Source: an uncultured Chloroflexia bacterium (lineage in GTDB: Bacteria; Chloroflexota; Limnocylindria; Limnocylindrales; CSP1-4). Taken from it: a DNA stretch of 64,000 nucleotides. The notes under the pieces were generated by a model. The model was not told the origin of the DNA and made no database searches. It saw only the letters and a list, made by a program, of their open reading frames with translations. The stretch's first letter is position 1, and every line of letters begins with the position of its first letter. The stretch covers positions 1,376,001 to 1,440,000 of the forward strand of contig OY970218.1 in the NCBI GenBank assembly GCA_963713975.1. Direction: 5' to 3'. A program made the translations under genes and the position numbers. Shown here in pieces: positions 1-64,000 of the stretch.

Positions 1-1428
1 GTGGCGTCGCTCGCGGAGATCTATGCGATCTACCCCATCGCGGTCGAGGCCGGTCTGCGCCCACTCCTCGTGATGGCGGTCATTGGCATCGTGCTCACAT
101 TGGTCTGTGGAAGACTTGTCGGGCGCGATCGTGGCGCCGCGGTCGCCGCGCTCGGCGTCATCGGCCTGGTGGGCGCCTCGGCGATAGACCAGGCGCTGCT
201 CATCGCAGCGGCGGTCTGCATGATCCTCGTCGAGCGAGCGTGGGTTGCCCGAGGGACGATGCGCTTGCGCGTCCCCTGGAGACAGCTGACCGGGGCGCTC
301 GACATCCTACTTGTCGTGCTGGTCACGCTCCAGGTCGGACGGGCTGTCGTGTTGCGCGCTTCGGCCCCGATCGCGGTGGATGCCACGGGCTGGTCGATCG
401 CGCCGTCGGACACGTACCCCGACATCTTCGTGGTCCTCGCTGATGGCCATGGCCGTCGAGACGTGCTGGACGGCGGGTATGGATACGACATGGCGGGGAC
501 CGCGCGCATTCTTGTGTCCGCCGGGTTCGAAGAGGCGCCGCGAAGCACGTCCAACCACTCCAATACGCGACTTTCACTGCCGGTCCTGTTCAATGGCCGC
601 CCGCTGGAGGAACTCAATCCGGACGCGGACTGGGGGGGGGACGGGCAGCAGTTCGTTGGGCCCGGGAACAGCAGCACCGCGCAGCTCTTGGTGCGTGGCG
701 GGTACGAGGTGACGTTAATCGCACCCGGGTACGAGCACATCGGCATCCGCGGCGACGTCAACTACGTGGATGTTGGCCCGCGCAACGAGGTCGAGCAGGC
801 GGTCCTCAGCAGCACGACGCTCGGGCGCGTCCTGGACCAACTCACCGGAGGGTTCCTCGCCGCCACCCACGAGCGCGCGCTTCGAGAGGTAGTAGCGCTT
901 CGCACCATCGTGCGCGCGCCGGCCGACAGACCTCAGTTCGTGTACACCCACTTGCCTTCGCCGCACTGGCCGGTTGTATTCACCGGCAACTGCAGCTTTC
1001 GTGGTGGCGACGACTACAGCCTCGGCGCCGCCGCTAGGCATGATGCGGCCGGCGATGCGGTCAGCATCGGGCTCGTCGCGGAGCAGACACGTTGCGTCGA
1101 CAGCCTGATCGTCGCGGCGGTCGGGGACATCGTGGCCGCGCGGCCGGACGCCATCGTGTTGGTCCTGTCAGATCACGGGCCGGAGGAACGTATTGACTGG
1201 TGGCACCCATCGGAACCTGGGATCAGCGACAGGATGTCGAACCTCTTCTGGGCGCGAACGCCCGGGCGGGCCGGCGTGTTTCCGCCCGACGTGAGCCTCG
1301 TGAACGTATTCCCGCTCCTCTTCAACGCCTACTTCGGCACGGACTTGGCGCTGCACGGCAACCAGGGGTACTTGGGCCCGTCGAACGTCGTTGCGGAGCG
1401 GATCCCGTACAGCCAGGATGAGCAGTGA
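1..1428 (+). CDS. Membrane-anchored sulfatase/alkaline-phosphatase-superfamily protein (LTA-synthase/phosphoglycerol transferase-like); probably 5'-truncated by the window edge
   Basis: N-terminal TM helices, then PDIFVVLADGHGRRD, YTHLPSPHWP and VLSDHG motifs; paralog of 1604-3163. Confidence 0.7.
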   Translation: MASLAEIYAIYPIAVEAGLRPLLVMAVIGIVLTLVCGRLVGRDRGAAVAALGVIGLVGASAIDQALLIAAAVCMILVERAWVARGTMRLRVPWRQLTGALDILLVVLVTLQVGRAVVLRASAPIAVDATGWSIAPSDTYPDIFVVLADGHGRRDVLDGGYGYDMAGTARILVSAGFEEAPRSTSNHSNTRLSLPVLFNGRPLEELNPDADWGGDGQQFVGPGNSSTAQLLVRGGYEVTLIAPGYEHIGIRGDVNYVDVGPRNEVEQAVLSSTTLGRVLDQLTGGFLAATHERALREVVALRTIVRAPADRPQFVYTHLPSPHWPVVFTGNCSFRGGDDYSLGAAARHDAAGDAVSIGLVAEQTRCVDSLIVAAVGDIVAARPDAIVLVLSDHGPEERIDWWHPSEPGISDRMSNLFWARTPGRAGVFPPDVSLVNVFPLLFNAYFGTDLALHGNQGYLGPSNVVAERIPYSQDEQ

Positions 1429-1439
1429 CACTCCCTTGC

Positions 1440-1620
1440 CTATTCTTCGCGCGACGGCCTAGGCATGCCGGCCCCTTCCTCGAGGAAGGGCCCTTGGTCA
1501 ATGTCAACCCGATCATCGCCAACGCCTACGTCGGGACGGGCATCGAGCCCAATCCCGACGACATCCACCTCGCGCCCACCCGGAACGATCCGCACTTCGT
1601 GTCGTGTCAGCCCCCTTGCG
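1440..1620 (+). pseudogene. Relic C-terminus of a further sulfatase-like paralog
   Basis: ORF 1425-1655 reads LFFARRPRHAGPFLEEGPLVNVNPIIANAYVGTG...LAP...QPP, colinear with LFWARTPGSPGLFPRDVTLVNVLPLIANAYLGTD...LGP...QPP at the C-terminus of 1604-3163. Confidence 0.65.
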
Positions 1621-3163
1621 GGAGCAAGGCCACGACAGGGCCGGTTTCGGGTTGAGGACGTTGCCCAAGGCCGTCGGCGGGACTGGGGCGGTGGGTCGGA
1701 TTGCCACATGGCCCTGGTACCCGATGCTCATTGCCGGTTCGATCGTGCTGCTGCCGCTGGCTGATCTTCCGTTGCAGATTGCCGCAGGCGTGCGCCCGCT
1801 GCTCCTGACACTGGGCGTGGGCGCCCTCCTTACCGCAGTGTGGGTCAGGTTGCTCGGGCGAGGGCGCGGTGGTGCAGCCGCCGCGATCAGTCTCATGGCG
1901 CTCGTTGGGGCTTCGGGTGCACTGCAAGCGCTCCCGTTCGTCGCTGCCCTGGCGATCATCGCGATCGAGCGCGCGTGGACCGCCCGAGGCACGATGCGCC
2001 TTCGGATCCCATGGGGCCGCATCACCTCGGCTCTGAACCTCGTGCTCATCGTCTTCGTCGGGCTGCAGCTCGGGAGGGCCTTCCTGGTACGGCAGGAGAT
2101 GACGCCATTGCCCGTCCCGCCGGAGTGGACTGCGTCGGAGGACGCACCGAGACCGGACGTATTCCTGATCCTTGCCGATGGTCACGGCAGGCTCGATGTC
2201 CTGGCCGACCGGTATGGCTACAACGCGAGTGACTTCTCACTCGCGCTTGCTGAGGAAGGCTTCGTCGAGTCGCCCAACAGCTACGCCAATCACTCACTGA
2301 CGCGCTACTCGCTTAGCGTCCTTCTCAACGGGCGGCCGCTATCCGAACTCGGTCAGGACATGGCCGGGCCTGCCGACGAGGACGTGCCTTTTAGGGCGCT
2401 TCCACGGACCAGCGGCGTCTCCATGTTCGCGTCGGGGGGCTATGAGACCGTGGTGATATCGGCAGGGTTCGATCATCTCCCATTGCGGGAGGTCGACCGC
2501 TACGTGGACGTAGGGCCGCGCACTGAACTCGAGGAGGCCCTGTGGGGTACCTCGGCGATTGGCAAGGTGGTGGACGGCTTGACCGACGGCTTCGCCGTCG
2601 ACACACGGTCACGGATCCTGGCCGAGGTCCAGGAACTCAAGGACATCGTGCATCGGCGCAGCAGCCGGCCACAGTTCGTCCTGGCTCACCTTCCCTCCCC
2701 GCACTGGCCGATGGTGCTGAATGCAGACTGCTCTCTGCGGCCCAGCGATGGGTATACGTACGGCACGGTGGGCCGCGGGAATCGCACGGGCGATGCGAAG
2801 GCGGTGCAGATCGTGGCGGATCAGACTCGATGTGTAGACACCCTCCTCGTCCAGACCGTGAGGGAAATCGTGGAGGCACGACCCGACGCCGTCGTTGTGG
2901 TGTTCTCTGATCACGGACCGGAAGAACGGATTGACCTGACGGCGCCGGACGACGCTGGCATACGTGACAAGCTCGCCAATCTGTTCTGGGCGCGAACACC
3001 GGGAAGCCCCGGCCTGTTCCCCCGCGATGTCACGCTCGTGAACGTGCTGCCCCTGATCGCAAACGCCTACCTGGGCACGGATCTGCCGTTTCATGCCAAC
3101 GATGTGTTCCTCGGACCGACGCCTGCAAGTGACAAGTTCCTGCCGTATCAGCCTCCAGAGTGA
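1604..3163 (+). CDS. Membrane-anchored sulfatase/alkaline-phosphatase-superfamily protein; true start may be about 1661-1691
   Basis: TM N-terminus; PDVFLILADGHGRLD, AHLPSPHWP and FSDHG motifs. Confidence 0.7.
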   Translation: MSAPLREQGHDRAGFGLRTLPKAVGGTGAVGRIATWPWYPMLIAGSIVLLPLADLPLQIAAGVRPLLLTLGVGALLTAVWVRLLGRGRGGAAAAISLMALVGASGALQALPFVAALAIIAIERAWTARGTMRLRIPWGRITSALNLVLIVFVGLQLGRAFLVRQEMTPLPVPPEWTASEDAPRPDVFLILADGHGRLDVLADRYGYNASDFSLALAEEGFVESPNSYANHSLTRYSLSVLLNGRPLSELGQDMAGPADEDVPFRALPRTSGVSMFASGGYETVVISAGFDHLPLREVDRYVDVGPRTELEEALWGTSAIGKVVDGLTDGFAVDTRSRILAEVQELKDIVHRRSSRPQFVLAHLPSPHWPMVLNADCSLRPSDGYTYGTVGRGNRTGDAKAVQIVADQTRCVDTLLVQTVREIVEARPDAVVVVFSDHGPEERIDLTAPDDAGIRDKLANLFWARTPGSPGLFPRDVTLVNVLPLIANAYLGTDLPFHANDVFLGPTPASDKFLPYQPPE

Positions 3164-3241
3164 ACGGCGACTCCGGCGGCTGGCCTAGCCCTTCCAGTTG
3201 ACTGCGCAAGCTTTTCGTGCCACGGGTGTATCCTCGCGAGC

Positions 3242-4447
3242 GTGTCCCCCACGACCATGACCGGCGAGCCCCCCTGTCCGCCGGCCACCGGTGACACTGC
3301 GCCGGTGGCCCGCCCCGTCGCGCTCCGCGCGGTCCGCCGCCCGTTCGAGACCATCGATCCCGCGTCCTGGGATGCCCTCGCCGCCGCCAACCCCTGGGCC
3401 ACCCCCTTCTCGCACTGGGCCTTCCACCGCGCCTGGTGGGACGGGTACGGCGGCAACGCCCATGAGGAGACGGTCGTGCTGGTCCCGGCCGACGGCCCGG
3501 ACGACGCCGCGCCGATGGGCATCGCTCCGCTCATGCATCGCCACGAGGTGGAGCCGTCGGACGTGGTGTTGCACACGAACATCCGACACACGGACGGCGC
3601 CGAGCTCACCCCCGTCCCGCCGGACGCGAAGGCGGTCTTCTTCGGCGCCTCGTACCACGCGGACTACGCGACGCTGCTGGCGGCGCCCGAGAACCTGCCC
3701 GCGCTCGCGGAGGCCCTCGCCGCCTACTGCGGCACCGTGGGGGATCCGGAGCACCCCGACCGGTGGGACGCCGTTGACCTGCGACGCCTGCGCTGTGGCG
3801 ACCCGGCGGGCGGCGCGCTGGCGACAGCATTCGGTGCCCGCGAGATGGCCGAGGGCTGGACGCTCAACGTGGAGCGCGAGGATGTCTGCCCCGTGGCGGA
3901 GCTGCCGGCAGGCGGCACGATGGACGACTACTTCGCCGGCCTGGGCAAGAAGGAGCGCCACGAGATCCGGCGCAAGGTCCGCCGCGCCGAGGCCGTGGGC
4001 GAGGTCAGGCTCGACGACTCCACGGATCCGCTCGCGGACCTGTCCGCGTTCATCGACCTGCACCAGAAGCGCTGGGGCACCGAGGGCCTGTTCCCGGAGA
4101 CGGAGGGCGGCGACCACAGCCGCACCTTCTTCCGCCGCCTGTTCGAGCTGTTCGGGCCGGATGGGCCGCTGCACCTGGCATTCCTGACCGTGGGCGGTCG
4201 ACGGATCGCCGCGGGCGTCTCCTTCGAGACATCAGACGCGCTCCTGTACTACAACGCCGGGGTGGACCCGGAGGCGCGCGAGCTGTCGCCCGGCGTGGTG
4301 ATGGTGGAGCGCTACGTGCGACGCGCCCTGGAGCGGGGCATCGCGCGGATGGACTTCCTGCGCGGCAACGAGCCATACAAGTACGAGTGGGGCGCGGTGG
4401 ACCGGCCAATCCAGCGCCTGCTGGTCAGGCGAACTGGACAGCGATGA
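3242..4447 (+). CDS. GNAT-family acyltransferase (CelD/BcsL-like)
   Basis: TPFSHWAFHRAWW, ADYATLL, SPGVVM and MDFLRGNEPYKYEWG motifs; TATCCT 7 nt before the GTG. Confidence 0.8.
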   Translation: MSPTTMTGEPPCPPATGDTAPVARPVALRAVRRPFETIDPASWDALAAANPWATPFSHWAFHRAWWDGYGGNAHEETVVLVPADGPDDAAPMGIAPLMHRHEVEPSDVVLHTNIRHTDGAELTPVPPDAKAVFFGASYHADYATLLAAPENLPALAEALAAYCGTVGDPEHPDRWDAVDLRRLRCGDPAGGALATAFGAREMAEGWTLNVEREDVCPVAELPAGGTMDDYFAGLGKKERHEIRRKVRRAEAVGEVRLDDSTDPLADLSAFIDLHQKRWGTEGLFPETEGGDHSRTFFRRLFELFGPDGPLHLAFLTVGGRRIAAGVSFETSDALLYYNAGVDPEARELSPGVVMVERYVRRALERGIARMDFLRGNEPYKYEWGAVDRPIQRLLVRRTGQR

Positions 4448-5652
4448 CACCGCCGAACCGCGACGACCCCTGCGTGGCCCCGATGGTCCACCTGCCCGTG
4501 CCCGGCCCCAGTCGGGTGCGCGTCGTCCAGGTGATGGCCACCGGGACGAACGGCGGTGCTCAGGAGCACGTATTCGGGCTCGTCACCCGCCTGGACCCCG
4601 AGTACTACGACGTTTCAGTGGTCTCGCTGTCGCCCGGCAGCGCCGTCCGCAAGCTCCAGCACGCGGGGGTCGACGTGACCGTCATCGACGTCCCGGACGA
4701 CGTCATCGCGACTGCCACCCTGGCCGCCCACCTCGCCGATGTCCGCGCGGACGTGATCCACAACCACATGTACCGCGCCGAGGTCGTGGGCACCAAGGCG
4801 GCCATCGCGCTGGGTGAGGCCGGTCACCGCAGGCCGTGGGTGGTCTCCACGGTCCACTCCTCGCGCATCCGGCCGTCCGAGGACCAGGAGCTGCTCCGCG
4901 GCCTGACGCCGGAGATCGACCACCTTATCGTCGTGTCCCAGGCGATCGACGAGAAGGTGGCCCACGAGGGACGCGGCGGCGTGTCCCGCAGCCTCATCTA
5001 CAACGGCGTGGACCTGGAGCGATATGACCACCAGGAGGCCTGCTGCACGCTCCGCGAGGAGTACGGCATGGACGACGACGCGGAGATCGTGGGCGTCGTG
5101 GGCCGGCTGGAGCTGGAGAAGGGCCACCCGACGCTGCTGGAGGCATGGCCGCTGGTCCTGGAGCGGGTGCCCTGCGCCTACCTGCTGATCGTGGGCGAGG
5201 GGAGCCGCCAGGACGCGCTCCACGAGATCGTCCGCGAGCTGGGTGTTGAGCGCCACGTGGTGTTCACCGGCCGCCGGGACGACATCCCGGCCGTCACCGC
5301 CGCCTTCGACGTGGCCGTGCTGCCGTCCTACCGGGAGGCCCAGGGCCTGACGATCCTCGAGGCGATGGCGCTGTCGCGCCCGGTGGTCGCCTCCAACGTG
5401 GGTGGGATCCCGGAGATGATCGAGGACGGCCGCAACGGTCTCCTGGTCCCCCCGCATGATCCGCAGGCCCTGGCCGATTCGATCGTGCGCCTGCTCACGA
5501 ACCACCAGCTGGCGGACATGATCGGCCGCGCGGGCCACACCACCGTCCACGACCGCTTCTGCATCCAGCTCATGGTCAACGCGGTCCAGGAGCTCTACGA
5601 CGAGGGAGCGCGGTTGGTGCGGCCGCGCGAGGTGTCCGTCAGCGCCGGCTGA
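4444..5652 (+). CDS. Glycosyltransferase family 4
   Basis: GGAQEH, IYNGVD, VGRLELEKGH and EAQGLTILEAMA motifs; ATGA overlap with the upstream stop. Confidence 0.9.
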   Translation: MTPPNRDDPCVAPMVHLPVPGPSRVRVVQVMATGTNGGAQEHVFGLVTRLDPEYYDVSVVSLSPGSAVRKLQHAGVDVTVIDVPDDVIATATLAAHLADVRADVIHNHMYRAEVVGTKAAIALGEAGHRRPWVVSTVHSSRIRPSEDQELLRGLTPEIDHLIVVSQAIDEKVAHEGRGGVSRSLIYNGVDLERYDHQEACCTLREEYGMDDDAEIVGVVGRLELEKGHPTLLEAWPLVLERVPCAYLLIVGEGSRQDALHEIVRELGVERHVVFTGRRDDIPAVTAAFDVAVLPSYREAQGLTILEAMALSRPVVASNVGGIPEMIEDGRNGLLVPPHDPQALADSIVRLLTNHQLADMIGRAGHTTVHDRFCIQLMVNAVQELYDEGARLVRPREVSVSAG

Positions 5653-5699
5653 CGTTCGGACCATGCCGGGAGGGCGTCCCGACACGTAGCATCGCGGGG

Positions 5700-7079
5700 A
5701 TGCGGCTCACCTTCGACCGGCTCTGGATCTGGATCGCGATCGCCCTGCCGGCGCTCGTGGCATTGATCGTGCCTTTGCCCGCAGTGGATCTCGCCTACCA
5801 GGTTCGCGCCGGGAACGAGATCATGGCCTCGGGGGCGCTGCCAATTGCCGACACGTGGACGTTCACCGTGTGGGGCACGTCGTGGGTGGACCAGCAGTGG
5901 CTGGCACAGGTCAAGCTGGCGGCGGGCTACGCCATCGGCGGGTGGGAGCTGCTGGCGGTGCTGCGGGCGGGGCTGGTCGCCTTCATCACGGGCGTGCTCG
6001 TCGCGACGGCCCGGGAACGTGGAGCGAGCCCGCGGATGTCGGCGATCCTCGTCCTCGCGGCATTCGCCCTGGCTGCCCCGGCGCTGGCGCTCCGGCCCCA
6101 GCTGTTCGGGCTGGCGCTCTTCGCCTTCCTGTTGTGGCTGGTTGCCGTCCGGACCCGGCGGGCGCGGCTGTACCTCCTGGCGCCCCTCGTCGTCCTGCTT
6201 TGGGCGAACCTGCACGGGAGCTTCGTGCTGGGTCCAGTGATCCTGGGCTACGCCTGGCTGAGCGATGTCGCGGCGAAGAGGCAGGCGCGGGCCTCGTTCG
6301 GGGTCCTGGTCGCGGGGACGCTCGCGACCCTCGTCAACCCATACCTCGCCGGAGCCTGGCTGTACGCCGTGACCATCGGCGTCAACCCGGCCATCGCGGG
6401 CCAGGTCAGTGAGTGGCAGCGGACCCTCCCGCTCGCCATGCCTGGGCTGCTGTTCTATCCGTCCGTGCTCGTCACCGCGGTGCTGATGTTCCGCCGACGG
6501 GGCCTCGTGCGGTGGCCGGACTGGGTGCTCCTCGTCGCGATGGCTCTCATGGGTGCGTGGGCGGTCCGGGGCGTCGCGTGGTGGGCGTTCGTGATGGTCT
6601 TCCTGCTCGCGGGCGTTCTGACGAGCGAGCGCCGCGCCCGCGAGCCGCGGGCCAGCGTAGCCAACGGGCTGCTCGCGTTAGGCCTGGGGGTCGCCATCGT
6701 CATCGCGCTCCCGTGGTGGCGGCCGGCAGACCAGCTGACCGGTCGGGCTGGGCTGCTCTCATTCGCGCCGAGCGGCCTCGCTGCGAAGGTCGCCGAGCTG
6801 GCGGCCCCCGGCACCCGGGTCGTGGTGCCGCAGACCTGGGGCTCCTGGTTCGAGTGGGCGGCACCGGATCAGGCGTATTTCATCGACTCCCGGTTCGAGC
6901 TGTTTCCGGTGGGCGTGTGGGAGGACTATGCGGTGCTACAGGGTCCGAGAGCCGGCGATGTGCTGGACCGTTGGGGGGCGGACATGATTGTCGTTCCGAC
7001 AGGCGAGTCGATCCCGGTTGGCCCGTGGGACCGCGTGTGGGCTGACCCCGACGGGACGATCCTTGTCCGCGCCCGCTGA
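5700..7079 (+). CDS. Polytopic membrane protein, probable GT-C-fold glycosyltransferase
   Basis: DLAYQVRAG, DTWTFT..WVDQQWLAQ, LRPQ, WANLHGSF, VSEW and FIDSRFELF motifs; many TM helices. Confidence 0.65.
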   Translation: MRLTFDRLWIWIAIALPALVALIVPLPAVDLAYQVRAGNEIMASGALPIADTWTFTVWGTSWVDQQWLAQVKLAAGYAIGGWELLAVLRAGLVAFITGVLVATARERGASPRMSAILVLAAFALAAPALALRPQLFGLALFAFLLWLVAVRTRRARLYLLAPLVVLLWANLHGSFVLGPVILGYAWLSDVAAKRQARASFGVLVAGTLATLVNPYLAGAWLYAVTIGVNPAIAGQVSEWQRTLPLAMPGLLFYPSVLVTAVLMFRRRGLVRWPDWVLLVAMALMGAWAVRGVAWWAFVMVFLLAGVLTSERRAREPRASVANGLLALGLGVAIVIALPWWRPADQLTGRAGLLSFAPSGLAAKVAELAAPGTRVVVPQTWGSWFEWAAPDQAYFIDSRFELFPVGVWEDYAVLQGPRAGDVLDRWGADMIVVPTGESIPVGPWDRVWADPDGTILVRAR

Positions 7080-7151
7080 CCGAACGGCGCAAGGCCGCTG
7101 GTACCTTCGAGGAGGCCACCAGGCGCCGCAGGCGTTGCTAAGGTGCACCGC

Positions 7152-8384
7152 ATGACGGACAGTGCTGCCTCCCGCCCCGGAGCCACGACCCCCGCCCCGC
7201 TGGATGTCGTAGTCCTCGGAGGGGCGGGGCACGTCGGCCTTCCCCTGAGCCTCGCCCTGGTCGATGCCGGCCTGCACGTCGGCATCTTCGACATCGATGG
7301 TGCCGCCCTGGATAGGATCGCGGCGGGCCAGATGCCCTTCATGGAGAACGGCGCGGACGAACTCCTTCCCCGCGTCTTGGCCACCGGTCGCCTCGAGATG
7401 GCCACGTCGGCTGCGATCATGGCCCGCGCGGACGCCGTGGTCCTGGTGATCGGTACGCCCGTCGACGAGTTCCTGGGTCCATCCATGCGCGTGTTCGAGC
7501 GGGCGGTGGACCAGATCGCGCCGCACGTCAGCGATGGCGCGCTTGTCGTCCTGCGCAGCACCGTGTATCCCGGCACGACGGAGTACGTCAGCGCCGCCTT
7601 CGGGGACCGTGGCCTGCGGGTGGATGTCGCGTTCTGCCCGGAGCGGATCGCGGAGGGCCATGCGCTCGAGGAGCTGCTGTCGTTGCCTCAGATCATCGGC
7701 GCCGATGAGGGCAGGGCTGGCGACCGCGCCGAGGCGCTGTTCCACCATCTCACCTCGACCACGATCCGCACGAGCACGAAGGAAGCCGAGCTCACGAAGC
7801 TGTTCACCAACACCTGGCGCTACATGAAGTTCGCCGTCGCCAACCAGTTCTTCGCCATCGCGGACCAGGCGGGCGTGGACTACGCGAACGTGCTTCGCGC
7901 GATCCGCGAGGACTACCCTCGCGCTGCGGACCTGCCCGGCCCCGGGTTTGCGGCCGGGCCCTGTCTGTTCAAGGACACGATGCAGCTGGCAGCGTTCACG
8001 TCGGACCACTTCCCGATGGGTCAGGCGGCCATGCAGATCAACGAGGGCATGCCCGCCTACATTGTCTCGGCGCTGGAGCGCAGGCACGGCAGCCTCCGGG
8101 GCCGGACGATCGGGATCCTTGGCATGGCCTTCAAGGCGGAGTCGGACGACATCCGTGCGTCTTTGTCGTTCAAGCTCCGCAAGCTCCTGGAATGGGCTGG
8201 TGCGAAGGTGCTGTGCGCCGACCCCTACGTGGATGACGAACGCCTCTCGCCGCTGGACGTCGTCCTCGAGCACAGCGAGACGCTTGTCATCGGCGCGCCG
8301 CACCGCGCCTACCGTTCCCTGGACCTTGCCGGCCGCGAGGTCGTGGACATCTGGAACGCGACCGGTGGAGGGATCCGGCTCTAG
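7152..8384 (+). CDS. UDP-glucose/GDP-mannose dehydrogenase family (WecC-like) nucleotide-sugar dehydrogenase
   Basis: GGAGHVG, RSTVYPGTT, CPERIAEG, GPCLFKD and GMAFKAESDD motifs; TAAGGT 7 nt before ATG 7152. Confidence 0.88.
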   Translation: MTDSAASRPGATTPAPLDVVVLGGAGHVGLPLSLALVDAGLHVGIFDIDGAALDRIAAGQMPFMENGADELLPRVLATGRLEMATSAAIMARADAVVLVIGTPVDEFLGPSMRVFERAVDQIAPHVSDGALVVLRSTVYPGTTEYVSAAFGDRGLRVDVAFCPERIAEGHALEELLSLPQIIGADEGRAGDRAEALFHHLTSTTIRTSTKEAELTKLFTNTWRYMKFAVANQFFAIADQAGVDYANVLRAIREDYPRAADLPGPGFAAGPCLFKDTMQLAAFTSDHFPMGQAAMQINEGMPAYIVSALERRHGSLRGRTIGILGMAFKAESDDIRASLSFKLRKLLEWAGAKVLCADPYVDDERLSPLDVVLEHSETLVIGAPHRAYRSLDLAGREVVDIWNATGGGIRL

Positions 8385-8386
8385 CC

Positions 8387-9409
8387 ATGAAGGTCCTGGT
8401 CACCGGCGCCGCCGGGTTCATCAACGGCTACCTGGTGGAGGAGCTGCTCGCGGCCGGCCACGAGGTGGTAGGCATCGACAACTTCAGCAAGTACGGCCGC
8501 GTGGCCAAGAGCTACGACGGCCATCCCCGCTACCGGTTCGTCGAGGGTGATGCCAAGGACGTGACGCTGCTCACGGAACTGGCGGCGGACGTGGACCAGG
8601 TCGTGGCCGCGGCCGCGATGATCGGCGGGATCAGCTACTTCCACGAGTTCGCATTCGACCTGCTGGCCGAGAACGAGCGGATCCTGGCGTCAACCTTCGA
8701 GGCGGCGATCGCGGCACACAAGTCCGGGCACCTGGAGCGGATCGTCGTCCTGTCGAGCTCCATGGTCTTCGAGAGCACGGACCAGTTCCCCACGCCGGAG
8801 GGCGCAGAGCGCACCTCGCCGCCGCCGATCTCCACCTACGGCTTCCAGAAACTCGCCTCGGAGTACTTCGCCCGGGGCGCGTGGGAGCAGTACCAGCTGC
8901 CGTACACGATTCTGCGCCCGTTCAACTGCGTGGGCATCGGCGAGCGGCGTGCCCTGCGCGACACGGACGTCATGAGCGGCAACGTGAAGCTCGCGTTGTC
9001 CCACGTCGTTCCGGACCTTGTGCTCAAGGTGCTCAAGGGCCAGGACCCGCTCCACATCCTGGGCGAGGGCAACCAGGTCCGCCACTACACCTACGGTGGC
9101 GACCTGGCGCACGGGATCCGGCTCGCAATTGAGTCGCCGACGGCGGTCAACGAGGACTTCAACCTCTCCACGGCGGCGTCTACCACCGTGCTCGAACTGG
9201 CTGAGGTGATCTGGGCCAAGATCAACGGCCCGGACCGGCCGTTCCGCTACGTCACGGACCCGCCGTTCGACCACGATGTCCAGCTGCGCGTTCCCGACGT
9301 CCACAAGGCCCGCGACGTCCTGGGCTACGAGGCCACGACGACCCTGTCCGAGATGCTCGACGAGGTGATCCCCTGGATCGGGGCCGAGGTGGAGGCCGGG
9401 CGGCTGTGA
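8387..9409 (+). CDS. NAD-dependent nucleotide-sugar epimerase/dehydratase (extended SDR)
   Basis: TGAAGFING, SSSMVF, YGFQK (YxxxK) and RPFN motifs. Confidence 0.9.
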   Translation: MKVLVTGAAGFINGYLVEELLAAGHEVVGIDNFSKYGRVAKSYDGHPRYRFVEGDAKDVTLLTELAADVDQVVAAAAMIGGISYFHEFAFDLLAENERILASTFEAAIAAHKSGHLERIVVLSSSMVFESTDQFPTPEGAERTSPPPISTYGFQKLASEYFARGAWEQYQLPYTILRPFNCVGIGERRALRDTDVMSGNVKLALSHVVPDLVLKVLKGQDPLHILGEGNQVRHYTYGGDLAHGIRLAIESPTAVNEDFNLSTAASTTVLELAEVIWAKINGPDRPFRYVTDPPFDHDVQLRVPDVHKARDVLGYEATTTLSEMLDEVIPWIGAEVEAGRL

Positions 9410-10140
9410 CCGGGGCCGGGGAATCCGCGCCGCCCGTCCCGGAGCTCTCGGTCGTCGTCCCCGTGTTCAAGGAGGGCGAAGCCGTCGCTCCCGTCCTTCG
9501 CGACCTGACGGCGGCGATCACCACGACCCACGAGATCTTGGTCGTATACGACTTCGACGAGGATCCGACCGTTCCGGTCATCGAGCGGCTCCACGAGGAC
9601 CTGCCGGCGATCCGCGGCCACCGCAACGACATCGGCCGCGGCGTCCTCAACGCGATGAAGGCCGGGATCGCATCATCCCGTGGCGACTACGTCCTGATCT
9701 CCATGTCGGACGGCTCGGACGAGCCGCACGTCGTCGATGCCATGGTGGCCCTCGCCCGTGAAGGTGCGGACGTGGTGGCCGCCTCGCGCTACATGAAGGG
9801 CGGGTGTCAGTTGGGCGGCCCGCCGCTCAAGCGTTTCATGTCGCGGACCGCCGGCCTCACGCTCCATTGGTTCGGCGGCGTCGCCACCCACGATCCCACG
9901 AACAACTTCAAGCTCTACTCACGGCGTCTCCTGGAAGCGACACCCATCGAGAGCCAGGCGGGCTTCGAGCTGGCCCTGGAGCTCACGGTCAAGGCCACCC
10001 TCGCCGGCCGCCGCGTCGCCGAGGTGCCCACGACCTGGCGCGACCGGACCGAGGGCCAGAGCAACTTCAAGCTCCGCAAGTGGCTGCCCTTTTACCTGCA
10101 CTGGTATTGGCTGGCGATGCGAGGCCGGAGGGGTTTGTAG
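9406..10140 (+). CDS. GT2 polyprenol-phosphate glycosyltransferase (DPM1/ArnC-like)
   Basis: SVVVPVFKE, MSDGSD, ASRY and EVPTTWRDRTEGQS motifs; about 244 aa. Confidence 0.85.
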   Translation: MTGAGESAPPVPELSVVVPVFKEGEAVAPVLRDLTAAITTTHEILVVYDFDEDPTVPVIERLHEDLPAIRGHRNDIGRGVLNAMKAGIASSRGDYVLISMSDGSDEPHVVDAMVALAREGADVVAASRYMKGGCQLGGPPLKRFMSRTAGLTLHWFGGVATHDPTNNFKLYSRRLLEATPIESQAGFELALELTVKATLAGRRVAEVPTTWRDRTEGQSNFKLRKWLPFYLHWYWLAMRGRRGL

Positions 10141-10291
10141 CTCCTCGGGATGCCGGTCCCGCGATGGAACGGTGACACCAGCAATCGTCGGAAGTGCGGC
10201 TCTTGGGTCCCTCGGGCGGCGGTCCCGGTCGCGACGCGGAGCGAAGATGCCACCCGGCGTTCGGGCGTGCCGGCGCATGTACGCGCTCGCC

Positions 10292-11797
10292 TCAGGGCAC
10301 TCTCCCGCTTGCCGGATCGACTCGAACGAGATCGATGATGTTGGCGGGAGTCCGATAGAACCACGTGCCCTCGGGCTGCATTGGCATCTCGGTGATCGAG
10401 TAGGCGTTGAGGAGCCGTGACAGCAGGTTGGTCGTGGTAGTCCCGGCTGGAATGACGCCCGGTCGCGCTGTTGCTCGGACGGCGACGATATTGCTCGACC
10501 GCTCGTTCACTCCACCCGCCAACGGGTCATCCGGGTTCCAGTCAACGTCGGAGCCATGGTCCGAGAAGACCACGATTGCCGTTGGTCGACCCTGCGAGGC
10601 AAGGATCGCTCGACTGAGATCGAGCGCGCGCTGGTTGACGTACGGGAGCTCGCCGGCCTGCCGCGAGATCCGGTCATCCCGAGCCATCGGGGGCTCCCGT
10701 GTGCTGGCAATGGATGCTCCGGGTGAGCCGTTGACCGGCTCACCACTCGGTCCGAAGACGACCGGCGAGTGCGGTGCTGGCACATGGACGAATACGAATC
10801 TGGGTCTTGTGTGTGGTTCGCGCGCGATCTGCTCGGCAACTGAGAACGTCGTGGCGATACGGTCCCGGAGCTGCTGGGAGTGAGCGTCTGGTGCGATGGC
10901 TGCAAGCGCCGTCCCGAGCGCAGATCGACGGAGGAGGGCGACCTCGAATTCTGTCATCTGCGGCGGCTCAACAAGGCGGTCAACGCGGCGCGGCCCGACC
11001 TCCGCCCACCCCGTCGAGATCGCGATCCGCTCGTACCCGGACCGGCCGAGGTCCCGAAGCGCGGTGCTGTCCTCCAGCACGCTCCGCAACTCACGGGTGG
11101 CGACGGCGAGACCGATTGGCCCACGCTCGGTCCCGATCAGCTCCGGCACATCCTTCCCGTTGAACATGGACGCCAGGACGAGACGCGTCAGCGGGTAGCT
11201 CGTTCTGGAATGACGCTGGACGTCAAACCCCAGGGAGACCAGTCCTTCCCGGAGCGGATCGCCTGCCTGGGACCGACCGAGCTGCGCAAGGGCGTCGTCA
11301 CCCGGGTATCCATCAAGGAGAACCAGCCAGATGTCAGGCAGGGACGCCGAGGCGTCATCGGCTGGCGCGGTCATCGTGATGTCCTTGTGAACTGCCGAGA
11401 TAGCCCAACCGAGACTGCCGTTCAGGGCGGAGCCTGCGAGCGTCATGAGGATGAGCACCACAGCGACGGCGCGGTACGCCCCCAGCACCCGAAGCTGGAT
11501 GCCACGCAAGTCGCGTGCGGAGCCGCGCACCAGAAGGACGAGCACGCTCGCGAAGACAATCGACAGGCCGGGGATTCGCACGTCAGCGGCAGTGAACCCA
11601 GCTGCAATGACGATCACCACCTCGGTTCCGAGAAGGGGGCCCAGCAGCAGGCGTCCCACGAGCGTCAAAGCGACGACGACGATCAGGATCACGGCCAGCG
11701 GCCGCAAGAGCCAGGCGAACTCGATCTGGCTCACGGACCACGTCGCGACTACGAAGCAGAGCGGGATGACGAGCGGGAGCCACGCGTATCGAGGCAT
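10292..11797 (-). CDS. Third membrane-anchored sulfatase-like protein; alternative start 11821
   Basis: TM N-terminus; PDIWLVLLDGYPG, FVHVPAPHSP and FSDHG motifs. Confidence 0.7.
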   Translation of the reverse strand: MPRYAWLPLVIPLCFVVATWSVSQIEFAWLLRPLAVILIVVVALTLVGRLLLGPLLGTEVVIVIAAGFTAADVRIPGLSIVFASVLVLLVRGSARDLRGIQLRVLGAYRAVAVVLILMTLAGSALNGSLGWAISAVHKDITMTAPADDASASLPDIWLVLLDGYPGDDALAQLGRSQAGDPLREGLVSLGFDVQRHSRTSYPLTRLVLASMFNGKDVPELIGTERGPIGLAVATRELRSVLEDSTALRDLGRSGYERIAISTGWAEVGPRRVDRLVEPPQMTEFEVALLRRSALGTALAAIAPDAHSQQLRDRIATTFSVAEQIAREPHTRPRFVFVHVPAPHSPVVFGPSGEPVNGSPGASIASTREPPMARDDRISRQAGELPYVNQRALDLSRAILASQGRPTAIVVFSDHGSDVDWNPDDPLAGGVNERSSNIVAVRATARPGVIPAGTTTTNLLSRLLNAYSITEMPMQPEGTWFYRTPANIIDLVRVDPASGRVP

Positions 11798-11841
11798 GCT
11801 CAGCGACCCACCGGGTCGCATGAAGGGCACGTCCTGAGGGT

Positions 11842-12660
11842 TCACCGAATTGCCGGCCACAAGCCTGGAAGCCGCGTCCGGCCCCGATGGCGCGGGGTTG
11901 TGCCGTCGGCGGCCCTTGCCCGAGTCCTGCTGGTCGCCCAGGCCACCAGTGGGATCATCAGCATCGGCAGGTCCTGGGCGCTGTAGAAGACTCCAGCCGG
12001 GTGCTTGGCATCCAGCAGCACCTGGACGTAGGTCGGCCACATCGGCAGGAAGAAGAGCGAGGCCACGATGATGGCGGCCACTGTCACCCACCAGCGACGA
12101 TCCCGCACGCCCCACAGGCCGAGCGGCGCGATCGTCACCTTCGTCAGCAGGAAGGCAGACGGCCATCGGTAGATGGTGCCCATCGCCAGCGCGGCCACCA
12201 GCCATATCGTCGGGTTGCCGGTGATCAGATGCACGGCGGTGGGCGGCCACGCGAGGAACGCCGCGATGGTGGCCCATCCGAGCGGTGACGGCCGGAGCTT
12301 CATGAGTGCCCAGCCGACCATGGCGCCGGGCACGATCCACCAGAACGGCCACGGCAGGATCGCCGCCGGAACGAACAGGACCAGCCACACCGGCGGGTAC
12401 AGCACGTCACCCGGCACGACCAGGTACGGACCGTGGAGCTGGCGCTCGAGGTACCAGGTGCCCCCGTTGAGCCAGGTCCTGGTGGCGTCCGCGTAGTTGC
12501 GGTAGTCGAGACCGGCCAGGCGGTCGATCGCACCTGGCGGCGCGGAGATGTACTGCCAGGCCCAGAGGGTGATGAACAGCGCGGCGATCCCATAGCCGAA
12601 CACCTGGCCGAATCGCGTGCGTCGCTTCCCGGGATCCGCCATGGCCGCGGCCTGGTTCAC
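11842..12660 (-). CDS. GT87/DUF2029-like membrane glycosyltransferase
   Basis: DYRNYADA, LYPP, GNPTIW and LTKVT motifs, multi-TM; GTGA overlap with the upstream gene. Confidence 0.6.
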   Translation of the reverse strand: MNQAAAMADPGKRRTRFGQVFGYGIAALFITLWAWQYISAPPGAIDRLAGLDYRNYADATRTWLNGGTWYLERQLHGPYLVVPGDVLYPPVWLVLFVPAAILPWPFWWIVPGAMVGWALMKLRPSPLGWATIAAFLAWPPTAVHLITGNPTIWLVAALAMGTIYRWPSAFLLTKVTIAPLGLWGVRDRRWWVTVAAIIVASLFFLPMWPTYVQVLLDAKHPAGVFYSAQDLPMLMIPLVAWATSRTRARAADGTTPRHRGRTRLPGLWPAIR

Positions 12661-13931
12661 CGCGTCGTCGGCCACAGGCTGTGCAGCGGCTGTCCGGCGT
12701 CGTCCCCGTAGTCCACGCGCTCGCCCTGGCCCGTCCACAGGATCGCGATCAGCGCGACCAGCGTGATCACCGCCGCCCCGACCAGGCTGATCGCCTGCCC
12801 GTCCGGCAGGACCAGCTCCGGCGGTGGCGCGGCCCACACCAGGTTCGCGGTGAAGACCACCGCGAAGGCCGCCCACGCGATCGCGAGCACGCGGCCGTTG
12901 ACCGCCATCAGCAGGAACACGAAGGCGGGGTAGGCGTACCGCTCGTGCATGGTAGTCAGGCTCACGAACGCCACCAGGGTGATCGCCGCCAGGCCCAGGA
13001 CCAGGCTGTGCGCGCTGGGTCGCCGGTAGACGCCCACGAACACCACGAGTGCGAGGAGGCCCGCCACCAGCAGTCCGAGATGCCGGAAGGTCAGCGGCCC
13101 CAGCACGGGCGTGGAGTCGAGCACGAAGTCCCCCCCGGCGCCCAGCACCTGGACGACCCACCACGGGTTCCAGGCGCGCAGCGAGAGCACGTTGAAGATG
13201 CCGTCCTGGTACTCGGAGAGGTTGCCCAGGTAGTTGGCGGGCCCGCCGGCCGGGATGAACGGGAGCCACACGAGCACGATCACGACGGCGCCGATCACCG
13301 CCGCCCTGAGCGTCCCCCGGATCCCCTGGGTGGCGAGGAACCAGGCCGCGAACGGCACCAGGAACGGCAGCGCCTGCGGTTTGGCCATCAGGCTGATCGC
13401 CAGCAGCGCCGCCACGAGCCCGGGACGCCCCGCACGCGCCGCCAGGACCGCCAGCACGGCCGGCAGGACGTAGATGGACTCGTACTGGCCCCACCACGCG
13501 GACACGTACCAGGCGGCCGGGCACAGCAGGATCGCCGCCATGGCAGCCACCGCCGCCCACGGCTTGTCCCGGAACCACCAGCCGACGGCCGCTGCGATGC
13601 CCAGGTCCGCGAGGCTCGCCGGCATCTTCATCAGCGCCCGGATCGCGGGGTCGGCGGAGTCCGTCACGGTGCGGAAGGCGGGCTCGAATGCCGCTATCGC
13701 ACCCCAGACCCAGGCCATCACCGCGGGGAAGGACAGGTTCTGGTCGTAGGCGTTCGACAGCCCGTTCACCGCGATGCCATGGACCCAGAGGACGAACTGG
13801 TCGATGTCGCCCTTCAGGCCCTGGGCCGGCCAGACCCACATCCGGACCGCGATCGCAGCCGCGAACAGGACGGGGACGGCAAGGACCACCAGGATCGTCG
13901 GGATGGGTGAGCTGCGGCGGCCGACGATCAT
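12657..13931 (-). CDS. GT-C-fold membrane glycosyltransferase (mannosyltransferase-like)
   Basis: GDIDQF, MKMPASLAD, SAWWGQYES, AKPQA, NPWW and TMHERYAYP motifs. Confidence 0.72.
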   Translation of the reverse strand: MIVGRRSSPIPTILVVLAVPVLFAAAIAVRMWVWPAQGLKGDIDQFVLWVHGIAVNGLSNAYDQNLSFPAVMAWVWGAIAAFEPAFRTVTDSADPAIRALMKMPASLADLGIAAAVGWWFRDKPWAAVAAMAAILLCPAAWYVSAWWGQYESIYVLPAVLAVLAARAGRPGLVAALLAISLMAKPQALPFLVPFAAWFLATQGIRGTLRAAVIGAVVIVLVWLPFIPAGGPANYLGNLSEYQDGIFNVLSLRAWNPWWVVQVLGAGGDFVLDSTPVLGPLTFRHLGLLVAGLLALVVFVGVYRRPSAHSLVLGLAAITLVAFVSLTTMHERYAYPAFVFLLMAVNGRVLAIAWAAFAVVFTANLVWAAPPPELVLPDGQAISLVGAAVITLVALIAILWTGQGERVDYGDDAGQPLHSLWPTTR

Positions 13932-13983
13932 CGGGCGGCCGGGAGCGCCGGGTCGCGGTCCTGCGCCCGAGCGGTCATGTGCG

Positions 13984-15060
13984 TCAGGCCGGCGTCGTGA
14001 CCCAGTAGCGCTCCGCGTGGCCCCCGGGTACCCGGCCGATGTCGCCGGTCCGGGCCGCGTAGCCGCGCACCGCGTCTGCCATGGCCTTCTCGCTGTCGAA
14101 GAGGCGCTCCATCTGGCTCTCGTACAGCGCGATCGCGCGGATCTTGCGCTCCAGCTGGTCACCGATGTCCGCGAACTCCGCGGCCAGCGAGATCCCGTCC
14201 GGCATGGCGCCGAAGGATCCGGGCGGCATGTCGTCCAGGCGCCCGAAGTCCTCCCACCACGCGTACGGGAAGTCCTCGTACAGGACGATGCGATCCGCGT
14301 ACGAGGGGCCGGGCATGACCCACTTCCGGGCGTCCGAGAGCAGGGCAAGGCCGGCATCGCGGGCGAGCTGGTGGTCCACGTGCCCGCCGATGCCCATCGG
14401 CAGGTAGACCCGAGACGGCTCGAGGCGCGCGATCTCGCGGCGCAGGAGGTCGACGGGGGCGGGATCGTCGGCGCGCGGGGTGCCCAGCAGCTGGTCGTCG
14501 CCCTCGTAGCCGCGGAAGACGGCGTCCGGGAGGTCCAGCCAGACCATCGACACCTCCGCGAAGGCGGCGTAGCGCTCGTCCTCGAGGCGGCGCTGGGCCA
14601 TCGTGTCGCCGGCGGCGGCGGCGTCCATCAGCTCCGTGGTCAGGACGGCGCCCTGGGACTGGACGTCGTCGATGACCGGCTGGCCGGCCAGGGACTCGTT
14701 GTGGATGTGCGCCCGGCGGTACCACGAGGAGCGCTGCCAGAAGCGCTTGGCGGCAGCGTCCGCGTCGCCCTGGGTCGCGTCCAGGCCCTCCCTGGTGGCC
14801 TGCCAGGGCGCGGCGGAGGCGTCCTCGGGGTAGTCCGCGGCCAGGTTAGCCCGATTGAAGGCCTCGGTGTTGGGCCAGATCGCCTTGGAGCCGAAACCGA
14901 GGGCCTCCCGCTGGAAGGGCGTCAGCCGATCCGTCTCCCCGGTGCCGGAGTACAGCGTCAGGACCGTGATGCTCTGGCCGAGCTCGCGCAGGCTGGCGAT
15001 GAGCCCGCCGCACGAGAGCGCGACGTCGTCCGGGTGGGGGGCAACGAAGACATGGGTCAT
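13984..15060 (-). CDS. PIG-L/LmbE-family deacetylase with a long internal insertion
   Basis: APHPDDVALSCGG, RRLED, GGHVDH, YEDFPY and YESQ motifs; TATACT just upstream. Confidence 0.85.
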   Translation of the reverse strand: MTHVFVAPHPDDVALSCGGLIASLRELGQSITVLTLYSGTGETDRLTPFQREALGFGSKAIWPNTEAFNRANLAADYPEDASAAPWQATREGLDATQGDADAAAKRFWQRSSWYRRAHIHNESLAGQPVIDDVQSQGAVLTTELMDAAAAGDTMAQRRLEDERYAAFAEVSMVWLDLPDAVFRGYEGDDQLLGTPRADDPAPVDLLRREIARLEPSRVYLPMGIGGHVDHQLARDAGLALLSDARKWVMPGPSYADRIVLYEDFPYAWWEDFGRLDDMPPGSFGAMPDGISLAAEFADIGDQLERKIRAIALYESQMERLFDSEKAMADAVRGYAARTGDIGRVPGGHAERYWVTTPA

Positions 15061-15109
15061 GGCCAGCGGAGTATAGCCGGGCGGTCGGGCCGGATTCCCG
15101 GCGCCGGCC

Positions 15110-15162
15110 GTCAGGTCGCGGGCGGCCGTCAGGTTCCGCGGGCGCGTCAGGTTCCGCCTGAC
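15110..15162. repeat. Three GTCAGGT-containing units with an 18-nt period plus one inverted copy
   Basis: GTCAGGT at 15110, 15128 and 15146; CCTGAC at about 15157. Confidence 0.6.
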
Positions 15163-15163
15163 C

Positions 15164-15823
15164 TCAGCCGGGCCAGCCCGCCGTGCCAACGAGGGGGACG
15201 AACACACAGGCCCCTTCGGAGCGCTCGGACCATTCATCGCCGTGCCGCTCCACCACGAGCAGCCGCTGCTCCCGTCGCGAACCTACCGGGATCACGAGAC
15301 GTCGGCCCTCGGCGAGCTGGGTCCGGAGCGACTCGGGGATGGCCGGCGCGCCCGCGGCGACGAGGATCCCGTCCCATGGGGCGCCATCCGGGAAGCCAAG
15401 GCTGCCGTCGCCGGTGGTGACGGTGACGCGGTCCCCGAAGCCGAGGGTCGCCAGGAGCCGGCGGGCCGCGTCCGCCAGCCCGGCTTCGCGATCGATGGAG
15501 GTCACCAGGCAGCCCAGCTCCGCGAGGATCGCCGCCTGGTATCCGGAACCGGTGCCCACGTCCAGGACCCGGTCACGCGGGCCCACGGCAAGGAGCTCCG
15601 TCATGCGCGCCACGATGTACGGCTGGCTGATGGTCTGGCCGGCCCCGATGGGGAGCGGGTGGTCCTCGTACGCCTGGTCTCGGCTCGCCTCGTCGACGAA
15701 GGCATCGCGGGGCACGGCGGCCATGGCCTCGAGGACGTGGGGATCGCGGATGTCCCGGCCAACCAGCTGGTCGGCGACCATCCGCGCCCGGGCATCGCTC
15801 GCGCGGGCCCGGGACGAGCTCAT
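15164..15823 (-). CDS. pcm: Protein-L-isoaspartate O-methyltransferase
   Basis: AYEDHPLPIGAGQTISQPYIVARM, VLDVGTGSGYQAAIL and FVPLVG motifs. Confidence 0.93.
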   Translation of the reverse strand: MSSSRARASDARARMVADQLVGRDIRDPHVLEAMAAVPRDAFVDEASRDQAYEDHPLPIGAGQTISQPYIVARMTELLAVGPRDRVLDVGTGSGYQAAILAELGCLVTSIDREAGLADAARRLLATLGFGDRVTVTTGDGSLGFPDGAPWDGILVAAGAPAIPESLRTQLAEGRRLVIPVGSRREQRLLVVERHGDEWSERSEGACVFVPLVGTAGWPG

Positions 15824-15833
15824 GTCGCCGGGC

Positions 15834-16502
15834 CTAGCTCGCCGCTGGGCTCGGGGAGACCTCCGGGGCGACGGACGGCACCTCGGACGGCTCAGTGCTG
15901 GCCGCGGCGCTGGGTTCGGCGCTGGGTTCGGCGCTGGGTTCGGCGCTCGGCGGCGCGGCGCTGGGCGGTTCGGCGGAAGGCTCAACGCTCGGTTCGGCGC
16001 TGGCGGACGCGGACGGCGCCACCGACGGCGTGACCGACGGCTCGACGCTCACCGATGGCGCCTCGGTCTCAATCGGCGTGGGCGTCGCGAGCAAGGTGCC
16101 CAGGAACCCGTTCCTGCCCCCGATGAGGCCCCAGGCGAGGATCGCCACGAAGACGCCGACAACCGCGATCACGAAGATCGCCGAGGCCCGGTCCGTGACC
16201 TTGACTGCCTCATGGGCGACCGATGGCGCTGCCTGCGGCTGCTTTGAGCCTGCGTCCTTGGCGCCACGCTTCTTGCCGCCCGTGGCGGCTCCGTCTGCTG
16301 CGGGTGCGGCTGCCGCGGCCCCCAGCTCGGCATCCTCCGCGCTGAGCGTCCACGCTTCGGGCTCGGCGACGGCCGACTCGTCCGAGTCTGTCTCGTCTGC
16401 GGCGGTCTCGGCGTCGGGCGCCGTCTCGTCCTCGGGCGTGGTGCTGGCATCCGTCGCGGCTTCGGGGCCGTTGGCCTCCGGGTCGCGTTCCTGGTCCGTC
16501 AT
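15834..16502 (-). CDS. Single-TM protein with an acidic N-terminus and a Ser/Pro/Ala-rich (SAEP repeat) C-terminus
   Basis: GAGGAG SD, one hydrophobic helix, 12-nt tandem repeats at 15905-15947. Confidence 0.7.
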   Translation of the reverse strand: MTDQERDPEANGPEAATDASTTPEDETAPDAETAADETDSDESAVAEPEAWTLSAEDAELGAAAAAPAADGAATGGKKRGAKDAGSKQPQAAPSVAHEAVKVTDRASAIFVIAVVGVFVAILAWGLIGGRNGFLGTLLATPTPIETEAPSVSVEPSVTPSVAPSASASAEPSVEPSAEPPSAAPPSAEPSAEPSAEPSAAASTEPSEVPSVAPEVSPSPAAS

Positions 16503-16600
16503 CCGGTGCTTGGTCTCCTCTCCGCGGGCGCACCTGCGGGCAACGCCTCACGCGGCCGTCAGTGTACCGACAGGACCGGCATCCGGGCCGGCCACGCCCG

Positions 16601-18781
16601 TCACGCCTCGCGCACGGCCTTCACGAACAGCCCGGCAACACCCGCACCCACCGAGATCACGCCCGCCGCGAAGATCACGGGCCCTGGCCCGAGGACGGTG
16701 ATGAATAGGCCGCCCAGCGCCATCGCCAGCGACATCCCGCCGAACACCAGGGCGAACCGGAGGCTGACCACGCGCCCCATCAGCTCCGGCGGCGTGCGCT
16801 CCTGGAACAGCGTCTGGCTGGGGATCACGAAGGCCATGTTGGCGATGCCAAGGCCAAAGAGGAGTCCCAGCACCAGCGGGAGGCTGTCGGTGAGTCCCAG
16901 CACCATCGTGCCCAGGCCGAAGGCGATGTACGCCCCGATGATCAGCCTGCCCTTCCGGGCTCGGCCGGCCACTGCGCCCAGGGCGAAGCCGCCGATGAGG
17001 CTGCCGATGCCGATCGCCGTCTCCATGAAGGCGTACGTGGCCCGGTACGCGTCGCCGTCGCCGGGCGTGATCTCGCGGGCCAGGATCAGGCTGGCGACGG
17101 TGAGCACACCGAGCGAGAACTGCCCCGCGGTGCCCTGCAGGGTGTTGGCCAGCAGGACGGTCTCGTGGCGCAGGAACGCCCAGCCGGCCCTGAGGTCCTG
17201 GACGACGGTCGTGTGCGGCTCCTCGTACCTGGCGCCGCCGCCGTCCGGTGCCTCGATGTCGCCGGCATCCTCGGGGCCCCGGGCACGGCGGGCCAGCGGC
17301 GGCACGACCATCGTGCCCAGCAACACCGCGGAGGCGAGGTAGGTCACCGCGTCGAGCCAGAACGCAAGGAACAGCGAGGACTGCAGGAACGCAACGAACA
17401 GGCCGGCGATCGGGTAGTTGATGACGTCGGCAAGTGTCTCGCCCACCCACATGGCCGAGTTCGCGGCGAGCAGATCCTCCTCGGGAACGATGCGCGGCAG
17501 CACGGCCTGGCGGGCCGGCCGGAAGAAGATCGAGACCGTGGTGATCAGGAACACGATCGGGTAGGCGAGCCACACGTTCGTGAGCACCGCCACGGGAAGG
17601 AGCAGGACGCCCGCCGCTCGCAGGATGTCGGACACGATGAGGACCTGCTTCTGGTCCCAGCGGTCCACGTAGGCACCCGCGATCGGCGACAGGAGCAGGT
17701 TGGGGACCATGCCCATGAAGAAGGTCAATGCGACGGCCAGCGGCGAGTTCGTCAGCTCGTAGACAAACGCCGCCAGGGCGATCTGATTTACCCGGTCGCC
17801 GAACAGGCTGATGACCTGCCCGGCCCACAATGCCGAGAAGTTGGGGTTGAGCGCCAGACGCACGTACGGGTGCTGGCGCAGGTGCTCGAGGGCTGCCGGT
17901 CGCCGCCTCCCGATCGGGAAGGTCCCAAGGCCTTCCGCGGCCAGCGCGCCGCCGAAGCCCGTCTGGCCCGGGGCGGCCATCGCCGCCACGCGATCGTCGC
18001 CGGGTTCATCCGCCAGCGGGGCGAGGGCGGGTGAGGCCAGGCCCATGCCCCGCGCACCCATCATCAGCGGTCGCTCCAGGGCGATCGCGTCATCGAGCGA
18101 CGGCGTCAGGCCCGTGCCGGACCGGATCGCGATGCCGTCCTTGTCCACCGGGGCCGGCGTCCCGGGCAGGCGGGCGGTTCCGGCGAATCCGAGGTAGCGG
18201 CCCGTCTTGGCCTCGTCCGACGCGCGTCGTGCCTCGGCGGGTGTCCGCAGCAGCGTCGCGAAGAGGAAGAACGCCAGGCCCGCGGTCAGGAAGATGTCGC
18301 CGATCGACGCCACGTTGCGGAAGGGCTCGAAGGGGATCGGGATGATGTCGCCCAGCGCGCCAAGCCGGAGCAGGAACTCAGTGCTAAGGGGACCCGACAG
18401 CTCGAAGTGGAGCACCGAGTCCAGCGGCGGCGTCAGCCCCGAGGCGGCGTAGGCCTCATCCCAGACCGGCATGTAGCCACCGTTGGACAGGATCGCGATC
18501 GCGTTCAGCGAGACCCCGATGAAGGCGAGAGCGAGACCTGGATACCAGCGGTTGCGCCACAGGGCGAACAGCAGCAGCCCGTAGGCCAGGCCCAGCAGGG
18601 GCGCCCGGAACGCGTCCACGACCTGCACCCCGTACCCGAGGGCGGCCTCCGTGGCGAACCGGATGATGACCGCGAGGAACAGCAGCGGCAGGTAGCGGAG
18701 CCGGATCAGCGCCAGGTTCTCGAGCCGGCCGCCAAGGAGCAGGCCTAGGACGAGCCCGAGCGCGATACCGCCGATCAGCAT
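16601..18781 (-). CDS. DUF5317-like membrane domain fused to an MFS transporter
   Basis: N-terminal GGRLENL, NGGYMPV, LGDIIP and SIGD motifs; linker; C-terminal MFS with FSALWAGQVISLFGD, GAYVDRWDQK and QERTPPELMGRV. Confidence 0.8.
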   Translation of the reverse strand: MLIGGIALGLVLGLLLGGRLENLALIRLRYLPLLFLAVIIRFATEAALGYGVQVVDAFRAPLLGLAYGLLLFALWRNRWYPGLALAFIGVSLNAIAILSNGGYMPVWDEAYAASGLTPPLDSVLHFELSGPLSTEFLLRLGALGDIIPIPFEPFRNVASIGDIFLTAGLAFFLFATLLRTPAEARRASDEAKTGRYLGFAGTARLPGTPAPVDKDGIAIRSGTGLTPSLDDAIALERPLMMGARGMGLASPALAPLADEPGDDRVAAMAAPGQTGFGGALAAEGLGTFPIGRRRPAALEHLRQHPYVRLALNPNFSALWAGQVISLFGDRVNQIALAAFVYELTNSPLAVALTFFMGMVPNLLLSPIAGAYVDRWDQKQVLIVSDILRAAGVLLLPVAVLTNVWLAYPIVFLITTVSIFFRPARQAVLPRIVPEEDLLAANSAMWVGETLADVINYPIAGLFVAFLQSSLFLAFWLDAVTYLASAVLLGTMVVPPLARRARGPEDAGDIEAPDGGGARYEEPHTTVVQDLRAGWAFLRHETVLLANTLQGTAGQFSLGVLTVASLILAREITPGDGDAYRATYAFMETAIGIGSLIGGFALGAVAGRARKGRLIIGAYIAFGLGTMVLGLTDSLPLVLGLLFGLGIANMAFVIPSQTLFQERTPPELMGRVVSLRFALVFGGMSLAMALGGLFITVLGPGPVIFAAGVISVGAGVAGLFVKAVREA

Positions 18782-18815
18782 CCGAGGATTGTGGGGCCCC
18801 CGGGGGCCCGCGTGC

Positions 18816-20249
18816 TCAGTTCGGCTCGGCCGGGCTCGCGGCCGGCCCGGTCTTGGTGAGCAGGGATGCCTGCGGCGTCACCTCGGCGGTGGCGTCGGGG
18901 CCGACAGCGGCGGACCGGTTTGCGTGCTGTGCGATCAGCGGAATGGGCGGTGTCTGCGTCGTGCGCCCGGGGTCTTCGACACCCTCCACCCAGTGCGTGT
19001 TGACGAACGCGTCCACCACCCTGGGGTCGAACTGGATCCCGGCGAACTTGCGCAGCTCGGCGAGCGCCTGCTCCGCCGTGAGCGGCGTCATCCGGTAAGG
19101 GCGAGCCGCGGTCATCGCCTCGAACGAGTCCGCGACGTGGAGGATCCGCGCCAGCAGCGGGATCTCATCGCCGATCAGCCGATCCGGGTAGCCGGACCCG
19201 TTGTACCACTCGTGGTGGTGGCGGATGATCGGCAGCTCGCGCGCCAGGCGAGTGACCGGCTGGATGATCTGCGCTCCCAGCACGGGGTGCGAGTTCATCA
19301 TCATCCGCTCGTCCCTGGTCAGCCGGTCCTGCTTGAGCAGCACCGAGTCCGGGACGCCGATCTTGCCCACGTCGTGCAGGAGGCCGCCCCACTCCAGGGC
19401 CTCCAGGTCCGCAACGCCGAGCCGCATCACGGCGCCTATGTCGCCGGCGATCGTCTTCACCCGCCTGGAGTGCTGCCCAGTGAACGGGTCGCGGTTGTCC
19501 ACGGCGTGCGCCAGCGCATCGATGGTCTGCGTGAACATCTCGCGCATCTCGGTGTAGTTGAGGTACGCCAGCCGGGTCATGTACAGCGGCAGCGCGAACA
19601 GCAGGCTGGCCCAGGCCGCGATGACGTAGATCTGCGCCATCAGCCAGCCAATCGGCGCAATGCTGAGGATGCTAGACGCGATCCCCTCGGCCTCGCCTCG
19701 GATAACGCCAGTCGCACTCTGGCCCGTGCGGAGCGACACCGACACGGCCGTGAGGCCAGCATTCAGCGCCAGGAAGACACCTCCGCCGACCATTGCCACC
19801 ACGAACGAGACGGGATCCTCAAGAGGACGACCGGGGACACCAAAGCCGCGCATCACGAGGCCCGCAACGACAATCGGCATCACCACCCCGCCTCGATTGG
19901 CGAGTGTGCCGTACCAAGGGATCTTGAGGCGGATTTCCCTCATCTCAGTGATTCCGATCAAGCCCACCCACGCGCCTGCGGTCGGACCACCCAAGACCGT
20001 TGCCGCCAATAGCGTCGAGACTGAGACTGCAAAGACCGCACCACGGGGCATCCGGACGGGTAGCGCGGATGCAACGAGCGTAACCATGATCCAGAAAACC
20101 AGTCCCGCCACCGGAGCAGCAGCAACTCCGAAGACTTCAGGTGCCAAGGCAATGTCGCTTGCGAGGGGAATCAGAAGAGTCGTGGCAATCAGCGCAATTG
20201 CGCTCATCACCACGACCCCAGTGATATAGAGCTTCAGGTTCCTCGACAT
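18816..20249 (-). CDS. Membrane-bound HD-GYP phosphodiesterase with a multi-TM N-terminal sensor
   Basis: HDVGK, HHEWYNGSGYP, RILHVAD and RPYR motifs; about 6-7 TM helices in the first ~230 aa. Confidence 0.9.
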   Translation of the reverse strand: MSRNLKLYITGVVVMSAIALIATTLLIPLASDIALAPEVFGVAAAPVAGLVFWIMVTLVASALPVRMPRGAVFAVSVSTLLAATVLGGPTAGAWVGLIGITEMREIRLKIPWYGTLANRGGVVMPIVVAGLVMRGFGVPGRPLEDPVSFVVAMVGGGVFLALNAGLTAVSVSLRTGQSATGVIRGEAEGIASSILSIAPIGWLMAQIYVIAAWASLLFALPLYMTRLAYLNYTEMREMFTQTIDALAHAVDNRDPFTGQHSRRVKTIAGDIGAVMRLGVADLEALEWGGLLHDVGKIGVPDSVLLKQDRLTRDERMMMNSHPVLGAQIIQPVTRLARELPIIRHHHEWYNGSGYPDRLIGDEIPLLARILHVADSFEAMTAARPYRMTPLTAEQALAELRKFAGIQFDPRVVDAFVNTHWVEGVEDPGRTTQTPPIPLIAQHANRSAAVGPDATAEVTPQASLLTKTGPAASPAEPN

Positions 20250-20338
20250 CTGTCCCCAGTCCCCGATGTGTAACGGGACTCTAGCCCGTCCGCCCTATTC
20301 GGGTGAACAGGACTTGAGTACTGAGGTGAGGTCTCAGG

Positions 20339-20428
20339 CTAGAAGCCCTTCAACGAAGCTCCTCCGGCGAGCGCCATTGCGGCGACTGCGCCTAGAGCAA
20401 CCAGGGCTCGCATGAGGCGATCCTTCAT
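20339..20428 (-). CDS. 29-aa micropeptide MKDRLMRALVALGAVAAMALAGGASLKGF, a putative signal-peptide-like precursor
   Basis: Translated by hand; GGAGGA SD at 20436-20441, 7 nt from the ATG; n/h/c signal-like layout. Confidence 0.8.
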   Translation of the reverse strand: MKDRLMRALVALGAVAAMALAGGASLKGF

Positions 20429-20454
20429 CGGTCGATCCTCCGCGTCCCTAACCC

Positions 20455-20487
20455 TTACCAGCCCTTGAAGACCTGGATCGGTGCCAC
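20455..20487 (-). CDS. 10-aa micropeptide MAPIQVFKGW (GTG start)
   Basis: Perfect AGGAGGT SD at 20494-20500, 6 nt from the GTG; C-terminus FKGW resembles LKGF of the neighbouring peptide. Confidence 0.65.
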   Translation of the reverse strand: MAPIQVFKGW

Positions 20488-20520
20488 GCTCGTACCTCCT
20501 TGCGGCCTCCGTGTCCTAAG

Positions 20521-20557
20521 AACACGAAAACCGACCTGACTCGAAAGCCGGTCGGTT
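20521..20557 (-). terminator. Intrinsic terminator forming the riboswitch expression platform
   Basis: Minus strand AACCGACC-GGCT-TTCG-AGTC-A-GGTCGGTT followed by TTCGTGTT; the 5' arm is the 3' end of the aptamer. Confidence 0.75.
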
Positions 20558-20628
20558 GCACTACTCACTCCGCCCCCACCCTAAGTGCCCAATTCAGGTG
20601 GCGGCATCAGCGCGTTCCGAGCGTTTCC
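20545..20628 (-). ncRNA. Cyclic di-GMP-II riboswitch
   Basis: Minus strand GGAAC..TGATG..CCACCT-GAATTGGGCACTT-AGGGTGG..GAGTGAGTAGTGCAACCGACC matches class-II hallmarks, including the GCACT/AGTGC pseudoknot. Confidence 0.9.
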
Positions 20629-20665
20629 TTGCTTGCACAGTACGTTGGTACTAGTGCAGGGCCGG

Positions 20666-20695
20666 ACTATAGGTACGGTCAACATCACCGGTCAA
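20666..20695 (-). promoter_or_regulatory. Sigma70-type promoter for the riboswitch/peptide/HD-GYP transcript
   Basis: TTGACC-N18-TATAGT on the minus strand. Confidence 0.7.
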
Positions 20696-20764
20696 TACGC
20701 AACCCTACCTATGTGCACCATGCCACCTGGCAGGTCGGGCTGAGGCCGTTCGCCTCAATCCGGC

Positions 20765-23700
20765 TCAAATGTCGTCGAATCGTGGGGGATCCGCGCCTAA
20801 CTCTCCCCGGATGTAGGCGGCATAGTGAGCGTACTGTTCGGCGGCCGCCGCATGCCTATCACCCGCCTTGTAGGCCTTCAGGAGCGCGAGCTCGATCCCA
20901 TCTGCACCAGGATCCACGGCCAGCATGGCCTGAGCCAGGCGCGTCGCACGGTCGATGTTGCCCTCTGCCGTGGCTCGTCGGATGCCAGACTCCACGGACG
21001 CGAGAACGGACGCGTGGAGGTTCTCGCGGTAGCTTGTCGCCCAATCCTCATACGTGAAGTCCAGGGCATACCTGCCGCGATACGTGGCAACGAGCTGGTC
21101 GAGCGCGTCCTCCTTGTCACTACAAGTGACGTCCACGAGCCGCTGGCACTTGCGGCTCTGACTGTCCACCAGGGCCGGGTGTAGCGATAGGACGTCACCA
21201 TCGAACTCCACGTACCCAGCGCTCGTGCCCTCTCGGTACGTGGGCTCGAAGACTCGGCGAAGGTAGTAGATCGTCTGGTGCAGGGAGTTGACCGCCGTGT
21301 CGGGACCCAAGTCGGGCCAGATCGCGTCCAGAGCCTCATCACGCGTGGCTGCCATCCCCGGGCGGGAGGCCACGAAGCACAAGAGGCCCATGACCTTGCG
21401 GCGCAGCGTTCTTACATGGTTCTCCACTCCGATCTGAACCGTGACCGGCCCAAGATCGTGGATGAGTACTCGAGGCGCCAGTCGATGGGTGATCTCCGCA
21501 GCGATGGGCCGTAGCCACTTCCGTGACGCAGCAGCGGCGCGCAAGGCAGAGGCGTCATGCTCGTTGCCGATGTCTGCAAGGAGCCTTGCCGCAAGCGGGT
21601 CAGCCTGGTAGACCATCCTCAGGGCCGTAATCCATCGGTCTGGTCGAAGCGTGGCCTCACGGGTGACGCGGAGCCGACTCTCGGTGTCAAGCTCCGGCAG
21701 ACTCCGACACACTTCATCGGCGAGCATCGACAGAACATGATCCTCATCAGGCATGAGGCGGGCAACGGCGCCGTCAGGCCGCCCATCCTGCAATCCTCGT
21801 AGCAGGTCGGCGATCACGGCCTCCAGGCGGGAGCCCTGAGCCGCGGCGATCCGTGTGAGTTCCGCGATTTGGCCATCTGCGAGCCTCGAGCGGGTGGCGA
21901 GCGAGATGCGCGCTCGAAGCAGGCAGACTCGGAACTTGCCAGCGGCATCTTGGAGAGCCCCGCCGGCCAGCGCCACGCGCTCAGCTGCTATGACCGGCTC
22001 CCCACGACGTAGCGCGATGGTGCCGGTTGCCACCGCCCAAGCTCCCAAGTAGCCCGTTGACAGTGCAGCTTGACCAACGCGAGCCGCCGCAGACTCCGCG
22101 CGCTCGAGGGAGCCGTAGTCCCCGAGCAAGCGAGCCGCCTCGATCGCTGCCTCGTCTCGCGCAACTGGAGTGGACGCTTCGTCGATTAGTGCAGCCATTC
22201 GATCAAGCGGCTCAGTGGCGCCAAGTTGAAGCTGTGCCGCAATCCGAACGGCAATGGCGGCGACTCTCTCCGGACTCGTTGGAGACGCCCCGAGGCTTAG
22301 CTCGGCCGTGCCGGCTACGTCGGCCGCGTCTCGGCTGCGTCCCATCCAAAGCAGGATCACTGCGAGGTTAAGGCGGGTGATCCCTGCGTACCGGACGTGG
22401 CCCGCGGCATCCTGAATCTGGGCTAGACCGACTAGGTAGTCGGCAACGGCGGCCAGACTGCCTTCCTGCTGAGTACTCCAGACGGCTAGCGAGGCCTCGG
22501 CGACCATTCGCTCCGCAGGTGCTAGGTCCCCTTCCATTGCTCGCGTCGCGAGCTTGATCGACTGCTCGTCAAATCCATGTCGAGCCAGAATCGCCGTTAG
22601 GTTGAGGAGGCCCAAGCTCGCTAGCGAGGTGCCCTCGCCGACTTGTGAGCCCAACTGCGCCAGTTCGATCGCTCTGGCGAGATGCCCGCGCTCGAGCTCG
22701 AGCCGTGACCGGAGGATGAGAACGCCGGGTCGGTCGGGAGGCCCGGCCGAACCGTCTAGAAACTGCCGCGCCAACTCAAACCCTCCGGATGCAATGATCG
22801 AGGGGATGGCTGCGTCTAGGGTCCGGGCAGCCGAGTTCATGTCGCCGGCTGCGCGATAGTGCCAGGTGGCCGGGAGCCAAGCGGAATTCTCCAGAGCAGT
22901 CCCGAGCGCCTGGTGAAGGTCTCGCACTGCGGCTTCGCCGATTTCGGCTGTCAGGCGTGCCACGAGGAACTCGCGGACCAGGGGGTGGAACCGGTGGGGC
23001 GATTCACGGTCTGGCCGGGAGAGGAGCCCGAGCCGTTCGGACTCGCGGATGGACACCGCGATGTCATCGGCAGGCCGCTCGTCCACCAAGACCGCCATGT
23101 TCACGTCCACGGCCGTGAGCACCGCGACACGGGTCAGGAAGTGCTGAAGCTCCGGCGGGAGCGTGGCGAGCACCTCCTCGGCCAGGAAGTCATACAAGTC
23201 GCCGCGTGACGCATCGAGGTGGGCGACCAGGACTCGAGGGTCGTTGTGCTCCTCAATGCTTGTGCGGACGAGCGTGAGCAGGGCCGCCCACCCCTCCGTC
23301 CGATCGCACAGGTCAGCAGCAACCTGGGCGTCCAGGGGTTGCCGGTAGGCGTCCCTGAACAGGCGGGACGTCTCGTCGAGGTCGAAGCAGAGGTCCCTCC
23401 CTTCGATGGCCAGCACGCCGCCCCGGGCGCGAATGCGCCCCAGCGGGAAGGCGGGTGTGGAGCGTGTTGCGATGACCACGGAGTAGCCAGGTGCGGTCCG
23501 ATCCAGGAGGGCTCGCACGATGGGGTCCGTGTCCGGGCATCCGTCCACGACGTGGTAGTCATCGAAGATCAGCGTCAGGCCGTGCGAGCTACCAGTCCCG
23601 AACTCCGCCATCTCGCGGGCGATGCTGACGGTGAGGTCGTGCTGCGTCGGACCACCCGGCCCGAGGGAACCGAGGAGGTCGAGCGTCTGCGGCGCGAACC

Positions 23701-23977
23701 CGGGGTCGATCTCGCGACCGCTCGCGACCAGGTGGCGGATGAAGGTGAGCCAGTCCCGGTCATCCGCCTCCAGCCGGTACCAGGCCGTCATTCGCGTCGT
23801 CTGGACGGCCCAATCGGCGAGCAGCGTGGTCTTGCCGAAGCCGGCCTCCGCGACGATGAGGCCGAGGCGTCCCGCAGCCGCGCGGTCCAGCCACGAGTTG
23901 AGGCGCTCGCGCGACAGCGTGTCGTCGCGCGGCGGCGGGCAGTGGATCTTGACCGGCTGCACGGGCAGGGGATTCAT
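20765..23977 (-). CDS. Large MalT-like STAND ATPase / TPR / SARP-wHTH-BTAD transcriptional regulator
   Basis: AEAGFGKTT Walker A, FDDYH, TEGWAA and RFHPLVREFL; helical TPR-like middle; TRDEALDAIWPD, NSLHQTIYYLRR and YRGRYALDFTYEDW; start set at MNPLPVQPVKI (the ORF extends to 24241). Confidence 0.85.
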   Translation of the reverse strand: MNPLPVQPVKIHCPPPRDDTLSRERLNSWLDRAAAGRLGLIVAEAGFGKTTLLADWAVQTTRMTAWYRLEADDRDWLTFIRHLVASGREIDPGFAPQTLDLLGSLGPGGPTQHDLTVSIAREMAEFGTGSSHGLTLIFDDYHVVDGCPDTDPIVRALLDRTAPGYSVVIATRSTPAFPLGRIRARGGVLAIEGRDLCFDLDETSRLFRDAYRQPLDAQVAADLCDRTEGWAALLTLVRTSIEEHNDPRVLVAHLDASRGDLYDFLAEEVLATLPPELQHFLTRVAVLTAVDVNMAVLVDERPADDIAVSIRESERLGLLSRPDRESPHRFHPLVREFLVARLTAEIGEAAVRDLHQALGTALENSAWLPATWHYRAAGDMNSAARTLDAAIPSIIASGGFELARQFLDGSAGPPDRPGVLILRSRLELERGHLARAIELAQLGSQVGEGTSLASLGLLNLTAILARHGFDEQSIKLATRAMEGDLAPAERMVAEASLAVWSTQQEGSLAAVADYLVGLAQIQDAAGHVRYAGITRLNLAVILLWMGRSRDAADVAGTAELSLGASPTSPERVAAIAVRIAAQLQLGATEPLDRMAALIDEASTPVARDEAAIEAARLLGDYGSLERAESAAARVGQAALSTGYLGAWAVATGTIALRRGEPVIAAERVALAGGALQDAAGKFRVCLLRARISLATRSRLADGQIAELTRIAAAQGSRLEAVIADLLRGLQDGRPDGAVARLMPDEDHVLSMLADEVCRSLPELDTESRLRVTREATLRPDRWITALRMVYQADPLAARLLADIGNEHDASALRAAAASRKWLRPIAAEITHRLAPRVLIHDLGPVTVQIGVENHVRTLRRKVMGLLCFVASRPGMAATRDEALDAIWPDLGPDTAVNSLHQTIYYLRRVFEPTYREGTSAGYVEFDGDVLSLHPALVDSQSRKCQRLVDVTCSDKEDALDQLVATYRGRYALDFTYEDWATSYRENLHASVLASVESGIRRATAEGNIDRATRLAQAMLAVDPGADGIELALLKAYKAGDRHAAAAEQYAHYAAYIRGELGADPPRFDDI

Positions 23978-24338
23978 CGGGAACCCGCCCGTGGTGCCGC
24001 CGAGCAGCACGGAAGCGGCCAAGCCCGGCCCGACGGCGACCAGCCCATGCCCGTTGCGTTCACCCCTCGCCCGCGGTGTTGGCCGGGGCCTGGGGGCCGG
24101 GCCCATGCCACCACTCGCCGGAGACGATACGGCAGCGCGATGTGGGGCCGGGGCGTGCTTCTGCACGGGTTGGACCTGGTGCGCGGTCTCGATGGGGTCG
24201 GGGAGGCGATCGCGGTCAGACCGCCGAGTGGTCGGGAGCATGTGGCGAATGGTGCCGGGCGCCGCTCAACGCGCGCTTATGCGCTCAGGCCCGATCCGGT
24301 CTGCCTCGCGAGTCGCCGGATCGACGATCCGCCGCAGC

Positions 24339-24542
24339 TCAGCCTTCGTATTCGAACCCGATCTTGAGCTGGACCTGGTACTCGACGATCTCGCCATCCT
24401 CGATCCGGGCCGTGGACTTCACGACCTCGATCGTCCGGATGTTGCGAACGGTCTTCGACGCGGTCGCGACGGCCTGGCGCGCGGCATCGCTCCACGACCG
24501 GGGGCTCGTCCCGACCATCTCCCTCACGATGATCACGCCCAC
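24339..24542 (-). CDS. Dodecin-family protein
   Basis: EMVGTSPRSWSDAARQAV...SKTVRNI...EYQVQLKIGF; AGGAGGA SD. Confidence 0.85.
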   Translation of the reverse strand: MGVIIVREMVGTSPRSWSDAARQAVATASKTVRNIRTIEVVKSTARIEDGEIVEYQVQLKIGFEYEG

Positions 24543-24626
24543 TCCTATCCTCCTGCTGGCTGACGGTGCCCAGCATAGGCCACCGCTCACCGGCGGGTGA
24601 TCGACCGTGCCGCCGGCGGTCCAGCG

Positions 24627-24932
24627 CTAGCCGGTCGTCTCGCCTTCGGCGCGGATCCTGTCGAAGCAGGTGGAGCAGTAGACGGGGCGGTCGTTCCGTG
24701 GCTGGAAGGGAACCAGCGCCTGGCCGCCGCAGCTGTTGCACACCGCGGCGTGATACTCGCGGCCGCCCGTGCCATCGCCGCCAGAACGCGAGCGCTTGGC
24801 CGCCGCGCGGCAGGTCGGGCAGCGCTGCGGGTCGTTCACGAGGCCCTTGCTGGCGAAGAACTCCTGCTCCCCGGCCGTGAACTCGAACGCCTCACCGCAG
24901 TCACGACATGTGAGCGAGCGATCCTGGAACAC
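24627..24932 (-). CDS. Zinc-ribbon / CxxC-x17-CxxC small protein
   Basis: DRSLTCRDCGEAFEFTAGEQEFF, PQRCPTCR and CNSCG..VPFQP..DRPVYCSTCF. Confidence 0.88.
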   Translation of the reverse strand: MFQDRSLTCRDCGEAFEFTAGEQEFFASKGLVNDPQRCPTCRAAAKRSRSGGDGTGGREYHAAVCNSCGGQALVPFQPRNDRPVYCSTCFDRIRAEGETTG

Positions 24933-25127
24933 GCCTCGCTTCCCTCCCTTGCCAGTGCCGATGCCGGTCCGGCCCGCCTGCGTCTCGCGCGGCTCGCCGG
25001 ATGGGACGCTCCGGCGACTGGACCGGGAACCGATGCTATTGCGCGGAGAATACGCGCGGGCGTCAAGCACACCGGTCCGCCAGTGCAGGCGTGGAACCGG
25101 AGCGCCTGCGGCCGCGTCCGAAGGCGC

Positions 25128-26039
25128 ATGTCCAACCACACGAAGCTCCCCGCCGTCCTTCTCCTGGTCACGCTCGGCGTCGCCGCGTGCAGCTCCGGGG
25201 GCTCCTCAGCCCCATCAACTCCCTCGGCGTCGCCGTCCGGGACACCTGCCGTGGCGCCGAGCGCGTCCCCCGACGGGATCGTCCACCCGACCGGGGCCGA
25301 TGAGATCGTCCTCCGCTACGAGGACGTGGGCGGCTTCACCCCGCCCGAGTGGCAGGCCGCCCGGCTGCCCTACTTCACGCTCTACGGCGACGGACGCGTG
25401 GTGTTCCAGCAGACGACAGTCGAGATGCCTCCGCGCGAGGACAATGCCATCGTTGGCGTCCCCCTGCGGACGGCGGTGCTCACGGAAGACCAGGTCCAGG
25501 TCCTCCTCGAGTACGCCCTCACCGAGGGCGGCCTCGCGATCGCCAAGGCCGAGTACCAGAACCCGATGGTGGCCGACGTCCCGACCGCAGTCTTCACGAT
25601 CAACGCCGAGAACAACAGCAAGACCGTGTCCGTGATGGCGCTGGGAATGGAGGTCCAGCCGGGCGTGGACTCGCTGGTCCTCGGACGCCTCGCGACGCTC
25701 GGCGAGCGCCTCCGCGACTTCGACCAGGGTGGGACGCTCGCCAGCGACCCGTATCTCGCGCCGGCGTACCGAGGCGTGATCATCGAGCAGCAGGGTCTCA
25801 TCCAGGGTGTGCAGGTCCGCGATTGGCCGTGGGTGGACATCCAGCCCTCGGACTTCACGTTCCCCGCCGACCCGAACGCGCTGCAGATGGGGACGCACAC
25901 GCTGACGCCGGCGGAGGCCGGCGCGGTGGGAATCCCGGGCTTCGAGAGTGGGATCATGTCGGGCGTCTACCTCGACGGACCGAACGGGAAGCTCTACTCG
26001 CTGGTGGTCCGGCCGCTGCTGCCCGACGAGACGGCGTAG
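25128..26039 (+). CDS. Lipoprotein of unknown function
   Basis: Lipobox VAAC, S/P-rich linker, GGF..P.FTLYGDGRVV and VADVPTAVFT. Confidence 0.75.
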   Translation: MSNHTKLPAVLLLVTLGVAACSSGGSSAPSTPSASPSGTPAVAPSASPDGIVHPTGADEIVLRYEDVGGFTPPEWQAARLPYFTLYGDGRVVFQQTTVEMPPREDNAIVGVPLRTAVLTEDQVQVLLEYALTEGGLAIAKAEYQNPMVADVPTAVFTINAENNSKTVSVMALGMEVQPGVDSLVLGRLATLGERLRDFDQGGTLASDPYLAPAYRGVIIEQQGLIQGVQVRDWPWVDIQPSDFTFPADPNALQMGTHTLTPAEAGAVGIPGFESGIMSGVYLDGPNGKLYSLVVRPLLPDETA

Positions 26040-26058
26040 GCGACTCCGGGGCGGGGCA

Positions 26059-27408
26059 TCAACCGACGTCCGCGAACCGCTCCCCGGCGTAGTTGACGAA
26101 GCGTGTCTGCGCCTTCTTGAACCACAGGTCGATCTCGCCGGTGGGGCCGTTGCGGTGCTTGGCCAGCTTCAGCTTGACCACCTCGCCCTCTGTGGACTGG
26201 TCCTCCGAGCCTCGTTCCTTCTCGCGCCACAGGAACATGACCAGGTCCGCGTCCTGCTCGATCGAGCCCGATTCCCGGAGGTCCGAGAGCCGGGGCTCCC
26301 GGGACTCACGCATCTCGGGCTGGCGGGAGAGCTGGCTCAGGGCGATCACCGGGACCTTGAGCTCGCGGGCGAGTGCCTTGAGCCCCCGGGTGATCTCGGA
26401 GACCTCCTGCACGCGGTTGGCGTCCCGCGTGGTGGTGGACGACTGCATGAGCTGGAGGTAGTCCACGATTACGAGGTCCAGGCCGGTCTCCGCCTGGAGG
26501 CGGCGGGCCTTGGTGCGCAGCTCCATGGTGGAGATGTTGGGCGTGTCGTCGATGTAGATCGGCGCCTCGGAGAGGGTGTTCATCGCCGGGGCGATCCGGG
26601 CGAAGTCCAGCTCCTCGAGGAAGCCCGTGCGCAGGCGCTGGGAGTCGATGTTGGCGACGGACGAGAGCAGCCGCAGGACGAGCTGCTCCTTGCTCATCTC
26701 GAGGCTGAACAGGCCGACGCTCTTGCGGTCCCGGGCCGCAGCGTGCTCTGCGATGTTGAGCGCGAAGCTGGTCTTGCCCACCGACGGACGGGCCGCGAGG
26801 ACCACGAGGTCGCTCTTCTGGAGGCCGGTCGTCAGCTGGTCCAGGTCCTGGAAGCCGGTGCGGACGCCGCTGATCTCACCACGATGTTCGTGCAGGTAGT
26901 CCAGCCGGTCATAGGCATCGTGGAGCAGGGTCTTGAGCTCCGAGAAGCCGGCGGCGACCCGGCGCTGGCTGACGGCGAAGAGCTCCGCCTCAGCCCGGTC
27001 GATCGCCTCCTGGATCTCCGCCGGGTCCTCGTAGCCGATCCCGGCGATCTTGCCGGCCGCGGAGATGAGGTTCCGCAGCAGCGACTTCCGCTCGACGATC
27101 CGCGCGTACTGCGCGGCGTGCACCGCGGTCGGGGTCTGGTTGGACAACGTGCCGAGGTAGGCGCGTCCACCCATCGCCTCGAGGTCACCGGTGCGGTCCA
27201 GCGCCTCTGCGACGGTCACGACGTCCACGGGCTCCCGCCGCTCCGAGAGATCCAGCATCACAGCGAAGACGCGGCCGTGGGCCTGCCGGTAGAAGTCCTC
27301 CGGCTTGAGGAAGTCGGCGACCTCGATGATCGCGTCCCGGTCGATCAGGATGGACCCTAGGACGGATTGCTCGGCTTCGATGGATTGCGGCGGCAGGCGG
27401 TCGATCAT
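26059..27408 (-). CDS. dnaB: Replicative DNA helicase
   Basis: PPQSIEAEQSVLG, AARPSVGKT, IVDYLQLM, LSDLRESGSIEQDAD and KHRNGPTG motifs. Confidence 0.98.
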   Translation of the reverse strand: MIDRLPPQSIEAEQSVLGSILIDRDAIIEVADFLKPEDFYRQAHGRVFAVMLDLSERREPVDVVTVAEALDRTGDLEAMGGRAYLGTLSNQTPTAVHAAQYARIVERKSLLRNLISAAGKIAGIGYEDPAEIQEAIDRAEAELFAVSQRRVAAGFSELKTLLHDAYDRLDYLHEHRGEISGVRTGFQDLDQLTTGLQKSDLVVLAARPSVGKTSFALNIAEHAAARDRKSVGLFSLEMSKEQLVLRLLSSVANIDSQRLRTGFLEELDFARIAPAMNTLSEAPIYIDDTPNISTMELRTKARRLQAETGLDLVIVDYLQLMQSSTTTRDANRVQEVSEITRGLKALARELKVPVIALSQLSRQPEMRESREPRLSDLRESGSIEQDADLVMFLWREKERGSEDQSTEGEVVKLKLAKHRNGPTGEIDLWFKKAQTRFVNYAGERFADVG

Positions 27409-27478
27409 GCAGTCCCGACGATGGCTGGATGCTGTGTTCGCTCAACTGTCACGGAGACCGGCCCTGGCCGATAGGGGC

Positions 27479-27534
27479 TTATCCCCGAACCGGCGCCCGC
27501 GATCTGCCTCCCCGTGTGGACGACCTGTGGACGG
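27479..27534. promoter_or_regulatory. DnaA-box-like 9-mers upstream of dnaB
   Basis: TTATCCCCG (27479), TGTGGACGA (27515) and TGTGGACGG (27526), each imperfect versus TT(A/G)TCCACA. Confidence 0.4.
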
Positions 27535-27548
27535 GCGGTTGCTCCGGG

Positions 27549-28199
27549 TCAGTCCAGGCGGCGGATGACGCCGATGAGCTTGCCCTGGATCCGGACCGAC
27601 GGGTAGAACTGGGGCGGGTATTCGGGGTTGGCGGGCTGGAGGCGGATCCGGTCCTTCTCGCGGAAGAACCGCTTGAGGGTGACCGCGTTCTCCTCCACCT
27701 GCGCGACGACGATGTCCCCGTCACTGGCCGTGTCCTGCTGGCGGATCACGACGAAGTCACCATCCGTGATGTGGGCCTCGATCATCGAGTCTCCACGGAC
27801 CCGGAGCACGTAGGCCTCACCGGCAGGGGCGAGGATGTCCGGGACCGCGAGCGTGTCCGCGACGTCCTGGTAGGCCTCGATGGGCCCGCCGGCAGCGATC
27901 TCGCCGATGATCGGCAGGCTGTGCGACTCACTGGGCATGGACTGCGGCATGAGCTCCGACGACAGCCCGAGATGCAGCGCGGCCGTCGGCGTGAGGCGGA
28001 TCGCCCGCGATTGCGCCGCGCCGCGCTCCAGGTAGCCCTCCCTCTCGAGGACCAGCAGGTGGTGATGGACGGCGGAGGTGGAGGCAAGTCCGACCGCCTT
28101 GGCGATCTCCCGCACGGACGGGGGATAGCCGCGCGCGCGGATCGTGGCTGCGATCACGTCCATGATCTTCCGCTTGCGTTCCGCGTCGTGACGGGTCAC
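27549..28199 (-). CDS. lexA: SOS repressor LexA
   Basis: GYPPSVREI..AVGLASTSAVHHHL, IAAG cleavage site, GDSM and TLKR catalytic motifs. Confidence 0.97.
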   Translation of the reverse strand: MTRHDAERKRKIMDVIAATIRARGYPPSVREIAKAVGLASTSAVHHHLLVLEREGYLERGAAQSRAIRLTPTAALHLGLSSELMPQSMPSESHSLPIIGEIAAGGPIEAYQDVADTLAVPDILAPAGEAYVLRVRGDSMIEAHITDGDFVVIRQQDTASDGDIVVAQVEENAVTLKRFFREKDRIRLQPANPEYPPQFYPSVRIQGKLIGVIRRLD

Positions 28200-28224
28200 G
28201 GGGGTTCTCCTTGTGGTTGAGGAG

Positions 28225-28252
28225 ATGATACCGAACGGACGTTCGATGTCAA
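28225..28252 (-). promoter_or_regulatory. lexA promoter with an SOS box between -35 and -10
   Basis: Minus strand TTGACA-T-CGAACGTCCGTTCG-G-TATCAT; box at 28232-28245. Confidence 0.85.
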
Positions 28253-28352
28253 CTGCGGGCCGATCGGGGCCGGACAGGGGTCACTGGGGCCGGTGCTACC
28301 ATCGCCCTCCCCGGTTCCCCGCAGCGGACCGGAATTCGAGGTGAGGAGCAGG

Positions 28353-28892
28353 GTGGCTCGAGCATCGCGGGAGGACCGCGAGGACCGGAAGCAATCAATG
28401 GAGGAGCGCCGCACACAGCGGATCGGCCTCCGGCGGCTGCTGGGCCTGCTCGTGTTCCTGCCCCTGACCAGCCGGGCGCCGATGTACGGTCGCCTGCTCT
28501 GGGAGCTGGTCCGCGACGACCGGACGCCGACCGGACGGAAGGTCGTGCTGGCCGCAGCCCTGGGCTATCTTGCGCTGGGCCGGGACCTGGTCCCGGATGA
28601 TCTCCCGGTGATCGGCGGGATCGACGACATCGTGGTCGTGGTCCTGGCGGTGGACCTGTTCCTGGACGGCGTTCCCCAGGACGTGCTGGACGAGAAGCTG
28701 GACGACCTCGGTATCGACCGGCGGACGTTCCGGAGCGACGTCACGAGGTTCCGGCGCTTCACACCGGGGGTGCTCAGGCGCATCATTCGCCGTGCACCCG
28801 GGATGCTGGTGTTTGCCGGCGACACGCTGCACAACAACAGGGTCGGACCGCGGGTCCGCGCCTGGATCAACACGGAGGGTTCGAACGCGTGA
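28353..28892 (+). CDS. YkvA/DUF1232-family membrane protein; start uncertain
   Basis: [29 protein letters not shown]. Confidence 0.8.
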
Positions 28893-29335
28893 AGGTGATC
28901 CTGACGAAGGATGTCCCGAAGCTCGGCAAGACGGGCGAGATGAAGACGGTCGCTGACGGGTACGCCCAGAACTTCCTCATCCCGCAGAAGCTTGCCGTGT
29001 CCGCCGCGGGTGGCGCCTATCGCGCGTACCAGCACGACATCGCGAGCCGCGAGGAGAAGCGCCAGCGGGAGCGGGCGGACGCGGAGATCGCCGCGACCCG
29101 CATCGGGAGCACGACGCTGACCATGGGCGTCAAGGTGGGCGAGGGCGGCAAGCTCTATGGCTCCATCAACAACCAGGACATCGCGGAGGCCCTCGGGCGG
29201 CGCGGGATCGTGGTGGACAAGCACAAGATCGAGCTGGACTCGCCGATCAAGTCGCTCGGCACCTACAAGGTCGCGATCAGGGTCTTCTCGGGCATGACGC
29301 CCGAGGTGACGATCGTGGTCGAGCCCAAGGGCTGA
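28889..29335 (+). CDS. rplI: 50S ribosomal protein L9
   Basis: [29 protein letters not shown] and GKLYGSI. Confidence 0.97.
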
Positions 29336-29402
29336 CGCACGGCGGGCCCGTCACCCGCAGCCCTTCCGGTGCCCGCACCGTACACGGCACCCGCAAACCC
29401 TT

Positions 29403-29432
29403 CTCGCCCGGACCCGATGGGGCCCGGGCGAG
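29403..29432. terminator. GC-rich hairpin after rplI
   Basis: CTCGCCCGG..CCGGGCGAG inverted repeat. Confidence 0.5.
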
Positions 29433-29470
29433 CCTAATTCACGCCCGGGGCGGCGCTACACTCCCGCCCG

Positions 29471-30688
29471 ATGACACCCGGCGGCGCTCGGCGAACCTCG
29501 CGCGACTGGCGCTATCGACTCCCCGTGCTCCCGGAGGGCCTGGGCGAGGCCCTGTGGCTGTTCGTCGTGATGCGCGTGGGCCTCGGGCTATTCGCCCTGT
29601 TCGTGTGGGCACAGGTCTCGGTCCCGGGGCCATGCCACTTCGAGCTGGCCCAGGACGGCTGGACGACCGTTCCACCCCTCGCCAGCTCCGGGTTCGACTT
29701 CCCGCTGGTCGGGGTCTGGCAGCGTTGGGATGCCTGCTGGTACTCCAAGGTTGCGACCTTCGGGTACGAGGCGGGCACCGACGCGGTGAACTTCTGGCCG
29801 CTGCTGCCCGGTCTGATGCGCTTCGCGGCCTGGCCGCTGGGCGGCAACGTCGCCCTGAGCGGGCTGGTCGTCTCGGGCGTCGCCTACGTCGCGGCCATGA
29901 CGGGCCTGTACCGGCTGGTGACCCTCGACTTCGACGAGGATGTCGCGCGGCGGACGGTGCTGTTCATCACGATCGCGCCCGCCGCGTTCTTCCTGTTCGC
30001 ACCGTTCACCGAGGCGCCGTTCCTGGCCCTCACCGTGTGGGCGATTCTGGCGGCACGGCAGCGCATGTGGGCCCTGGCCGCCATCGTCGGCCTGCTGGCC
30101 GGCCTCACCCGCATCCAGGGCGTGTTCCTCGTCCTCCCGATCGCGTGGGAGGCGTGGATCGCCTGGCGTGACCGTCGGGCGCAGGCAGGTCTGGTGATGC
30201 CGTCGCTGTCGTCGATCGTGGCCGCCGCGGCGCCGGCGATCGGGTTCGGATCGTTCCTGCTGGCCACGTCCGTGATCGCGGGCCGGACGCCGCTCGACAC
30301 CCAGGACGTGTGGGGCGGCAAGAGCTTCCACCCGCCGTGGGAGGTGTTCGACGCGAGCCTGCGCTGGATTGTGGACCACCAGGACTCGCTCCAGGCCCTC
30401 AACCTCGCGATGCTGGTGCTGTTCATCTTCCTCGTGGTGGCGGGCATCCGCCGCCTGCCGGTCTCGTACTCACTGCTCGCGATCCCACAGGTCGCGCTGA
30501 TCGCCATCCGCATCCAGCCGACGCCGCTGACGTCAACCGCACGCCTGCTGGAGGTCGTGTTCCCGGCGTTCGTCGTCATCGCCCTGTTCGCAGGTGGACG
30601 GCGGCGAGCGGTGACCTGGACCATCCTGTCCCTGCTCGCCCTCGGCGCGCTGACCTGGCTGTTCGTGATCGGCGACTGGGTGGCCTGA
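29471..30688 (+). CDS. PIG-V-like (GT76-type) membrane mannosyltransferase
   Basis: WQRWDACWYSKVATFGY, NFWPLLP, APFTEAPFL and LTRIQG motifs. Confidence 0.8.
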   Translation: MTPGGARRTSRDWRYRLPVLPEGLGEALWLFVVMRVGLGLFALFVWAQVSVPGPCHFELAQDGWTTVPPLASSGFDFPLVGVWQRWDACWYSKVATFGYEAGTDAVNFWPLLPGLMRFAAWPLGGNVALSGLVVSGVAYVAAMTGLYRLVTLDFDEDVARRTVLFITIAPAAFFLFAPFTEAPFLALTVWAILAARQRMWALAAIVGLLAGLTRIQGVFLVLPIAWEAWIAWRDRRAQAGLVMPSLSSIVAAAAPAIGFGSFLLATSVIAGRTPLDTQDVWGGKSFHPPWEVFDASLRWIVDHQDSLQALNLAMLVLFIFLVVAGIRRLPVSYSLLAIPQVALIAIRIQPTPLTSTARLLEVVFPAFVVIALFAGGRRRAVTWTILSLLALGALTWLFVIGDWVA

Positions 30689-30712
30689 CGACGTCGTCCG
30701 GCTCGCGGGCGC

Positions 30713-32014
30713 TCAGAAGTCCACGAAGTCGATCGAGATCGCCCAGATCGCGTAGGCGCAGAACAGGATCGACGCCACGGCGGCGGCGGCCGCCAGCCTC
30801 GACCAGCCACGCGCGATGACGGTCGCCAGGATCACGAACAGCAGCAGCTGGAAGTCGAGGCTGAAGCGGTACCCGAACTGCGTGAGCCCGACGTTGCCGT
30901 GGGTGATGATTGGGAGGGAGACGATCGCCACGGCGAGGAGCGCCCACGCGACCACCGGGGTGCGCAGGCGCGCCTTGAACAGCCACAGGTAGAGCGGCGT
31001 GGTGAGGAAGATGCCCAGACCCCACCACGACGGCTGGAGCCACGGTGCGTCGTCGACGTAGTTCCAGCTCCGGAACAGGATCGCGAACACGTTGCGCGGG
31101 ATGTACCAGGGCGACAGGATCCCGTGCTTGGCATAGATCGGGTCCTCGAGGACACCGGGGATGGCCGTGTAGCTCTGGTCGAGGATCGTGCCCCAGCGGG
31201 CCATGTTGAAGGCGACGTAGATCAGGGCCGGCACGGCGAGGCCGAGGCCGAACACGACCACGGTGCGGACGACGCGCCGGGCGTCCATGGACCGGATCGC
31301 CGCCAGACCCGGGAAGCCGAGTTGCGCCGCCAGCACGAACGGCAGCGCCAGGCCCACGGGCAGGCGGCACAGGGCGGCGAGCCCCAGCAGCAGCCCCGCC
31401 AGCCACGCCCGCCGTCTGGTCAGCGCGCACAGCACGGAGGCGGCGAGCAGGAGCACCGCCGCCACGTGCGCGAAGTACCAGGCGGAGCCGCCGATGGAGA
31501 CGAACCAGAACGCCGTCCCGAACGCGAACACGACCGCCAGCCCCAGCCGGTCCCGGATCCGGAGCGGCAGGCCCAGCCGCCCGAGGACCAGGTATACGAG
31601 CCCCACGGCCAGGCCCGCGTACAGCGAGCTGTAGACCTGGGCCGGAAACTCGCGGCCGAACAGGGCGACGAACGGGAGGGCAAGCACCGCTGGCACGGGC
31701 GGGTAGGCCACGTACCAGCGGTTGTCGCCCGCCGGGATGAGCTCGTTGAGCCAGGACGGCGCCTCGTCCAGCCAGTAGCGGCCATGGAGGAAGGCGTCGG
31801 CAAGGCGGTTGAAGTAGTCCAGGGCCTGCGGCTCGGCCTTCGCCGTGAGCAGGTACACCCCGGCCGCCAGGGTGGACATGAGCAGGAAGCCCCACAGGTC
31901 CGGGCGGCGCTCCGCGCGCCTCACCAGGGCCGCGCCGGCGGTCTCGCCGAGGTAGTCGCGGATCCGGGAGAACGCCCCTGGTCGTGGCGCCTCGATCGTG
32001 GTGCCGTCTGCCAA
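30713..32014 (-). CDS. Polytopic membrane protein, GT-C-like; start uncertain
   Basis: YFNRLADAFLHGR, YVAYPPVPA, FNMARWG and QFGYRFSLDF motifs. Confidence 0.65.
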   Translation of the reverse strand: MADGTTIEAPRPGAFSRIRDYLGETAGAALVRRAERRPDLWGFLLMSTLAAGVYLLTAKAEPQALDYFNRLADAFLHGRYWLDEAPSWLNELIPAGDNRWYVAYPPVPAVLALPFVALFGREFPAQVYSSLYAGLAVGLVYLVLGRLGLPLRIRDRLGLAVVFAFGTAFWFVSIGGSAWYFAHVAAVLLLAASVLCALTRRRAWLAGLLLGLAALCRLPVGLALPFVLAAQLGFPGLAAIRSMDARRVVRTVVVFGLGLAVPALIYVAFNMARWGTILDQSYTAIPGVLEDPIYAKHGILSPWYIPRNVFAILFRSWNYVDDAPWLQPSWWGLGIFLTTPLYLWLFKARLRTPVVAWALLAVAIVSLPIITHGNVGLTQFGYRFSLDFQLLLFVILATVIARGWSRLAAAAAVASILFCAYAIWAISIDFVDF

Positions 32015-32102
32015 GCGTCAGGCTCCCTGCGGCTGTCGTGGGCTGAGGGTACCAACCGGGACCTGCAGACGACGGTCCGCCCTGGGGCGCAGAATCCGCG
32101 GC

Positions 32103-33431
32103 GTGACCAGCCGCACCATCCTCCACGTCGACCTGGACGCGTTCTTCGCGGCCGTGGAGCAGCGCGACCGGCCCGAGCTTCGCGGGCGCCCGGTCATCGT
32201 GGGCGGCGGCGGGCCCGACCAGCGCGGCGTGGTCTCGGCGGCGAGCTACGAGGCACGCAAGTTTGGCGTCCACTCCGCGATGCCGCTGCGAACGGCGGGC
32301 CGGCTGTGCCCGCAGGGCGTGTTCCTCCCGGTCGACGGTCGCAAGTACCAGGCCGCGAGCCGCGAGGTCATGGCGATCCTGCGGCGGTTCACGCCCCAGG
32401 TCCAGCCGATCTCCATCGACGAGGCGTTCCTGGACGTGACCGCCAGCCGGGCCCTGTTCGGGGACGGCGATGTCATCGCCCGCATGATCAAGACCGCGGT
32501 CACCGACGAGGTGGGGTTGACGGCGTCGGTCGGGGTCGCCACCACCAAGCTGGTGGCCAAGGTCGCGTCCGACCTGCGCAAGCCTGACGGCCTGGTGGTG
32601 GTGCCGCCCGGAGAGGAGGCGGCGTTCCTGGCTCCGCTGCCCATCTCGCGCCTGTGGGGCGTGGGCGAGAAGACGGCCGCAGCGCTGGCCGAGTTCGGGG
32701 TGCGGACCATCGGTGACCTGGCGGCGCTGCCGCCGGACGCGCTTGAGCGCCGGTTTGGCAGGCACGGGGCCGCGCTGGTCGGGCGCGCGCGTGGTATCGA
32801 TCCCGACCCGGTGGCGACCGGGGACCCCGCGAAGTCGATCGGGCACGAGCACACGTTCGACGTGGACACGTCCGACCGCGAGGTGATCGAGCGGACCCTC
32901 CTGGGCATGGCCGACGGTGTGGCGTGGCGGTTGCGCTCCGCCGGGCTGCGGACGGCAACCGTGACGCTCAAGCTGCGCGACTCGTCGTTCACCACCATCA
33001 CCCGCCAGGCGGGCCTGGACGTGCCGGCGGACCTCACCGAGCCCATCTACGACGCCGCCCTGCGACTGCTGCGCAATGAGCTCCACGGGCAGCGGATCCG
33101 GCTGGTCGGCGTCACCGCCTCCAACTTCCGGGACCGCGAGCAGCTGGCGTTGTTCGGAGGGGGAGAGGACCCTCGTCGTCACGCGGCGGCCGAGGCCCTG
33201 GATGTCATCAGGCGCAAGTACGGCGAGCGGGCAGTGACACGGGGGCGCCTCGTGCGTGCCGGGGTGCCGACGGTCTTCGAGCGGGACCCGAACTCTGCCG
33301 TGGAGGGACGGCTCGGGGTCCCCGAGGCGCCAACCGGCCGGCGACGGGGCGGCGAGGACGCGGCGGACGGCGATGCCGGCGCCACGGACGCCAACCTCGA
33401 GGTCGACCCGCCCGGCCCCGAGGAGCCGTAG
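32103..33431 (+). CDS. dinB: DNA polymerase IV (Y-family)
   Basis: ILHVDLDAFFAAVEQ, AASYEARKFGV, SIDEAFLD and ASDLRKPDG motifs. Confidence 0.95.
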   Translation: MTSRTILHVDLDAFFAAVEQRDRPELRGRPVIVGGGGPDQRGVVSAASYEARKFGVHSAMPLRTAGRLCPQGVFLPVDGRKYQAASREVMAILRRFTPQVQPISIDEAFLDVTASRALFGDGDVIARMIKTAVTDEVGLTASVGVATTKLVAKVASDLRKPDGLVVVPPGEEAAFLAPLPISRLWGVGEKTAAALAEFGVRTIGDLAALPPDALERRFGRHGAALVGRARGIDPDPVATGDPAKSIGHEHTFDVDTSDREVIERTLLGMADGVAWRLRSAGLRTATVTLKLRDSSFTTITRQAGLDVPADLTEPIYDAALRLLRNELHGQRIRLVGVTASNFRDREQLALFGGGEDPRRHAAAEALDVIRRKYGERAVTRGRLVRAGVPTVFERDPNSAVEGRLGVPEAPTGRRRGGEDAADGDAGATDANLEVDPPGPEEP

Positions 33432-33517
33432 CCACAGCTGGTGGTGGGCCGACGATCCACCTCGATGACGTGACACGCAACCTGTCACGGGCGGCGCCAA
33501 TTCTTCGCCCACGACGC

Positions 33518-33570
33518 TTGACATCGAACACCTGTTCGGTCTAGTGTCCGGGGAAACGAACAGACGTTCT
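33518..33570 (+). promoter_or_regulatory. Promoter with two SOS boxes
   Basis: TTGACA (33518), CGAACACCTGTTCG (33525-33538), TAGTGT (33542); second box CGAACAGACGTTCT (33557-33570). Confidence 0.85.
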
Positions 33571-33625
33571 CATCCGGAGTGCCCCCGGCTGACGACGACC
33601 CCGCCGCGTGAAGGAGATCACCACC

Positions 33626-33895
33626 ATGGCGATGGTTCGCGTCGCACCGGTCACCGTCCAGGTCCGAACCGACTGGTTCAATGGCGTGCCCCGGGAGGTC
33701 ACCTGGGGGGAGGAACGCCTGCAGGTCACCCGCCTCGTCTCCGTCCGGGAGGAGCGCAGGGCCTACCCGGCGATTACCGGCCCGCGCACGCTGTTCGAGG
33801 TGGACACTCCCGCGCTGCGACTCGCGCTGACCTTCCAGCACCGGTCGCGACGCTGGACGATCGATGGCATGGACGAGGTCGGACAGGCCGCCTGA
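33626..33895 (+). CDS. Small SOS-regulated beta-rich protein (DUF6504-like)
   Basis: AAGGAGA SD; P.EVTW.....V..L...W/E..F.V....L.....W.IDG pattern; adjacent to dinB. Confidence 0.7.
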   Translation: MAMVRVAPVTVQVRTDWFNGVPREVTWGEERLQVTRLVSVREERRAYPAITGPRTLFEVDTPALRLALTFQHRSRRWTIDGMDEVGQAA

Positions 33896-34097
33896 CGTCC
33901 GCCCACCACATGCGGGGTCGCGGCTCCTCTCCGTCGGCCCCCGGGTCGGCTGCGGGGCGGGCGCTGAAGTGCTCGCCCCGCGGACCACGCCACGCTCGCT
34001 CCTGCCGAGGCGCACCGTGCGGGACGGGCCGATCGTCCCATGTGCGTGGACGGAGCGGCCCACACCGGCGCTTCGCCGCATCTCTACAATCCGGGAC

Positions 34098-34766
34098 GTG
34101 GAACCGAACGCCCGCTTTCGCGACCTGACGGTCGCCGACTTCGTCCAGCAGCTCGCCTCCGGTGAGCCCGTCCCCGGCGGTGGTGCTGCCGCCGCGATCG
34201 CCGGCAGCCTAGGTGCGGCCCTGGTCGCGATGGTCGCCAACCTCTCCACGGACCGGCCCAGGTACGCTGAGCACGCCGCGCTCCACGTTCAGGCCGCGAC
34301 CGCGGCGCAGGCGCTGGTCGAGCGCTTCCTTGCCCTCGCGGACGAGGATGCCACCGCGTACTCGGGCTACGGCGTGGCGATGAAGATGCCGCGCGACACC
34401 GACGAGGAGAAGGCGGCCCGAGCCGCCGCGATCCGTGGGGCCGCCCACGCCGCCACGATGGCCCCGCTGCGCACGGTGGAGGCCACCCTCGGGATCGTCG
34501 AGCTGTCGGAGGCCCTCGCCGGCCGCAGCAACAGGAACGCCTCGTCGGACCTGGAGGTCGCCGCCCTGATGGCCGTGGCCGCCTGTCGTTCCGCCGCGGC
34601 GAACGTGTACATCAACCTGCCCGCGATCGGTGATGAGACGGTCGCCCGCGACCTGTTCGGGCGGACCGAGGAGCTCGCGGACGCCGTCGAGCGCCTGGCC
34701 TCCCAGACCCGCGAGCAGGTGCGGAGCGGCAACGCGCGGGACCCGCTGCCCAGTCCGTCCGCATGA
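34098..34766 (+). CDS. Formiminotetrahydrofolate cyclodeaminase (FTCD C-terminal family)
   Basis: LASGEPVPGGGAAAA..GAALVAMVANL, NRNASSD and NVYINL; TACAAT 7 nt before the GTG. Confidence 0.88.
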   Translation: MEPNARFRDLTVADFVQQLASGEPVPGGGAAAAIAGSLGAALVAMVANLSTDRPRYAEHAALHVQAATAAQALVERFLALADEDATAYSGYGVAMKMPRDTDEEKAARAAAIRGAAHAATMAPLRTVEATLGIVELSEALAGRSNRNASSDLEVAALMAVAACRSAAANVYINLPAIGDETVARDLFGRTEELADAVERLASQTREQVRSGNARDPLPSPSA

Positions 34767-35686
34767 CCGCGCTGGGCGACGAGGGGCCCCGCCTCCTGCG
34801 CGGCGGCCCGATCGCCACCGCGATCCGGGAGCAGGTCGCGGTCGACGTGGCCACCTTCCGAGGGGACTTCGGCTACGCGCCCGCCCTCGCGGTGGTCGTG
34901 GTGGGCAGGGACGCACCCTCGGCGGTGTACCTCCACAAGATCCTCGACGGCTGCCGGCTGGTGGGCATCGAGGACCGCCTCATCGAGCTCCCGGCAGACG
35001 CCACCGAGGCCGACATCGCGGGCGCCATCCGGACGCTCCAGGCCGATCCGGTCGTGGCCGGGATCATCACCCAGATGCCCCTGCCACCCGGCATCGGGCT
35101 CAAGGCCGTGATCGACGTCCTGGACCCGATGCGCGACATCGACGGCATCCACCCGCTCAACGCCGGGCTCCTCTCGCTGGGCTACGACGGCTTCCTCCCG
35201 GCGACCGCCCACGCCGCGGTGGAGATCCTGGTCAAGAGCGGCATCGACCTCGCCGGCAAGCACGCGGTCGTGGTCGGGCGGTCCAACGTGGTGGGCAAGC
35301 CCGCGGCGCTCCTGCTGCTGCGGGAGAACGCCACGGTCACCGTGTGCCACAGCAGGACCGCGGGCCTCGCCTCGGTGATCCGCACGGCCGACATCGTGGT
35401 CGTCGCGATCGGGCGGGCCCGCATGATCACGGGCGACATGCTGAAACCGGGTGCCGTCGTCGTGGACGTGGGCATCAACGTGGTCGACGGCAGGCTGACC
35501 GGCGACGTGGACTTCGCCTCGGCCAGCCGGGTCGCCTCGGCCATCACCCCGGTGCCCGGCGGGGTGGGGCCCCTGACCAACGCGATCCTGCTCACCCACC
35601 TCGTGCAAGCGGCCCGGGCGCAGGCGACCGGCCGCGTGCCGCTCGGTGCCCGATCCCTCGCCGTTCCCCTTCCGGAGGCCCGCTGA
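34763..35686 (+). CDS. folD: Methylene-THF dehydrogenase/cyclohydrolase
   Basis: [27 protein letters not shown] and [11 protein letters not shown] motifs. Confidence 0.95.
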
Positions 35687-35687
35687 C

Positions 35688-37394
35688 ATGCCCTTCCCGT
35701 CCGACCTCGAGATCGCCCGACAGGTCACGCCCCGCCCAATCGTCGAGATCGCCCGCGAGCTCGGCTTCGCTGACGACGAGATCGAGCTGTACGGCAGCGC
35801 CAAGGCCAAGATCACGATCGAGGGCATCGAGCGCGCCGAGCGCGAGCACGGCCGCGGCAAGTACGTGCTGGTGACGGCCATCAGCCCCACCCCGCTGGGC
35901 GAGGGCAAGAGCACCACCACTGTCGGGCTCGCCCAGGGCCTGGGGCGGATCGGCAAGAAGGCGGCCGTCGCCATCCGCCAGCCCAGCCTGGGCCCGGTGT
36001 TCGGGATCAAGGGCGGGGCCGCGGGCGGCGGCTACAGCCAGGTCATCCCGATGGAAGACTTCAACCTCCACCTCACGGGCGACGTCCACGCCATCGGGGC
36101 TGCCCACAACCTCGCGGCGGCTTTCATCGACAACCACATCCACCATGGCAACGCGCTCTCAATCGACGCCAACAACGTGCTCTGGCCGCGCGTCCTCGAC
36201 ATCAGCGACCGCGCCCTGCGCGAGGTGGTGATCGGGTTGGGCGGCAAGGAGAACGGCTACCCCCGCCAGGGGTCGTTCGTGATCACCGTCGCGTCCGAGG
36301 TCATGGCGATCCTCGCCCTCGCCTCGAACCTCAAGGACCTCCGCGCGAGGCTTGGCCGGATCGTGCTCGCGACCCGCAAGGACGGCACCCCCGTCACGGC
36401 CGAGGACCTCAAGGTCGCGGGGTCGATGGCGGTCCTGCTCAAGGACGCGTTGAAGCCCAACCTGATGCAGACCCTCGAGGGGGGGCCGGCCTTCGTTCAC
36501 TGCGGCCCGTTCGGCAACATCGCCCACGGCAACAACAGCGTCCTCGCCGACCGGGCGGCGCTCGCGTCGGCCGACATCGTGGTCACGGAGGCAGGCTTCG
36601 GGGCCGACATGGGCGCCGAGAAGTTCTTCGACATCAAGTGCCGGGCCTCGGGCCTTGCCCCCGATGCGGCCGTCATGGTGGCCACCATCCGGGCGCTCAA
36701 GATGCACGGCGGCGTGGGCCGGATCGTGGCCGGCAAGCCGCTCGACCCGGCCCTGCTCGAGGACAATCCCGAGGCGGTCCGACGGGGCGGCGTCAACCTC
36801 GCCAAGCAGATCGAGAACGTGCGCGCCTACGGCGTGCCGGTCGTGGTGGCGATCAACGTCTTCCCCACCGATACCGAGGCCGAGATCGCCGCGGTCAAGG
36901 GGGTGGCCCTCGCGGCCGGCGCCCGCGATGCCGTCGTCGCCCGCCACTTCACCGACGGCGGTGCGGGTGCAGAGGACCTCGCCCACGCGGTCTGGGCTGC
37001 CGCCGAAGAGGGCGCACCCGACTTCGGGCTGCTCTATCCCGACGACATGAGCCTGCGGGACAAGATCGAGACGATCGCGACCCGTATCTACGGGGCGGAC
37101 GGCGTGGACTACGCGCCCGCCGCGACCAGGAGCCTCACGCAGTACGAGGACCTGGGCTACGGCCACCTGCCCGTGTGCATGGCCAAGACCCAGTACAGCC
37201 TGTCCCACGACGCCAAGCTCCTCGGCCGCCCCAGCGGCTACCGGCTGCCGGTCCGGGAGGTCCGTCTGTCCGCGGGCGCGGGGTTCATCACCCCGCTGTG
37301 CGGTGACATGCGCACGATGCCGGGCCTCCCCAGCCGGCCCGGCGGGGAGCGCATCGACATCGACGACGCCGGGGACGTGGTCGGCCTCTTCTAG
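35688..37394 (+). CDS. fhs: Formate--tetrahydrofolate ligase
   Basis: [43 protein letters not shown] and TMPGLP motifs. Confidence 0.97.
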
Positions 37395-37435
37395 GGAGAA
37401 GCCACCGGGCGGCCGCCCGGATCGCGAGGAGGCCT

Positions 37436-38389
37436 GTGGCGATCATCGACGCGCTTGGCCGGGTGCTCCCGGTCCTGCTCCTGTTCGTGCTGGGTGCGGT
37501 GCTGCGCCGGCGGGCCTTCCTGGCCGAGTCGACGATCATCGACCTACGGCGGTTCGTCCTCGCCATCACGCTGCCCTCGGCACTGTTCCTTACCTTCCTG
37601 CGCGTCTCGCTGGAGCTGCGCTACCTGCCGATCGTGGTGCTCGTGTTCCTGGCGTGCGCGGGGATGCTGGTCGCCGGGCCCTATCTGTGTCGCCTCGTCG
37701 GCGTGCGCTCGCCGTTCACGGGTCCGCTCATGACCGGCTTCGAGGCCGGGATGCTGGGGTACGCGATCTACGGCGGCGTGTTCGGCCAGGAGGCCTTGTA
37801 CCGGTTCGGGATCATCGATCTCGGCCAGGTTCTGTTCGTGTTCTTTGTCCTGGCGACGATGCTCACACGGCGGGCCACCGGCATCACCCCCGGGCTGCGG
37901 GACACGGTGGGCAGCTTCCTGCGGACGCCCGTGATCCTCGCCATCCTTGCCGGCGTCGTCGGCAACATGGTGGGACTGGGCCCGGCGATGGACGCTTCGC
38001 CGCTGACCTCATCGCTGCTGACGACGCTGGGCCTGCTGGCCGCCTGCACGACACCGCTCATCGCGATCGTGATCGGGTACAGCACGCGGCTCGGCGCGGG
38101 GGCGCTGAGCCGGCCGGCGCGAACGGTCGCCGTCCGCCTGACCGTCTGGGTGCTGCTCGCAATCGTCTTCACCAAGGTGATCGTGCAGGGCGTCCTGGGG
38201 CTGGATGCCCTGTTCGGGGCCGCGGTGATGACGATGGCGATCCTGCCGCCACCGTTCGTGATCCCGCTGTACATGGGTTCCCGGCCGGAGGACGAGCAGG
38301 AGCGTGACTACGTGGCCGACACGCTGTCGCTGGCAACCGTGGTCACGCTGGTGGCGTTCCCGGTCGTGGCGGCGGTATTCACCGGCTGA
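37436..38389 (+). CDS. AEC (auxin efflux carrier)-family transporter
   Basis: About 10 TM helices, ITLPSALF, two-repeat layout; GGAGG SD. Confidence 0.65.
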   Translation: MAIIDALGRVLPVLLLFVLGAVLRRRAFLAESTIIDLRRFVLAITLPSALFLTFLRVSLELRYLPIVVLVFLACAGMLVAGPYLCRLVGVRSPFTGPLMTGFEAGMLGYAIYGGVFGQEALYRFGIIDLGQVLFVFFVLATMLTRRATGITPGLRDTVGSFLRTPVILAILAGVVGNMVGLGPAMDASPLTSSLLTTLGLLAACTTPLIAIVIGYSTRLGAGALSRPARTVAVRLTVWVLLAIVFTKVIVQGVLGLDALFGAAVMTMAILPPPFVIPLYMGSRPEDEQERDYVADTLSLATVVTLVAFPVVAAVFTG

Positions 38390-38443
38390 GGTGCCGCTCC
38401 GCTCGCCTTGATCGCATTGTGATCGTCCGGATCCTCGTTGCGC

Positions 38444-38617
38444 TCAGGCGTTGAAGGCGAAGCCCGTCGCGACGACGAAGCCGGCGGTGACGATCAGTGC
38501 GGCGATGACGCCCAGCACGCCGGCCCCCCACATCGACCAGCCGATGGGGCCGAGGCTGTCAGTGTCATGGCCGTGCTCGTCGTCGCCGTGGTCTGCTGCT
38601 GCGCCGTGGTCGCTCAT
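38444..38617 (-). CDS. Small His/Asp-rich single-TM protein
   Basis: MSDHGAAADHGDDEHGHD..LGPIGW..WGAG followed by a TM helix. Confidence 0.6.
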   Translation of the reverse strand: MSDHGAAADHGDDEHGHDTDSLGPIGWSMWGAGVLGVIAALIVTAGFVVATGFAFNA

Positions 38618-38679
38618 CGTGTCTCGCACTACCTCCGGCGGCCATTCTCCCACGACCGCCCTGCCGATAGACTGGCAAC

Positions 38680-39390
38680 GTGCTCACCCTCGTCCTCACC
38701 CGCCACGGCCTCACGGACCGCTCGGAGCCCGAGCAGCACCTGGGCCAGCACATCGACATCTCGCTGTCCGATGCCGGACGCCGTCAGGCGGAGGCCCTCG
38801 GCAGACGGCTCGCGGGGGTCCGCTTCGAGCGGAGGATCAGCAGCCCGCTGTTCCGCGCCCAGGAGACGGCGGCGATCCTTGCCCGCGGCCTCAGCGTGGA
38901 GACGGACCCGCGGCTCAAGGAGATGGACTACGGGGCCTGGGAGGGCCTGACCTACGGCCAGATCGACGAGCGCGGCCGGTCGACGCGGCGCGAGTGGGAG
39001 CTGGCACCGGACCGGCTGGCGTGCCCGGGCGGGGAGTCCGGCAACGACGTCGGGCTGCGCGTCAGGTCGTTCCTCGAAGACCTGCTGGCCGACCAGCGGG
39101 CATGGAGCGCGCGCGCCTCCTTCCGGGCGGCCACGGCGACCGGTGGGGGCGGCGAGCCCGACACCGGTGAGCGGGTGGTCCTGGTCGTCGCCCACAGCTC
39201 CACGAACCGGGTGCTGATGTGCCTGGCCCTGGGCACGGACCTGCGCGACTACCGCAAGCGCTTCGTCCAGGCCCAGGCGAACCTCACGGTGCTGCGCTGG
39301 GAATCGGCCGACGGCCCTGAGGACGCAAAGCTGCTGGTGGCCAACGACCTCGGACACCTGCGCGGCGCCAACGAGGTGCCCTGGAGCTGA
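38680..39390 (+). CDS. Histidine phosphatase family protein
   Basis: TRHG, SSPLFRAQETA, EMDYGAWEG, GGES and VAH motifs. Confidence 0.9.
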   Translation: MLTLVLTRHGLTDRSEPEQHLGQHIDISLSDAGRRQAEALGRRLAGVRFERRISSPLFRAQETAAILARGLSVETDPRLKEMDYGAWEGLTYGQIDERGRSTRREWELAPDRLACPGGESGNDVGLRVRSFLEDLLADQRAWSARASFRAATATGGGGEPDTGERVVLVVAHSSTNRVLMCLALGTDLRDYRKRFVQAQANLTVLRWESADGPEDAKLLVANDLGHLRGANEVPWS

Positions 39391-39423
39391 TCCGGGCCGG
39401 GCCCTTGGGCCTGCCCTGGCCGG

Positions 39424-40119
39424 CTATGCGCCGGGATCTGCGTCCGAGGCCGGGTCCGCCGTCCCGGACTTCTTCGGCCAGCCCGGCATCCCCAGGCGCC
39501 ACCAGAGCAGCCCCAGGAACAGGGCGATGACCGCGCCCGCGATCGCCATGTCGAAGGGCTTGAGCATGTCCCGGATGGTCACCCAGTTGGCGCCCAGCTG
39601 GAGACCGGCCCAGACCAGCAGGATCGACCACAGCAGCGCCCCCGCCGTCGAGTAGACGATGAACGTGCCGACGGGCATGCGCGCGACGCCCGCGGGGAAC
39701 GAGATGAAGGTGCGGACGATGGGCAGGAGACGGCCGATGAACACGGTCGCGGCGCCATACCGGGAGAAGAACCGGTCGGCGGCCTCCAGCTCGTGCTCCC
39801 GGATCAGCATGTACTTGCCGTACCGCTCCAGGAACGGCCGGCCACCCCAGGCTCCGATGGCATAGGCGACCAGCGAGCCCAGCGTGTTGCCGATGGTCGC
39901 CACGATCACGACGATCCAGAAGTTCCAGGGCTGCCCCGTGAGCGGCTCGACCAGCGTGGCATCGGAGACCATGAACCCGCCCAGCGGCAGGATGAGCTCC
40001 GACGGCAGCGGGACCATCGCCGACTCGATCGCCATCGCGAGCATCACGCCGATGTAGCCCACCGCGCCGTACAGCGACTGCAGGAACGGCAGAGCGATCT
40101 CGTCGATGAATCCGATCAT
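39424..40119 (-). CDS. DedA-family membrane protein
   Basis: IESAMVPLPSELI and FIGRLLPIVRTFISFPAG motifs. Confidence 0.92.
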   Translation of the reverse strand: MIGFIDEIALPFLQSLYGAVGYIGVMLAMAIESAMVPLPSELILPLGGFMVSDATLVEPLTGQPWNFWIVVIVATIGNTLGSLVAYAIGAWGGRPFLERYGKYMLIREHELEAADRFFSRYGAATVFIGRLLPIVRTFISFPAGVARMPVGTFIVYSTAGALLWSILLVWAGLQLGANWVTIRDMLKPFDMAIAGAVIALFLGLLWWRLGMPGWPKKSGTADPASDADPGA

Positions 40120-40218
40120 GGGTGCAGCAGCGGCCTCGGGGCGGTGGGGTCGTGGCATCGTGTCGGGACTTGCGCCCTGCGAACACGAACCCGAGCATAG
40201 CCGACTATCCTCGACACG

Positions 40219-41847
40219 GTGACCGACGCCCATCTACTCCCCGAGCGATCCCCTGCTCGTGGTCCGCGGGACCTCGTGGTGCTCAGCGGCGCGGACCTGT
40301 CCGTGGCCGACGTCGAGGCGGTGGCCCGCCACGGTGCCCGGGCGGCGCTGGACGTTCATGCCCGGGACCGGATGCAGGAGGCACGCGACGTCATCGAGCG
40401 CCTGGTCGCGCGGGGCGAGGTGGTCTACGGCGTCACGACCGGCTTCGGGGACCTGGCATCCACCTTCATCCCTCCGCAGGACGCGGCGCGCCTGCAGGAG
40501 AACCTGCTGGCCTCGCACGCGGCCGGCGTCGGACGTCCGTTCGCGCGCGACGTGGTGCGGGCGATGCTCCTGCTCCGCGCGAACACGCTGGCGCTGGGCC
40601 ACTCCGGCTGCCGGCCGCTGCTCGTCGACCGGATCTGCGAGCTCCTGGTCCTCGGCATCCATCCCGTGGTGCCGGAGCAGGGGAGCGTCGGCGCGTCGGG
40701 TGACCTGGCGCCCCTGGCCCACCTGGCGCTGCCGCTGATCGGGCGCGGGCAGGTGGAGCTCAACGGCCAGGTGATGCCGGCGCTGGTCGCCCTCCGGGAG
40801 TGTGGCCTCGAGCCCCTGGTGCTCCAGCCCAAGGAGGGGCTGGCGCTCCTCAACGGGACGCAGCTGATGTCCGCGCTCGGCGCCCTGCTGCTCGCCGATG
40901 CCGACCGCCTCGTCCGGACCGCCTCCGTGGTGGCGGCGATGTCGGTCGAGGCGCTGCTCGGGACGGAGGTCGCGTACGCCGCCCCCTACCAGCTCGCCCG
41001 CCCGCACCCGGGCCAGGTCACAGTGGCCGCGGAGCTGCGCCACCTGCTGCGCGGCTCTGGGCTGCAGGCCGCCCATCACGGATCGGCGCACAAGGTCCAG
41101 GACCCGTACTCGCTCCGCTGCGTGCCCCAGGTGCACGGCGCGATCCGGGATGCGCTCGACCACCTCCGGCGCGTGCTCGACATCGAGCTCAACTCGGCGA
41201 CCGACAACCCACTCGTGTTCCCCGGCGGCGGGGCGGTCCCGGCCGATGCCCTGGCGACCGGTGGCGGGCTCGTGATCTCGGGCGGCAACTTCCACGGCGA
41301 GCCGATCGCCCTCGCCCTCGACTTCGCGAAGCTGGCGCTGTCGGAGCTGGGTGCGATCTCCGAGCGGCGGACGGCGCTGCTGCTGGACCCGCGCCTCAAC
41401 GGCGGCCTGCCCGCCTTCCTGTCACCGGACCCGGGCCGCAACAGCGGCCTGATGATCATCCAGTACACGGCGGCGGCCCTGGCCTCGGAGAACAAGGTGC
41501 TGGCCCACCCGTCGTCGGCGGACTCGATCCCCACCTCCGCCAACCAGGAGGATCACGTGTCCATGGGCGCCGCCGCGGCGCGCCATGCCCGGACCGTCCT
41601 GGGGCACGTGGAGCAGATCCTCGCGATCGAGCTTGTGTGCGCCGCGCAGGCGCTGGACCTACGGCTGGCGCGGATGGCACCGGGGCAGGACGGCGCACAG
41701 CCCGTGCCCGGCGATGGCGTGGCCGAGGCGCTCCGGCGGCTGCGGGACCGGGTGGCCCCCCTGGGCGACGACCGCGAGCCCGGTCCGGACCTCGCGGCCT
41801 CGCTGGCGCTGGTGCAGGCGGGAGCGTTCGCCGACCTGGTCGGCTGA
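40219..41847 (+). CDS. hutH: Histidine ammonia-lyase
   Basis: VYGVTTGFG, GSVGASGDLAP (MIO), QDPYSLRC and NQEDHVSM motifs. Confidence 0.95.
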   Translation: MTDAHLLPERSPARGPRDLVVLSGADLSVADVEAVARHGARAALDVHARDRMQEARDVIERLVARGEVVYGVTTGFGDLASTFIPPQDAARLQENLLASHAAGVGRPFARDVVRAMLLLRANTLALGHSGCRPLLVDRICELLVLGIHPVVPEQGSVGASGDLAPLAHLALPLIGRGQVELNGQVMPALVALRECGLEPLVLQPKEGLALLNGTQLMSALGALLLADADRLVRTASVVAAMSVEALLGTEVAYAAPYQLARPHPGQVTVAAELRHLLRGSGLQAAHHGSAHKVQDPYSLRCVPQVHGAIRDALDHLRRVLDIELNSATDNPLVFPGGGAVPADALATGGGLVISGGNFHGEPIALALDFAKLALSELGAISERRTALLLDPRLNGGLPAFLSPDPGRNSGLMIIQYTAAALASENKVLAHPSSADSIPTSANQEDHVSMGAAAARHARTVLGHVEQILAIELVCAAQALDLRLARMAPGQDGAQPVPGDGVAEALRRLRDRVAPLGDDREPGPDLAASLALVQAGAFADLVG

Positions 41848-41868
41848 GACGGACCGTAGACTCTCGCC

Positions 41869-42639
41869 ATGGCCATCCGCATCGTCGACGTCACGGACGA
41901 CGCTACCTTCGCCCTCCTGCCGCCCTGTGCGGACAATGGGTTCGACCACGGGTCCTGCGACTACTGGGAGGACGCCGACCGGGGCTCGAAGGCGGTGCGT
42001 GCGTCATGGCTGCATGGAGCGCCAGCGGCACCTGCGCCTGCCCGAACCGCGACCAGCAACCCGTTCGCGCTCGACGATGACGACGAGCCCCTGGAGAACC
42101 CGTTCGCACCTTCCGGGGGCCGGTCGACCTTCAACCCGTTCGCGCTCGACGATGACGACGAGCCGGTTGAGAACCCCTTCGCGCCGCGGCCGCCTGCCAG
42201 GCCCGTCGTGGCGGCCGGCGCTCCGCCGAAGCTGCGGCTCCTGGCCCGGGGCCTCGTCGTGTTCGGGTCGTACGCGAAGGTGCTGCTCGTGGACGACGAT
42301 CCGGCCGCCTATGCCCAGTTCGGGCCGCTCTCCGCGTACCCGCGGGCGCTGCGCACGAGGGAGCTCTACCCGAGGTTGCCCGTCTCGCCGCTGCCCGCGG
42401 TGATCACCTGTATCTCGACGACCGGCGCCGCCCGAGGCCGGGGCATGGGGGCGATGCTGGTCGAGGCGGTCTGTGACGACCTCGCGGGACGGGGATTCGC
42501 AGCCGTCGAGGTGTACCCGGAGGTGGGAGCCCGCCTCGAGGCGACGAGCGCCGCCGGCCCCGGGTTCTGGGAGCGGCTCGGGTTCGTGGTCGCGGCGCCG
42601 GACGACCGCTTCCCGGTCCTGCGGCGGGAGCTGGCGTGA
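41869..42639 (+). CDS. GNAT-family protein with an acidic NPF-repeat insertion
   Basis: CDYWE, AYAQFGP, ITCI..ARGRGMG and VEVYP motifs; duplicated NPFALDDDDEPxENPFAP. Confidence 0.7.
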   Translation: MAIRIVDVTDDATFALLPPCADNGFDHGSCDYWEDADRGSKAVRASWLHGAPAAPAPARTATSNPFALDDDDEPLENPFAPSGGRSTFNPFALDDDDEPVENPFAPRPPARPVVAAGAPPKLRLLARGLVVFGSYAKVLLVDDDPAAYAQFGPLSAYPRALRTRELYPRLPVSPLPAVITCISTTGAARGRGMGAMLVEAVCDDLAGRGFAAVEVYPEVGARLEATSAAGPGFWERLGFVVAAPDDRFPVLRRELA

Positions 42640-43286
42640 GGGTGCGCCCCGCGCTGGTGGCGGCCACGGTGGTCGTGATAACGCTCGCGGCATGTGGGGG
42701 GCAGGAACCCGGCCCAGCCACCCCGGCGGCGCCACCATCCGTTGTCGCGCCGACGTCCACGGCCACGCCCACGTCCTCGCCGTCAGCCGCGTCGCCGTCG
42801 GCTGCACCGCCGTCAGCGAACCCGCCGTCACCCGGGGGCCCCCACGTGATCCTCGACGAAACGCTCCTCGCCGCGCTTCCCCCGGACGTCGACGGCGTCC
42901 TCGTGACCGCGGAGGCCCAGGCCTTCGCCGAGGCTGCCAGCGACCTTTCCTTCCGCAGCAACGTGGCGCGCGCGGTGTTTCCGATCGTCGCCTCCGGCAA
43001 CGACCTGGCGTCGGGCGTGGTCGCCCAACTGATCGGAGGCCGCTACAGCGACCAGTTCTTCCGCGACTGGCGGGACTCGTACAACGAGGGCGCCTGCGGG
43101 CAGTCGGGCGGCGCGGCCAGCACCGCCGAGACCGAGATCGCCGGCAGGACCGTGTACATCGACACCTGTGCCGGTGGCCTGCGGACATACCACGCGTGGA
43201 TTGAGTCACGGGGCGTGATCGTGTCGCTGTTCTCGATCGGCGAGGGCCGGTTCGGCGAGCGCCTGATGGCAGGGATACGTCCCTAG
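42636..43286 (+). CDS. Lipoprotein of unknown function
   Basis: Lipobox LAAC, S/P/T linker, one Cys pair. Confidence 0.75.
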   Translation: MRVRPALVAATVVVITLAACGGQEPGPATPAAPPSVVAPTSTATPTSSPSAASPSAAPPSANPPSPGGPHVILDETLLAALPPDVDGVLVTAEAQAFAEAASDLSFRSNVARAVFPIVASGNDLASGVVAQLIGGRYSDQFFRDWRDSYNEGACGQSGGAASTAETEIAGRTVYIDTCAGGLRTYHAWIESRGVIVSLFSIGEGRFGERLMAGIRP

Positions 43287-43334
43287 CGGGACGGGCACGC
43301 CCCACGGGCGCACGGCGGCGTAGACTCCCGCCCC

Positions 43335-45014
43335 ATGAGCACCGAGACCACGGGCCCCGCCGGCCCGCGCCCCGTCCGCGCCCCCCGCGGCACCACGCTC
43401 TCGACCCGCGGCTGGCAGCAGGAGGCGGTCCTGCGGATGCTCATGAACAACCTCGACCCCGAGGTGGCGGAGGATCCGGACAACCTCGTCGTCTATGGGG
43501 GCACCGGCCGGGCCGCGCGGAGCTGGGAGGCATTCGATGCCATCGTCCGCGAGCTTCGCCGTCTCGCCGACGACGAGACGCTCCTCGTCCAGTCGGGCAA
43601 GCCGGTCGCGGTGTTCCGCACGAACGAGTGGGCGCCTCGGGTCCTGATCGCAAACTCCAACCTGGTCGGCAAGTGGGCCACGTGGGACGTCTTCCGCGAC
43701 CTCGAGCGGAAGGGCCTGATGATGTACGGCCAGATGACCGCGGGGTCCTGGATCTACATCGGCACCCAGGGGATCCTCCAGGGAACGTACGAGACCTTCG
43801 CGGAGCTCGCCCGCCAACACTTCGGCGGGACGCTGCGCGGACGCGTGGTCCTGACGGCGGGTCTCGGCGGAATGGGTGGCGCCCAGCCGCTGTCGGTGAC
43901 GATGAACGAGGGCGTGTGCATCGCGATCGAGGTGGACGAGACACGGGCGCGCCGCCGCCACGAGATCGGATACGTGGATCGCCTCACCCACTCCCCACAG
44001 GAGGCGCTCGCGATGGCCCGCCAGGCGGCCGCGGCCGGGGACGCCCTCTCGATCGCGCTGATCGGCAACGCGGCGGAGATCGAGCCGACCTGGGCCAGGG
44101 CCGGCGAGCCGTTCGACGTGGTGACGGACCAGACGTCGGCCCACGACTCGCTCAGCGGCTATGTCCCGGCCGAGCTGACGCTCCAGGACGCCCACGTCCT
44201 GCGGATCACCCAGCCGGACGTGTACATGCAGCGCTCGATGCGCTCGATGGCGGACCACGTCCGCGCGATGCTCACCTTCCAGCAGGCCGGCGCGGTCGTG
44301 TTTGACTACGGCAACAACCTTCGGGCGCAGGCCCAGGATGCCGGGGTCGCCGATGCCTTCGACTACCCGGGGTTCGTGCCTGCCTTCATCCGGCCGCAGT
44401 TCTGCGAGGGTCGAGGACCGTTCCGGTGGGTGGCCCTGTCGGGCGATCCCGAGGACATCCGGCGAACGGACCGGGCGATGCTGGAGCTGTTCCCCCACGA
44501 CCGGGCACTGCGGCGCTGGCTGGAGCTGGCCGAGGCCAAGGTCCCGTTCCAGGGCCTGCCGGCCCGCATCTGCTGGCTCGGCTATGGCGAGCGGGCGAAG
44601 GCCGGGCTGGAGTTCAATCGCCTCGTCGCCGCCGGCGAGCTCCAGGCGCCCATCGTCATCGGCCGTGACCATCTCGATGCCGGGTCCGTCGCCTCGCCCA
44701 ATCGTGAGACGGAGGCGATGGCCGACGGCAGCGATGCGGTGGCCGACTGGCCGCTCCTCAACGCCCTCGTGAACACGGCCGCCGGGGCCACCTGGGTGTC
44801 GATTCACCACGGGGGCGGGACCGGGATCGGGTACAGCCAGCACGCGGGGATGGTCGTGGTGGCCGACGGCACGGACCTGGCGGCACGGAAGCTGGAACGG
44901 GTCCTCACCTCGGATCCGGGGATGGGCGTCGTGCGTCACGTTGACGCGGGCTACGAGCACGCCACCGACGTGGCCCGGGAGCGCGGCGTCCGCATCCCGA
45001 TGCTGGACGAGTAG
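43335..45014 (+). CDS. hutU: Urocanate hydratase
   Basis: [26 protein letters not shown] and GRDHLD motifs. Confidence 0.97.
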
Positions 45015-45060
45015 CCGGCCCGGGCATCCCCGAGGGCGTGAGCCGCAGGCCGGTTCAACT

Positions 45061-45220
45061 GTCGGGTGCGATGCCGTCTGCGCCGCCCGGTCGCACGCCT
45101 GTCAGCTGAACGGCGCCCCGGAGGCGACGAGCGTGCCGCCCAGCGACTGGTTCCTCGGCTGACCGATCGCAGAACCGCTGGGCGGCGCCGATGGTGGCGC
45201 GGGCGCAGACGGGGTCCGAC
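45061..45220. ncRNA. Candidate rod-shaped structured RNA (6S-like architecture, unverified)
   Basis: Nested perfect stems 45074-84/45202-12 and 45135-45/45176-86 around an asymmetric bubble. Confidence 0.35.
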
Positions 45221-45362
45221 GCCGCCGCGCCACGGCGCATTGCCCGCGCCTCCGCGATCCAGAAAGATGGGGGATGACCTCGGGGTCATGGACGCGATCC
45301 CGGCGCTGCCAGCATGCTCGCCGGACGCGCGGGAGCCCAGTCCGCGCCCCGGGGACACGCCA

Positions 45363-45569
45363 ATGCCAACCATCGGCCGAACCATCGCCATCCGCGTCAA
45401 CGAGATGCGACTCCAGGCGGCCCTCGAGGCGGCGCGCCGCGCGAAGCTCGACTTCCTTCGGGAAGACTCCTTCGACGGTGACTGTGCCCGATGCGCCCGG
45501 AAGGTCAGCGAGGCAGAGGCGCGTGCCGCCCGTCTCGAGGCCGCGCTGAGCTCCGTCCGCAGCCACTGA
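45363..45569 (+). CDS. Small hypothetical helical protein with CxxC
   Basis: 68-aa ORF with GC-typical codons and a GGGGA SD-like site. Confidence 0.5.
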   Translation: MPTIGRTIAIRVNEMRLQAALEAARRAKLDFLREDSFDGDCARCARKVSEAEARAARLEAALSSVRSH

Positions 45570-45570
45570 T

Positions 45571-45648
45571 CTCGGGCGCGGCCGCGCTCTCAGGCGCCGC
45601 CGGGACCTGGTGCCGCCGCGCCCTCGGGCGCGGCCGCGCTCTCAGGCG
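45571..45648. repeat. 26-nt direct repeat that includes the MFS stop codon
   Basis: CTCGGGCGCGGCCGCGCTCTCAGGCG at 45571 and 45623. Confidence 0.7.
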
Positions 45649-46928
45649 GGCGCCGCCGCGCCGGGCGCGTCCTCGACCGGCTCCGGCATCGTGACGATGT
45701 GGCGCACGGATGACAGCGTCACCGGCAGGAATGCGATCAGTCCTCCGATCGCGCCCACCCAGATCGTCGCGTGGAGCCCGATCAGGCCGCCCAGCACGCC
45801 ACCGATCAGCGCCCCGATCGGCATCGTGCCCCACACGATGAAGCGCATCGTGGCGTTCATCTTGCCCTGCATCCGCGGCGGCGTGATCGCCTGGCGGAGG
45901 GACACCTGGTTCACGTTCCATGTCACTCCGGCGAACCCGCCCAGGAGGCCGGACAGGGCGAGGGCCGCGAAGATGAGCTCGTCGGGTGCCATCGCCACGG
46001 GCAGCCAGGAGACGCTGAACATGACGGAGCTCAGGACCAGCATCCGGCCGACCCCGAGCCACCTCGTGAGCCGCGTGGTGGTGAGGGCCCCGGCGAGGAA
46101 CCCGATCGACCCGATGGAGAAGGCGAGCCCGATCCCGGCCGCACCCATGCCACGCTCCTGGGTGAGGTAGAGGATCAGGACGCCGAAGATGACGTTGCCG
46201 AAGAAGTTGGAGGTCCCGGTGGTGGCGGCGATGGGGCGCAGCCAGCGGTTGCCGCCCACGTACCGCAGCCCAACGGCGATCTCCCGGCGCATCGAGGGCT
46301 TCGGGCCGTGCACGGCCTCGTCGTGCTCCTCCATCGGCGGCTCAGGGCGCCGGATCCAGAACAGGAACGCCGCCGAGAACAGGTAGCTGATCGAGTCGAT
46401 CAGCATCGCGATCGGTGCCCTCAGGACTTCGATCAGGATGCCCGCCAGGCCAGGGCCGAGGATCTGCGCCGCGGCCCGCGTGATCTCGAGCTTCGAGTTG
46501 CCCTCGACGAGCTGGTCGCGCTCGACGATAGAGGGCAGGTAGCTCTGGTAGGCCACGTCGAAGAAGACGGTGAAGGTGCCGTTGATGAAGCCGACCAGGT
46601 ACAGCTGCCAGATGGTCAGGGCGTCGAAGTAGAACGCGATCGGGATCGAGAGAATGGTGGCCGCCCGGCCGAGGTCGGCAACGATCAGGATCGGGCGGCG
46701 GCGGAGGCGGTCCACCCAGACGCCGGCCGGCAGGCTGAACAGGATGAAGGGCAGGAACTCGATCGTCGTCAGCAGGCCGAACTCGAACGGGGTGACCCCG
46801 AGGATGGTCGCCGCGATGATCGGTAGGGCAAGCTGGGTGATTGCGCTGCCGGACACCGAGATGGTCTCGGCCGTCCAGAGCTTGAGGAAGTCTGGGTGGC
46901 GCAGGAGGCTGCGACTGGGTCCGGTCAT
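45642..46928 (-). CDS. MFS transporter
   Basis: FLKLWTAETIS, GVWVDRLRRR and RQAITPPRMQGK motifs; about 12 TM helices. Confidence 0.9.
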   Translation of the reverse strand: MTGPSRSLLRHPDFLKLWTAETISVSGSAITQLALPIIAATILGVTPFEFGLLTTIEFLPFILFSLPAGVWVDRLRRRPILIVADLGRAATILSIPIAFYFDALTIWQLYLVGFINGTFTVFFDVAYQSYLPSIVERDQLVEGNSKLEITRAAAQILGPGLAGILIEVLRAPIAMLIDSISYLFSAAFLFWIRRPEPPMEEHDEAVHGPKPSMRREIAVGLRYVGGNRWLRPIAATTGTSNFFGNVIFGVLILYLTQERGMGAAGIGLAFSIGSIGFLAGALTTTRLTRWLGVGRMLVLSSVMFSVSWLPVAMAPDELIFAALALSGLLGGFAGVTWNVNQVSLRQAITPPRMQGKMNATMRFIVWGTMPIGALIGGVLGGLIGLHATIWVGAIGGLIAFLPVTLSSVRHIVTMPEPVEDAPGAAAPA

Positions 46929-47070
46929 CTGCGGGAGTCTACGGCCCCGAACGTCCCACCCTGGAGTGGGTGCGCCGCGTGCGCTCCGCCGTGGGTGCGG
47001 CCGTCCTGCTGGCCGTCGGCCGACGCGGGCGGGCCCCTCCGGCGCCCGCCCGGGCCTGTAGCATCGGCTG

Positions 47071-48057
47071 GTGCTCGTCGAAAGCGTGCCCAACGTCTCC
47101 GAAGGCCGCCGTCTCGACGTCGTCGAGCGGCTCGCGAACGCCCTGACCTCCGTGCCGGGCGTGTTCCTCCTCGACCGCACCTCCGATCCCAGCCACAACC
47201 GGTCCGTGTTCACCGTCGCCGGGGAGCACGACGCCGTCTCGGCGGGGCTCGAGCGCCTGGTGGAGCAGGCCGTCGTCGACATCGACATGGAACAGCACAC
47301 GGGCGAGCACCCGCGGATCGGTGCCGTGGACGTGATCCCGTTCGTCCCGCTCGCGGACACGACGATGGACGCCTGCGTGGACCTGGCACGCACGTTCGCC
47401 GCCCGGATTGCCGGCGGCCAGCAGATCCCCGTCTACCTGTACGCGAAAGCCGCGATCCGGGCCGATCGCGTGAAGCTGGCGGACGTCCGTCGCGGCCAGT
47501 ACGAGGGTCTCAGGACGGAGATCGCGCAGCACGGACGCGAGCCGGACTTCGGACCGTCGCTGACGCACCCGCGGTTCGGGGCGCTGGCCGTCGGTGCCCG
47601 CCCGTTCCTGATTGCCTGGAACATCAACCTGGACTCGGACGACGTGGAGCTTGCCAAGCGGATCGCACGCCGGGTCAGGGAGTCTGGGGGCGGGCTGCCG
47701 AGGGTCCAGGCCAACGGCTTTCGGGTGGAGGAGCCCGAGCGCGGGCATCCCCTGCTCGCCCAGGTCTCGATGAACCTGCTGGATTCCCGGACCACACCGC
47801 TGTGGCAGGCCTGGGAGGCCGTCGCCGAGATGGCGGCCGAGGACGGGGTGGGGCTGCTGGAATCGGAGCTGATCGGCCTCGCGCCGCTCGCGGCGTTCCT
47901 GGACGTCGCCGATCACGCCGGCGCTCCAGCGGATGATCCGGTCGGCGCGCGCCTCGAGGCCGCGGCGCGAGCGCTCCGGCTGCGGGACTTCTCGCCGCGG
48001 ATGGCTCTTGAGCTCCGCCTGGCGGCGGCACGCGAGACCGGCAGGGATCCGGGATGA
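47071..48057 (+). CDS. ftcD: Glutamate formimidoyltransferase (FTCD N-terminal family)
   Basis: VESVPNVSEGR, HNRSVFT, HPRIGAVDVIPF and QVSMNL motifs. Confidence 0.92.
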   Translation: MLVESVPNVSEGRRLDVVERLANALTSVPGVFLLDRTSDPSHNRSVFTVAGEHDAVSAGLERLVEQAVVDIDMEQHTGEHPRIGAVDVIPFVPLADTTMDACVDLARTFAARIAGGQQIPVYLYAKAAIRADRVKLADVRRGQYEGLRTEIAQHGREPDFGPSLTHPRFGALAVGARPFLIAWNINLDSDDVELAKRIARRVRESGGGLPRVQANGFRVEEPERGHPLLAQVSMNLLDSRTTPLWQAWEAVAEMAAEDGVGLLESELIGLAPLAAFLDVADHAGAPADDPVGARLEAAARALRLRDFSPRMALELRLAAARETGRDPG

Positions 48058-49421
48058 GCCTCCGCCTGATCGAGGGGGGCCGCGCCTCTGCCGACGTGCC
48101 CGGCCTCCTGATCCACGGCGCGTCCCAGGTGGCGACGCTCGCCGGTGGGATCCGGAGGGGCGCCGGCCAGGGGGACATCGGGCTGCTGGACGCGTCCACC
48201 ACGGGTGGATCCGGCTCACCCGGCGCACCGGTGGTCGCGTGCTGGGAGGGGCGCATCGTGGGCGTCGGCCCCCGAGACCGCGTGGAACCCGGCCTTGAGG
48301 CATCCGGCTATCCGCTGTCACGGTTCGTGCGCCTCGACGCCGACGGCGGCGTGGTGACGCCCGGTCTCGTGGACCCGCACACCCACCTGCTGTTCGCGGG
48401 CAGCCGCGAAGGCGAGCTCGTTCTCCGCCAGCAGGGTGCCGGCTACCTCGACATCCTCGCGGCGGGTGGCGGAATCCTGTCGACGGTGGCGGCCACCAGG
48501 GCGGCGACGCCGGAGGACCTCGCGCGACACGGCCGCCGATGGCTGGACGAGATGTGCCGGCACGGCGTCACGACCGTCGAGGCGAAGTCCGGCTATGGGC
48601 TGGACCTCGCGACCGAGCTGCGGCTCCTGGACGTCGCCTTCCAGCTGGGCAAGGAGGGGCCCCTGGACGTCGTCCCCACCTTCCTGGGAGCACACGCCGT
48701 TCCTCCGGAGTACCGGTCCCGCCCCGACGGCACAGAGGCGTACGTGCGCCACGTGATCGAGGAGCAGCTGCCGGGCGTGGCCGCGCAGGGACGGGCGCGC
48801 TCCTGCGACGTGTTCTGCGAGCAGGGCGTGTTCACCGCCGACCAGAGTCGTCGGATCCTGGAGGCGGCGGCCGGGTACGGCCTGGCCCTCCGGCTCCACG
48901 CTGACGAGCTGGCGCCATCGGGCGGCGCGGAGCTCGCGGCAGAGTTGGGGGCCCTGTCCGCCGACCACCTGCACACGCCCAGCGACGGGGGCCTGGCGGC
49001 CCTGGCCGCGGCCGCCGAGGGCCCGCGACCGGTCGTCGCGACGCTCCTGCCCGCGACGACCTGGTTCCTCATGGCCGACGAGCCGGCGCCCGCCCGCCGG
49101 TTCATCGACGCCGGCGTCCCGGTGGCACTGGGCACGGACTTCAACCCCGGAACGTCCCCGACGCCATCGCTGCCGCTCGTGATGACCGTCGCCTGCCTCG
49201 CGATGAAGCTGTCGCCAGCCGAGGCCCTGGCCGCCGTGACAATCAACGCCGCCTGGGCTGTGGGCGCGGAGGACGAGGTGGGCTCCATCGAGCCGGGCAA
49301 GGCAGCAGACCTCGTCATCTGGGGCGCGTCCACCGTGGACCAACTGCCGTACTGGGTCGGCGCAGACCTGGCCGACGTCGTGATCAAGCGTGGCCGCGTC
49401 GTCCATCGGCGGGGCGCCTGA
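48054..49421 (+). CDS. hutI: Imidazolonepropionase
   Basis: DPHTH, GGGILSTV, EAKSGYGL, LHADEL and TDFNPG motifs. Confidence 0.95.
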   Translation: MSLRLIEGGRASADVPGLLIHGASQVATLAGGIRRGAGQGDIGLLDASTTGGSGSPGAPVVACWEGRIVGVGPRDRVEPGLEASGYPLSRFVRLDADGGVVTPGLVDPHTHLLFAGSREGELVLRQQGAGYLDILAAGGGILSTVAATRAATPEDLARHGRRWLDEMCRHGVTTVEAKSGYGLDLATELRLLDVAFQLGKEGPLDVVPTFLGAHAVPPEYRSRPDGTEAYVRHVIEEQLPGVAAQGRARSCDVFCEQGVFTADQSRRILEAAAGYGLALRLHADELAPSGGAELAAELGALSADHLHTPSDGGLAALAAAAEGPRPVVATLLPATTWFLMADEPAPARRFIDAGVPVALGTDFNPGTSPTPSLPLVMTVACLAMKLSPAEALAAVTINAAWAVGAEDEVGSIEPGKAADLVIWGASTVDQLPYWVGADLADVVIKRGRVVHRRGA

Positions 49422-49443
49422 CCACCCACTTCGGCGTCCCAGC

Positions 49444-50163
49444 TCAGGCGCCGGCGACCGCCTCGGCGACCCCGAACCCGACGACCGCCACTACGATGAG
49501 CGCCTGGCCGACGTGGTAGGTCACCATCACCGCCGTCCCCAGCCCGCGTCCTCTGCCTCGCTCCAGTCCCGGCACCGGCTGGCGCAGGCGTCCCCAGCCC
49601 AGGAGCGCGTCGGATGCCACGAACAGCCACGCCCCGGCGATCGCGGTCGTGGTGCCGGTCCGCGTCGCAGCGACGGCCATCGCGCAGATCGCGATCACAT
49701 AGACGCCGACCGGCCGGCCCAGCCGCACCCGTCCCGCCGCCCGTACCAGCGTCCGGCCCACCGTCGCCACGATGACCAGCGCCGCCGCCATGCCGGCGAC
49801 CAGCCACGCCGGCTCGCCAGGCAGCTGCAGGAATGCGACGAGGTAGGCGACGTGGGCGAGCAGGAACGCGAGGAGCCCCGCGACAAATCGGCCCGGCGGC
49901 AGGAGCAGGACATCGCCCACGAGCGAGGAGACCAGGCCGGCGATCAGCCACGGCTGGGCCGTCCTCGCCTCCGGGGTCGCCGGTGTCGCGAGCGCGGCCG
50001 CCACGATGAGCGCCACCATCACGCCGGGCTTCGCAAGCCGCTCGACGCGCCGGCCCGCATGGCCGCCTGCCCGGACCGCCAGCCAGTCGGTCACCGCGAG
50101 GCTCGCGGCCACGAGGAACGGCACGGCGAACCGCCAGAGCGAGTCCCAGGCCGCCGCAGTCAC
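49444..50163 (-). CDS. YhhN/lysoplasmalogenase-family membrane protein
   Basis: AKP, SLVGDVLL, FLLAHVAY, LFVASD and VMVTYHVGQ motifs. Confidence 0.85.
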   Translation of the reverse strand: MTAAAWDSLWRFAVPFLVAASLAVTDWLAVRAGGHAGRRVERLAKPGVMVALIVAAALATPATPEARTAQPWLIAGLVSSLVGDVLLLPPGRFVAGLLAFLLAHVAYLVAFLQLPGEPAWLVAGMAAALVIVATVGRTLVRAAGRVRLGRPVGVYVIAICAMAVAATRTGTTTAIAGAWLFVASDALLGWGRLRQPVPGLERGRGRGLGTAVMVTYHVGQALIVVAVVGFGVAEAVAGA

Positions 50164-50165
50164 CG

Positions 50166-50837
50166 TCAGGCCTTGCCGCGAGACTCCAGCAGCACGGTCG
50201 TCGTCTCGGGCGGGAGGCCGGATGTCGTGACGGAGAGCTTCGCCTGGATCGCGGGCTCAGCCCCCATCTCGTGGAGGAACCGCTTCAAGGCCTCGTCGCA
50301 GTCGGCCTCGTCCTCGCATACCGGCATCGGGACCACGATCTTGGGATCCAGCTGTGCGATCAGCTCCGCGGCCTTCGTGGACGAGAGCGAGCCACCGATC
50401 GGGACGCAGGCGATGTCCACGCGCCCGATGTCGGCCAGCTTCTCCTCGGTCAGCTCGTGCCCGATGTCGCCCAGGTGGATGGTGTGGAGGCCGTCCAGGT
50501 GGGTCACGAAGGCGACCTGGCGGCCACGTATTGTGCCCCGCGCGTCGTCACGGTACGTCCGCACACCTGTGAGCAGGACGTCGTGGACCTCGTACTCGCC
50601 CGGGCCGTCGAGCACGAAGGCGGCCTCCAGGCTGGCAGGAATGGCGGTGAGGCCGTCCCGTGACACCTTGGTCGCCTTCTTCGCCAGGGGGGCGTCGTCG
50701 GGGTGGCTGAAGGTGACGACATCGCCGGTGATGCCACGTCCCGTGGGCCCGACGATCGCCGGATAGGGGTCGTTCACCACGACGGCGTCCTTGCCGCGCA
50801 GCCGGATGCAGGTTCGTCCGTACCAGGTCAGCTCCAT
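50166..50837 (-). CDS. MBL-fold hydrolase with degenerate metal motifs
   Basis: LTWYG, DPY, SHPDD, GPGEYEV, HLGD and PKIVVPM motifs. Confidence 0.8.
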   Translation of the reverse strand: MELTWYGRTCIRLRGKDAVVVNDPYPAIVGPTGRGITGDVVTFSHPDDAPLAKKATKVSRDGLTAIPASLEAAFVLDGPGEYEVHDVLLTGVRTYRDDARGTIRGRQVAFVTHLDGLHTIHLGDIGHELTEEKLADIGRVDIACVPIGGSLSSTKAAELIAQLDPKIVVPMPVCEDEADCDEALKRFLHEMGAEPAIQAKLSVTTSGLPPETTTVLLESRGKA

Positions 50838-51087
50838 GCCCCAAGTCTCGCACAGGCGCCTGCCCTGGGGCTCCCATCCCGGGAAAAGGAAAGGACCGGA
50901 GACGCCTGCCCAATTGGCGCCCCCGGCCCGAGGGAGGGAGGATGGAACCTGAGGGGTGTTCCAGGACGAACACTAGACGGGTTCGGATTCAAGCACGGCG
51001 GGCGGAACGGTTAAGAAACGGACATCTCGCGTCCAGTACCTCCGTCCGGGAGAGCCACACAGGGGGCCCGTGGCACAATCGCCCGCG

Positions 51088-52467
51088 ATGACCGCTCACA
51101 ACCGCCGCACGGGTGGCCTGGTCGCGCTGGTCGCGGCCCTGGTCGTGGCCTCCTGCGGTTCCTCCACCCCCACCCCCCCCGTTTCAACGGCCAGCCCCGA
51201 CCAGGCTGCAACGGCCGTTCCCACGGCCTCGCCCGACCCCGCGACGTCGGCCGCTCCAAGCCAGGTACCCGGGTCGCCCGCGACCGCCGTCTGCGATGAC
51301 ACCGTCGAGGGCGGCCCGGCCGCCACGTCCGATGCCAGTGACCCCAACGCCCAGATCTACACGGCCATCGAGGGCCAGGTCGAGCAGCTCCGCGGTATCT
51401 CCGCGACCGTGCCGGTGGCGCGTGGCGTGTTCGACGTCCCGAGCCTGTGCGTCTACCTGCGCACGGGCTTCCGCGAGGACAACCCGGAGTCGCTCGTGCA
51501 GGGCACCGAGACGCTGTACAAGGAGCTCGGCCTCATGCCGCGCGACGTCTCGCTGGAGGCGCTCTGGCTGGAGATGCTCACCAGCCAGGTTGCCGGCCTG
51601 TACGACGACAAGACCAAGCAGATGTACGTGGTGTCCAAGAGCGGCGACATCGGCCCGGTCGAGGAGATCACCTACGCCCACGAGTTCACCCATGCGCTCC
51701 AGGACCAGCGGTTCGACCTGCGGTCGGTGGTGGGCGAGGACCTGGACCAGAGTGATCGGACGATGGCGCGCGCGGCCCTGATCGAGGGCGATGCCACCCT
51801 GCTGATGAGCCTGTGGGCCCAGAACAACCTCAGCGCGGCCCAGCTGGGCGAGGTGGCCGGTGCGTCCGACCCGGCGTCCGAGGCGATCCTCGCGAAGATG
51901 CCGGCCATCCTCAAGGATCCGCTGCTGTTCCCGTACACGAGCGGCCTGCAGCTGGTCCTCGGGCCGTACGTGGAGGGCGGGTTCGCCGCCGTGGACGGGC
52001 TGTTCGCGAACCTGCCCGATTCCACGGAGCAGGTCCTTCATCCCGACAAGCTCGCGGCCCGCGAGGCGCCAGTCACGGTGTCGTTCCCGGACGATCTCGC
52101 CGCACGATTGGGTGACGGCTGGAAAGTCTCGCTCCAGGACACGTTTGGCGAGATGCTCCTCGAGATCGTGCTCCGCGAGGGTGGGGCCACCGCGACCAAC
52201 GACGCGGCGGCCGGGTGGGGTGGCGATCGCGTTGCCCTCCTCGAGGGCCCGGCCGGCGAGGTCGCGGTCGTGCTCGACACCGCCTGGGACACCGCCGCTG
52301 ACGCCGACGAGTTCGCGGCCGCGCTGGCGCCGACGATTGCCAAGCTCACCGCCGAGGGCCGTTCCCCGACGATCCTCCGACCGGGTGACGACCGCGTGGT
52401 CCTCATCTCGGCCGAGTCGGCCGGCACGATGGGCCGGGTTGCGAACGTGCTCGGCCTCGCCGGGTAG
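51088..52467 (+). CDS. Lipoprotein with an HExxH zinc-metallopeptidase-like motif
   Basis: Lipobox VASC; VAGLYD, AHEFTHALQDQ, EGDA and AAGWGGDR motifs. Confidence 0.75.
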   Translation: MTAHNRRTGGLVALVAALVVASCGSSTPTPPVSTASPDQAATAVPTASPDPATSAAPSQVPGSPATAVCDDTVEGGPAATSDASDPNAQIYTAIEGQVEQLRGISATVPVARGVFDVPSLCVYLRTGFREDNPESLVQGTETLYKELGLMPRDVSLEALWLEMLTSQVAGLYDDKTKQMYVVSKSGDIGPVEEITYAHEFTHALQDQRFDLRSVVGEDLDQSDRTMARAALIEGDATLLMSLWAQNNLSAAQLGEVAGASDPASEAILAKMPAILKDPLLFPYTSGLQLVLGPYVEGGFAAVDGLFANLPDSTEQVLHPDKLAAREAPVTVSFPDDLAARLGDGWKVSLQDTFGEMLLEIVLREGGATATNDAAAGWGGDRVALLEGPAGEVAVVLDTAWDTAADADEFAAALAPTIAKLTAEGRSPTILRPGDDRVVLISAESAGTMGRVANVLGLAG

Positions 52468-52510
52468 CGTTCCCCGGGGGCGGCGGCCGCCGACGGGCCG
52501 TCAGGAACCG

Positions 52511-54214
52511 CTACATCGAGTCGGGCGCGGAGACCCCGAGCAGGCCGAGTGCGTTCGCGAGCGTCGTCCGGGTCGCCGTGGCGAGCGCGAGCCGCTTCGC
52601 CGACCGTTCCGGGTGCTCCGGGTCTACGACGCGGGCGTCCCGGTAGAAGGCATGGAACTGGGTCGCGAGCTCGGTCGCGTACGCCGTGATGCCCTGCGTC
52701 TCCTCGGCGAGGACGGCATCCTCGACCACCTCCGGGAGGCGCGAGACCACACGGGCCAGGGCCGCCTCCGGCGCGCCGGCGAGCAGGCCGTTGACGCCTG
52801 TTGAAGGAGCGATCCCCGCCTCGGCGGCCTTGCGCAGGATGGACGCGATCCGGGCGTGGGCGTACTGCACGTAGTAGACAGGGTTCTCCGACGACTGCTT
52901 CCTCGCCAGCTCGATGTCGAAGTCGATCTCGACGTGGGCGGCACGCGAGGCGAAGTACCAGCGGGCCGCATCCGTGCCCACCGCATCGAGCAGGTCGTCC
53001 AGCGTGACGAAGGTCCCGGCCCGCTTCGACATCGACACCTCGACACCGTCCGCGACGAACCGCACCCAGCCGATCAGCAGGACCTGGAAGTGCTCGCGGT
53101 CGTAGCCCATCGCCTCGGCGGCGTTGCGGTTGCGGGCCACCGTCCCGTGGTGGTCCACACCCCAGATGTAGATGAGGTGGTCGAAGCCGCGGCTGAATTT
53201 CTCGGTCACGTACCCGATGTCGGCCGCGAAGTAGGTGGGCCGCCCGTCCGAGCGGTAGATCACGCGGTCCTTGTCGTCGCCGAACGTCGTGGAGCGGAAC
53301 CACAGGGCGCCGTCCTGCTCGTAGACGTGCCCGGCCGCCCGCAGGCGGTCCACCGCACGGGCCACCCAGCCCTCGTCGTGCAGCGAGCCCTCGGTCTTCC
53401 AGACGTCGAAGTGGACGCCGAGCCGCTCGAGGCTGCCCTCGATCATCCCGCGGACCCGTCTGGCGGCCCATCCTCCGACCACGACCCCGGCGTCGGCGCC
53501 GTCCACCGTGGCCGCCACCCAGACGTCATCGGGCAGTTCCCGCGCGAGCGTCTCCACGTAGGCCCCCCGGTAACCGTCCTCGGGAACGGGCTCACCGCGC
53601 TTGACGGCTACGACCGACGCCCCCAGGTGGTCGATCTGCGTCCCGGCGTCGTTGAAGTAGTACTCGCGGGTCACGGTCTGGCCGCCGGCCTCGAGGACCC
53701 GGCACAGCAGGTCGCCCACGAACGCCCCGCGCGCGTTGCCCACGGTGAGCGGTCCCGTGGGGTTCGCCGACACGAACTCGACGTTCACCCGCCGCGGGTT
53801 GACCGCGGGGATCCGGCCCCATGCCGCCGGCGCCGCCAGGATCCCGTCGACCAGGCCCTCGTAGGCCGCGTCCAGGATGCGCACGTTGACGAACCCGGGC
53901 CGGGCCACGTCGGCCGAGGCGATGAGTCCCTCCCCGGCATGGCCGCGCAGGGACGCAGCCAGTGCCTCGGCGATGTCCAGCGGCGAGCGGCGGAGCGGGC
54001 GGGCCAGCTTCATCGCCAGGTTGGTTGCGAAGTCGCCGAAGGCCGGGTTCGCCGGGCGCTCGACCTCTACCGCCGGCACCGCGGTCGCGTCCTCGAGGGC
54101 GGGCAGGGACCCGGTCGTGACGGCGTCGGCCCAGGCGCGCTCCACGGCGGTGCGGACCCGGGCCCGGATTGCCGTGGGGGCGGCGGCAGCGGGATCGGCG
54201 GCGGGGTCGGACAC
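52511..54214 (-). CDS. argS: Arginine--tRNA ligase
   Basis: GDFATN, EFVSANPTGPL, YFAAD, MSKRAG and NPVYYVQYAHAR motifs; AGGAGA SD. Confidence 0.96.
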   Translation of the reverse strand: MSDPAADPAAAAPTAIRARVRTAVERAWADAVTTGSLPALEDATAVPAVEVERPANPAFGDFATNLAMKLARPLRRSPLDIAEALAASLRGHAGEGLIASADVARPGFVNVRILDAAYEGLVDGILAAPAAWGRIPAVNPRRVNVEFVSANPTGPLTVGNARGAFVGDLLCRVLEAGGQTVTREYYFNDAGTQIDHLGASVVAVKRGEPVPEDGYRGAYVETLARELPDDVWVAATVDGADAGVVVGGWAARRVRGMIEGSLERLGVHFDVWKTEGSLHDEGWVARAVDRLRAAGHVYEQDGALWFRSTTFGDDKDRVIYRSDGRPTYFAADIGYVTEKFSRGFDHLIYIWGVDHHGTVARNRNAAEAMGYDREHFQVLLIGWVRFVADGVEVSMSKRAGTFVTLDDLLDAVGTDAARWYFASRAAHVEIDFDIELARKQSSENPVYYVQYAHARIASILRKAAEAGIAPSTGVNGLLAGAPEAALARVVSRLPEVVEDAVLAEETQGITAYATELATQFHAFYRDARVVDPEHPERSAKRLALATATRTTLANALGLLGVSAPDSM

Positions 54215-54481
54215 GTGGGATCTCCTGGGATGTCTGGGGAGCGGAGCCATCCTACCCGGCCCGGCCCTCTGCCCAGGGACGCGGAGACCGCGGTGCGCCG
54301 GGGCACCGGTAGTCGTCCCCGGCCCCGTCGCTGGTCCGGTCCCGACCAGTCTGGTGCGGTTGCCCCCAGTACTTCTTCCGGATGCGGGCCAGTACCGTCG
54401 GGGTGCCCTGCCGGCGGTACCGCCTGGGGACACACCGGGCCCGGTCGTCGGCCGGTCGGGGTGGGACCGCCGCCTGAGCTT

Positions 54482-54534
54482 GGGTCCCCGAGACCCGGAC
54501 GGGACGCACGCGCCTGAGTGCGTCCCGTCCGCCA
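54482..54534. repeat. 53-bp direct repeat, copy 1, containing a 13-bp hairpin
   Basis: Identical to 61124-61176; stem GGACGGGACGCAC/GTGCGTCCCGTCC. Confidence 0.9.
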
Positions 54535-54822
54535 ATTCCCGGCGGACCAGGGCCTCCGGCATGGTCGATGTCGTGCGCCGATGGCCCGCCGTCGGTCTCG
54601 CCGATGGTCACGGGACCCGACGGTGCCACGGGGCAACGGAAACGGGACCGGCGGTGTGGTTGGGGGTGGTCATGGCGGGTGCGTACCGATCAGTCCGTAC
54701 TGGACACAACCCGGACTCCCACCGCACGATTGTCCGTGTCGCACGGGCAGCGGCCGATGACCAGCTCGTCGGACGGGAATGATTCGCGGAGCATGCCGCA
54801 CTGGCAGGAATAGGGGACCAAC

Positions 54823-55551
54823 ATGAAGCTCACCAGGACGAATTGGACGGCCGGATGGCTCGCTGTGGTGGGCCTGCTCGGCGCAGCGCTGATCGCGCCG
54901 ACGGGCGCGCTCGCAACCGACCTGGGCGGTGCGGACCAGGGCACGAGCTGGGATGCCTCGGGCTACGACTGCCCATCCGATTCCTACGTGCCCCCCGCGG
55001 GCGAGGTGATGTGGCACTTCGTGCTGGGGGAGCCTGACCAGGACTCCGGGGACCTGATCGCCACGTTCGACTCCTTCGTGACGAATCCAATCGCCAACTA
55101 CTCGATCAACGGTTCCGATGGTGCCCTGCAGTGGTACGTCTTCAGCGGTCATGACACGTTGCTGTCTGCCGAGACGACCAATGTCGACGGCGCGAACCTC
55201 GTGCTGAGCAGCATCTGCTACGCCCTGCCCGACCCGACCGAAGCCCCCACTGAGGCTCCGACCGAGGCCCCGACGGCTGCCCCGACCGAGACTCCGACCG
55301 AGGCCCCGACGGCTGCCCCGACCGAGACTCCGACCGAGGCCCCGACGGCTGCCCCGACCGAGACTCCGGATGGCACGGCCGAGGCCGCCACCAGCACCCC
55401 AGGGGTCACGCCACCCAGCACGGACACCGGGTCCATCACGCCAACCTCGGGCCCGTCGGGCAGCGGGTTGCAGCTGCTCTTCCTTGCGATGGCCGGACTG
55501 CTCGCGTCGGTCCTTCTGCTGACGCCGGCAGGCGCGCCGCGCAAGCGCTAG
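54823..55551 (+). CDS. Secreted surface protein with PTEA repeats and a TPPSTDT-TM-basic C-terminal signal
   Basis: Signal peptide ending ALA, small Cys-pair domain, tandem PTEA/PTAA/PTET repeats at about 55233-55368. Confidence 0.82.
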   Translation: MKLTRTNWTAGWLAVVGLLGAALIAPTGALATDLGGADQGTSWDASGYDCPSDSYVPPAGEVMWHFVLGEPDQDSGDLIATFDSFVTNPIANYSINGSDGALQWYVFSGHDTLLSAETTNVDGANLVLSSICYALPDPTEAPTEAPTEAPTAAPTETPTEAPTAAPTETPTEAPTAAPTETPDGTAEAATSTPGVTPPSTDTGSITPTSGPSGSGLQLLFLAMAGLLASVLLLTPAGAPRKR

Positions 55552-55611
55552 GTCGGGCATACCGGCGCCAGGGTCGCCCTTCCGGCGCCCAGGCGCCAAA
55601 CCAGAGGAACG

Positions 55612-55655
55612 AGTCGGCCGGGTGGGACACCAGTTCCCCCGGCCGACTGCTTGTG
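55612..55655 (+). terminator. Probable terminator
   Basis: AGTCGGCCGGG..CCCGGCCGACT followed by GCTTGTGT. Confidence 0.55.
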
Positions 55656-56023
55656 TGCTGCCCAACGGCGCCGTCGTCGGCCAGGCGTCCGCACGACTCC
55701 CCGTGACGGTATCGACGTCGGATAGGCCGGTCGCACACCGGACCGACCCCCTGCCATGGGTCATGGGACCCGTGGTGCCGTCCGACACCACCAGCCCAGG
55801 GTTCGCCTGGGTGCTGGCGCAATCCGGTCCGGTCGGGTGCAGTCGTGATCAGTACCTATTCCGGATCGCCACCCGTACCGTCTGAGATCTCGCACGGTAT
55901 CCCCATGGCGGGGTCGTCGCGGGGAGAGCGCCCATATCGGGGTCAGGCTCGGTCGCTCTCGAGCCCGGAGTCATTGGCGGTATTGCCAGGCAAGCGTCCT
56001 ACCATCGGGGAGGTCGGAAGACC

Positions 56024-59000
56024 ATGAGATCTCGGGGATATCCCTCCACACTGCCGGCCGACGCCCGGAAGAGCCTTGCGTTCCTCTGGACGGCGGTTCT
56101 CCTGTGTTCACTGCTGTTGCAGTCTCTGGCCATCTCCGCGCCGGCGAAGTCGCTCGCGGCGGACGATCCGGCGTGTGGCCTGGTGCCGATCGACGTCGAG
56201 ATCATTCTCGACCAGTCGGGCTCCATGGCCCAGAACAGCAATGCCGGCCACACGCGCGCCTACTGGGCGCAGCAGGCCGCCAAGCAGCTGGTCGCGGACC
56301 TCGACGCCAATGGTGGCGTGGGCACGGGTCCGGCCACCTCGTCGGGTGCCAGGCACCGCGTGGGCCTGACGACCTTCCGCGGCACCATCGGCAGCCCGTC
56401 GGGCTACCCGGGCTACGCCGTAGTGTCGTCGCTGGCCTCCCAGAACGCGAGTGGGCTCGCGACCAGCATCGATGGCCTCTCGGCGAGCGGCAACACGCCG
56501 TTCAAGGCAGGGATGGCCGGCGGCGCCGCCGACATGAACGCGCACAAGCGGGGGACCGACTTCGGCCTCCCGGTCACCAACGTGATCGTGTTCATCTCGG
56601 ACGGTCGCCCGAACCCGGACGGCCCGAGCTCGGGCTGGGGCAACGGGACCTCGCAGCGGCCGACCCAGGCCAACGCCAACGCGTTCAAGGCCTCGGCGGA
56701 CCAGGTCTTCTCCATCGGCATCGGCTCGGGCGGCAGCGGTGCCAGCCAGGTCGACCTCGCCCTGATGCAGGCGCTTGCAAAGCCGAATGACGCCGCGCAC
56801 TACGCGAACATCGTCGACTCGAGCAAGCTGCCCAACCTGTTCAGGGACATCTTCAGCGAGATCGCCTGCAAGTCCTACCCGACCATCGAGACCGAGGTCC
56901 GGCAGGGCGGGGCCCCCGTGTCCCAGGTCAACAAGGGCGACTCCGTGGAGGATCACGCCGCGATCACCGGCGGCAGCGGGCCGGTTGACGGCTCGGTCGC
57001 CTTCTTCGTCTGCCGCGATGCCAGCACCAAGCCCGATTGCTCGAGCGGCGGCACGAAGGTCGGCGCGAGCGTGTCCTACGCCGGCGACGGTGTGTCCAGC
57101 GACCCCTTCACGCCCTCGCAACTCGGCTACTACTGCTTCCGGGCCGAGTTCAACGCGGCCGCCGGGTCCAACTACCTGGACACGTCGCACACCAACAAGT
57201 CCAGTGAGTGCTTCCAGGTCCTCCCGTCCGAGGTCGACCTGGTCAAGACCGCGGACGCCGCTTCCGTCAGCGCGGGTGAGCCGATCGGCTTCACGCTGAC
57301 CATCCGGAGCAAGGGTCCGGGCGCGGCCTACGGCGTCAAAGTGTCCGACGCCCTGCCGACCGACGCCGGCCTCGACTGGTCGCTCGATGCGGCCAACACG
57401 ACCGGCACCTGGTCCCTTGCGGGTGGCGTCCTGTCGTTCGGCGGCGCCGATGGCGTCACGATGACGCTGGGCACCGAGTACACGGCCCACGTCACGAGCC
57501 CCACGACCAAGGCGACCTGCGGCAAGGTCACCAACACCGGCGACGCGACCACCACGAATGACGGCACCGACACCGCGTCGGCCGACGTCACGGTGCTCTG
57601 CCCGGACATCAAGGTCAGCAAGTCGCCGAACGCCGGCGCGATCAACGCGGGTGACACCGCGACGTTCACCATCAAGGTCGAGAACATCGGGCCGGGCAAC
57701 GCCACAGGCGTGACCGTCACGGATAATCTGCCCGCCGGCCTCACCTGGGCCGAGAGCGAGGCCGACTGCTCGATCAGCGGCGCCGCCGGCTCGCAGGTGC
57801 TGACCTGCAACATCGGCAGCCTTGCGGCGGGTGCCGCGAGGACCTACACGGTCAGCGCCGTCACCTCCAAGGCCAACTGCGGCGTCATCGACAACACCGC
57901 CACCGCATCGGCCACCAACGAGCGCACGAGCGCCGAGGACAACAACACCGACAGCGGCGCCATCACCGTCCAGTGCGCCGAGATCGACGTCACCAAGGCG
58001 GCGGACGCCAAGTCCGTCAGCGCCGGGGACTCGATCGGCTTCACCGTCACCGTGAAGAATGCCGGCGACGGCATCGCCTATGACGTCACCGCCACCGACA
58101 ACCTCGCCCCGTCCTTCGCCTGGTCCATCGACCCGAGCGCAGGCTGGACCCTCAACGGCACCATCCTCTCCTTTGCGGCCGGCCAGATGGCCGCCGGCGC
58201 ATCGTCCAGCGTCCACGTGACCGCGCCGACGACCGCCGACAGCTGCGGCATCGTGGTCAACACGGCGACAGCGTCGGCTGCGAACGACGGCTCCGACCAG
58301 GCATCGGCGCAGACCGAGGTCATGTGCCCGGACGTGGTCGTCGTCAAGACGGCCGTCGCCTCCCCGGTCAATGCCGGTGACGGCATCGCCTTCGACATCG
58401 TCGCGGACAACGTGGGCGACGGCATCGCCCGGAACGTGACCCTCACCGATACGCTGCCGACGGGCATCGCCTGGAGCGAGGACAGCAACGCCTGCTCCAT
58501 CACCGATGGCGTCCTCTCCTGCGATTTCGGCGACCTGGCCAATGGCGCCAGCGCCAAGGTCCGCGTCAGCGGCACCACCACGCCGACGGTCTGCGGCATC
58601 GTGCCCAACACGGCGACGGTGGCCGCGACCAACGAGCCGGTCGGGCTCAAGGGCAACAACACCGACGGCGACAGCGTCACCGTCAACTGCCCGGACATCG
58701 AGGTCTCCAAGACCGCCGACGACAGCTCCATCAGCGCCGGTGACACCGCGGCCTTCACGATCGTGGTGAAGAACCTCGGCCCGGGTGCGGCGTCGGACGT
58801 CACCCTGGCCGACCCGCTGCCAGCCGGCGTCACCTGGACGACCAGCAGCGTGGGCTGCTCGGTGGACGACGGCACCCTCAACTGCGACCTCGGAACCCTC
58901 GCCGCGGGCGCCAGCGCGACGGTCCACGTCTCGGGCGTCACGTCCGCCGCGGTCTGCGGCACGCTGACCAACACCGCTGCCGCGTTCGCATCCAACGAGC

Positions 59001-61051
59001 GGGCCAGCAGCTACGCCAACAACCAGTCGACCGCGTCCGTCACTGTCGAGTGCCCTGATCTCAAGGTCACCAAAGACGCGGACAACAGCCCGATCAGCGC
59101 GGGCGACATCGCCGGCTACACGATCAAGGTCGAGAACGTCGGTGCGGGCAAGGCCTACGCCGTCACCCTGACCGATACGCTCCCGGCGGGCGTGACCTGG
59201 AGCGCGGCAAGCGACGCCTGCTCGATCACGGACGGCGTCCTCTGGTGCGACCTCGGCACGCTCCTCCCGGGCAGCAGCCGGACGGTCACCGTTTCCGGTG
59301 AGACCACCGCAGGATCCTGCGGCTCGCTCCCCAACAGCGCCACGACATCCGCCTCCAACGAGCCCGGCTCGGCGCTCGGCAACAACACGGATGGCGCCAC
59401 GGTTCTCGTGGACTGCCCCCGGATCGTGATCACAAAATCCACGGTCACCCCCGTGGTCTCGGCCGGTGACCAGGTCTCGTTCGACATCGAAGTCACCAAC
59501 ACGGGTGCCGGCAACGCGTACGGCGTGACTGTCGGCGACTCGCTGCCGGCTACCGCCGGGATCAGCTGGTCGATCGACGCCGCCAACACCACCGGTGCCT
59601 GGTCCATCGACAACGGCACCCTCGAGCTCGGCCCGGTCACCCTGGCCGGCGGTACGAGCGTCAAGGTCAGGATCGTGAGTGGCACGACGACTGCGAGCTG
59701 CTCAACCATTCCCAACCTCGCCGAGCTCACCTACCAGGGCGGCTCGGGCTCCGATGACTCGTCGCTCGTGGTCGAATGCCCCGACGTGACGATCCGCAAG
59801 ACGGCTGCCAACAGCCCGATCCTTGCCGGCCAGACCGCCTCCTACACCATCTCCGCCTGGAACCTCGGCCCCGGCACGGCCTACGACGTCGTGATCACCG
59901 ACCAGCTTCCGGCCGGCGTGGCATGGACTGTGGACAACCAGGGCTGCGCGATCGTCGAGGGCATGCTGACCTGCCAGGTCGGCACGCTGGCCAAGGCCGA
60001 CGAACCGTTCACGGTCAGGCTCAGCGGCCCCACCGTGGCCGCCAACTGCGGTGACCTGCCCAATGTCGCGGCCGTCTCGGCAGCGAACGAGGTTGCGGGT
60101 GCCATCGGCAACAATGAGGACGACGCCTCGATCACCGTCCTGTGCCCCTTCGTCTCGATCGCCAAGACCAACGACGCCGAGGGCAAGCAGGCGCCGGGCG
60201 ACACCATCGGCTACGAGCTCACCCTCAGCGTGATCAACGGCCCCATCGCGACGATGGCGGTCGAGGATGTCCTTCCTGCGGACTTCGGGACCCCGTCCGC
60301 CATCTCGGACGGCGGCGTCTATGACCCGCCGACCCGGACGATCACCTGGGCCCTCGCCAGCGTGGATGACGGCAGGACCCTGACCTACGACGTCGTGATC
60401 GACGCGGCGACGCAGGGGGGCAGCTACGTCAACACCGCCACGATCACCGATGGTCCGTGTGTCGAGGACTGCTCCGACACCTCGGTCGTCCCCGTCTGGC
60501 GCGTGGCCATCGCCAAGTCCAACAACGCCGCGAAGCCACTGACCGAGGGCGCCAGCGTCGGCTACACCCTCACCTTCGCGGTCCAGAACGGTCCGGTCGC
60601 AAGCCTGGTCGTGACCGATACCCTGCCCGCAGAGGTCGTGGATCCCCGTGACTTCAGCGTCGCGCCCGTCTCGATCGTGGGCCAGGTCATCACCTGGAGC
60701 CTGGCTGACGTGACCGATGGCAGCGCCATCTCGTACACGGCCACCATTGCCGTCGGGATTGTCACCGGCAGCTATACGAACGTCGCCGTCATCACCGAGG
60801 GACCGTGCGTCGGCGACGATTGCACCGCCAAGTCGGTCGTGAACACGGCAGCGGTGGAAGATGCGACGGGAACACCGAAGGTCACCCCAAAGCCCACGCC
60901 GCCCGCCACCGACACCCTGACCCGCGAGCCGGGTCAGACGACCGGCGGCGGCCTCCCCCTCATCCTGTTTGCGATCACCGGCCTCGTGGCGGTGCTGGGG
61001 GTCCTGACTCCCAACCCGGCGCGGGTCCGGCGGCAGCGCCGCCGCGGGTAG
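56024..61051 (+). CDS. Large adhesin-like surface protein: VWA domain, about 10 DUF11-like Ig repeats, TPPATDT-TM-basic tail
   Basis: DQSGS MIDAS, T and SDG motifs; repeated xKT..V.AGD.I.F.I.V.N.G.G.A..V.V.D.LP..N.A units; GGAGGT SD. Confidence 0.88.
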   Translation: MRSRGYPSTLPADARKSLAFLWTAVLLCSLLLQSLAISAPAKSLAADDPACGLVPIDVEIILDQSGSMAQNSNAGHTRAYWAQQAAKQLVADLDANGGVGTGPATSSGARHRVGLTTFRGTIGSPSGYPGYAVVSSLASQNASGLATSIDGLSASGNTPFKAGMAGGAADMNAHKRGTDFGLPVTNVIVFISDGRPNPDGPSSGWGNGTSQRPTQANANAFKASADQVFSIGIGSGGSGASQVDLALMQALAKPNDAAHYANIVDSSKLPNLFRDIFSEIACKSYPTIETEVRQGGAPVSQVNKGDSVEDHAAITGGSGPVDGSVAFFVCRDASTKPDCSSGGTKVGASVSYAGDGVSSDPFTPSQLGYYCFRAEFNAAAGSNYLDTSHTNKSSECFQVLPSEVDLVKTADAASVSAGEPIGFTLTIRSKGPGAAYGVKVSDALPTDAGLDWSLDAANTTGTWSLAGGVLSFGGADGVTMTLGTEYTAHVTSPTTKATCGKVTNTGDATTTNDGTDTASADVTVLCPDIKVSKSPNAGAINAGDTATFTIKVENIGPGNATGVTVTDNLPAGLTWAESEADCSISGAAGSQVLTCNIGSLAAGAARTYTVSAVTSKANCGVIDNTATASATNERTSAEDNNTDSGAITVQCAEIDVTKAADAKSVSAGDSIGFTVTVKNAGDGIAYDVTATDNLAPSFAWSIDPSAGWTLNGTILSFAAGQMAAGASSSVHVTAPTTADSCGIVVNTATASAANDGSDQASAQTEVMCPDVVVVKTAVASPVNAGDGIAFDIVADNVGDGIARNVTLTDTLPTGIAWSEDSNACSITDGVLSCDFGDLANGASAKVRVSGTTTPTVCGIVPNTATVAATNEPVGLKGNNTDGDSVTVNCPDIEVSKTADDSSISAGDTAAFTIVVKNLGPGAASDVTLADPLPAGVTWTTSSVGCSVDDGTLNCDLGTLAAGASATVHVSGVTSAAVCGTLTNTAAAFASNERASSYANNQSTASVTVECPDLKVTKDADNSPISAGDIAGYTIKVENVGAGKAYAVTLTDTLPAGVTWSAASDACSITDGVLWCDLGTLLPGSSRTVTVSGETTAGSCGSLPNSATTSASNEPGSALGNNTDGATVLVDCPRIVITKSTVTPVVSAGDQVSFDIEVTNTGAGNAYGVTVGDSLPATAGISWSIDAANTTGAWSIDNGTLELGPVTLAGGTSVKVRIVSGTTTASCSTIPNLAELTYQGGSGSDDSSLVVECPDVTIRKTAANSPILAGQTASYTISAWNLGPGTAYDVVITDQLPAGVAWTVDNQGCAIVEGMLTCQVGTLAKADEPFTVRLSGPTVAANCGDLPNVAAVSAANEVAGAIGNNEDDASITVLCPFVSIAKTNDAEGKQAPGDTIGYELTLSVINGPIATMAVEDVLPADFGTPSAISDGGVYDPPTRTITWALASVDDGRTLTYDVVIDAATQGGSYVNTATITDGPCVEDCSDTSVVPVWRVAIAKSNNAAKPLTEGASVGYTLTFAVQNGPVASLVVTDTLPAEVVDPRDFSVAPVSIVGQVITWSLADVTDGSAISYTATIAVGIVTGSYTNVAVITEGPCVGDDCTAKSVVNTAAVEDATGTPKVTPKPTPPATDTLTREPGQTTGGGLPLILFAITGLVAVLGVLTPNPARVRRQRRRG

Positions 61052-61123
61052 CCCGAGGCGGCTGCGCCTGCCGCTCGTCCCGGGTCATCCTGGACACGCG
61101 GCAGGCCTGCCGGAACCGAACCA

Positions 61124-61176
61124 GGGTCCCCGAGACCCGGACGGGACGCACGCGCCTGAGTGCGTCCCGTCCGCCA
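61124..61176. repeat. 53-bp direct repeat, copy 2
   Basis: Identical to 54482-54534. Confidence 0.9.
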
Positions 61177-61226
61177 TCTCACGTCGGACACGGCACCCGG
61201 TGCAGCTCTGAGCCCACCCGCGTGGT

Positions 61227-61976
61227 TCAGAGCTGCAGGCGCGTCCCCGGCCACACCATCTCGACTGGACCGTCATACGCGGCGCGGCACGAGGCGACCG
61301 TCTCCTCGGGGTCGTGGCCCATCTGGAGGTGGGTGAGGAGGACCCGGCCCGCGCCGGTCGCCGCGGCGAGCCGTCCGACCGCCGGGCCGTCGAGGTGGAG
61401 CACGCCACGCGGGATCGGCCCCGGCCCGAACGAGACCTCGCACAGGAGCGTGTCGCCCGGACGCACAAGCGGCGCGATGTCCTCGGGCCGTCCGCAGTCG
61501 CCGCTGTAGACCAGGCCGGGTCCCTGCCCGTCCACCACGATCACCCGGATGGCGTAGCTCTCGTCCGTGTGCGCGACCAGCCTGCCTTGGATCCCCAGCG
61601 CCCCCGCGTGGTGTGCCGTCTCGCCGAGGGTGGCGGCGTCCAGCGACTCGGCCGTGAACCCCGGCTGGGCATGCAGCGCGTCCAGGCGTCCGGTCAGGGC
61701 CGACGGACCGAGCACGCGCATGCGTCGCCCGGGCTGGAACTCGTAGCGCAGGTAGTGCCGGAGGGGCACGAGGTCGATGAAGTGATCGGGGTGCAGGTGG
61801 CTGACCACGACGGTGTCGAGATCCTCGGGTCGGACGTGCGGGAAGACCCGTGTGAAGGACCCCTGCCCCAGGTCCAGCAGCACGTGCGTCCCATCGTGCT
61901 CGACGAGGTAGCAGGCGCCCGAGGCGCCATCACGATCGGTGTACGCGGGACCGGCGCCCAGCACCGTCAGTCGCAT
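61227..61976 (-). CDS. MBL-fold hydrolase (RNase Z / cyclic-nucleotide phosphodiesterase-like)
   Basis: LTVLG, LLDLG, SHLHPDH, YSGD and LLTH motifs; GAGGTG SD. Confidence 0.85.
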   Translation of the reverse strand: MRLTVLGAGPAYTDRDGASGACYLVEHDGTHVLLDLGQGSFTRVFPHVRPEDLDTVVVSHLHPDHFIDLVPLRHYLRYEFQPGRRMRVLGPSALTGRLDALHAQPGFTAESLDAATLGETAHHAGALGIQGRLVAHTDESYAIRVIVVDGQGPGLVYSGDCGRPEDIAPLVRPGDTLLCEVSFGPGPIPRGVLHLDGPAVGRLAAATGAGRVLLTHLQMGHDPEETVASCRAAYDGPVEMVWPGTRLQL

Positions 61977-61986
61977 CGGGGGCACC

Positions 61987-62949
61987 TCACCGGCTGGAGC
62001 GTACCCGTCCGGGACCGGCGACATCCCGCGGCACGGGAACGGCGACGCGTGCTCCCCCGCGCCGGAACGTCAGGGCCTGGAATCCGGCGCTCGAGACCTG
62101 GCGGTACGCAGCGGCGAGGCCGTAGCCGAACCACTCCACCCGGTGGGCGTCCGATCCGACGGTCACGTGCCGTCCGCCGAGCTCGCGATAGCGGGCAACG
62201 ATCGCGGCGGACGGATATGTCTCGCGCGGCAGCTGGCGCAGGCCGGAGGCGTTGACCTCCAGGGCCGTGCCGGTCTCGACGAGCGCGGCCAGGACCGGCT
62301 CATAGAGCTCCGGCGCCGCGGCCAGCTGGGCGGGCATCACGTGCGGCACGAGGTAGCGCTTGACGAAGTCCATGTGGCCGATGGTGTCGAACAGGCCGGA
62401 TCGAGCGGCGCCGATCACCTCGTCGAAGTAGGGCGCCACGATGTCCGAGAGGGAACGTCCGGCCGTGAACGAGGCAACGTTGGACGCCTTGTACGGCGAC
62501 ACGGCGCTGACATGCACGCTGCCGATCACGTAGTCGTGGGGATGGCGTCGCAGCCAGCCGCGGATGTCCTCTTCGAGGCGGCGCTCGTAGGTGACCTCCA
62601 CGCCGAACCGGATCGCCAGGCCGTGGGGCGCCCAGCGTTCGGCCGCCTCCCGCACGTCGCGCTCGCGGTCCGTGAACGAGGCGAACCCGTAGGCGGGCAT
62701 GGTCGGGTCGAAGTCCACGTGGTCAGTGATGGCCAGCTCCGGGATCCCGCGCTCGGCGGCGAGGAGGCAGTACGCCTCCAGCATCGCGTTCGCATCCGGC
62801 GAGCGGACCGTGTGCATGTGGGAGTCGAGGGGGAGGTCCCGCGCGTCGCCGAGGCCGGCCGCCATGCCGGCCTTCCAGACGTCGTGCTCGATGTCTGCGC
62901 GGGGACGCGTGTCGGCCGGGTCGGGCGTGCCGAGCGAGGTACGGCTCAC
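61987..62949 (-). CDS. PHP-family histidinol-phosphatase (HisJ-like)
   Basis: DSHMHT, ITDH, GSVH, GHMD, EVNASG and GSDAH motifs; GTGA overlap with the upstream gene. Confidence 0.85.
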   Translation of the reverse strand: MSRTSLGTPDPADTRPRADIEHDVWKAGMAAGLGDARDLPLDSHMHTVRSPDANAMLEAYCLLAAERGIPELAITDHVDFDPTMPAYGFASFTDRERDVREAAERWAPHGLAIRFGVEVTYERRLEEDIRGWLRRHPHDYVIGSVHVSAVSPYKASNVASFTAGRSLSDIVAPYFDEVIGAARSGLFDTIGHMDFVKRYLVPHVMPAQLAAAPELYEPVLAALVETGTALEVNASGLRQLPRETYPSAAIVARYRELGGRHVTVGSDAHRVEWFGYGLAAAYRQVSSAGFQALTFRRGGARVAVPVPRDVAGPGRVRSSR

Positions 62950-64000
62950 CCTGCAGTCACGCCCAGCTCGCGGCCCACGCGGTCGAAGGCCGCCACGGCC
63001 TGGTCGAGCATGGCGTCCGTGTGGGCGGCGGTCACGATCGTCCTGATCCGCGACCGGTCCAGGGCGACGGTGGGGAACACCACCGAGGTGCCGAACACCC
63101 CTTCCTCGAACAGGCGGTCCGAGAAGCGGATCGTCGTCTCGGCGTCGCCGAGCATGACGGGCGTGATCGGGGTCTCGCTGCCGCCGATGTCGAAGCCCAG
63201 CCGCGCGAGCTCGGCCTTGAACCGGCGGGTGTTCGCCCACAGGCGAGCGAGCAGCTCCGGCTCCTCCTGCATGATGGCGATGGCCTCGCGGCAGGCGGCG
63301 GCAACCGCCGGCGGATGGCTCGTGGAGAACAGGAACGGCCGCGCACGCTGGACCAGGATGTCACGCAGCGCCTGGGTGCCGGCAACGTAGCCGCCGAGGA
63401 CCCCCACCGCCTTCGACAGCGTGCCGACCTGGATCGCGACGCGGCCGTCCAGCCCGAAGTGGTTCACGGACCCGCGGCCGTCGGTCCCGAGCACGCCAGA
63501 GGCGTGGGCGTCGTCCACCATGACGGCGGCGCCAAAGGCCTCGGCCACGTCCACGATCCCCGGCAGCGGTGCGATGTCACCGTCCATGCTGAACACCCCG
63601 TCGGTCACGACGAGAATCAGCCGGTAGGGCGCCCCCTGCCCATCCCGCCCCTGCTCGGTGGCCTCGGCAAGGACCTGGCGCAGCGAGTCGATGTCCGCGT
63701 GCCGGTAGACCTTGCGGGGCGCCTTCGAGAGGCGCATGCCGTCGATGATGCTGGCGTGGTTGAGCTCGTCCGACACGATCAGGTCGGTCTCGCCCGTGAT
63801 GGTGGGGAGCACGCCGGTGTTGGCGCTGAAGCCGGACTGAAAGGTGAGGACCGCAGCGGTGTGCTTGAACGCCGCGAGGTCCGCCTCGAGAGCCTCGTGG
63901 AGGACCATCGTGCCGGCGATCGTGCGCACGGCCCCGGAGCCCGCGCCGTAGCGCTCGACCGCCGCCATCGCCGCGCGCTTCATGCGCGGGTGGTGGGACA
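62946..64000 (-). CDS. Glycine C-acetyltransferase / 8-amino-7-oxononanoate synthase family, 5'-truncated by the window
   Basis: [26 protein letters not shown] and GTLSKA motifs. Confidence 0.9.

Follow-up and report, generated by a model that had tools for sequence, protein, structure and literature searches.

A conserved micropeptide module that appears undescribed and wired to second-messenger control in an uncultured soil Chloroflexota lineage

The window analyzed here, a 64,000-nucleotide stretch of genomic DNA from an uncultured soil lineage of Chloroflexota, carries on its minus strand an apparently undescribed micropeptide module, one that seems to be tied into second-messenger control (Table 1). 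The module runs, in order, from a STAND regulator through a promoter and an aptamer with its terminator to a 10-codon and a 29-codon open reading frame (ORF), a MASE9-HD-GYP gene, and a DUF5317-MFS gene, and both peptide genes were previously unannotated. All parts named in the original prediction were found on this strand at or near their predicted positions, and the proposal that they form one conserved, co-oriented module was borne out at loci from the same genus, from other genera, and from family f3. With a probability of roughly 60%, we read the locus as a self-braking operon, induced by c-di-GMP and built on an older Chloroflexota micropeptide cassette, the micropeptide working together with DUF5317 at the membrane.

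Table 1 Features of the module and their positions in the window.
Feature	Position	Strand	Remarks
STAND regulator	20765..24241	-	1158 residues; alternative start 23977; conserved upstream of the peptides
Sigma-70-type promoter TTGACC-18-TATAGT	20666..20695	-	10/12 consensus matches; near-invariant in 14-locus alignment
GTAC-N-GTAC inverted repeat	20635..20657	-	Directly after the -10 box; conserved
c-di-GMP-II aptamer (RF01786)	20543..20626	-	51.1 bits, model 1-84 of 84, E 3.2e-10 (local search)
Intrinsic terminator	20519..20553	-	9-bp stem (20553..20529) and T-tract; near-invariant in 14-locus alignment
10-codon micro-ORF	20455..20487	-	GTG start; AAGGAGG at 20495-20501; ends K-G-W
29-codon micro-ORF	20339..20428	-	GGAGGA at 20436-20441; signal-peptide-like; A-x-A-G-G-A-S junction, L-K-G-F tail
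Possible internal promoter TTCACC-18-TAGAGT	20278..20307	-	Between 29-codon ORF and HD-GYP gene; by eye
MASE9-like domain (1-235) and HD-GYP phosphodiesterase (246-411)	18816..20249	-	
DUF5317 (26-173) and MFS_1 (318-686, DHA3/EntS-like)	16601..18781	-	

The 29-codon ORF has a clear coding signature, with entropies of 0.87, 0.49, and 1.58 at the three codon positions (n = 76), and was found in 118 of 124 unique loci. As a peptide precursor, the role originally assigned to it, the 29-mer looks the part: a basic N-terminus leads into a hydrophobic core of 19–23 residues, followed by a near-invariant small-residue junction, A-x-A-G-G-A-S/T, and a four-residue tail that includes Lys or Arg and an aromatic residue. 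The transmembrane part varies freely. The tail, by comparison with the junction, which is kept, differs strongly between Chloroflexota classes, while among the 118 Limnocylindria loci it reads L-R-G-F in 47 and L-K-G-F in 34 and is conserved across two families. Searches of Pfam and NCBIfam returned no family for the 29-mer.

The 10-codon ORF is constrained differently. A short ORF ending in [KR]-x-[WFY] is present in 104 of the 124 unique loci; its length is 10 codons in 74 of these and 9 in another 26, and its tail is KGW in 58, KGF in 20, and KAW, KPW, KSW, or KGY in the other 26; the Lys at position -3 is kept in all 74 ten-codon versions. What is preserved is the frame, the length, a Pro at position 3, and the last three residues, whereas the middle codons vary freely and codon-position periodicity is absent (entropy 1.10/1.04/1.20). 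The 10-mer is confined to the riboswitch-bearing version of the module, and it could be either an intracellular counterpart of the 29-mer tail or a leader ORF.

Copies of the module occur all across the class Limnocylindria, and its micro-ORFs are conserved to a degree far beyond chance. Both are present in 14/14 same-genus loci and are kept in more than 100 loci overall, confirming that the two predicted micro-ORFs are genuine conserved reading frames; the STAND, HD-GYP, and DUF5317-MFS genes occur together in 13/13 same-genus loci. An independent sample was drawn from 20 DUF5317-MFS loci of other genera and a second family, fetched regardless of the peptides, of which 18 could be judged. Here 15 of the 18 have an intact long ORF and 16 an intact short ORF; of the 20 loci, which include family f3, 19 carry HD-GYP and 16 carry STAND. 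One genome has the entire module twice, the additional copy being diverged. A search with a back-translated peptide pattern matched 120 genome stretches, where the conservation of codons 19–29 is partly by construction as the pattern was built from the peptide; the 14 same-genus loci and the 20 loci from other genera and families are independent of it. Among the matches listed, 80/80 come from Chloroflexota metagenome-assembled genomes and 80/80 have the same gene context, flanked by homologues of STAND, of HD-GYP, or of both, with HD-GYP present in 78 and the remaining two cut by the end of the locus.

While the DUF5317-MFS fusion is limited to families f1 and f3, other Chloroflexota carry a cassette of a STAND regulator, a signal-peptide-like micropeptide, and DUF5317, often followed by HD-GYP, and this cassette is the older form. 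At standalone-DUF5317 loci of other Chloroflexota, the 600 nt upstream contain a Shine-Dalgarno-led ORF of 30–48 residues and like build in 13/29 cases and lack one in 16/29, against 0/29 with such an ORF in the antisense control. When these loci were enlarged, the upstream regulator was a STAND NTPase with wHTH-BTAD in 6 of 9. In some related cassettes the HD-GYP protein begins with PAS/GAF or a different N-terminus, in others there is no HD-GYP, and the constant partners of the micropeptide are the STAND regulator and DUF5317. It follows that the peptide goes with DUF5317 and the regulator and not specifically with the membrane HD-GYP, which weakens the earlier suggestion that the transmembrane region of the HD-GYP protein is the receptor.

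The 5′ leader holds a full-length aptamer with an expression platform, and the promoter lies 40 nt upstream of the aptamer. Scans for consensus promoters and for terminators each found one site (0.2 expected in shuffles for the promoter; 0.2 expected for the terminator). The score of the window aptamer is 2.4 bits below the Rfam gathering score of 53.5, and the aptamer is absent from the listing of a whole-window Rfam search at that score. All six orthologous loci tested gave a match (63.5, 63.5, 61.3, 59.3, 53.4, and 37.3 bits), four of them above the gathering score; the genome has three RF01786 matches, including this one, and the aptamer core motif is found in 122/124 upstream regions. Both the aptamer and the terminator are near-invariant across 14 loci, and the leader as a whole is highly structured (z-score -2.56). 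The GTAC-N-GTAC repeat, which is kept in sequence across genera and both families and forms a hairpin in the minimum free energy fold, is either a 5′ transcript hairpin or a putative operator. Further downstream, the TTCACC-18-TAGAGT site may be a second promoter; it is not listed by the consensus promoter scan, and its TAGAGT/TAGACT element is conserved in alignments of the same genus and of other genera and families. If this element is a real promoter, riboswitch control need not extend to the phosphodiesterase.

This arrangement resembles known RF01786 turnover switches in its full-length aptamer in the 5′ leader, its overlapping terminator, and a downstream c-di-GMP phosphodiesterase that would close a feedback loop. 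It differs from them in that two micro-ORFs come first after the switch and in that the host belongs to an uncultured Chloroflexota class. A literature search found no paper linking the c-di-GMP-II riboswitch class with Chloroflexi or Limnocylindria.

HD-GYP domains hydrolyze c-di-GMP, and the domain encoded here matches HD_5 (PF13487) at 139.5 bits (cut-off 27.2) with the HD and HHE...GYP catalytic motifs intact in the translation. The N-terminal membrane domain scores E 0.28 against MASE9 (PF20972), and the profile matches 15/19 orthologues at E up to 1, with a best value of 4.2e-10. In combining a polytopic N-terminal membrane domain with HD-GYP, the protein is like the MASE9-HD-GYP proteins TM1467 of T. 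maritima and HdgA of S. venezuelae, as presented in the available text of Galperin and Chou (bioRxiv 10.1101/2021.11.05.467447); unlike them, the window copy falls below the Pfam cut-off (11.5 vs 24.3 bits). That same portion of text contains no occurrence of DUF5317 and mentions no associated micropeptide.

The last gene encodes a clear DUF5317 domain (PF17248, 90.5 bits vs cut-off 25) fused to MFS_1 (115.2 bits). Although the AF2 model of DUF5317 is of high confidence (pLDDT 94.5, pTM 0.87), a Foldseek search against the PDB gave no match (best E 2.9, TM ≤0.26). With no detectable similarity to any solved peptidase, the role of maturase once proposed for DUF5317 is unsupported by homology. 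Across 38 sequences, N77, N93, D145, and D162 are invariant, along with an N-G-G-x-M-P motif. Co-folding, which had been suggested as a check, lends weak support to a contact between the DUF5317 domain and the 29-mer, with a score of 0.42 vs 0.01 for the best control; contact agreement between runs is 93% or more, and the partner has a pLDDT no lower than 67. When the tool was calibrated, 58/80 solved complexes and 2/110 mismatched pairs attained the mark, with scores of at most 0.60 for 7 of the 80 complexes and for both passing mismatches, counts that apply only roughly to the 29-mer as the calibration held no proteins shorter than 30 residues.

The regulator is indeed the MalT-like ATPase-TPR-BTAD protein that had been predicted, but the longest ORF begins further upstream, and the boundary first given, 23977, corresponds to a start within it at residue 89. 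A MalT-type NTPase module (residues ~96–479) is followed by a helical-repeat sensor (~480–940), the order of a STAND/MalT-like protein, and then by an OmpR-type wHTH (945–1001) and a BTAD (1045–1152), the order of the SARP/BTAD group, although Trans_reg_C, at 23.2 bits, is just under its cut-off of 26.2. Pfam also finds BTAD (41.3 bits, cut-off 22.1) and AAA_16. NCBIfam MalT scores 172.5 bits over residues 96–479, and the PDB structure of MalT (8bob) matches residues 96–467 with E 5.6e-31; a MalT equivalog is ruled out, as the cut-off is 537 bits. The wHTH-BTAD unit is C-terminal, unlike that of AfsR. In the AF2 model (pLDDT 92), residues 480–940 form an all-alpha, TPR-like repeat whose Foldseek matches are TPR proteins, APC5 and IFT-A ranking highest. 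The PDB matches also include a pheromone-bound phage phi3T Rap (rank 16, E 1.7e-3), Tom71 in complex with a C-terminal tail, and MalT domain III (1hz4, rank 36), while a Pfam search of the sensor gave no TPR.

Among the known peptide-signaling systems that compare with the module are the RRNPP systems of the SHP/Rgg and enterococcal inhibitor type. The SHP system, as outlined in part of PMC7564271, comprises a 24-residue precursor, a 9-residue mature SHP, Eep, PptAB, and Ami. Like these systems, the module has a very short putative precursor that resembles a signal peptide standing on its own and in which any active part would be C-terminal; its gene adjoins that of a regulator whose sensor is TPR-like in fold, and a membrane protein and a transporter lie alongside. 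Unlike them, it uses a 1158-residue STAND NTPase with wHTH-BTAD output in place of an HTH-TPR protein, its host belongs to the Chloroflexota and not the Bacillota, its tail is near-invariant across the class, and its output includes a second-messenger phosphodiesterase; genes for Eep, PptAB, and Opp/Ami are absent from the module. The agr-like layout that was originally put forward does not hold. As in agr (AgrD, AgrB, AgrC, and AgrA), the small putative precursor gene has a polytopic membrane protein and a regulator as neighbors, but every defining agr feature is lacking: neither the 29-mer nor the 10-mer contains the Cys that a thiolactone would require, neither Pfam nor the fold identifies DUF5317 as AgrB, and profile searches of the module genes found no histidine kinase or LytTR regulator. 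In the Rpf/DSF system of Xanthomonas (RpfC-RpfG), the cell-cell signal is a fatty acid and the HD-GYP protein is a response regulator. The module would share with it the coupling of a cell-cell signal to an HD-GYP phosphodiesterase, but the candidate signal here is a peptide and the HD-GYP protein has a membrane sensor domain.

Several other readings of the micro-ORFs have to be weighed. That they are untranslated, and conserved only for the RNA structure of the long leader, we regard as very improbable: short, unannotated ORFs in so structured a leader invite the idea, but the 29-codon ORF shows strong third-position wobble over fixed first and second positions, well-spaced Shine-Dalgarno sequences with start and stop in frame recur in more than 100 loci, and other Chloroflexota have analogous ORFs of unrelated nucleotide sequence. 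RNA may still matter for the 10-codon ORF. In family f3 its last codons and stop form a hairpin (-13 to -18 kcal/mol) that ends just 5′ of the Shine-Dalgarno of the 29-codon ORF, so RNA structure could account for some of its conservation. A regulatory leader could then be made up of the 10-codon ORF, perhaps together with the end of the 29-codon ORF, in which translation, or a ribosome pause at K-G-W/F-stop, would reshape the mRNA and set downstream translation while the peptide itself has no role. The narrow constraint on the short ORF and its restriction to the riboswitch-bearing version would suit such a leader. We nonetheless place this on the unlikely side, as the hairpin is not conserved in family f1, where K and W/F persist, and the next ORF starts 2–53 nt after the short-ORF stop with a Shine-Dalgarno of its own; to our knowledge, no known arrest motif is matched.

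If the 29-mer is translated, its product may be secreted or may stay in the membrane. A diffusible signal of the SHP/RRNPP kind would arise if DUF5317 or a general peptidase cleaved the 29-mer, within the membrane or at its surface, to free a C-terminal peptide of 4–8 residues, which would be exported by Sec or the fused MFS and read by the STAND sensor after re-entry, the leaderless 10-mer acting as an intracellular agonist or antagonist. The build of the precursor, with its mature part C-terminal, is that of SHP and enterococcal inhibitor precursors, the free C-terminal motif is common to both peptides, and the adjoining regulator has a TPR-like superhelix with pheromone-bound Rap and tail-bound Tom71 among its matches; a junction that is conserved while the tail changes between classes also fits. 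The pattern of variation, however, goes the other way. The tail hardly varies within Limnocylindria while the identity of the STAND sensor drops to 25–55% between loci, so signal and receptor do not co-diversify as known pheromone-receptor pairs do. The module moreover shows no oligopeptide importer, and the TPR matches are generic, so we consider such a signal unlikely. A tentative possibility is that the 29-mer remains uncleaved as a single-pass subunit or modulator of DUF5317(-MFS) and/or MASE9-HD-GYP, in the manner of MgrB, AcrZ, or KdpF, with nothing secreted. Its hydrophobic stretch followed by Lys/Arg and an aromatic residue is a typical membrane-interface anchor, its tail is kept across two families as a fixed protein contact would be, the co-fold with DUF5317 points weakly the same way within the limits of its calibration, and MASE9 has been proposed to bind a ligand inside the membrane (available text of bioRxiv 10.1101/2021.11.05.467447). 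Against it, a freely varying transmembrane part beside a near-invariant junction is more what one would expect of a processing site than of a packing helix, the identical C-terminal motif of the 10-mer is left unexplained, and the HD-GYP partners elsewhere are cytoplasmic PAS/GAF proteins.

The reading that we prefer, a c-di-GMP-induced operon acting with DUF5317 at the membrane, would work as follows. Transcription would begin at the sigma-70-type promoter, probably under the control of the co-conserved STAND regulator with its TPR-like sensor, and would produce a leader carrying the aptamer. Because the 3′ end of the aptamer doubles as the 5′ arm of the terminator (11 nt shared, 20543–20553), we infer an ON switch, in which binding of c-di-GMP would keep the terminator from forming, so that transcription continues. 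The read-through RNA would give the 10-residue and 29-residue peptides as well as MASE9-HD-GYP and DUF5317-MFS, unless the possible internal promoter takes over for the latter two. The 29-mer most likely inserts N-in/C-out, so that its junction and its K/R-G-F/W tail would come to lie at the external surface of the membrane, where the positive-inside rule, applied to the model, also puts the invariant Asn/Asp cluster of DUF5317. DUF5317 would then be the direct partner of the 29-mer, either cutting out a short C-terminal peptide or holding the 29-mer as a small subunit. The phosphodiesterase would meanwhile lower c-di-GMP until the switch shuts, a negative feedback expected from what HD-GYP domains are known to do and one that would give this operon, built on an older Chloroflexota cassette, its own brake.

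The module lies co-oriented on the minus strand, and the 515-nt gap between the STAND regulator and the HD-GYP gene contains, in order, a promoter (TTGACC-18-TATAGT), an inverted repeat, an aptamer, a terminator, a 10-codon ORF and a 29-codon ORF. Apart from the inverted repeat, the original prediction had described these co-oriented parts; all of them were found, and their conservation across loci extends that description. The aptamer is a full-length c-di-GMP-II aptamer scoring 51.1 bits, and it is missing from the whole-window search because this score is 2.4 bits under the Rfam gathering score. It is present in six of six diverse loci, four of them above the gathering score. The 5' arm of the intrinsic terminator overlaps the aptamer by 11 nt. 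In a same-genus nucleotide alignment the promoter, aptamer and terminator are nearly invariant, the Shine-Dalgarno sites are fixed, and the 29-codon ORF changes mainly at third positions. A GTAC-N4/5-GTAC inverted repeat directly 3' of the -10 box is conserved in sequence across both families of the comparison set, f1 and f3, both of the class Limnocylindria; this points to an operator, either alone or in addition to a 5' RNA hairpin. Additionally, a possible internal promoter, TTCACC-18-TAGAGT, is found downstream of the 29-codon ORF and ahead of the HD-GYP gene; its TAGAGT/TAGACT hexamer is conserved in other genera and follows a TG in some f3 loci.

Features of the module and its surroundings, listed in the direction of transcription (window positions)
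Feature	Position	Strand	Description
DnaB replicative helicase	26059..27408	-	two genes upstream of the module; 80-93% identity in relatives; synteny anchor
STAND regulator, 1158 residues	20765..24241	-	Pfam BTAD, near-cut-off Trans_reg_C, AAA_16
GTAC inverted repeat	20635..20657	-	
10-codon ORF	515-nt gap	-	GTG start, AAGGAGG upstream
29-codon ORF	515-nt gap	-	GGAGGA upstream
TTCACC-18-TAGAGT element	20278..20307	-	
HD-GYP enzyme, 477 residues	18816..20249	-	HD_5, 139.5 bits; HD and HHE...GYP motifs intact
DUF5317 (residues 26-173) fused to EntS/Mef-type MFS transporter, 726 residues	16601..18781	-	Pfam, NCBIfam
222-residue ORF	15834..16502	-	acidic disordered N-terminus, one transmembrane helix, Pro/Ser/Glu-rich repeat tail

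The source genome, a single contig of 3.6 Mb, contains two more RF01786 matches. One, at 53.6 bits (G000:C1:856536-856620; locus L001, 1501-1585), shortly precedes a 185-residue ORF whose N-terminus resembles a signal peptide, and the other, at 37.3 bits (G000:C1:818241-818325; locus L003), precedes a 263-residue ORF, methyltransferase-like by eye only. The aptamer's GGGCAC recurs in f3, where a second copy is part of a small hairpin immediately 5' of the short ORF's ATG. The 222-residue ORF found 3' of the DUF5317-MFS gene also lies 3' of a paralogous module and of many orthologous modules.

Small ORFs at homologous loci were looked for and found: both lie upstream of the HD-GYP orthologue or its paralogue in 14/14 same-genus loci, and among 124 unique upstream regions the long ORF occurs in 118 and a short ORF ending in [KR]-x-[WFY] in 104. 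Neither peptide has a significant match to any Pfam or NCBIfam family. A search of sequencing runs listed 13, none of them from RNA and each containing only a small share of the words searched for. The long ORF shows the codon-position pattern of a coding sequence, with mean entropies of 0.87, 0.49 and 1.58 at positions 1, 2 and 3 (76 ORFs of 29 codons); the last eleven codons of most of this set are fixed at positions 1 and 2 by the search pattern, and the N-terminal codons, free of that constraint, vary in the same way. No periodicity of this kind is seen in the short ORF (1.10, 1.04 and 1.20). Its length is 10 codons in 74 of the 104 cases and 9 codons in 26, with the start kept, and the conserved residues are Pro at position 3 (61/74), Lys at -3 (74/74) and a terminal Trp or Phe. 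In f3 its last codons and stop pair with the following bases in a 7-8-bp hairpin (-13 to -18 kcal/mol) that stops immediately short of the long ORF's Shine-Dalgarno site (L088, L090, L091, L094, L095, L117 and L119); this is not the case in f1. Genus g5 carries a variant module (L082, L083 and L085) in which the short ORF ends in R-V-W and the long ORF in Y-R-P-F or Y-G-L-F; the aptamer is weaker there (37.3 bits in L085), and the short ORF of L083 is without its start.

The whole neighbourhood is syntenic in 13/13 same-genus loci, and linkage within the genus therefore says little by itself. One same-genus genome carries on another contig a second, diverged set of regulator, peptides, HD-GYP and DUF5317-MFS (L044, G013:C7:12900-22377), in which STAND is 35% and HD-GYP 60% identical to the window's proteins and both micro-ORFs are kept. 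Further afield, we took 20 fusion loci from other genera and f3, chosen without regard to peptides. HD-GYP is adjacent in 19 of them and the STAND regulator in 16; among the 18 that could be judged, the long ORF is intact in 15 and the short ORF kept in 16, the exceptions being two loci with a disturbed frame and one different paralogue without peptides. A genome-wide scan with the end of the 29-mer back-translated into a DNA pattern, using one genome per species, matched at least 120 stretches. All 80 matches listed are from Chloroflexota MAGs and all 80 sit in the same gene context, with the HD-GYP start 65-250 nt downstream in 78 and the other two cut by the locus end. Of 301 genomes sampled from the phylum, 92 contain PF17248 (DUF5317), a family also matched in Thermus and Thermotoga controls; among the sampled genomes the MFS fusion is found only in f1 and f3, in 15/15 genomes each (a tally that includes the unpublished G266).

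Residues 96-479 of the regulator give a MalT-like NCBIfam match, and the protein matches the MalT structure 8bob with E 5.6e-31. Its sensor (residues 480-940) is modeled as an all-alpha repeat with pLDDT 92, and its best PDB matches are TPR proteins, which bears out the TPR label given to it before. Tom71 with a C-terminal tail is at rank 10, phage phi3T Rap with pheromone at rank 16 and MalT domain III at rank 36, and the likeness is that of a generic fold. The HD-GYP enzyme has a polytopic N-terminus of 235 residues, which in the window's copy matches MASE9 faintly (E 0.28); MASE9 is matched by 15 of 19 aligned HD-GYP orthologues, with a best E of 4.2e-10.

DUF5317 is the part without a structural relative. 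An alignment of 38 domains shows invariant N77, N93, D145 and D162 together with an N-G-G-x-M-P motif, and the AlphaFold2 model (pLDDT 94.5, pTM 0.87) has five long helices, with helices 4 and 5 separated by four short strands. The two invariant Asp, with a spacing of 17 residues, along with a four-helix/beta-sheet build, had brought to mind an LspA-like or GxGD-type aspartyl peptidase. Searched against the PDB with Foldseek, the model found no relative (best E 2.9, TM 0.26 or lower). DUF5317 therefore cannot be called a peptidase by homology, and as a claim of homology the aspartyl-peptidase idea was dropped. By the positive-inside rule, the outer face of the membrane is probably where the strands and invariant polar residues of the model lie, and an N-in/C-out 29-mer would have its junction and tail on this side as well. 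Co-folding of the domain with the 29-mer, which the original prediction had called for, weakly supports contact: the score is 0.42 against 0.01 for the best control, in a calibration whose proteins all had at least 30 residues, where 58 of 80 solved complexes passed the mark, as against 2 of 110 mismatched pairs; among those that passed, only seven of the complexes, but both mismatches, scored 0.60 or under. At least 93% of contacts are shared between the runs, and the partner's pLDDT is at least 67.

Standalone DUF5317 genes from other Chloroflexota families, examined with 1.5-kb flanks, point to an older cassette. At 30 such loci the neighbours include HD-GYP in 15 (one a weak match), the wHTH-BTAD part of a regulator in 8 and an MFS gene in 5. 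A scan with the strict tail pattern found no peptide of the Limnocylindria type near these genes, and a looser scan based on peptide build found related micropeptides. Of the 29 loci with enough upstream sequence, 13 have an SD-led ORF of 30-48 residues in the 600 nt that precede DUF5317, compared with 0/29 on the antisense strand of the same stretches. The N-terminus of these peptides is basic and the core hydrophobic, followed by a junction of small residues (Gly-Ala-Pro type) and a short variable tail. When nine of these loci were enlarged, six had an upstream regulator with a STAND NTPase part; five had HD-GYP within 6 kb downstream and three had none within 6 kb. Pfam shows what precedes the HD_5 domain in four of those five: PAS-GAF in one, PAS in one, an unassigned N-terminus in the third and a short one in the fourth. 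We therefore reject the membrane region of HD-GYP as a general peptide receptor, and the receptor role first proposed for it here is weakened. No riboswitch was matched at E up to 0.01 in 20 standalone loci with 1.5-kb flanks. From this survey of partners, the constant set is the STAND regulator, the micropeptide and DUF5317; judged by gene content, HD-GYP is a frequent output of the cassette, and the riboswitch, short ORF and MFS fusion are Limnocylindria additions.

Our main reading, to which we give a probability of about 0.6, is that the module is a c-di-GMP-induced feedback operon with its own phosphodiesterase as a brake and a 29-mer that meets DUF5317 at the membrane. Stabilized by high c-di-GMP, the aptamer would compete for the 11 nt that it shares with the terminator, and transcription would read on; we infer from this arrangement that c-di-GMP turns the switch on. 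Read-through would allow translation of both micro-ORFs and then of the phosphodiesterase and DUF5317-MFS, unless, for these last two, the conserved TAGAGT/TAGACT element is a separate promoter. The phosphodiesterase would lower c-di-GMP and close the loop, and the 29-mer would go to the membrane and meet DUF5317.

What the peptides then do can be read in several ways, which are compatible with this core statement. That the 29-mer stays in the membrane as a subunit is a possibility we hold tentatively. That it is instead cut and released as a peptide signal, as in SHP/RRNPP systems, seems to us unlikely. In favour of such a signal, its build resembles that of SHP and enterococcal inhibitor precursors, as described in PMC7564271; further points are the conserved junction, a tail that is different from class to class, and the free C-terminal motif common to both peptides. 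What speaks against a classical pheromone is a tail almost fixed over f1 and f3 (L-R-G-F in 47/118, L-K-G-F in 34/118) next to a regulator sensor that falls to 25-55% identity, so that signal and receptor do not co-diversify, and the module is without an importer. The last residues of the two peptides do pair (W/F 69, F/F 18, W/W 12, others 5 in 104 loci); this pairing follows lineage and was therefore not counted as co-variation. The 10-codon ORF could be a leader ORF, a reading we regard as somewhat improbable, and the 10-mer may be a functional peptide with the tail's recognition motif. A further proposal is an undescribed Chloroflexota peptide-signalling cassette, in which DUF5317, as a new kind of membrane peptidase working through its two invariant Asp, would cut the bare-signal-peptide-like precursor at its conserved small-residue junction and a freed C-terminal peptide of 4-16 residues would be read by the TPR-like sensor of the STAND-BTAD regulator; in Limnocylindria a c-di-GMP-II riboswitch would gate production, HD-GYP would be the output, and the leaderless 10-mer, with the same K-G-W/F end, would be an intracellular mimic or antagonist. 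We consider this whole chain quite doubtful.

The conserved module and its micro-ORFs thus stand from the initial interpretation, and the agr-like layout does not: this is not an agr system, because the features that define agr were tested for and not found. To SHP/RRNPP systems the module is alike in logic only. The c-di-GMP-II riboswitch class, HD-GYP enzymes, MASE9 (bioRxiv 10.1101/2021.11.05.467447), STAND/BTAD regulators and MFS exporters are already known. Our literature search found no report of the conserved micropeptide pair, of a signal-peptide-like micropeptide linked with DUF5317 and a STAND regulator, or of a c-di-GMP-II riboswitch with such peptides as its immediate downstream genes. 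Searches on DUF5317, on the c-di-GMP-II riboswitch with small open reading frames, and on HD-GYP with small peptide, riboswitch or quorum, found nothing relevant, and none linked the c-di-GMP-II riboswitch to Chloroflexi or c-di-GMP to Limnocylindria. Built from known kinds of parts, the module has a real chance of representing a new peptide-processing or signalling family.

DUF5317, which has neither literature nor a structural relative, gains a concrete, testable partner in the conserved micropeptide encoded beside it, and two unannotated micropeptide families missed by current gene callers are added. MASE9-HD-GYP proteins have no known ligand according to bioRxiv 10.1101/2021.11.05.467447, and the module offers a candidate. 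The first products under the c-di-GMP-II riboswitch would be micropeptides, so that, in a widespread and uncultured lineage of soils and wetlands, the level of a second messenger would be linked to the making of what may be a signal or a membrane modulator. Should the peptide be secreted, the module would represent Gram-positive-type peptide signalling outside Bacillota, with a second-messenger phosphodiesterase as its output.

Follow-up and report, generated by a model that had tools for sequence, protein, structure and literature searches.

The window, i.e. the whole 64,000-nucleotide stretch of DNA analysed here, from an uncultured Chloroflexia bacterium, contains an operon (Table 1) in which a putative promoter and a c-di-GMP-II riboswitch are followed by two mini-ORFs (pepA and pepB), a gene for a membrane HD-GYP enzyme and, as the last gene, a fusion of a DUF5317 domain to an MFS transporter. 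A large regulator is encoded directly upstream of the operon, and a homologue of it lies upstream in nine of the ten related fusion loci as well as in three loci with a standalone DUF5317 gene (L024–L026). The promoter is the one site found by a consensus scan that returned a mean of 0.6 sites in shuffled sequences. The aptamer aligns with the entire RF01786 model (positions 1–84 of 84; E 3.8e-9) and scores 51.1 bits, 2.4 below the gathering score of 53.5, a score that the same model reaches at the same position in 8 of the 10 related fusion loci. A terminator-like hairpin overlaps the 3′ end (closing helix) of the aptamer, and we infer that the riboswitch is an ON switch.

Table 1. Features of the operon and its surroundings, with positions counted from the first nucleotide of the window.
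Feature	Position	Strand	Basis
Regulator, 1158 aa (STAND/BTAD: AAA_16 ATPase, winged-helix Trans_reg_C, BTAD)	20765..24241	minus	Pfam
Sigma-70-like promoter (putative), TTGACC-18-TATAGT	20666..20695	minus	consensus match alone
c-di-GMP-II riboswitch aptamer	20543..20626	minus	Rfam RF01786
Terminator-like hairpin and T-rich run (expression platform)	20529..20553	minus	hairpin scan
pepA, 10-codon ORF, GTG start, AGGAGG upstream, ends KGW	20455..20487	minus	ORF reading
pepB, 29-aa signal-peptide-like mini-protein	20339..20428	minus	ORF reading
Membrane HD-GYP c-di-GMP phosphodiesterase, 477 aa	18816..20249	minus	Pfam HD_5 and motifs
DUF5317-MFS fusion ORF, 726 aa, ATG start	16601..18781	minus	
DUF5317 domain, residues 1–180	18242..18781	minus	Pfam and AF2 model
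Linker, residues 181–312, low complexity	17846..18241	minus	Pfam-free; composition
MFS domain, residues 313–726, DHA3/MFS_3-like efflux type	16601..17845	minus	Pfam and NCBIfam

The HD-GYP protein has a multi-pass membrane part at its N-terminus and an HD_5 domain (PF13487) at residues 246–411 (139.5 bits against a cut-off of 27.2), and its translation holds the motifs LLHDVGK and GSGYPD. Its gene is found directly upstream of the fusion in all 10 fusion loci and adjoins a standalone DUF5317 gene in all 6 loci from other families, as well as in locus L054.

A class-wide fusion of DUF5317 to an MFS transporter

The fusion ORF carries exactly the arrangement that the preliminary description had read from it, namely DUF5317, a linker and a complete MFS, and the motifs quoted there are all present in the translation (N93-AIAILS-N100-GGYMPV, L143-GDII and V157-ASIGD162), while the linker is about 130 rather than ~120 residues long. 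DUF5317 (PF17248) matches residues 26–173 with 90.5 bits against a cut-off of 25 and spans profile positions 2–150 of 151 (93.2 bits for the domain alone). The linker (about residues 181–312) gave no match in Pfam. It is rich in Ala, Gly, Arg and Pro, and contains two stretches, a conserved ERPLM(L/M)G and, ahead of the MFS domain, HPYVRL, with residues R237, P238, H304, P305 and Y306 kept across 42 fusions.

The near-full-length match of MFS_1 (PF07690) to residues 318–686 (profile positions 1–346 of 347; 115.2 bits against a cut-off of 33.4) places the C-terminal half in this superfamily, and MFS_3 and, weakly, FPN1 were also matched. The DHA3 model TIGR00900 is covered from end to end (1–364 of 364) with 208.8 bits, under its cut-off of 319.6, so that the domain is DHA3-like and no certified member. 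Other NCBIfam models that matched this part were Mef (87.7 bits), Tet(V) (80.8 bits), EntS, an LplT-type acyl-ACP-phospholipid acyltransferase fusion (76.4 bits) and LplT (37.1 bits). Judged by these family matches, the MFS half is of the efflux type. In its motif-A-like DRWD, residues D373, R374 and W375 are invariant in the fusion alignment.

The fusion lies within a single 3.62-Mb contig. A database search with its residues 1–190 matched 1008 proteins (399–1271 aa), and both DUF5317 and MFS were carried by all 120 among these matches that were listed. Frames of at least 612 aa around the DUF5317 match were present in all 16 genomes from the window's family and in 13 of 15 from the sister family (29 of 31 class genomes, as judged by frame length), and the fusion was unbroken in nine of the ten loci fetched; in locus L016 the DUF5317 and MFS parts are split over two frames. 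This survey, together with the check for an assembly artefact that the preliminary description had suggested, reveals a genuine, vertically inherited fusion that is found class-wide.

The DUF5317 domain and its conserved polar cluster

The AF2 model of the domain (pLDDT 96.2, pTM 0.89) displays five helices (residues 2–15, 31–49, 59–76, 83–99 and 160–178) and short strands at residues 104–107, 125–128, 145–149 and 156–159. The resulting small β-sheet loop holds N100-GG, D145, S159 and D162, with D145 starting the third strand and D162 coming after the last. In 337 domain rows, many of them closely related to one another, D145 was kept in 335, S159 and G161 in all 337, D162 in 336 and N93 in 335, so that the conservation of the motifs is far above chance expectation. 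The invariant columns of the domain comprise G102, D145, S159, G161, D162 and G168, plus N77, N93 and N100.

The Arg-rich parts of the fusion are loops 16–30 and 76–79 and the segment past residue 180, while loop 102–155 contains 7 acidic and 2 basic residues. The N-termini of MFS proteins are cytoplasmic. Taken together, these features would place N100, D145, S159 and D162 outside, with the N-terminus of DUF5317 predicted to lie outside and its C-terminus inside, and the invariant Asn/Asp/Ser/Asp cluster would thus sit at the outer membrane face.

DUF5317 is a membrane domain without detectable structural or sequence relative. Searches of the PDB by single sequence and by profile each returned 0 matches, a look-alike search of the ESM Atlas gave no usable match, Foldseek found 0 PDB matches to the model at E ≤ 0.001 (best E 3.4) and VIA-align found none at Z ≥ 8 among 48,161 chains, the best being a designed helical barrel (Z 7.6). 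The name DUF5317 is mentioned nowhere in the literature searched. The domain itself is widespread, with 2453 cluster representatives matched at E ≤ 0.001, and occurs at the C-terminus of 379–680-aa ORFs at loci L048–L053, the extra part of which contains no Pfam domain.

Mini-protein genes and alternate fusions

An ORF of 8–10 codons ending in K[GS][WF] occupies the position of pepA in nine of the ten related fusion loci, and homologues of pepB (the 29-mer of the preliminary description) are likewise found in nine of the ten. PepB ends in ALAGGASLKGF, so that a KG[WF] tail is common to pepB and the leaderless pepA. Similar ORFs, all with a basic N-terminus, a hydrophobic run, a G-A-[GSN] motif and a tail of 3–12 residues, adjoin standalone DUF5317 genes in other families (L024–L026, L028, L029, L030 and L032). 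A pepB-type gene accompanies DUF5317 far beyond the lineage of the window. At L030 a c-di-GMP-I-GGC riboswitch (61.6 bits) separates two mini-ORFs from the standalone DUF5317 gene. The standalone copies L030b, L031 and L033 were found without HD-GYP gene or mini-ORF, and a Pfam scan of the neighbours of the second standalone copies (L030–L033), based on a crude choice of ORFs in high-GC DNA, returned nothing related to c-di-GMP.

Co-folding of DUF5317 with the 29-mer scored 0.39 against 0.01 for the best control, a value that falls outside calibration as the partner is shorter than 30 residues. Of 157 solved complexes, 116 reached the mark used for co-folding, as did 2 of 215 mismatched pairs; at values of ≤ 0.60, just 18 of these solved complexes and both mismatches did so. 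At least 90% of contacts were shared between runs, and the partner had a pLDDT of at least 66. The predicted complex is a weak hint of a contact between DUF5317 and pepB.

A second Chloroflexota class joins the DUF5317 module and the exporter by an alternate fusion. In all 6 loci of a Dormibacteria-type family (f17), a pepB-like ORF is followed by one gene and then by a standalone DUF5317, and in 5 of the 6 the middle gene is a single ORF of 844–847 aa with a membrane domain, HD_5 and MFS; at L027 this HD-GYP-MFS is broken into pieces. The best 120 database relatives of the f17 HD-GYP-MFS ORF all contain HD_5 and MFS. The MFS of the window finds the HD-GYP-MFS fusion as its best match in 3 of 3 such genomes, whereas the top single match in the reverse search is another paralogue, and both kinds of fused MFS fall in one unresolved fork together with unfused paralogues (support 87/94), so the tree gives no demonstration of a common origin. 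Orthology of the MFS parts of the two fusion types was accordingly set aside, the reciprocal search being clear one way only. In f17 the pepB tails comprise 3–4 variable residues, a strong terminator hairpin stands 3′ of pepB, and pepA is absent despite the presence of the MFS, indicating that pepA and MFS are not strictly coupled.

Proposed function and comparison with known systems

The reading that we tentatively prefer is a membrane module of DUF5317, the HD-GYP enzyme, the MFS and pepA/pepB that handles peptides and is linked to the turnover of c-di-GMP. In this reading DUF5317 would most likely contact pepB-type mini-proteins at the outer leaflet through their small-residue motif and short tail, and would either bind these proteins or cut them. 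DUF5317, the HD-GYP enzyme and the MFS probably form a single complex, with the linker as a putative cytoplasmic tether between DUF5317 and MFS. The transporter would export a peptide, possibly leaderless pepA or a released pepB tail, and the state of this peptide would set the breakdown of c-di-GMP. A feedback could result in which high c-di-GMP blocks termination and thereby switches the operon on, which in turn lowers c-di-GMP. The preliminary description had proposed an MFS-based processing and export fusion with a peptidase akin to signal peptidase II (LspA), and this is supported in part. The kinship with LspA finds no support (see below). What survives is a looser idea, in which a putative pair of outer-face Asp residues would act on a mini-protein resembling a signal peptide and the MFS would be the candidate exporter. 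The wide linkage to mini-protein genes speaks for this idea, and co-folding supports it weakly.

A more specific form of this idea, which we regard as doubtful, is that DUF5317 represents a new family of membrane-embedded aspartic endopeptidases, convergent with LspA, that cuts pepB-type mini-proteins on the outer leaflet at their Gly/Ala motif, the resulting C-terminal peptides of 5–12 residues and MFS-exported leaderless copies such as pepA being sensed by membrane HD-GYP/GGDEF enzymes. If true, this would amount to a peptide-to-c-di-GMP signalling route across at least Chloroflexota and perhaps beyond, as Thermus and Thermotoga also carry DUF5317 (found in control searches). Residues D145, S159, D162, N93 and N100 are those to mutate: should catalysis hold, DUF5317 would be a new membrane peptidase family, and otherwise a new accessory module of second-messenger signalling.

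A somewhat unlikely alternative dispenses with peptide processing and peptide cargo altogether. Here the MFS would move a small molecule, DUF5317 and pepB would be accessory or regulatory membrane subunits, comparable to AcrZ on AcrB and MgrB on PhoQ, and a transport-coupled sensor would set HD-GYP activity. The MFS families matched are drug and siderophore exporters, and the alternate fusions (MFS to HD-GYP in f17, MFS to DUF5317 here) point to a single physical complex, no matter what its cargo is. The short and variable pepB tails of f17 suit a subunit embedded in the membrane no less than a released signal, and the paper that defines MASE9 proposes intramembrane ligand binding (10.1101/2021.11.05.467447). 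However, the near-absolute conservation of two Asp, one Ser and two Asn at one predicted membrane face speaks more for an active or ligand site than for a surface used in docking; the sharing of the pepB tail by pepA, in the window and in nine of the ten fusion loci, points to the tail as the functional entity; and the terminator after f17 pepB suggests that pepB is made in excess over the enzymes.

Less probable by some way is that DUF5317 acts as an outer-leaflet enzyme on lipids or envelope precursors with the MFS as its flippase, by analogy with LplT-Aas fusions of MFS and enzyme. The polar cluster at the membrane boundary and the matches to the two LplT-type models would suit such a role, but these models score below DHA3, Mef and Tet(V), and such a role leaves unexplained why mini-protein genes and c-di-GMP enzymes accompany DUF5317 so constantly.

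The strict form of the earlier proposal, in which DUF5317 is an LspA-like aspartic peptidase that cleaves the 29-mer for export by the fused MFS, in the manner of a PCAT, appears highly improbable. DUF5317 and LspA (MEROPS A8, PF01252) are both small, polytopic membrane proteins, and the two Asp downstream of a conserved Asn, to which attention had been drawn, are real and near-invariant. They lie 17 residues apart (18 in LspA relatives, D121/D139) and, by the predicted topology, towards the outer membrane surface and adjoining membrane-lying β-strands, much as the catalytic dyad of LspA lies near the outer surface beside a β-cradle, as described from Staphylococcus aureus structures (PMC6952399). 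The candidate substrates are also alike, each being a helix that resembles a signal peptide and has small residues where its boundary lies. Against this, Pfam at E ≤ 10 returned DUF5317 alone for the domain, and hhalign against 14 LspA sequences gave a probability of 4.5%, pairing residues 7–51 of DUF5317 with 94–141 of LspA and leaving unaligned the Asp motifs whose parallel (LGDII..SIGD with VVDFI..FNxAD) had suggested the relationship. Besides the empty sequence and profile searches of the PDB, no LspA chain was among the 90 Foldseek rows or the best 50 of VIA-align (lowest listed Z 5.4). The DUF5317 model has five transmembrane helices and a predicted outside N-terminus as opposed to the four helices reported for LspA (PMC6952399). 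The invariant residues in LspA relatives (D24, K28, N56, G58, G108, N109, D112, R113, V119, D121, F132, N136, A138 and D139) have solely "Asn, then two Asp" in common with those of DUF5317, in which neither the N-terminal Asp/Lys pair nor the GNxxDR motif has a counterpart. Finally, pepB contains no Cys in 9 of 9 aligned sequences, and therefore no lipobox, and a separate canonical LspA was found in all 26 genomes searched, this one included. Kinship of DUF5317 with LspA is thus rejected by sequence, profile, helix count and substrate. The weakest explanation, an assembly or gene-calling artefact uniting two separate genes, would find precedent in the split frames at L016 and L027 but is already refuted by the continuous ORF in its long contig and the counts of unbroken fusions in relatives given above.

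PCATs are peptidase-containing ABC transporters that process and export double-glycine peptides. The peptide-handling module proposed here resembles them in the concept of processing and export within one protein and in the Gly-Gly of pepB just ahead of its short tail; it differs in that the fusion ORF contains neither C39 peptidase nor ABC domains in Pfam, the transporter being an MFS, and in that the putative processing domain would lie in the membrane facing outwards, whereas that of PCATs is cytoplasmic. Streptococcal SHP/ComS pheromones, which the membrane protease Eep cleaves and PptAB exports, come from 20–35-aa precursors that combine a basic N-terminus and a hydrophobic body with a functional 7–9-mer at the C-terminus. 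The proposed module would share this precursor design together with a membrane protease and a dedicated exporter. The families of protease, exporter and receptor all differ, however, and the presumed receptor would be a membrane c-di-GMP enzyme rather than a cytoplasmic Rgg regulator.

This module of HD-GYP enzyme, small proteins and c-di-GMP-II riboswitch is undescribed in the literature searched. The MASE9-type HD-GYP/GGDEF enzymes of Galperin and Chou (10.1101/2021.11.05.467447) are comparable in that a membrane-anchored HD-GYP is proposed to respond to a signal acting within the membrane, and DUF5317 also occurs in Thermotoga maritima, from which the MASE9 type protein comes. However, the membrane part of the window's HD-GYP matches MASE9 (PF20972) at just E 0.81 (10 bits against a cut-off of 24.3; profile positions 27–193 of 203), and the available text of the preprint describes no partner proteins (10.1101/2021.11.05.467447). 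Many membrane-anchored c-di-GMP enzymes are without a known input signal, and the module is a testable candidate for the missing input. Tiny membrane-associated proteins right behind c-di-GMP riboswitches have a parallel in Clostridioides difficile, where proteins of 58 aa, modelled as bundles of four helices of which the C-terminal one is hydrophobic, follow class I OFF switches and are reported, in the text available, to have no homologues outside the species (PMC13724677). In the window, by contrast, the ORFs encode 10 and 29 aa, the aptamer ahead of them belongs to class II and probably acts as an ON switch, and the HD-GYP and DUF5317-MFS genes come next.

The DUF5317-MFS fusion and its distribution

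The 726-aa ORF carries DUF5317 (PF17248) at residues 26-173, scoring 90.5 bits against a cut-off of 25, and MFS_1 at residues 318-686, with the entire profile covered and MFS_3 matched too (Pfam), which confirms the preliminary description of DUF5317 and a complete MFS in one ORF; the three motifs that it quoted for DUF5317 are all found in the translation. The transporter covers the DHA3 model TIGR00900 end to end at a score of 208.8, below the cut-off of 319.6, and is also matched by the Mef, Tet(V) and EntS models (NCBIfam); because of these matches it is taken to be of the efflux type. The linker (about residues 181-312), in which Ala, Gly, Arg and Pro are abundant, matched no Pfam family at E ≤ 10. 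Among 42 aligned fusions this otherwise low-complexity linker keeps two stretches: ERPLM(L/M)G (residues about 233-242), with R237 and P238 conserved to at least 90%, and, directly ahead of the MFS, HPYVRL (residues 304-309; Y306 and L309 invariant). These may be docking motifs of a cytoplasmic linker.

A database search with residues 1-190 of the fusion matched 1008 proteins of 399-1271 aa; DUF5317 and MFS were both present in 120/120 matches listed of these 1008, and the named proteins among the matches listed are labelled Candidatus Limnocylindrales or Chloroflexota. DUF5317 is present in 92 of the 301 genomes sampled from the phylum (a tally that takes in G227, a genome flagged unpublished) and in a single copy in the genome studied here, where a 3.62-Mb single contig contains the window. 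Surveying its occurrence, as had been suggested, showed the fusion to be class-wide by frame length: frames of at least 612 aa surround the DUF5317 match in 16/16 genomes of the window's family and 13/15 of a sister family of the same class, the two exceptions being a frame truncated by a contig end and a standalone DUF5317 behind an HD-GYP (membrane c-di-GMP phosphodiesterase) gene in genome G115. The MFS part was directly verified in 10/10 fetched fusion loci, although at L016 a frame change interrupts the gene. Given the contig, the fused relatives and the long frames in both families, an assembly or gene-calling artefact is rejected and has a negligible chance of being the explanation.

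The regulator, HD-GYP or fusion gene is broken over two or three frames at L014, L015, L016 and L027, probably through assembly frameshifts in metagenome-assembled genomes. Outside the two families, full-length DUF5317 matches are found in frames of roughly 170-360 aa or at the C-terminal end of longer, MFS-less ORFs. DUF5317 is C-terminal in ORFs of 379-680 aa at L048-L053 (genomes G288, G228, G248, G256, G191 and G017), whose N-terminal parts had no Pfam match; in some of these parts the first DUF5317 helices recur as weak internal repeats. Two fragmentary database proteins, P0220 (358 aa) and P0260 (417 aa), join HD_5, the Pfam domain of HD-GYP, directly to a DUF5317 segment; these are a third type of fusion, or else neighbouring genes read through.

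Operon structure and alternate fusions

The HD-GYP gene lies immediately upstream of the fusion in 10/10 related loci, pepA and pepB (a 10-codon ORF and a 29-aa mini-protein ORF) are found in 9/10 and the regulator lies upstream in 9/10; the riboswitch reaches at least the gathering score in 8/10, with one more at 38.8 bits and one undetected. Since the terminator shares bases with the closing helix of the aptamer, ligand binding should block termination. In the feedback that we infer, high c-di-GMP would turn the operon on and the c-di-GMP-degrading enzyme would be made.

Operon parts, listed 5' to 3' upstream of the fusion on the same strand, and other located features (window positions unless a locus is named)
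Feature	Position	Strand	Basis
Regulator, 1158 aa, AAA_16 / winged-helix / BTAD	first upstream part	-	Pfam
Promoter-like site	after regulator	-	consensus scan
c-di-GMP-II aptamer	20543-20626	-	51.1 bits, E 3.8e-9, slightly below gathering score
Terminator-like hairpin	overlapping aptamer 3' end	-	
pepA, 10 codons, AGGAGG site, C-terminal KGW	20455-20487, after hairpin	-	
pepB, 29 codons, basic N-terminus, hydrophobic run, C-terminal ALAGGASLKGF	20339-20428, after pepA	-	
Membrane HD-GYP enzyme, 477 aa, HD and GYP motifs intact	18816-20249, after pepB	-	Pfam, translation
DUF5317-MFS fusion	16601-18781, last, after HD-GYP	-	
Linker of fusion	17846-18241	-	
222-aa Ala/Pro/Glu-rich single-pass protein	15834-16502, downstream of fusion	-	
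Protein-L-isoaspartate O-methyltransferase	15164-15985, downstream of fusion	-	
DHA3-like MFS paralogue (locus L066)	45729-46895	-	
c-di-GMP-I-GGC riboswitch RF03167 (genome G285)	L030 3308-3384	-	61.6 bits vs gathering score 59
Apparently decayed leader region (genome G178)	L019 3200-3780		

At L019, where the membrane part of HD-GYP is also shortened, no riboswitch was detected and pepA was not found in the leader region; a pepB-like ending, AIASGASYRPF, alone was spotted by eye. The two genes downstream of the fusion, the 222-aa protein (weakly conserved in 3/10 loci) and the methyltransferase (in 6/10), look like synteny, outside the module.

In f17, a Dormibacteria-type family labelled Candidatus Dormibacteraeota by the sources, 6/6 loci (L056-L060, L027) have a pepB-like ORF made up of MKK, a hydrophobic run and AILAGGAN plus three residues, followed by a strong GC-rich terminator hairpin and T-run. 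The next gene is, in 5/6 loci, one 844-847-aa ORF in which a membrane domain is combined with HD_5 and a complete MFS, and the DUF5317 directly after it (about 195 aa) is standalone; HD_5 and MFS are present in all 120 best database relatives of this ORF. Neither a c-di-GMP riboswitch nor pepA was found at the six loci; upstream of the pepB-like ORF there is the C-terminal end of a LuxR-type HTH regulator. In one class, then, the exporter is part of the same protein as DUF5317, and in another it is fused to the phosphodiesterase, a classic sign that DUF5317, MFS and phosphodiesterase work together. The best match of the window's MFS is the HD-GYP-MFS fusion in 3/3 such genomes; the reverse search from the f17 fused MFS is less clear-cut, and the tree keeps the two kinds of fused MFS together with unfused paralogues in a single unresolved fork. 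The association of MFS with the module is shown to be recurrent, a single origin of the fused MFS being beyond the tree's support. The L066 paralogue groups with a Dormibacteria paralogue, away from the fused MFS.

An HD-GYP-domain gene stands beside standalone DUF5317 at all six loci from other Chloroflexota families, most of which also have a pepB-like mini-ORF (basic start, hydrophobic run of at least 12 residues, G-A-[GSN] motif and 3-12-residue tail). At one further locus, L030, the c-di-GMP-I-GGC element separates a standalone DUF5317 gene from two mini-ORFs of the pepB type, so that a riboswitch of another class is linked with the same gene pair. Neither an HD-GYP gene nor a mini-ORF was found at three second DUF5317 copies (L030b, L031, L033).

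Conserved residues of DUF5317 and a possible role

G102, D145, S159, G161, D162 and G168 are invariant in a 50-sequence DUF5317 alignment (identity down to 22%), with N77, P81, G82, N93, N100, M104, P105 and P150 at 90% or more; key residues are retained in 335-337 of 337 domain rows, many of which are close relatives. The AlphaFold2 model (pLDDT 96.2, pTM 0.89) has five long helices, and the segment joining helices 4 and 5 forms four short strands plus two short helices. D145 starts strand 145-149, S159 ends strand 156-159 and D162 is at the start of the last helix, a placement on the model's hairpin that should bring both Asp and the Ser close together. Loops 16-30 and 76-79 and the segment after residue 180 are Arg-rich, whereas loop 102-155 is acidic, and MFS proteins have a cytoplasmic N-terminus; we infer from this that the N-terminus of DUF5317 is outside and its C-terminus inside, with the conserved cluster at the outer face.

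We tentatively propose that the DUF5317-MFS operon is a peptide-handling membrane module, which we hold to be possible rather than probable. On this model pepB would dock at the outer leaflet, its small-residue motif and tail meeting an outward-facing polar pocket of DUF5317. The cargo exported by the MFS would be a peptide, either leaderless pepA, whose tail is common to pepB, or the released pepB tail, and the state of the DUF5317/MFS/peptide system would set HD-GYP activity. A putative direct contact between DUF5317 and pepB is favoured by their genetic linkage across families. Putative DUF5317 catalysis has just two points in its favour, the pattern of residue invariance and the f17 terminator behind pepB, an arrangement suggesting that pepB is made in excess; the variable 3-residue f17 tails and the absence of pepA in f17 argue against a released peptide signal. 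That the operon encodes a transport-coupled sensor in which pepB is embedded as a subunit is rather unlikely, and a lipid enzyme paired with a flippase is a distinctly poor candidate.

Comparison with LspA and other known systems

DUF5317 had also been proposed to be an LspA-like aspartic peptidase fused to an exporter. Pfam at E ≤ 10 returned DUF5317 alone and no LspA, and PDB searches by sequence and by profile gave no match. Against an LspA alignment assembled from the window's genome and 13 relatives, whose invariant residues match the conserved set given in the available part of a published account (PMC6952399), hhalign gave the DUF5317 alignment a probability of 4.5% and paired its first two helices with the C-terminal half of LspA, the Asp motifs remaining unpaired. 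The suggested fold comparison gave no Foldseek match to the model at E ≤ 0.001 (best E 3.4) and a top Z of 7.6, to designed helical bundles, in a structural search over 48,161 chains. LspA has four helices and DUF5317 five, canonical LspA is present in 26/26 genomes searched, the window's genome included, and pepB, the proposed substrate, lacks Cys. On sequence, profile, helix count and substrate DUF5317 is rejected as a member of the LspA family, and true LspA-likeness is very improbable. What remains after the kinship tests is a local likeness of the Asp pair: the spacing is 17 residues in DUF5317 against 18 in LspA, and the pair lies, by prediction in the case of DUF5317, close to the outer surface beside membrane-lying strands.

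No mention of DUF5317 was found in the literature searched. Membrane HD-GYP enzymes are described without partners in the accessible part of the MASE9 preprint (10.1101/2021.11.05.467447). The small membrane proteins of a 2026 C. difficile study (PMC13724677), as described in its available sections, differ from pepA and pepB and lie behind class I riboswitches.
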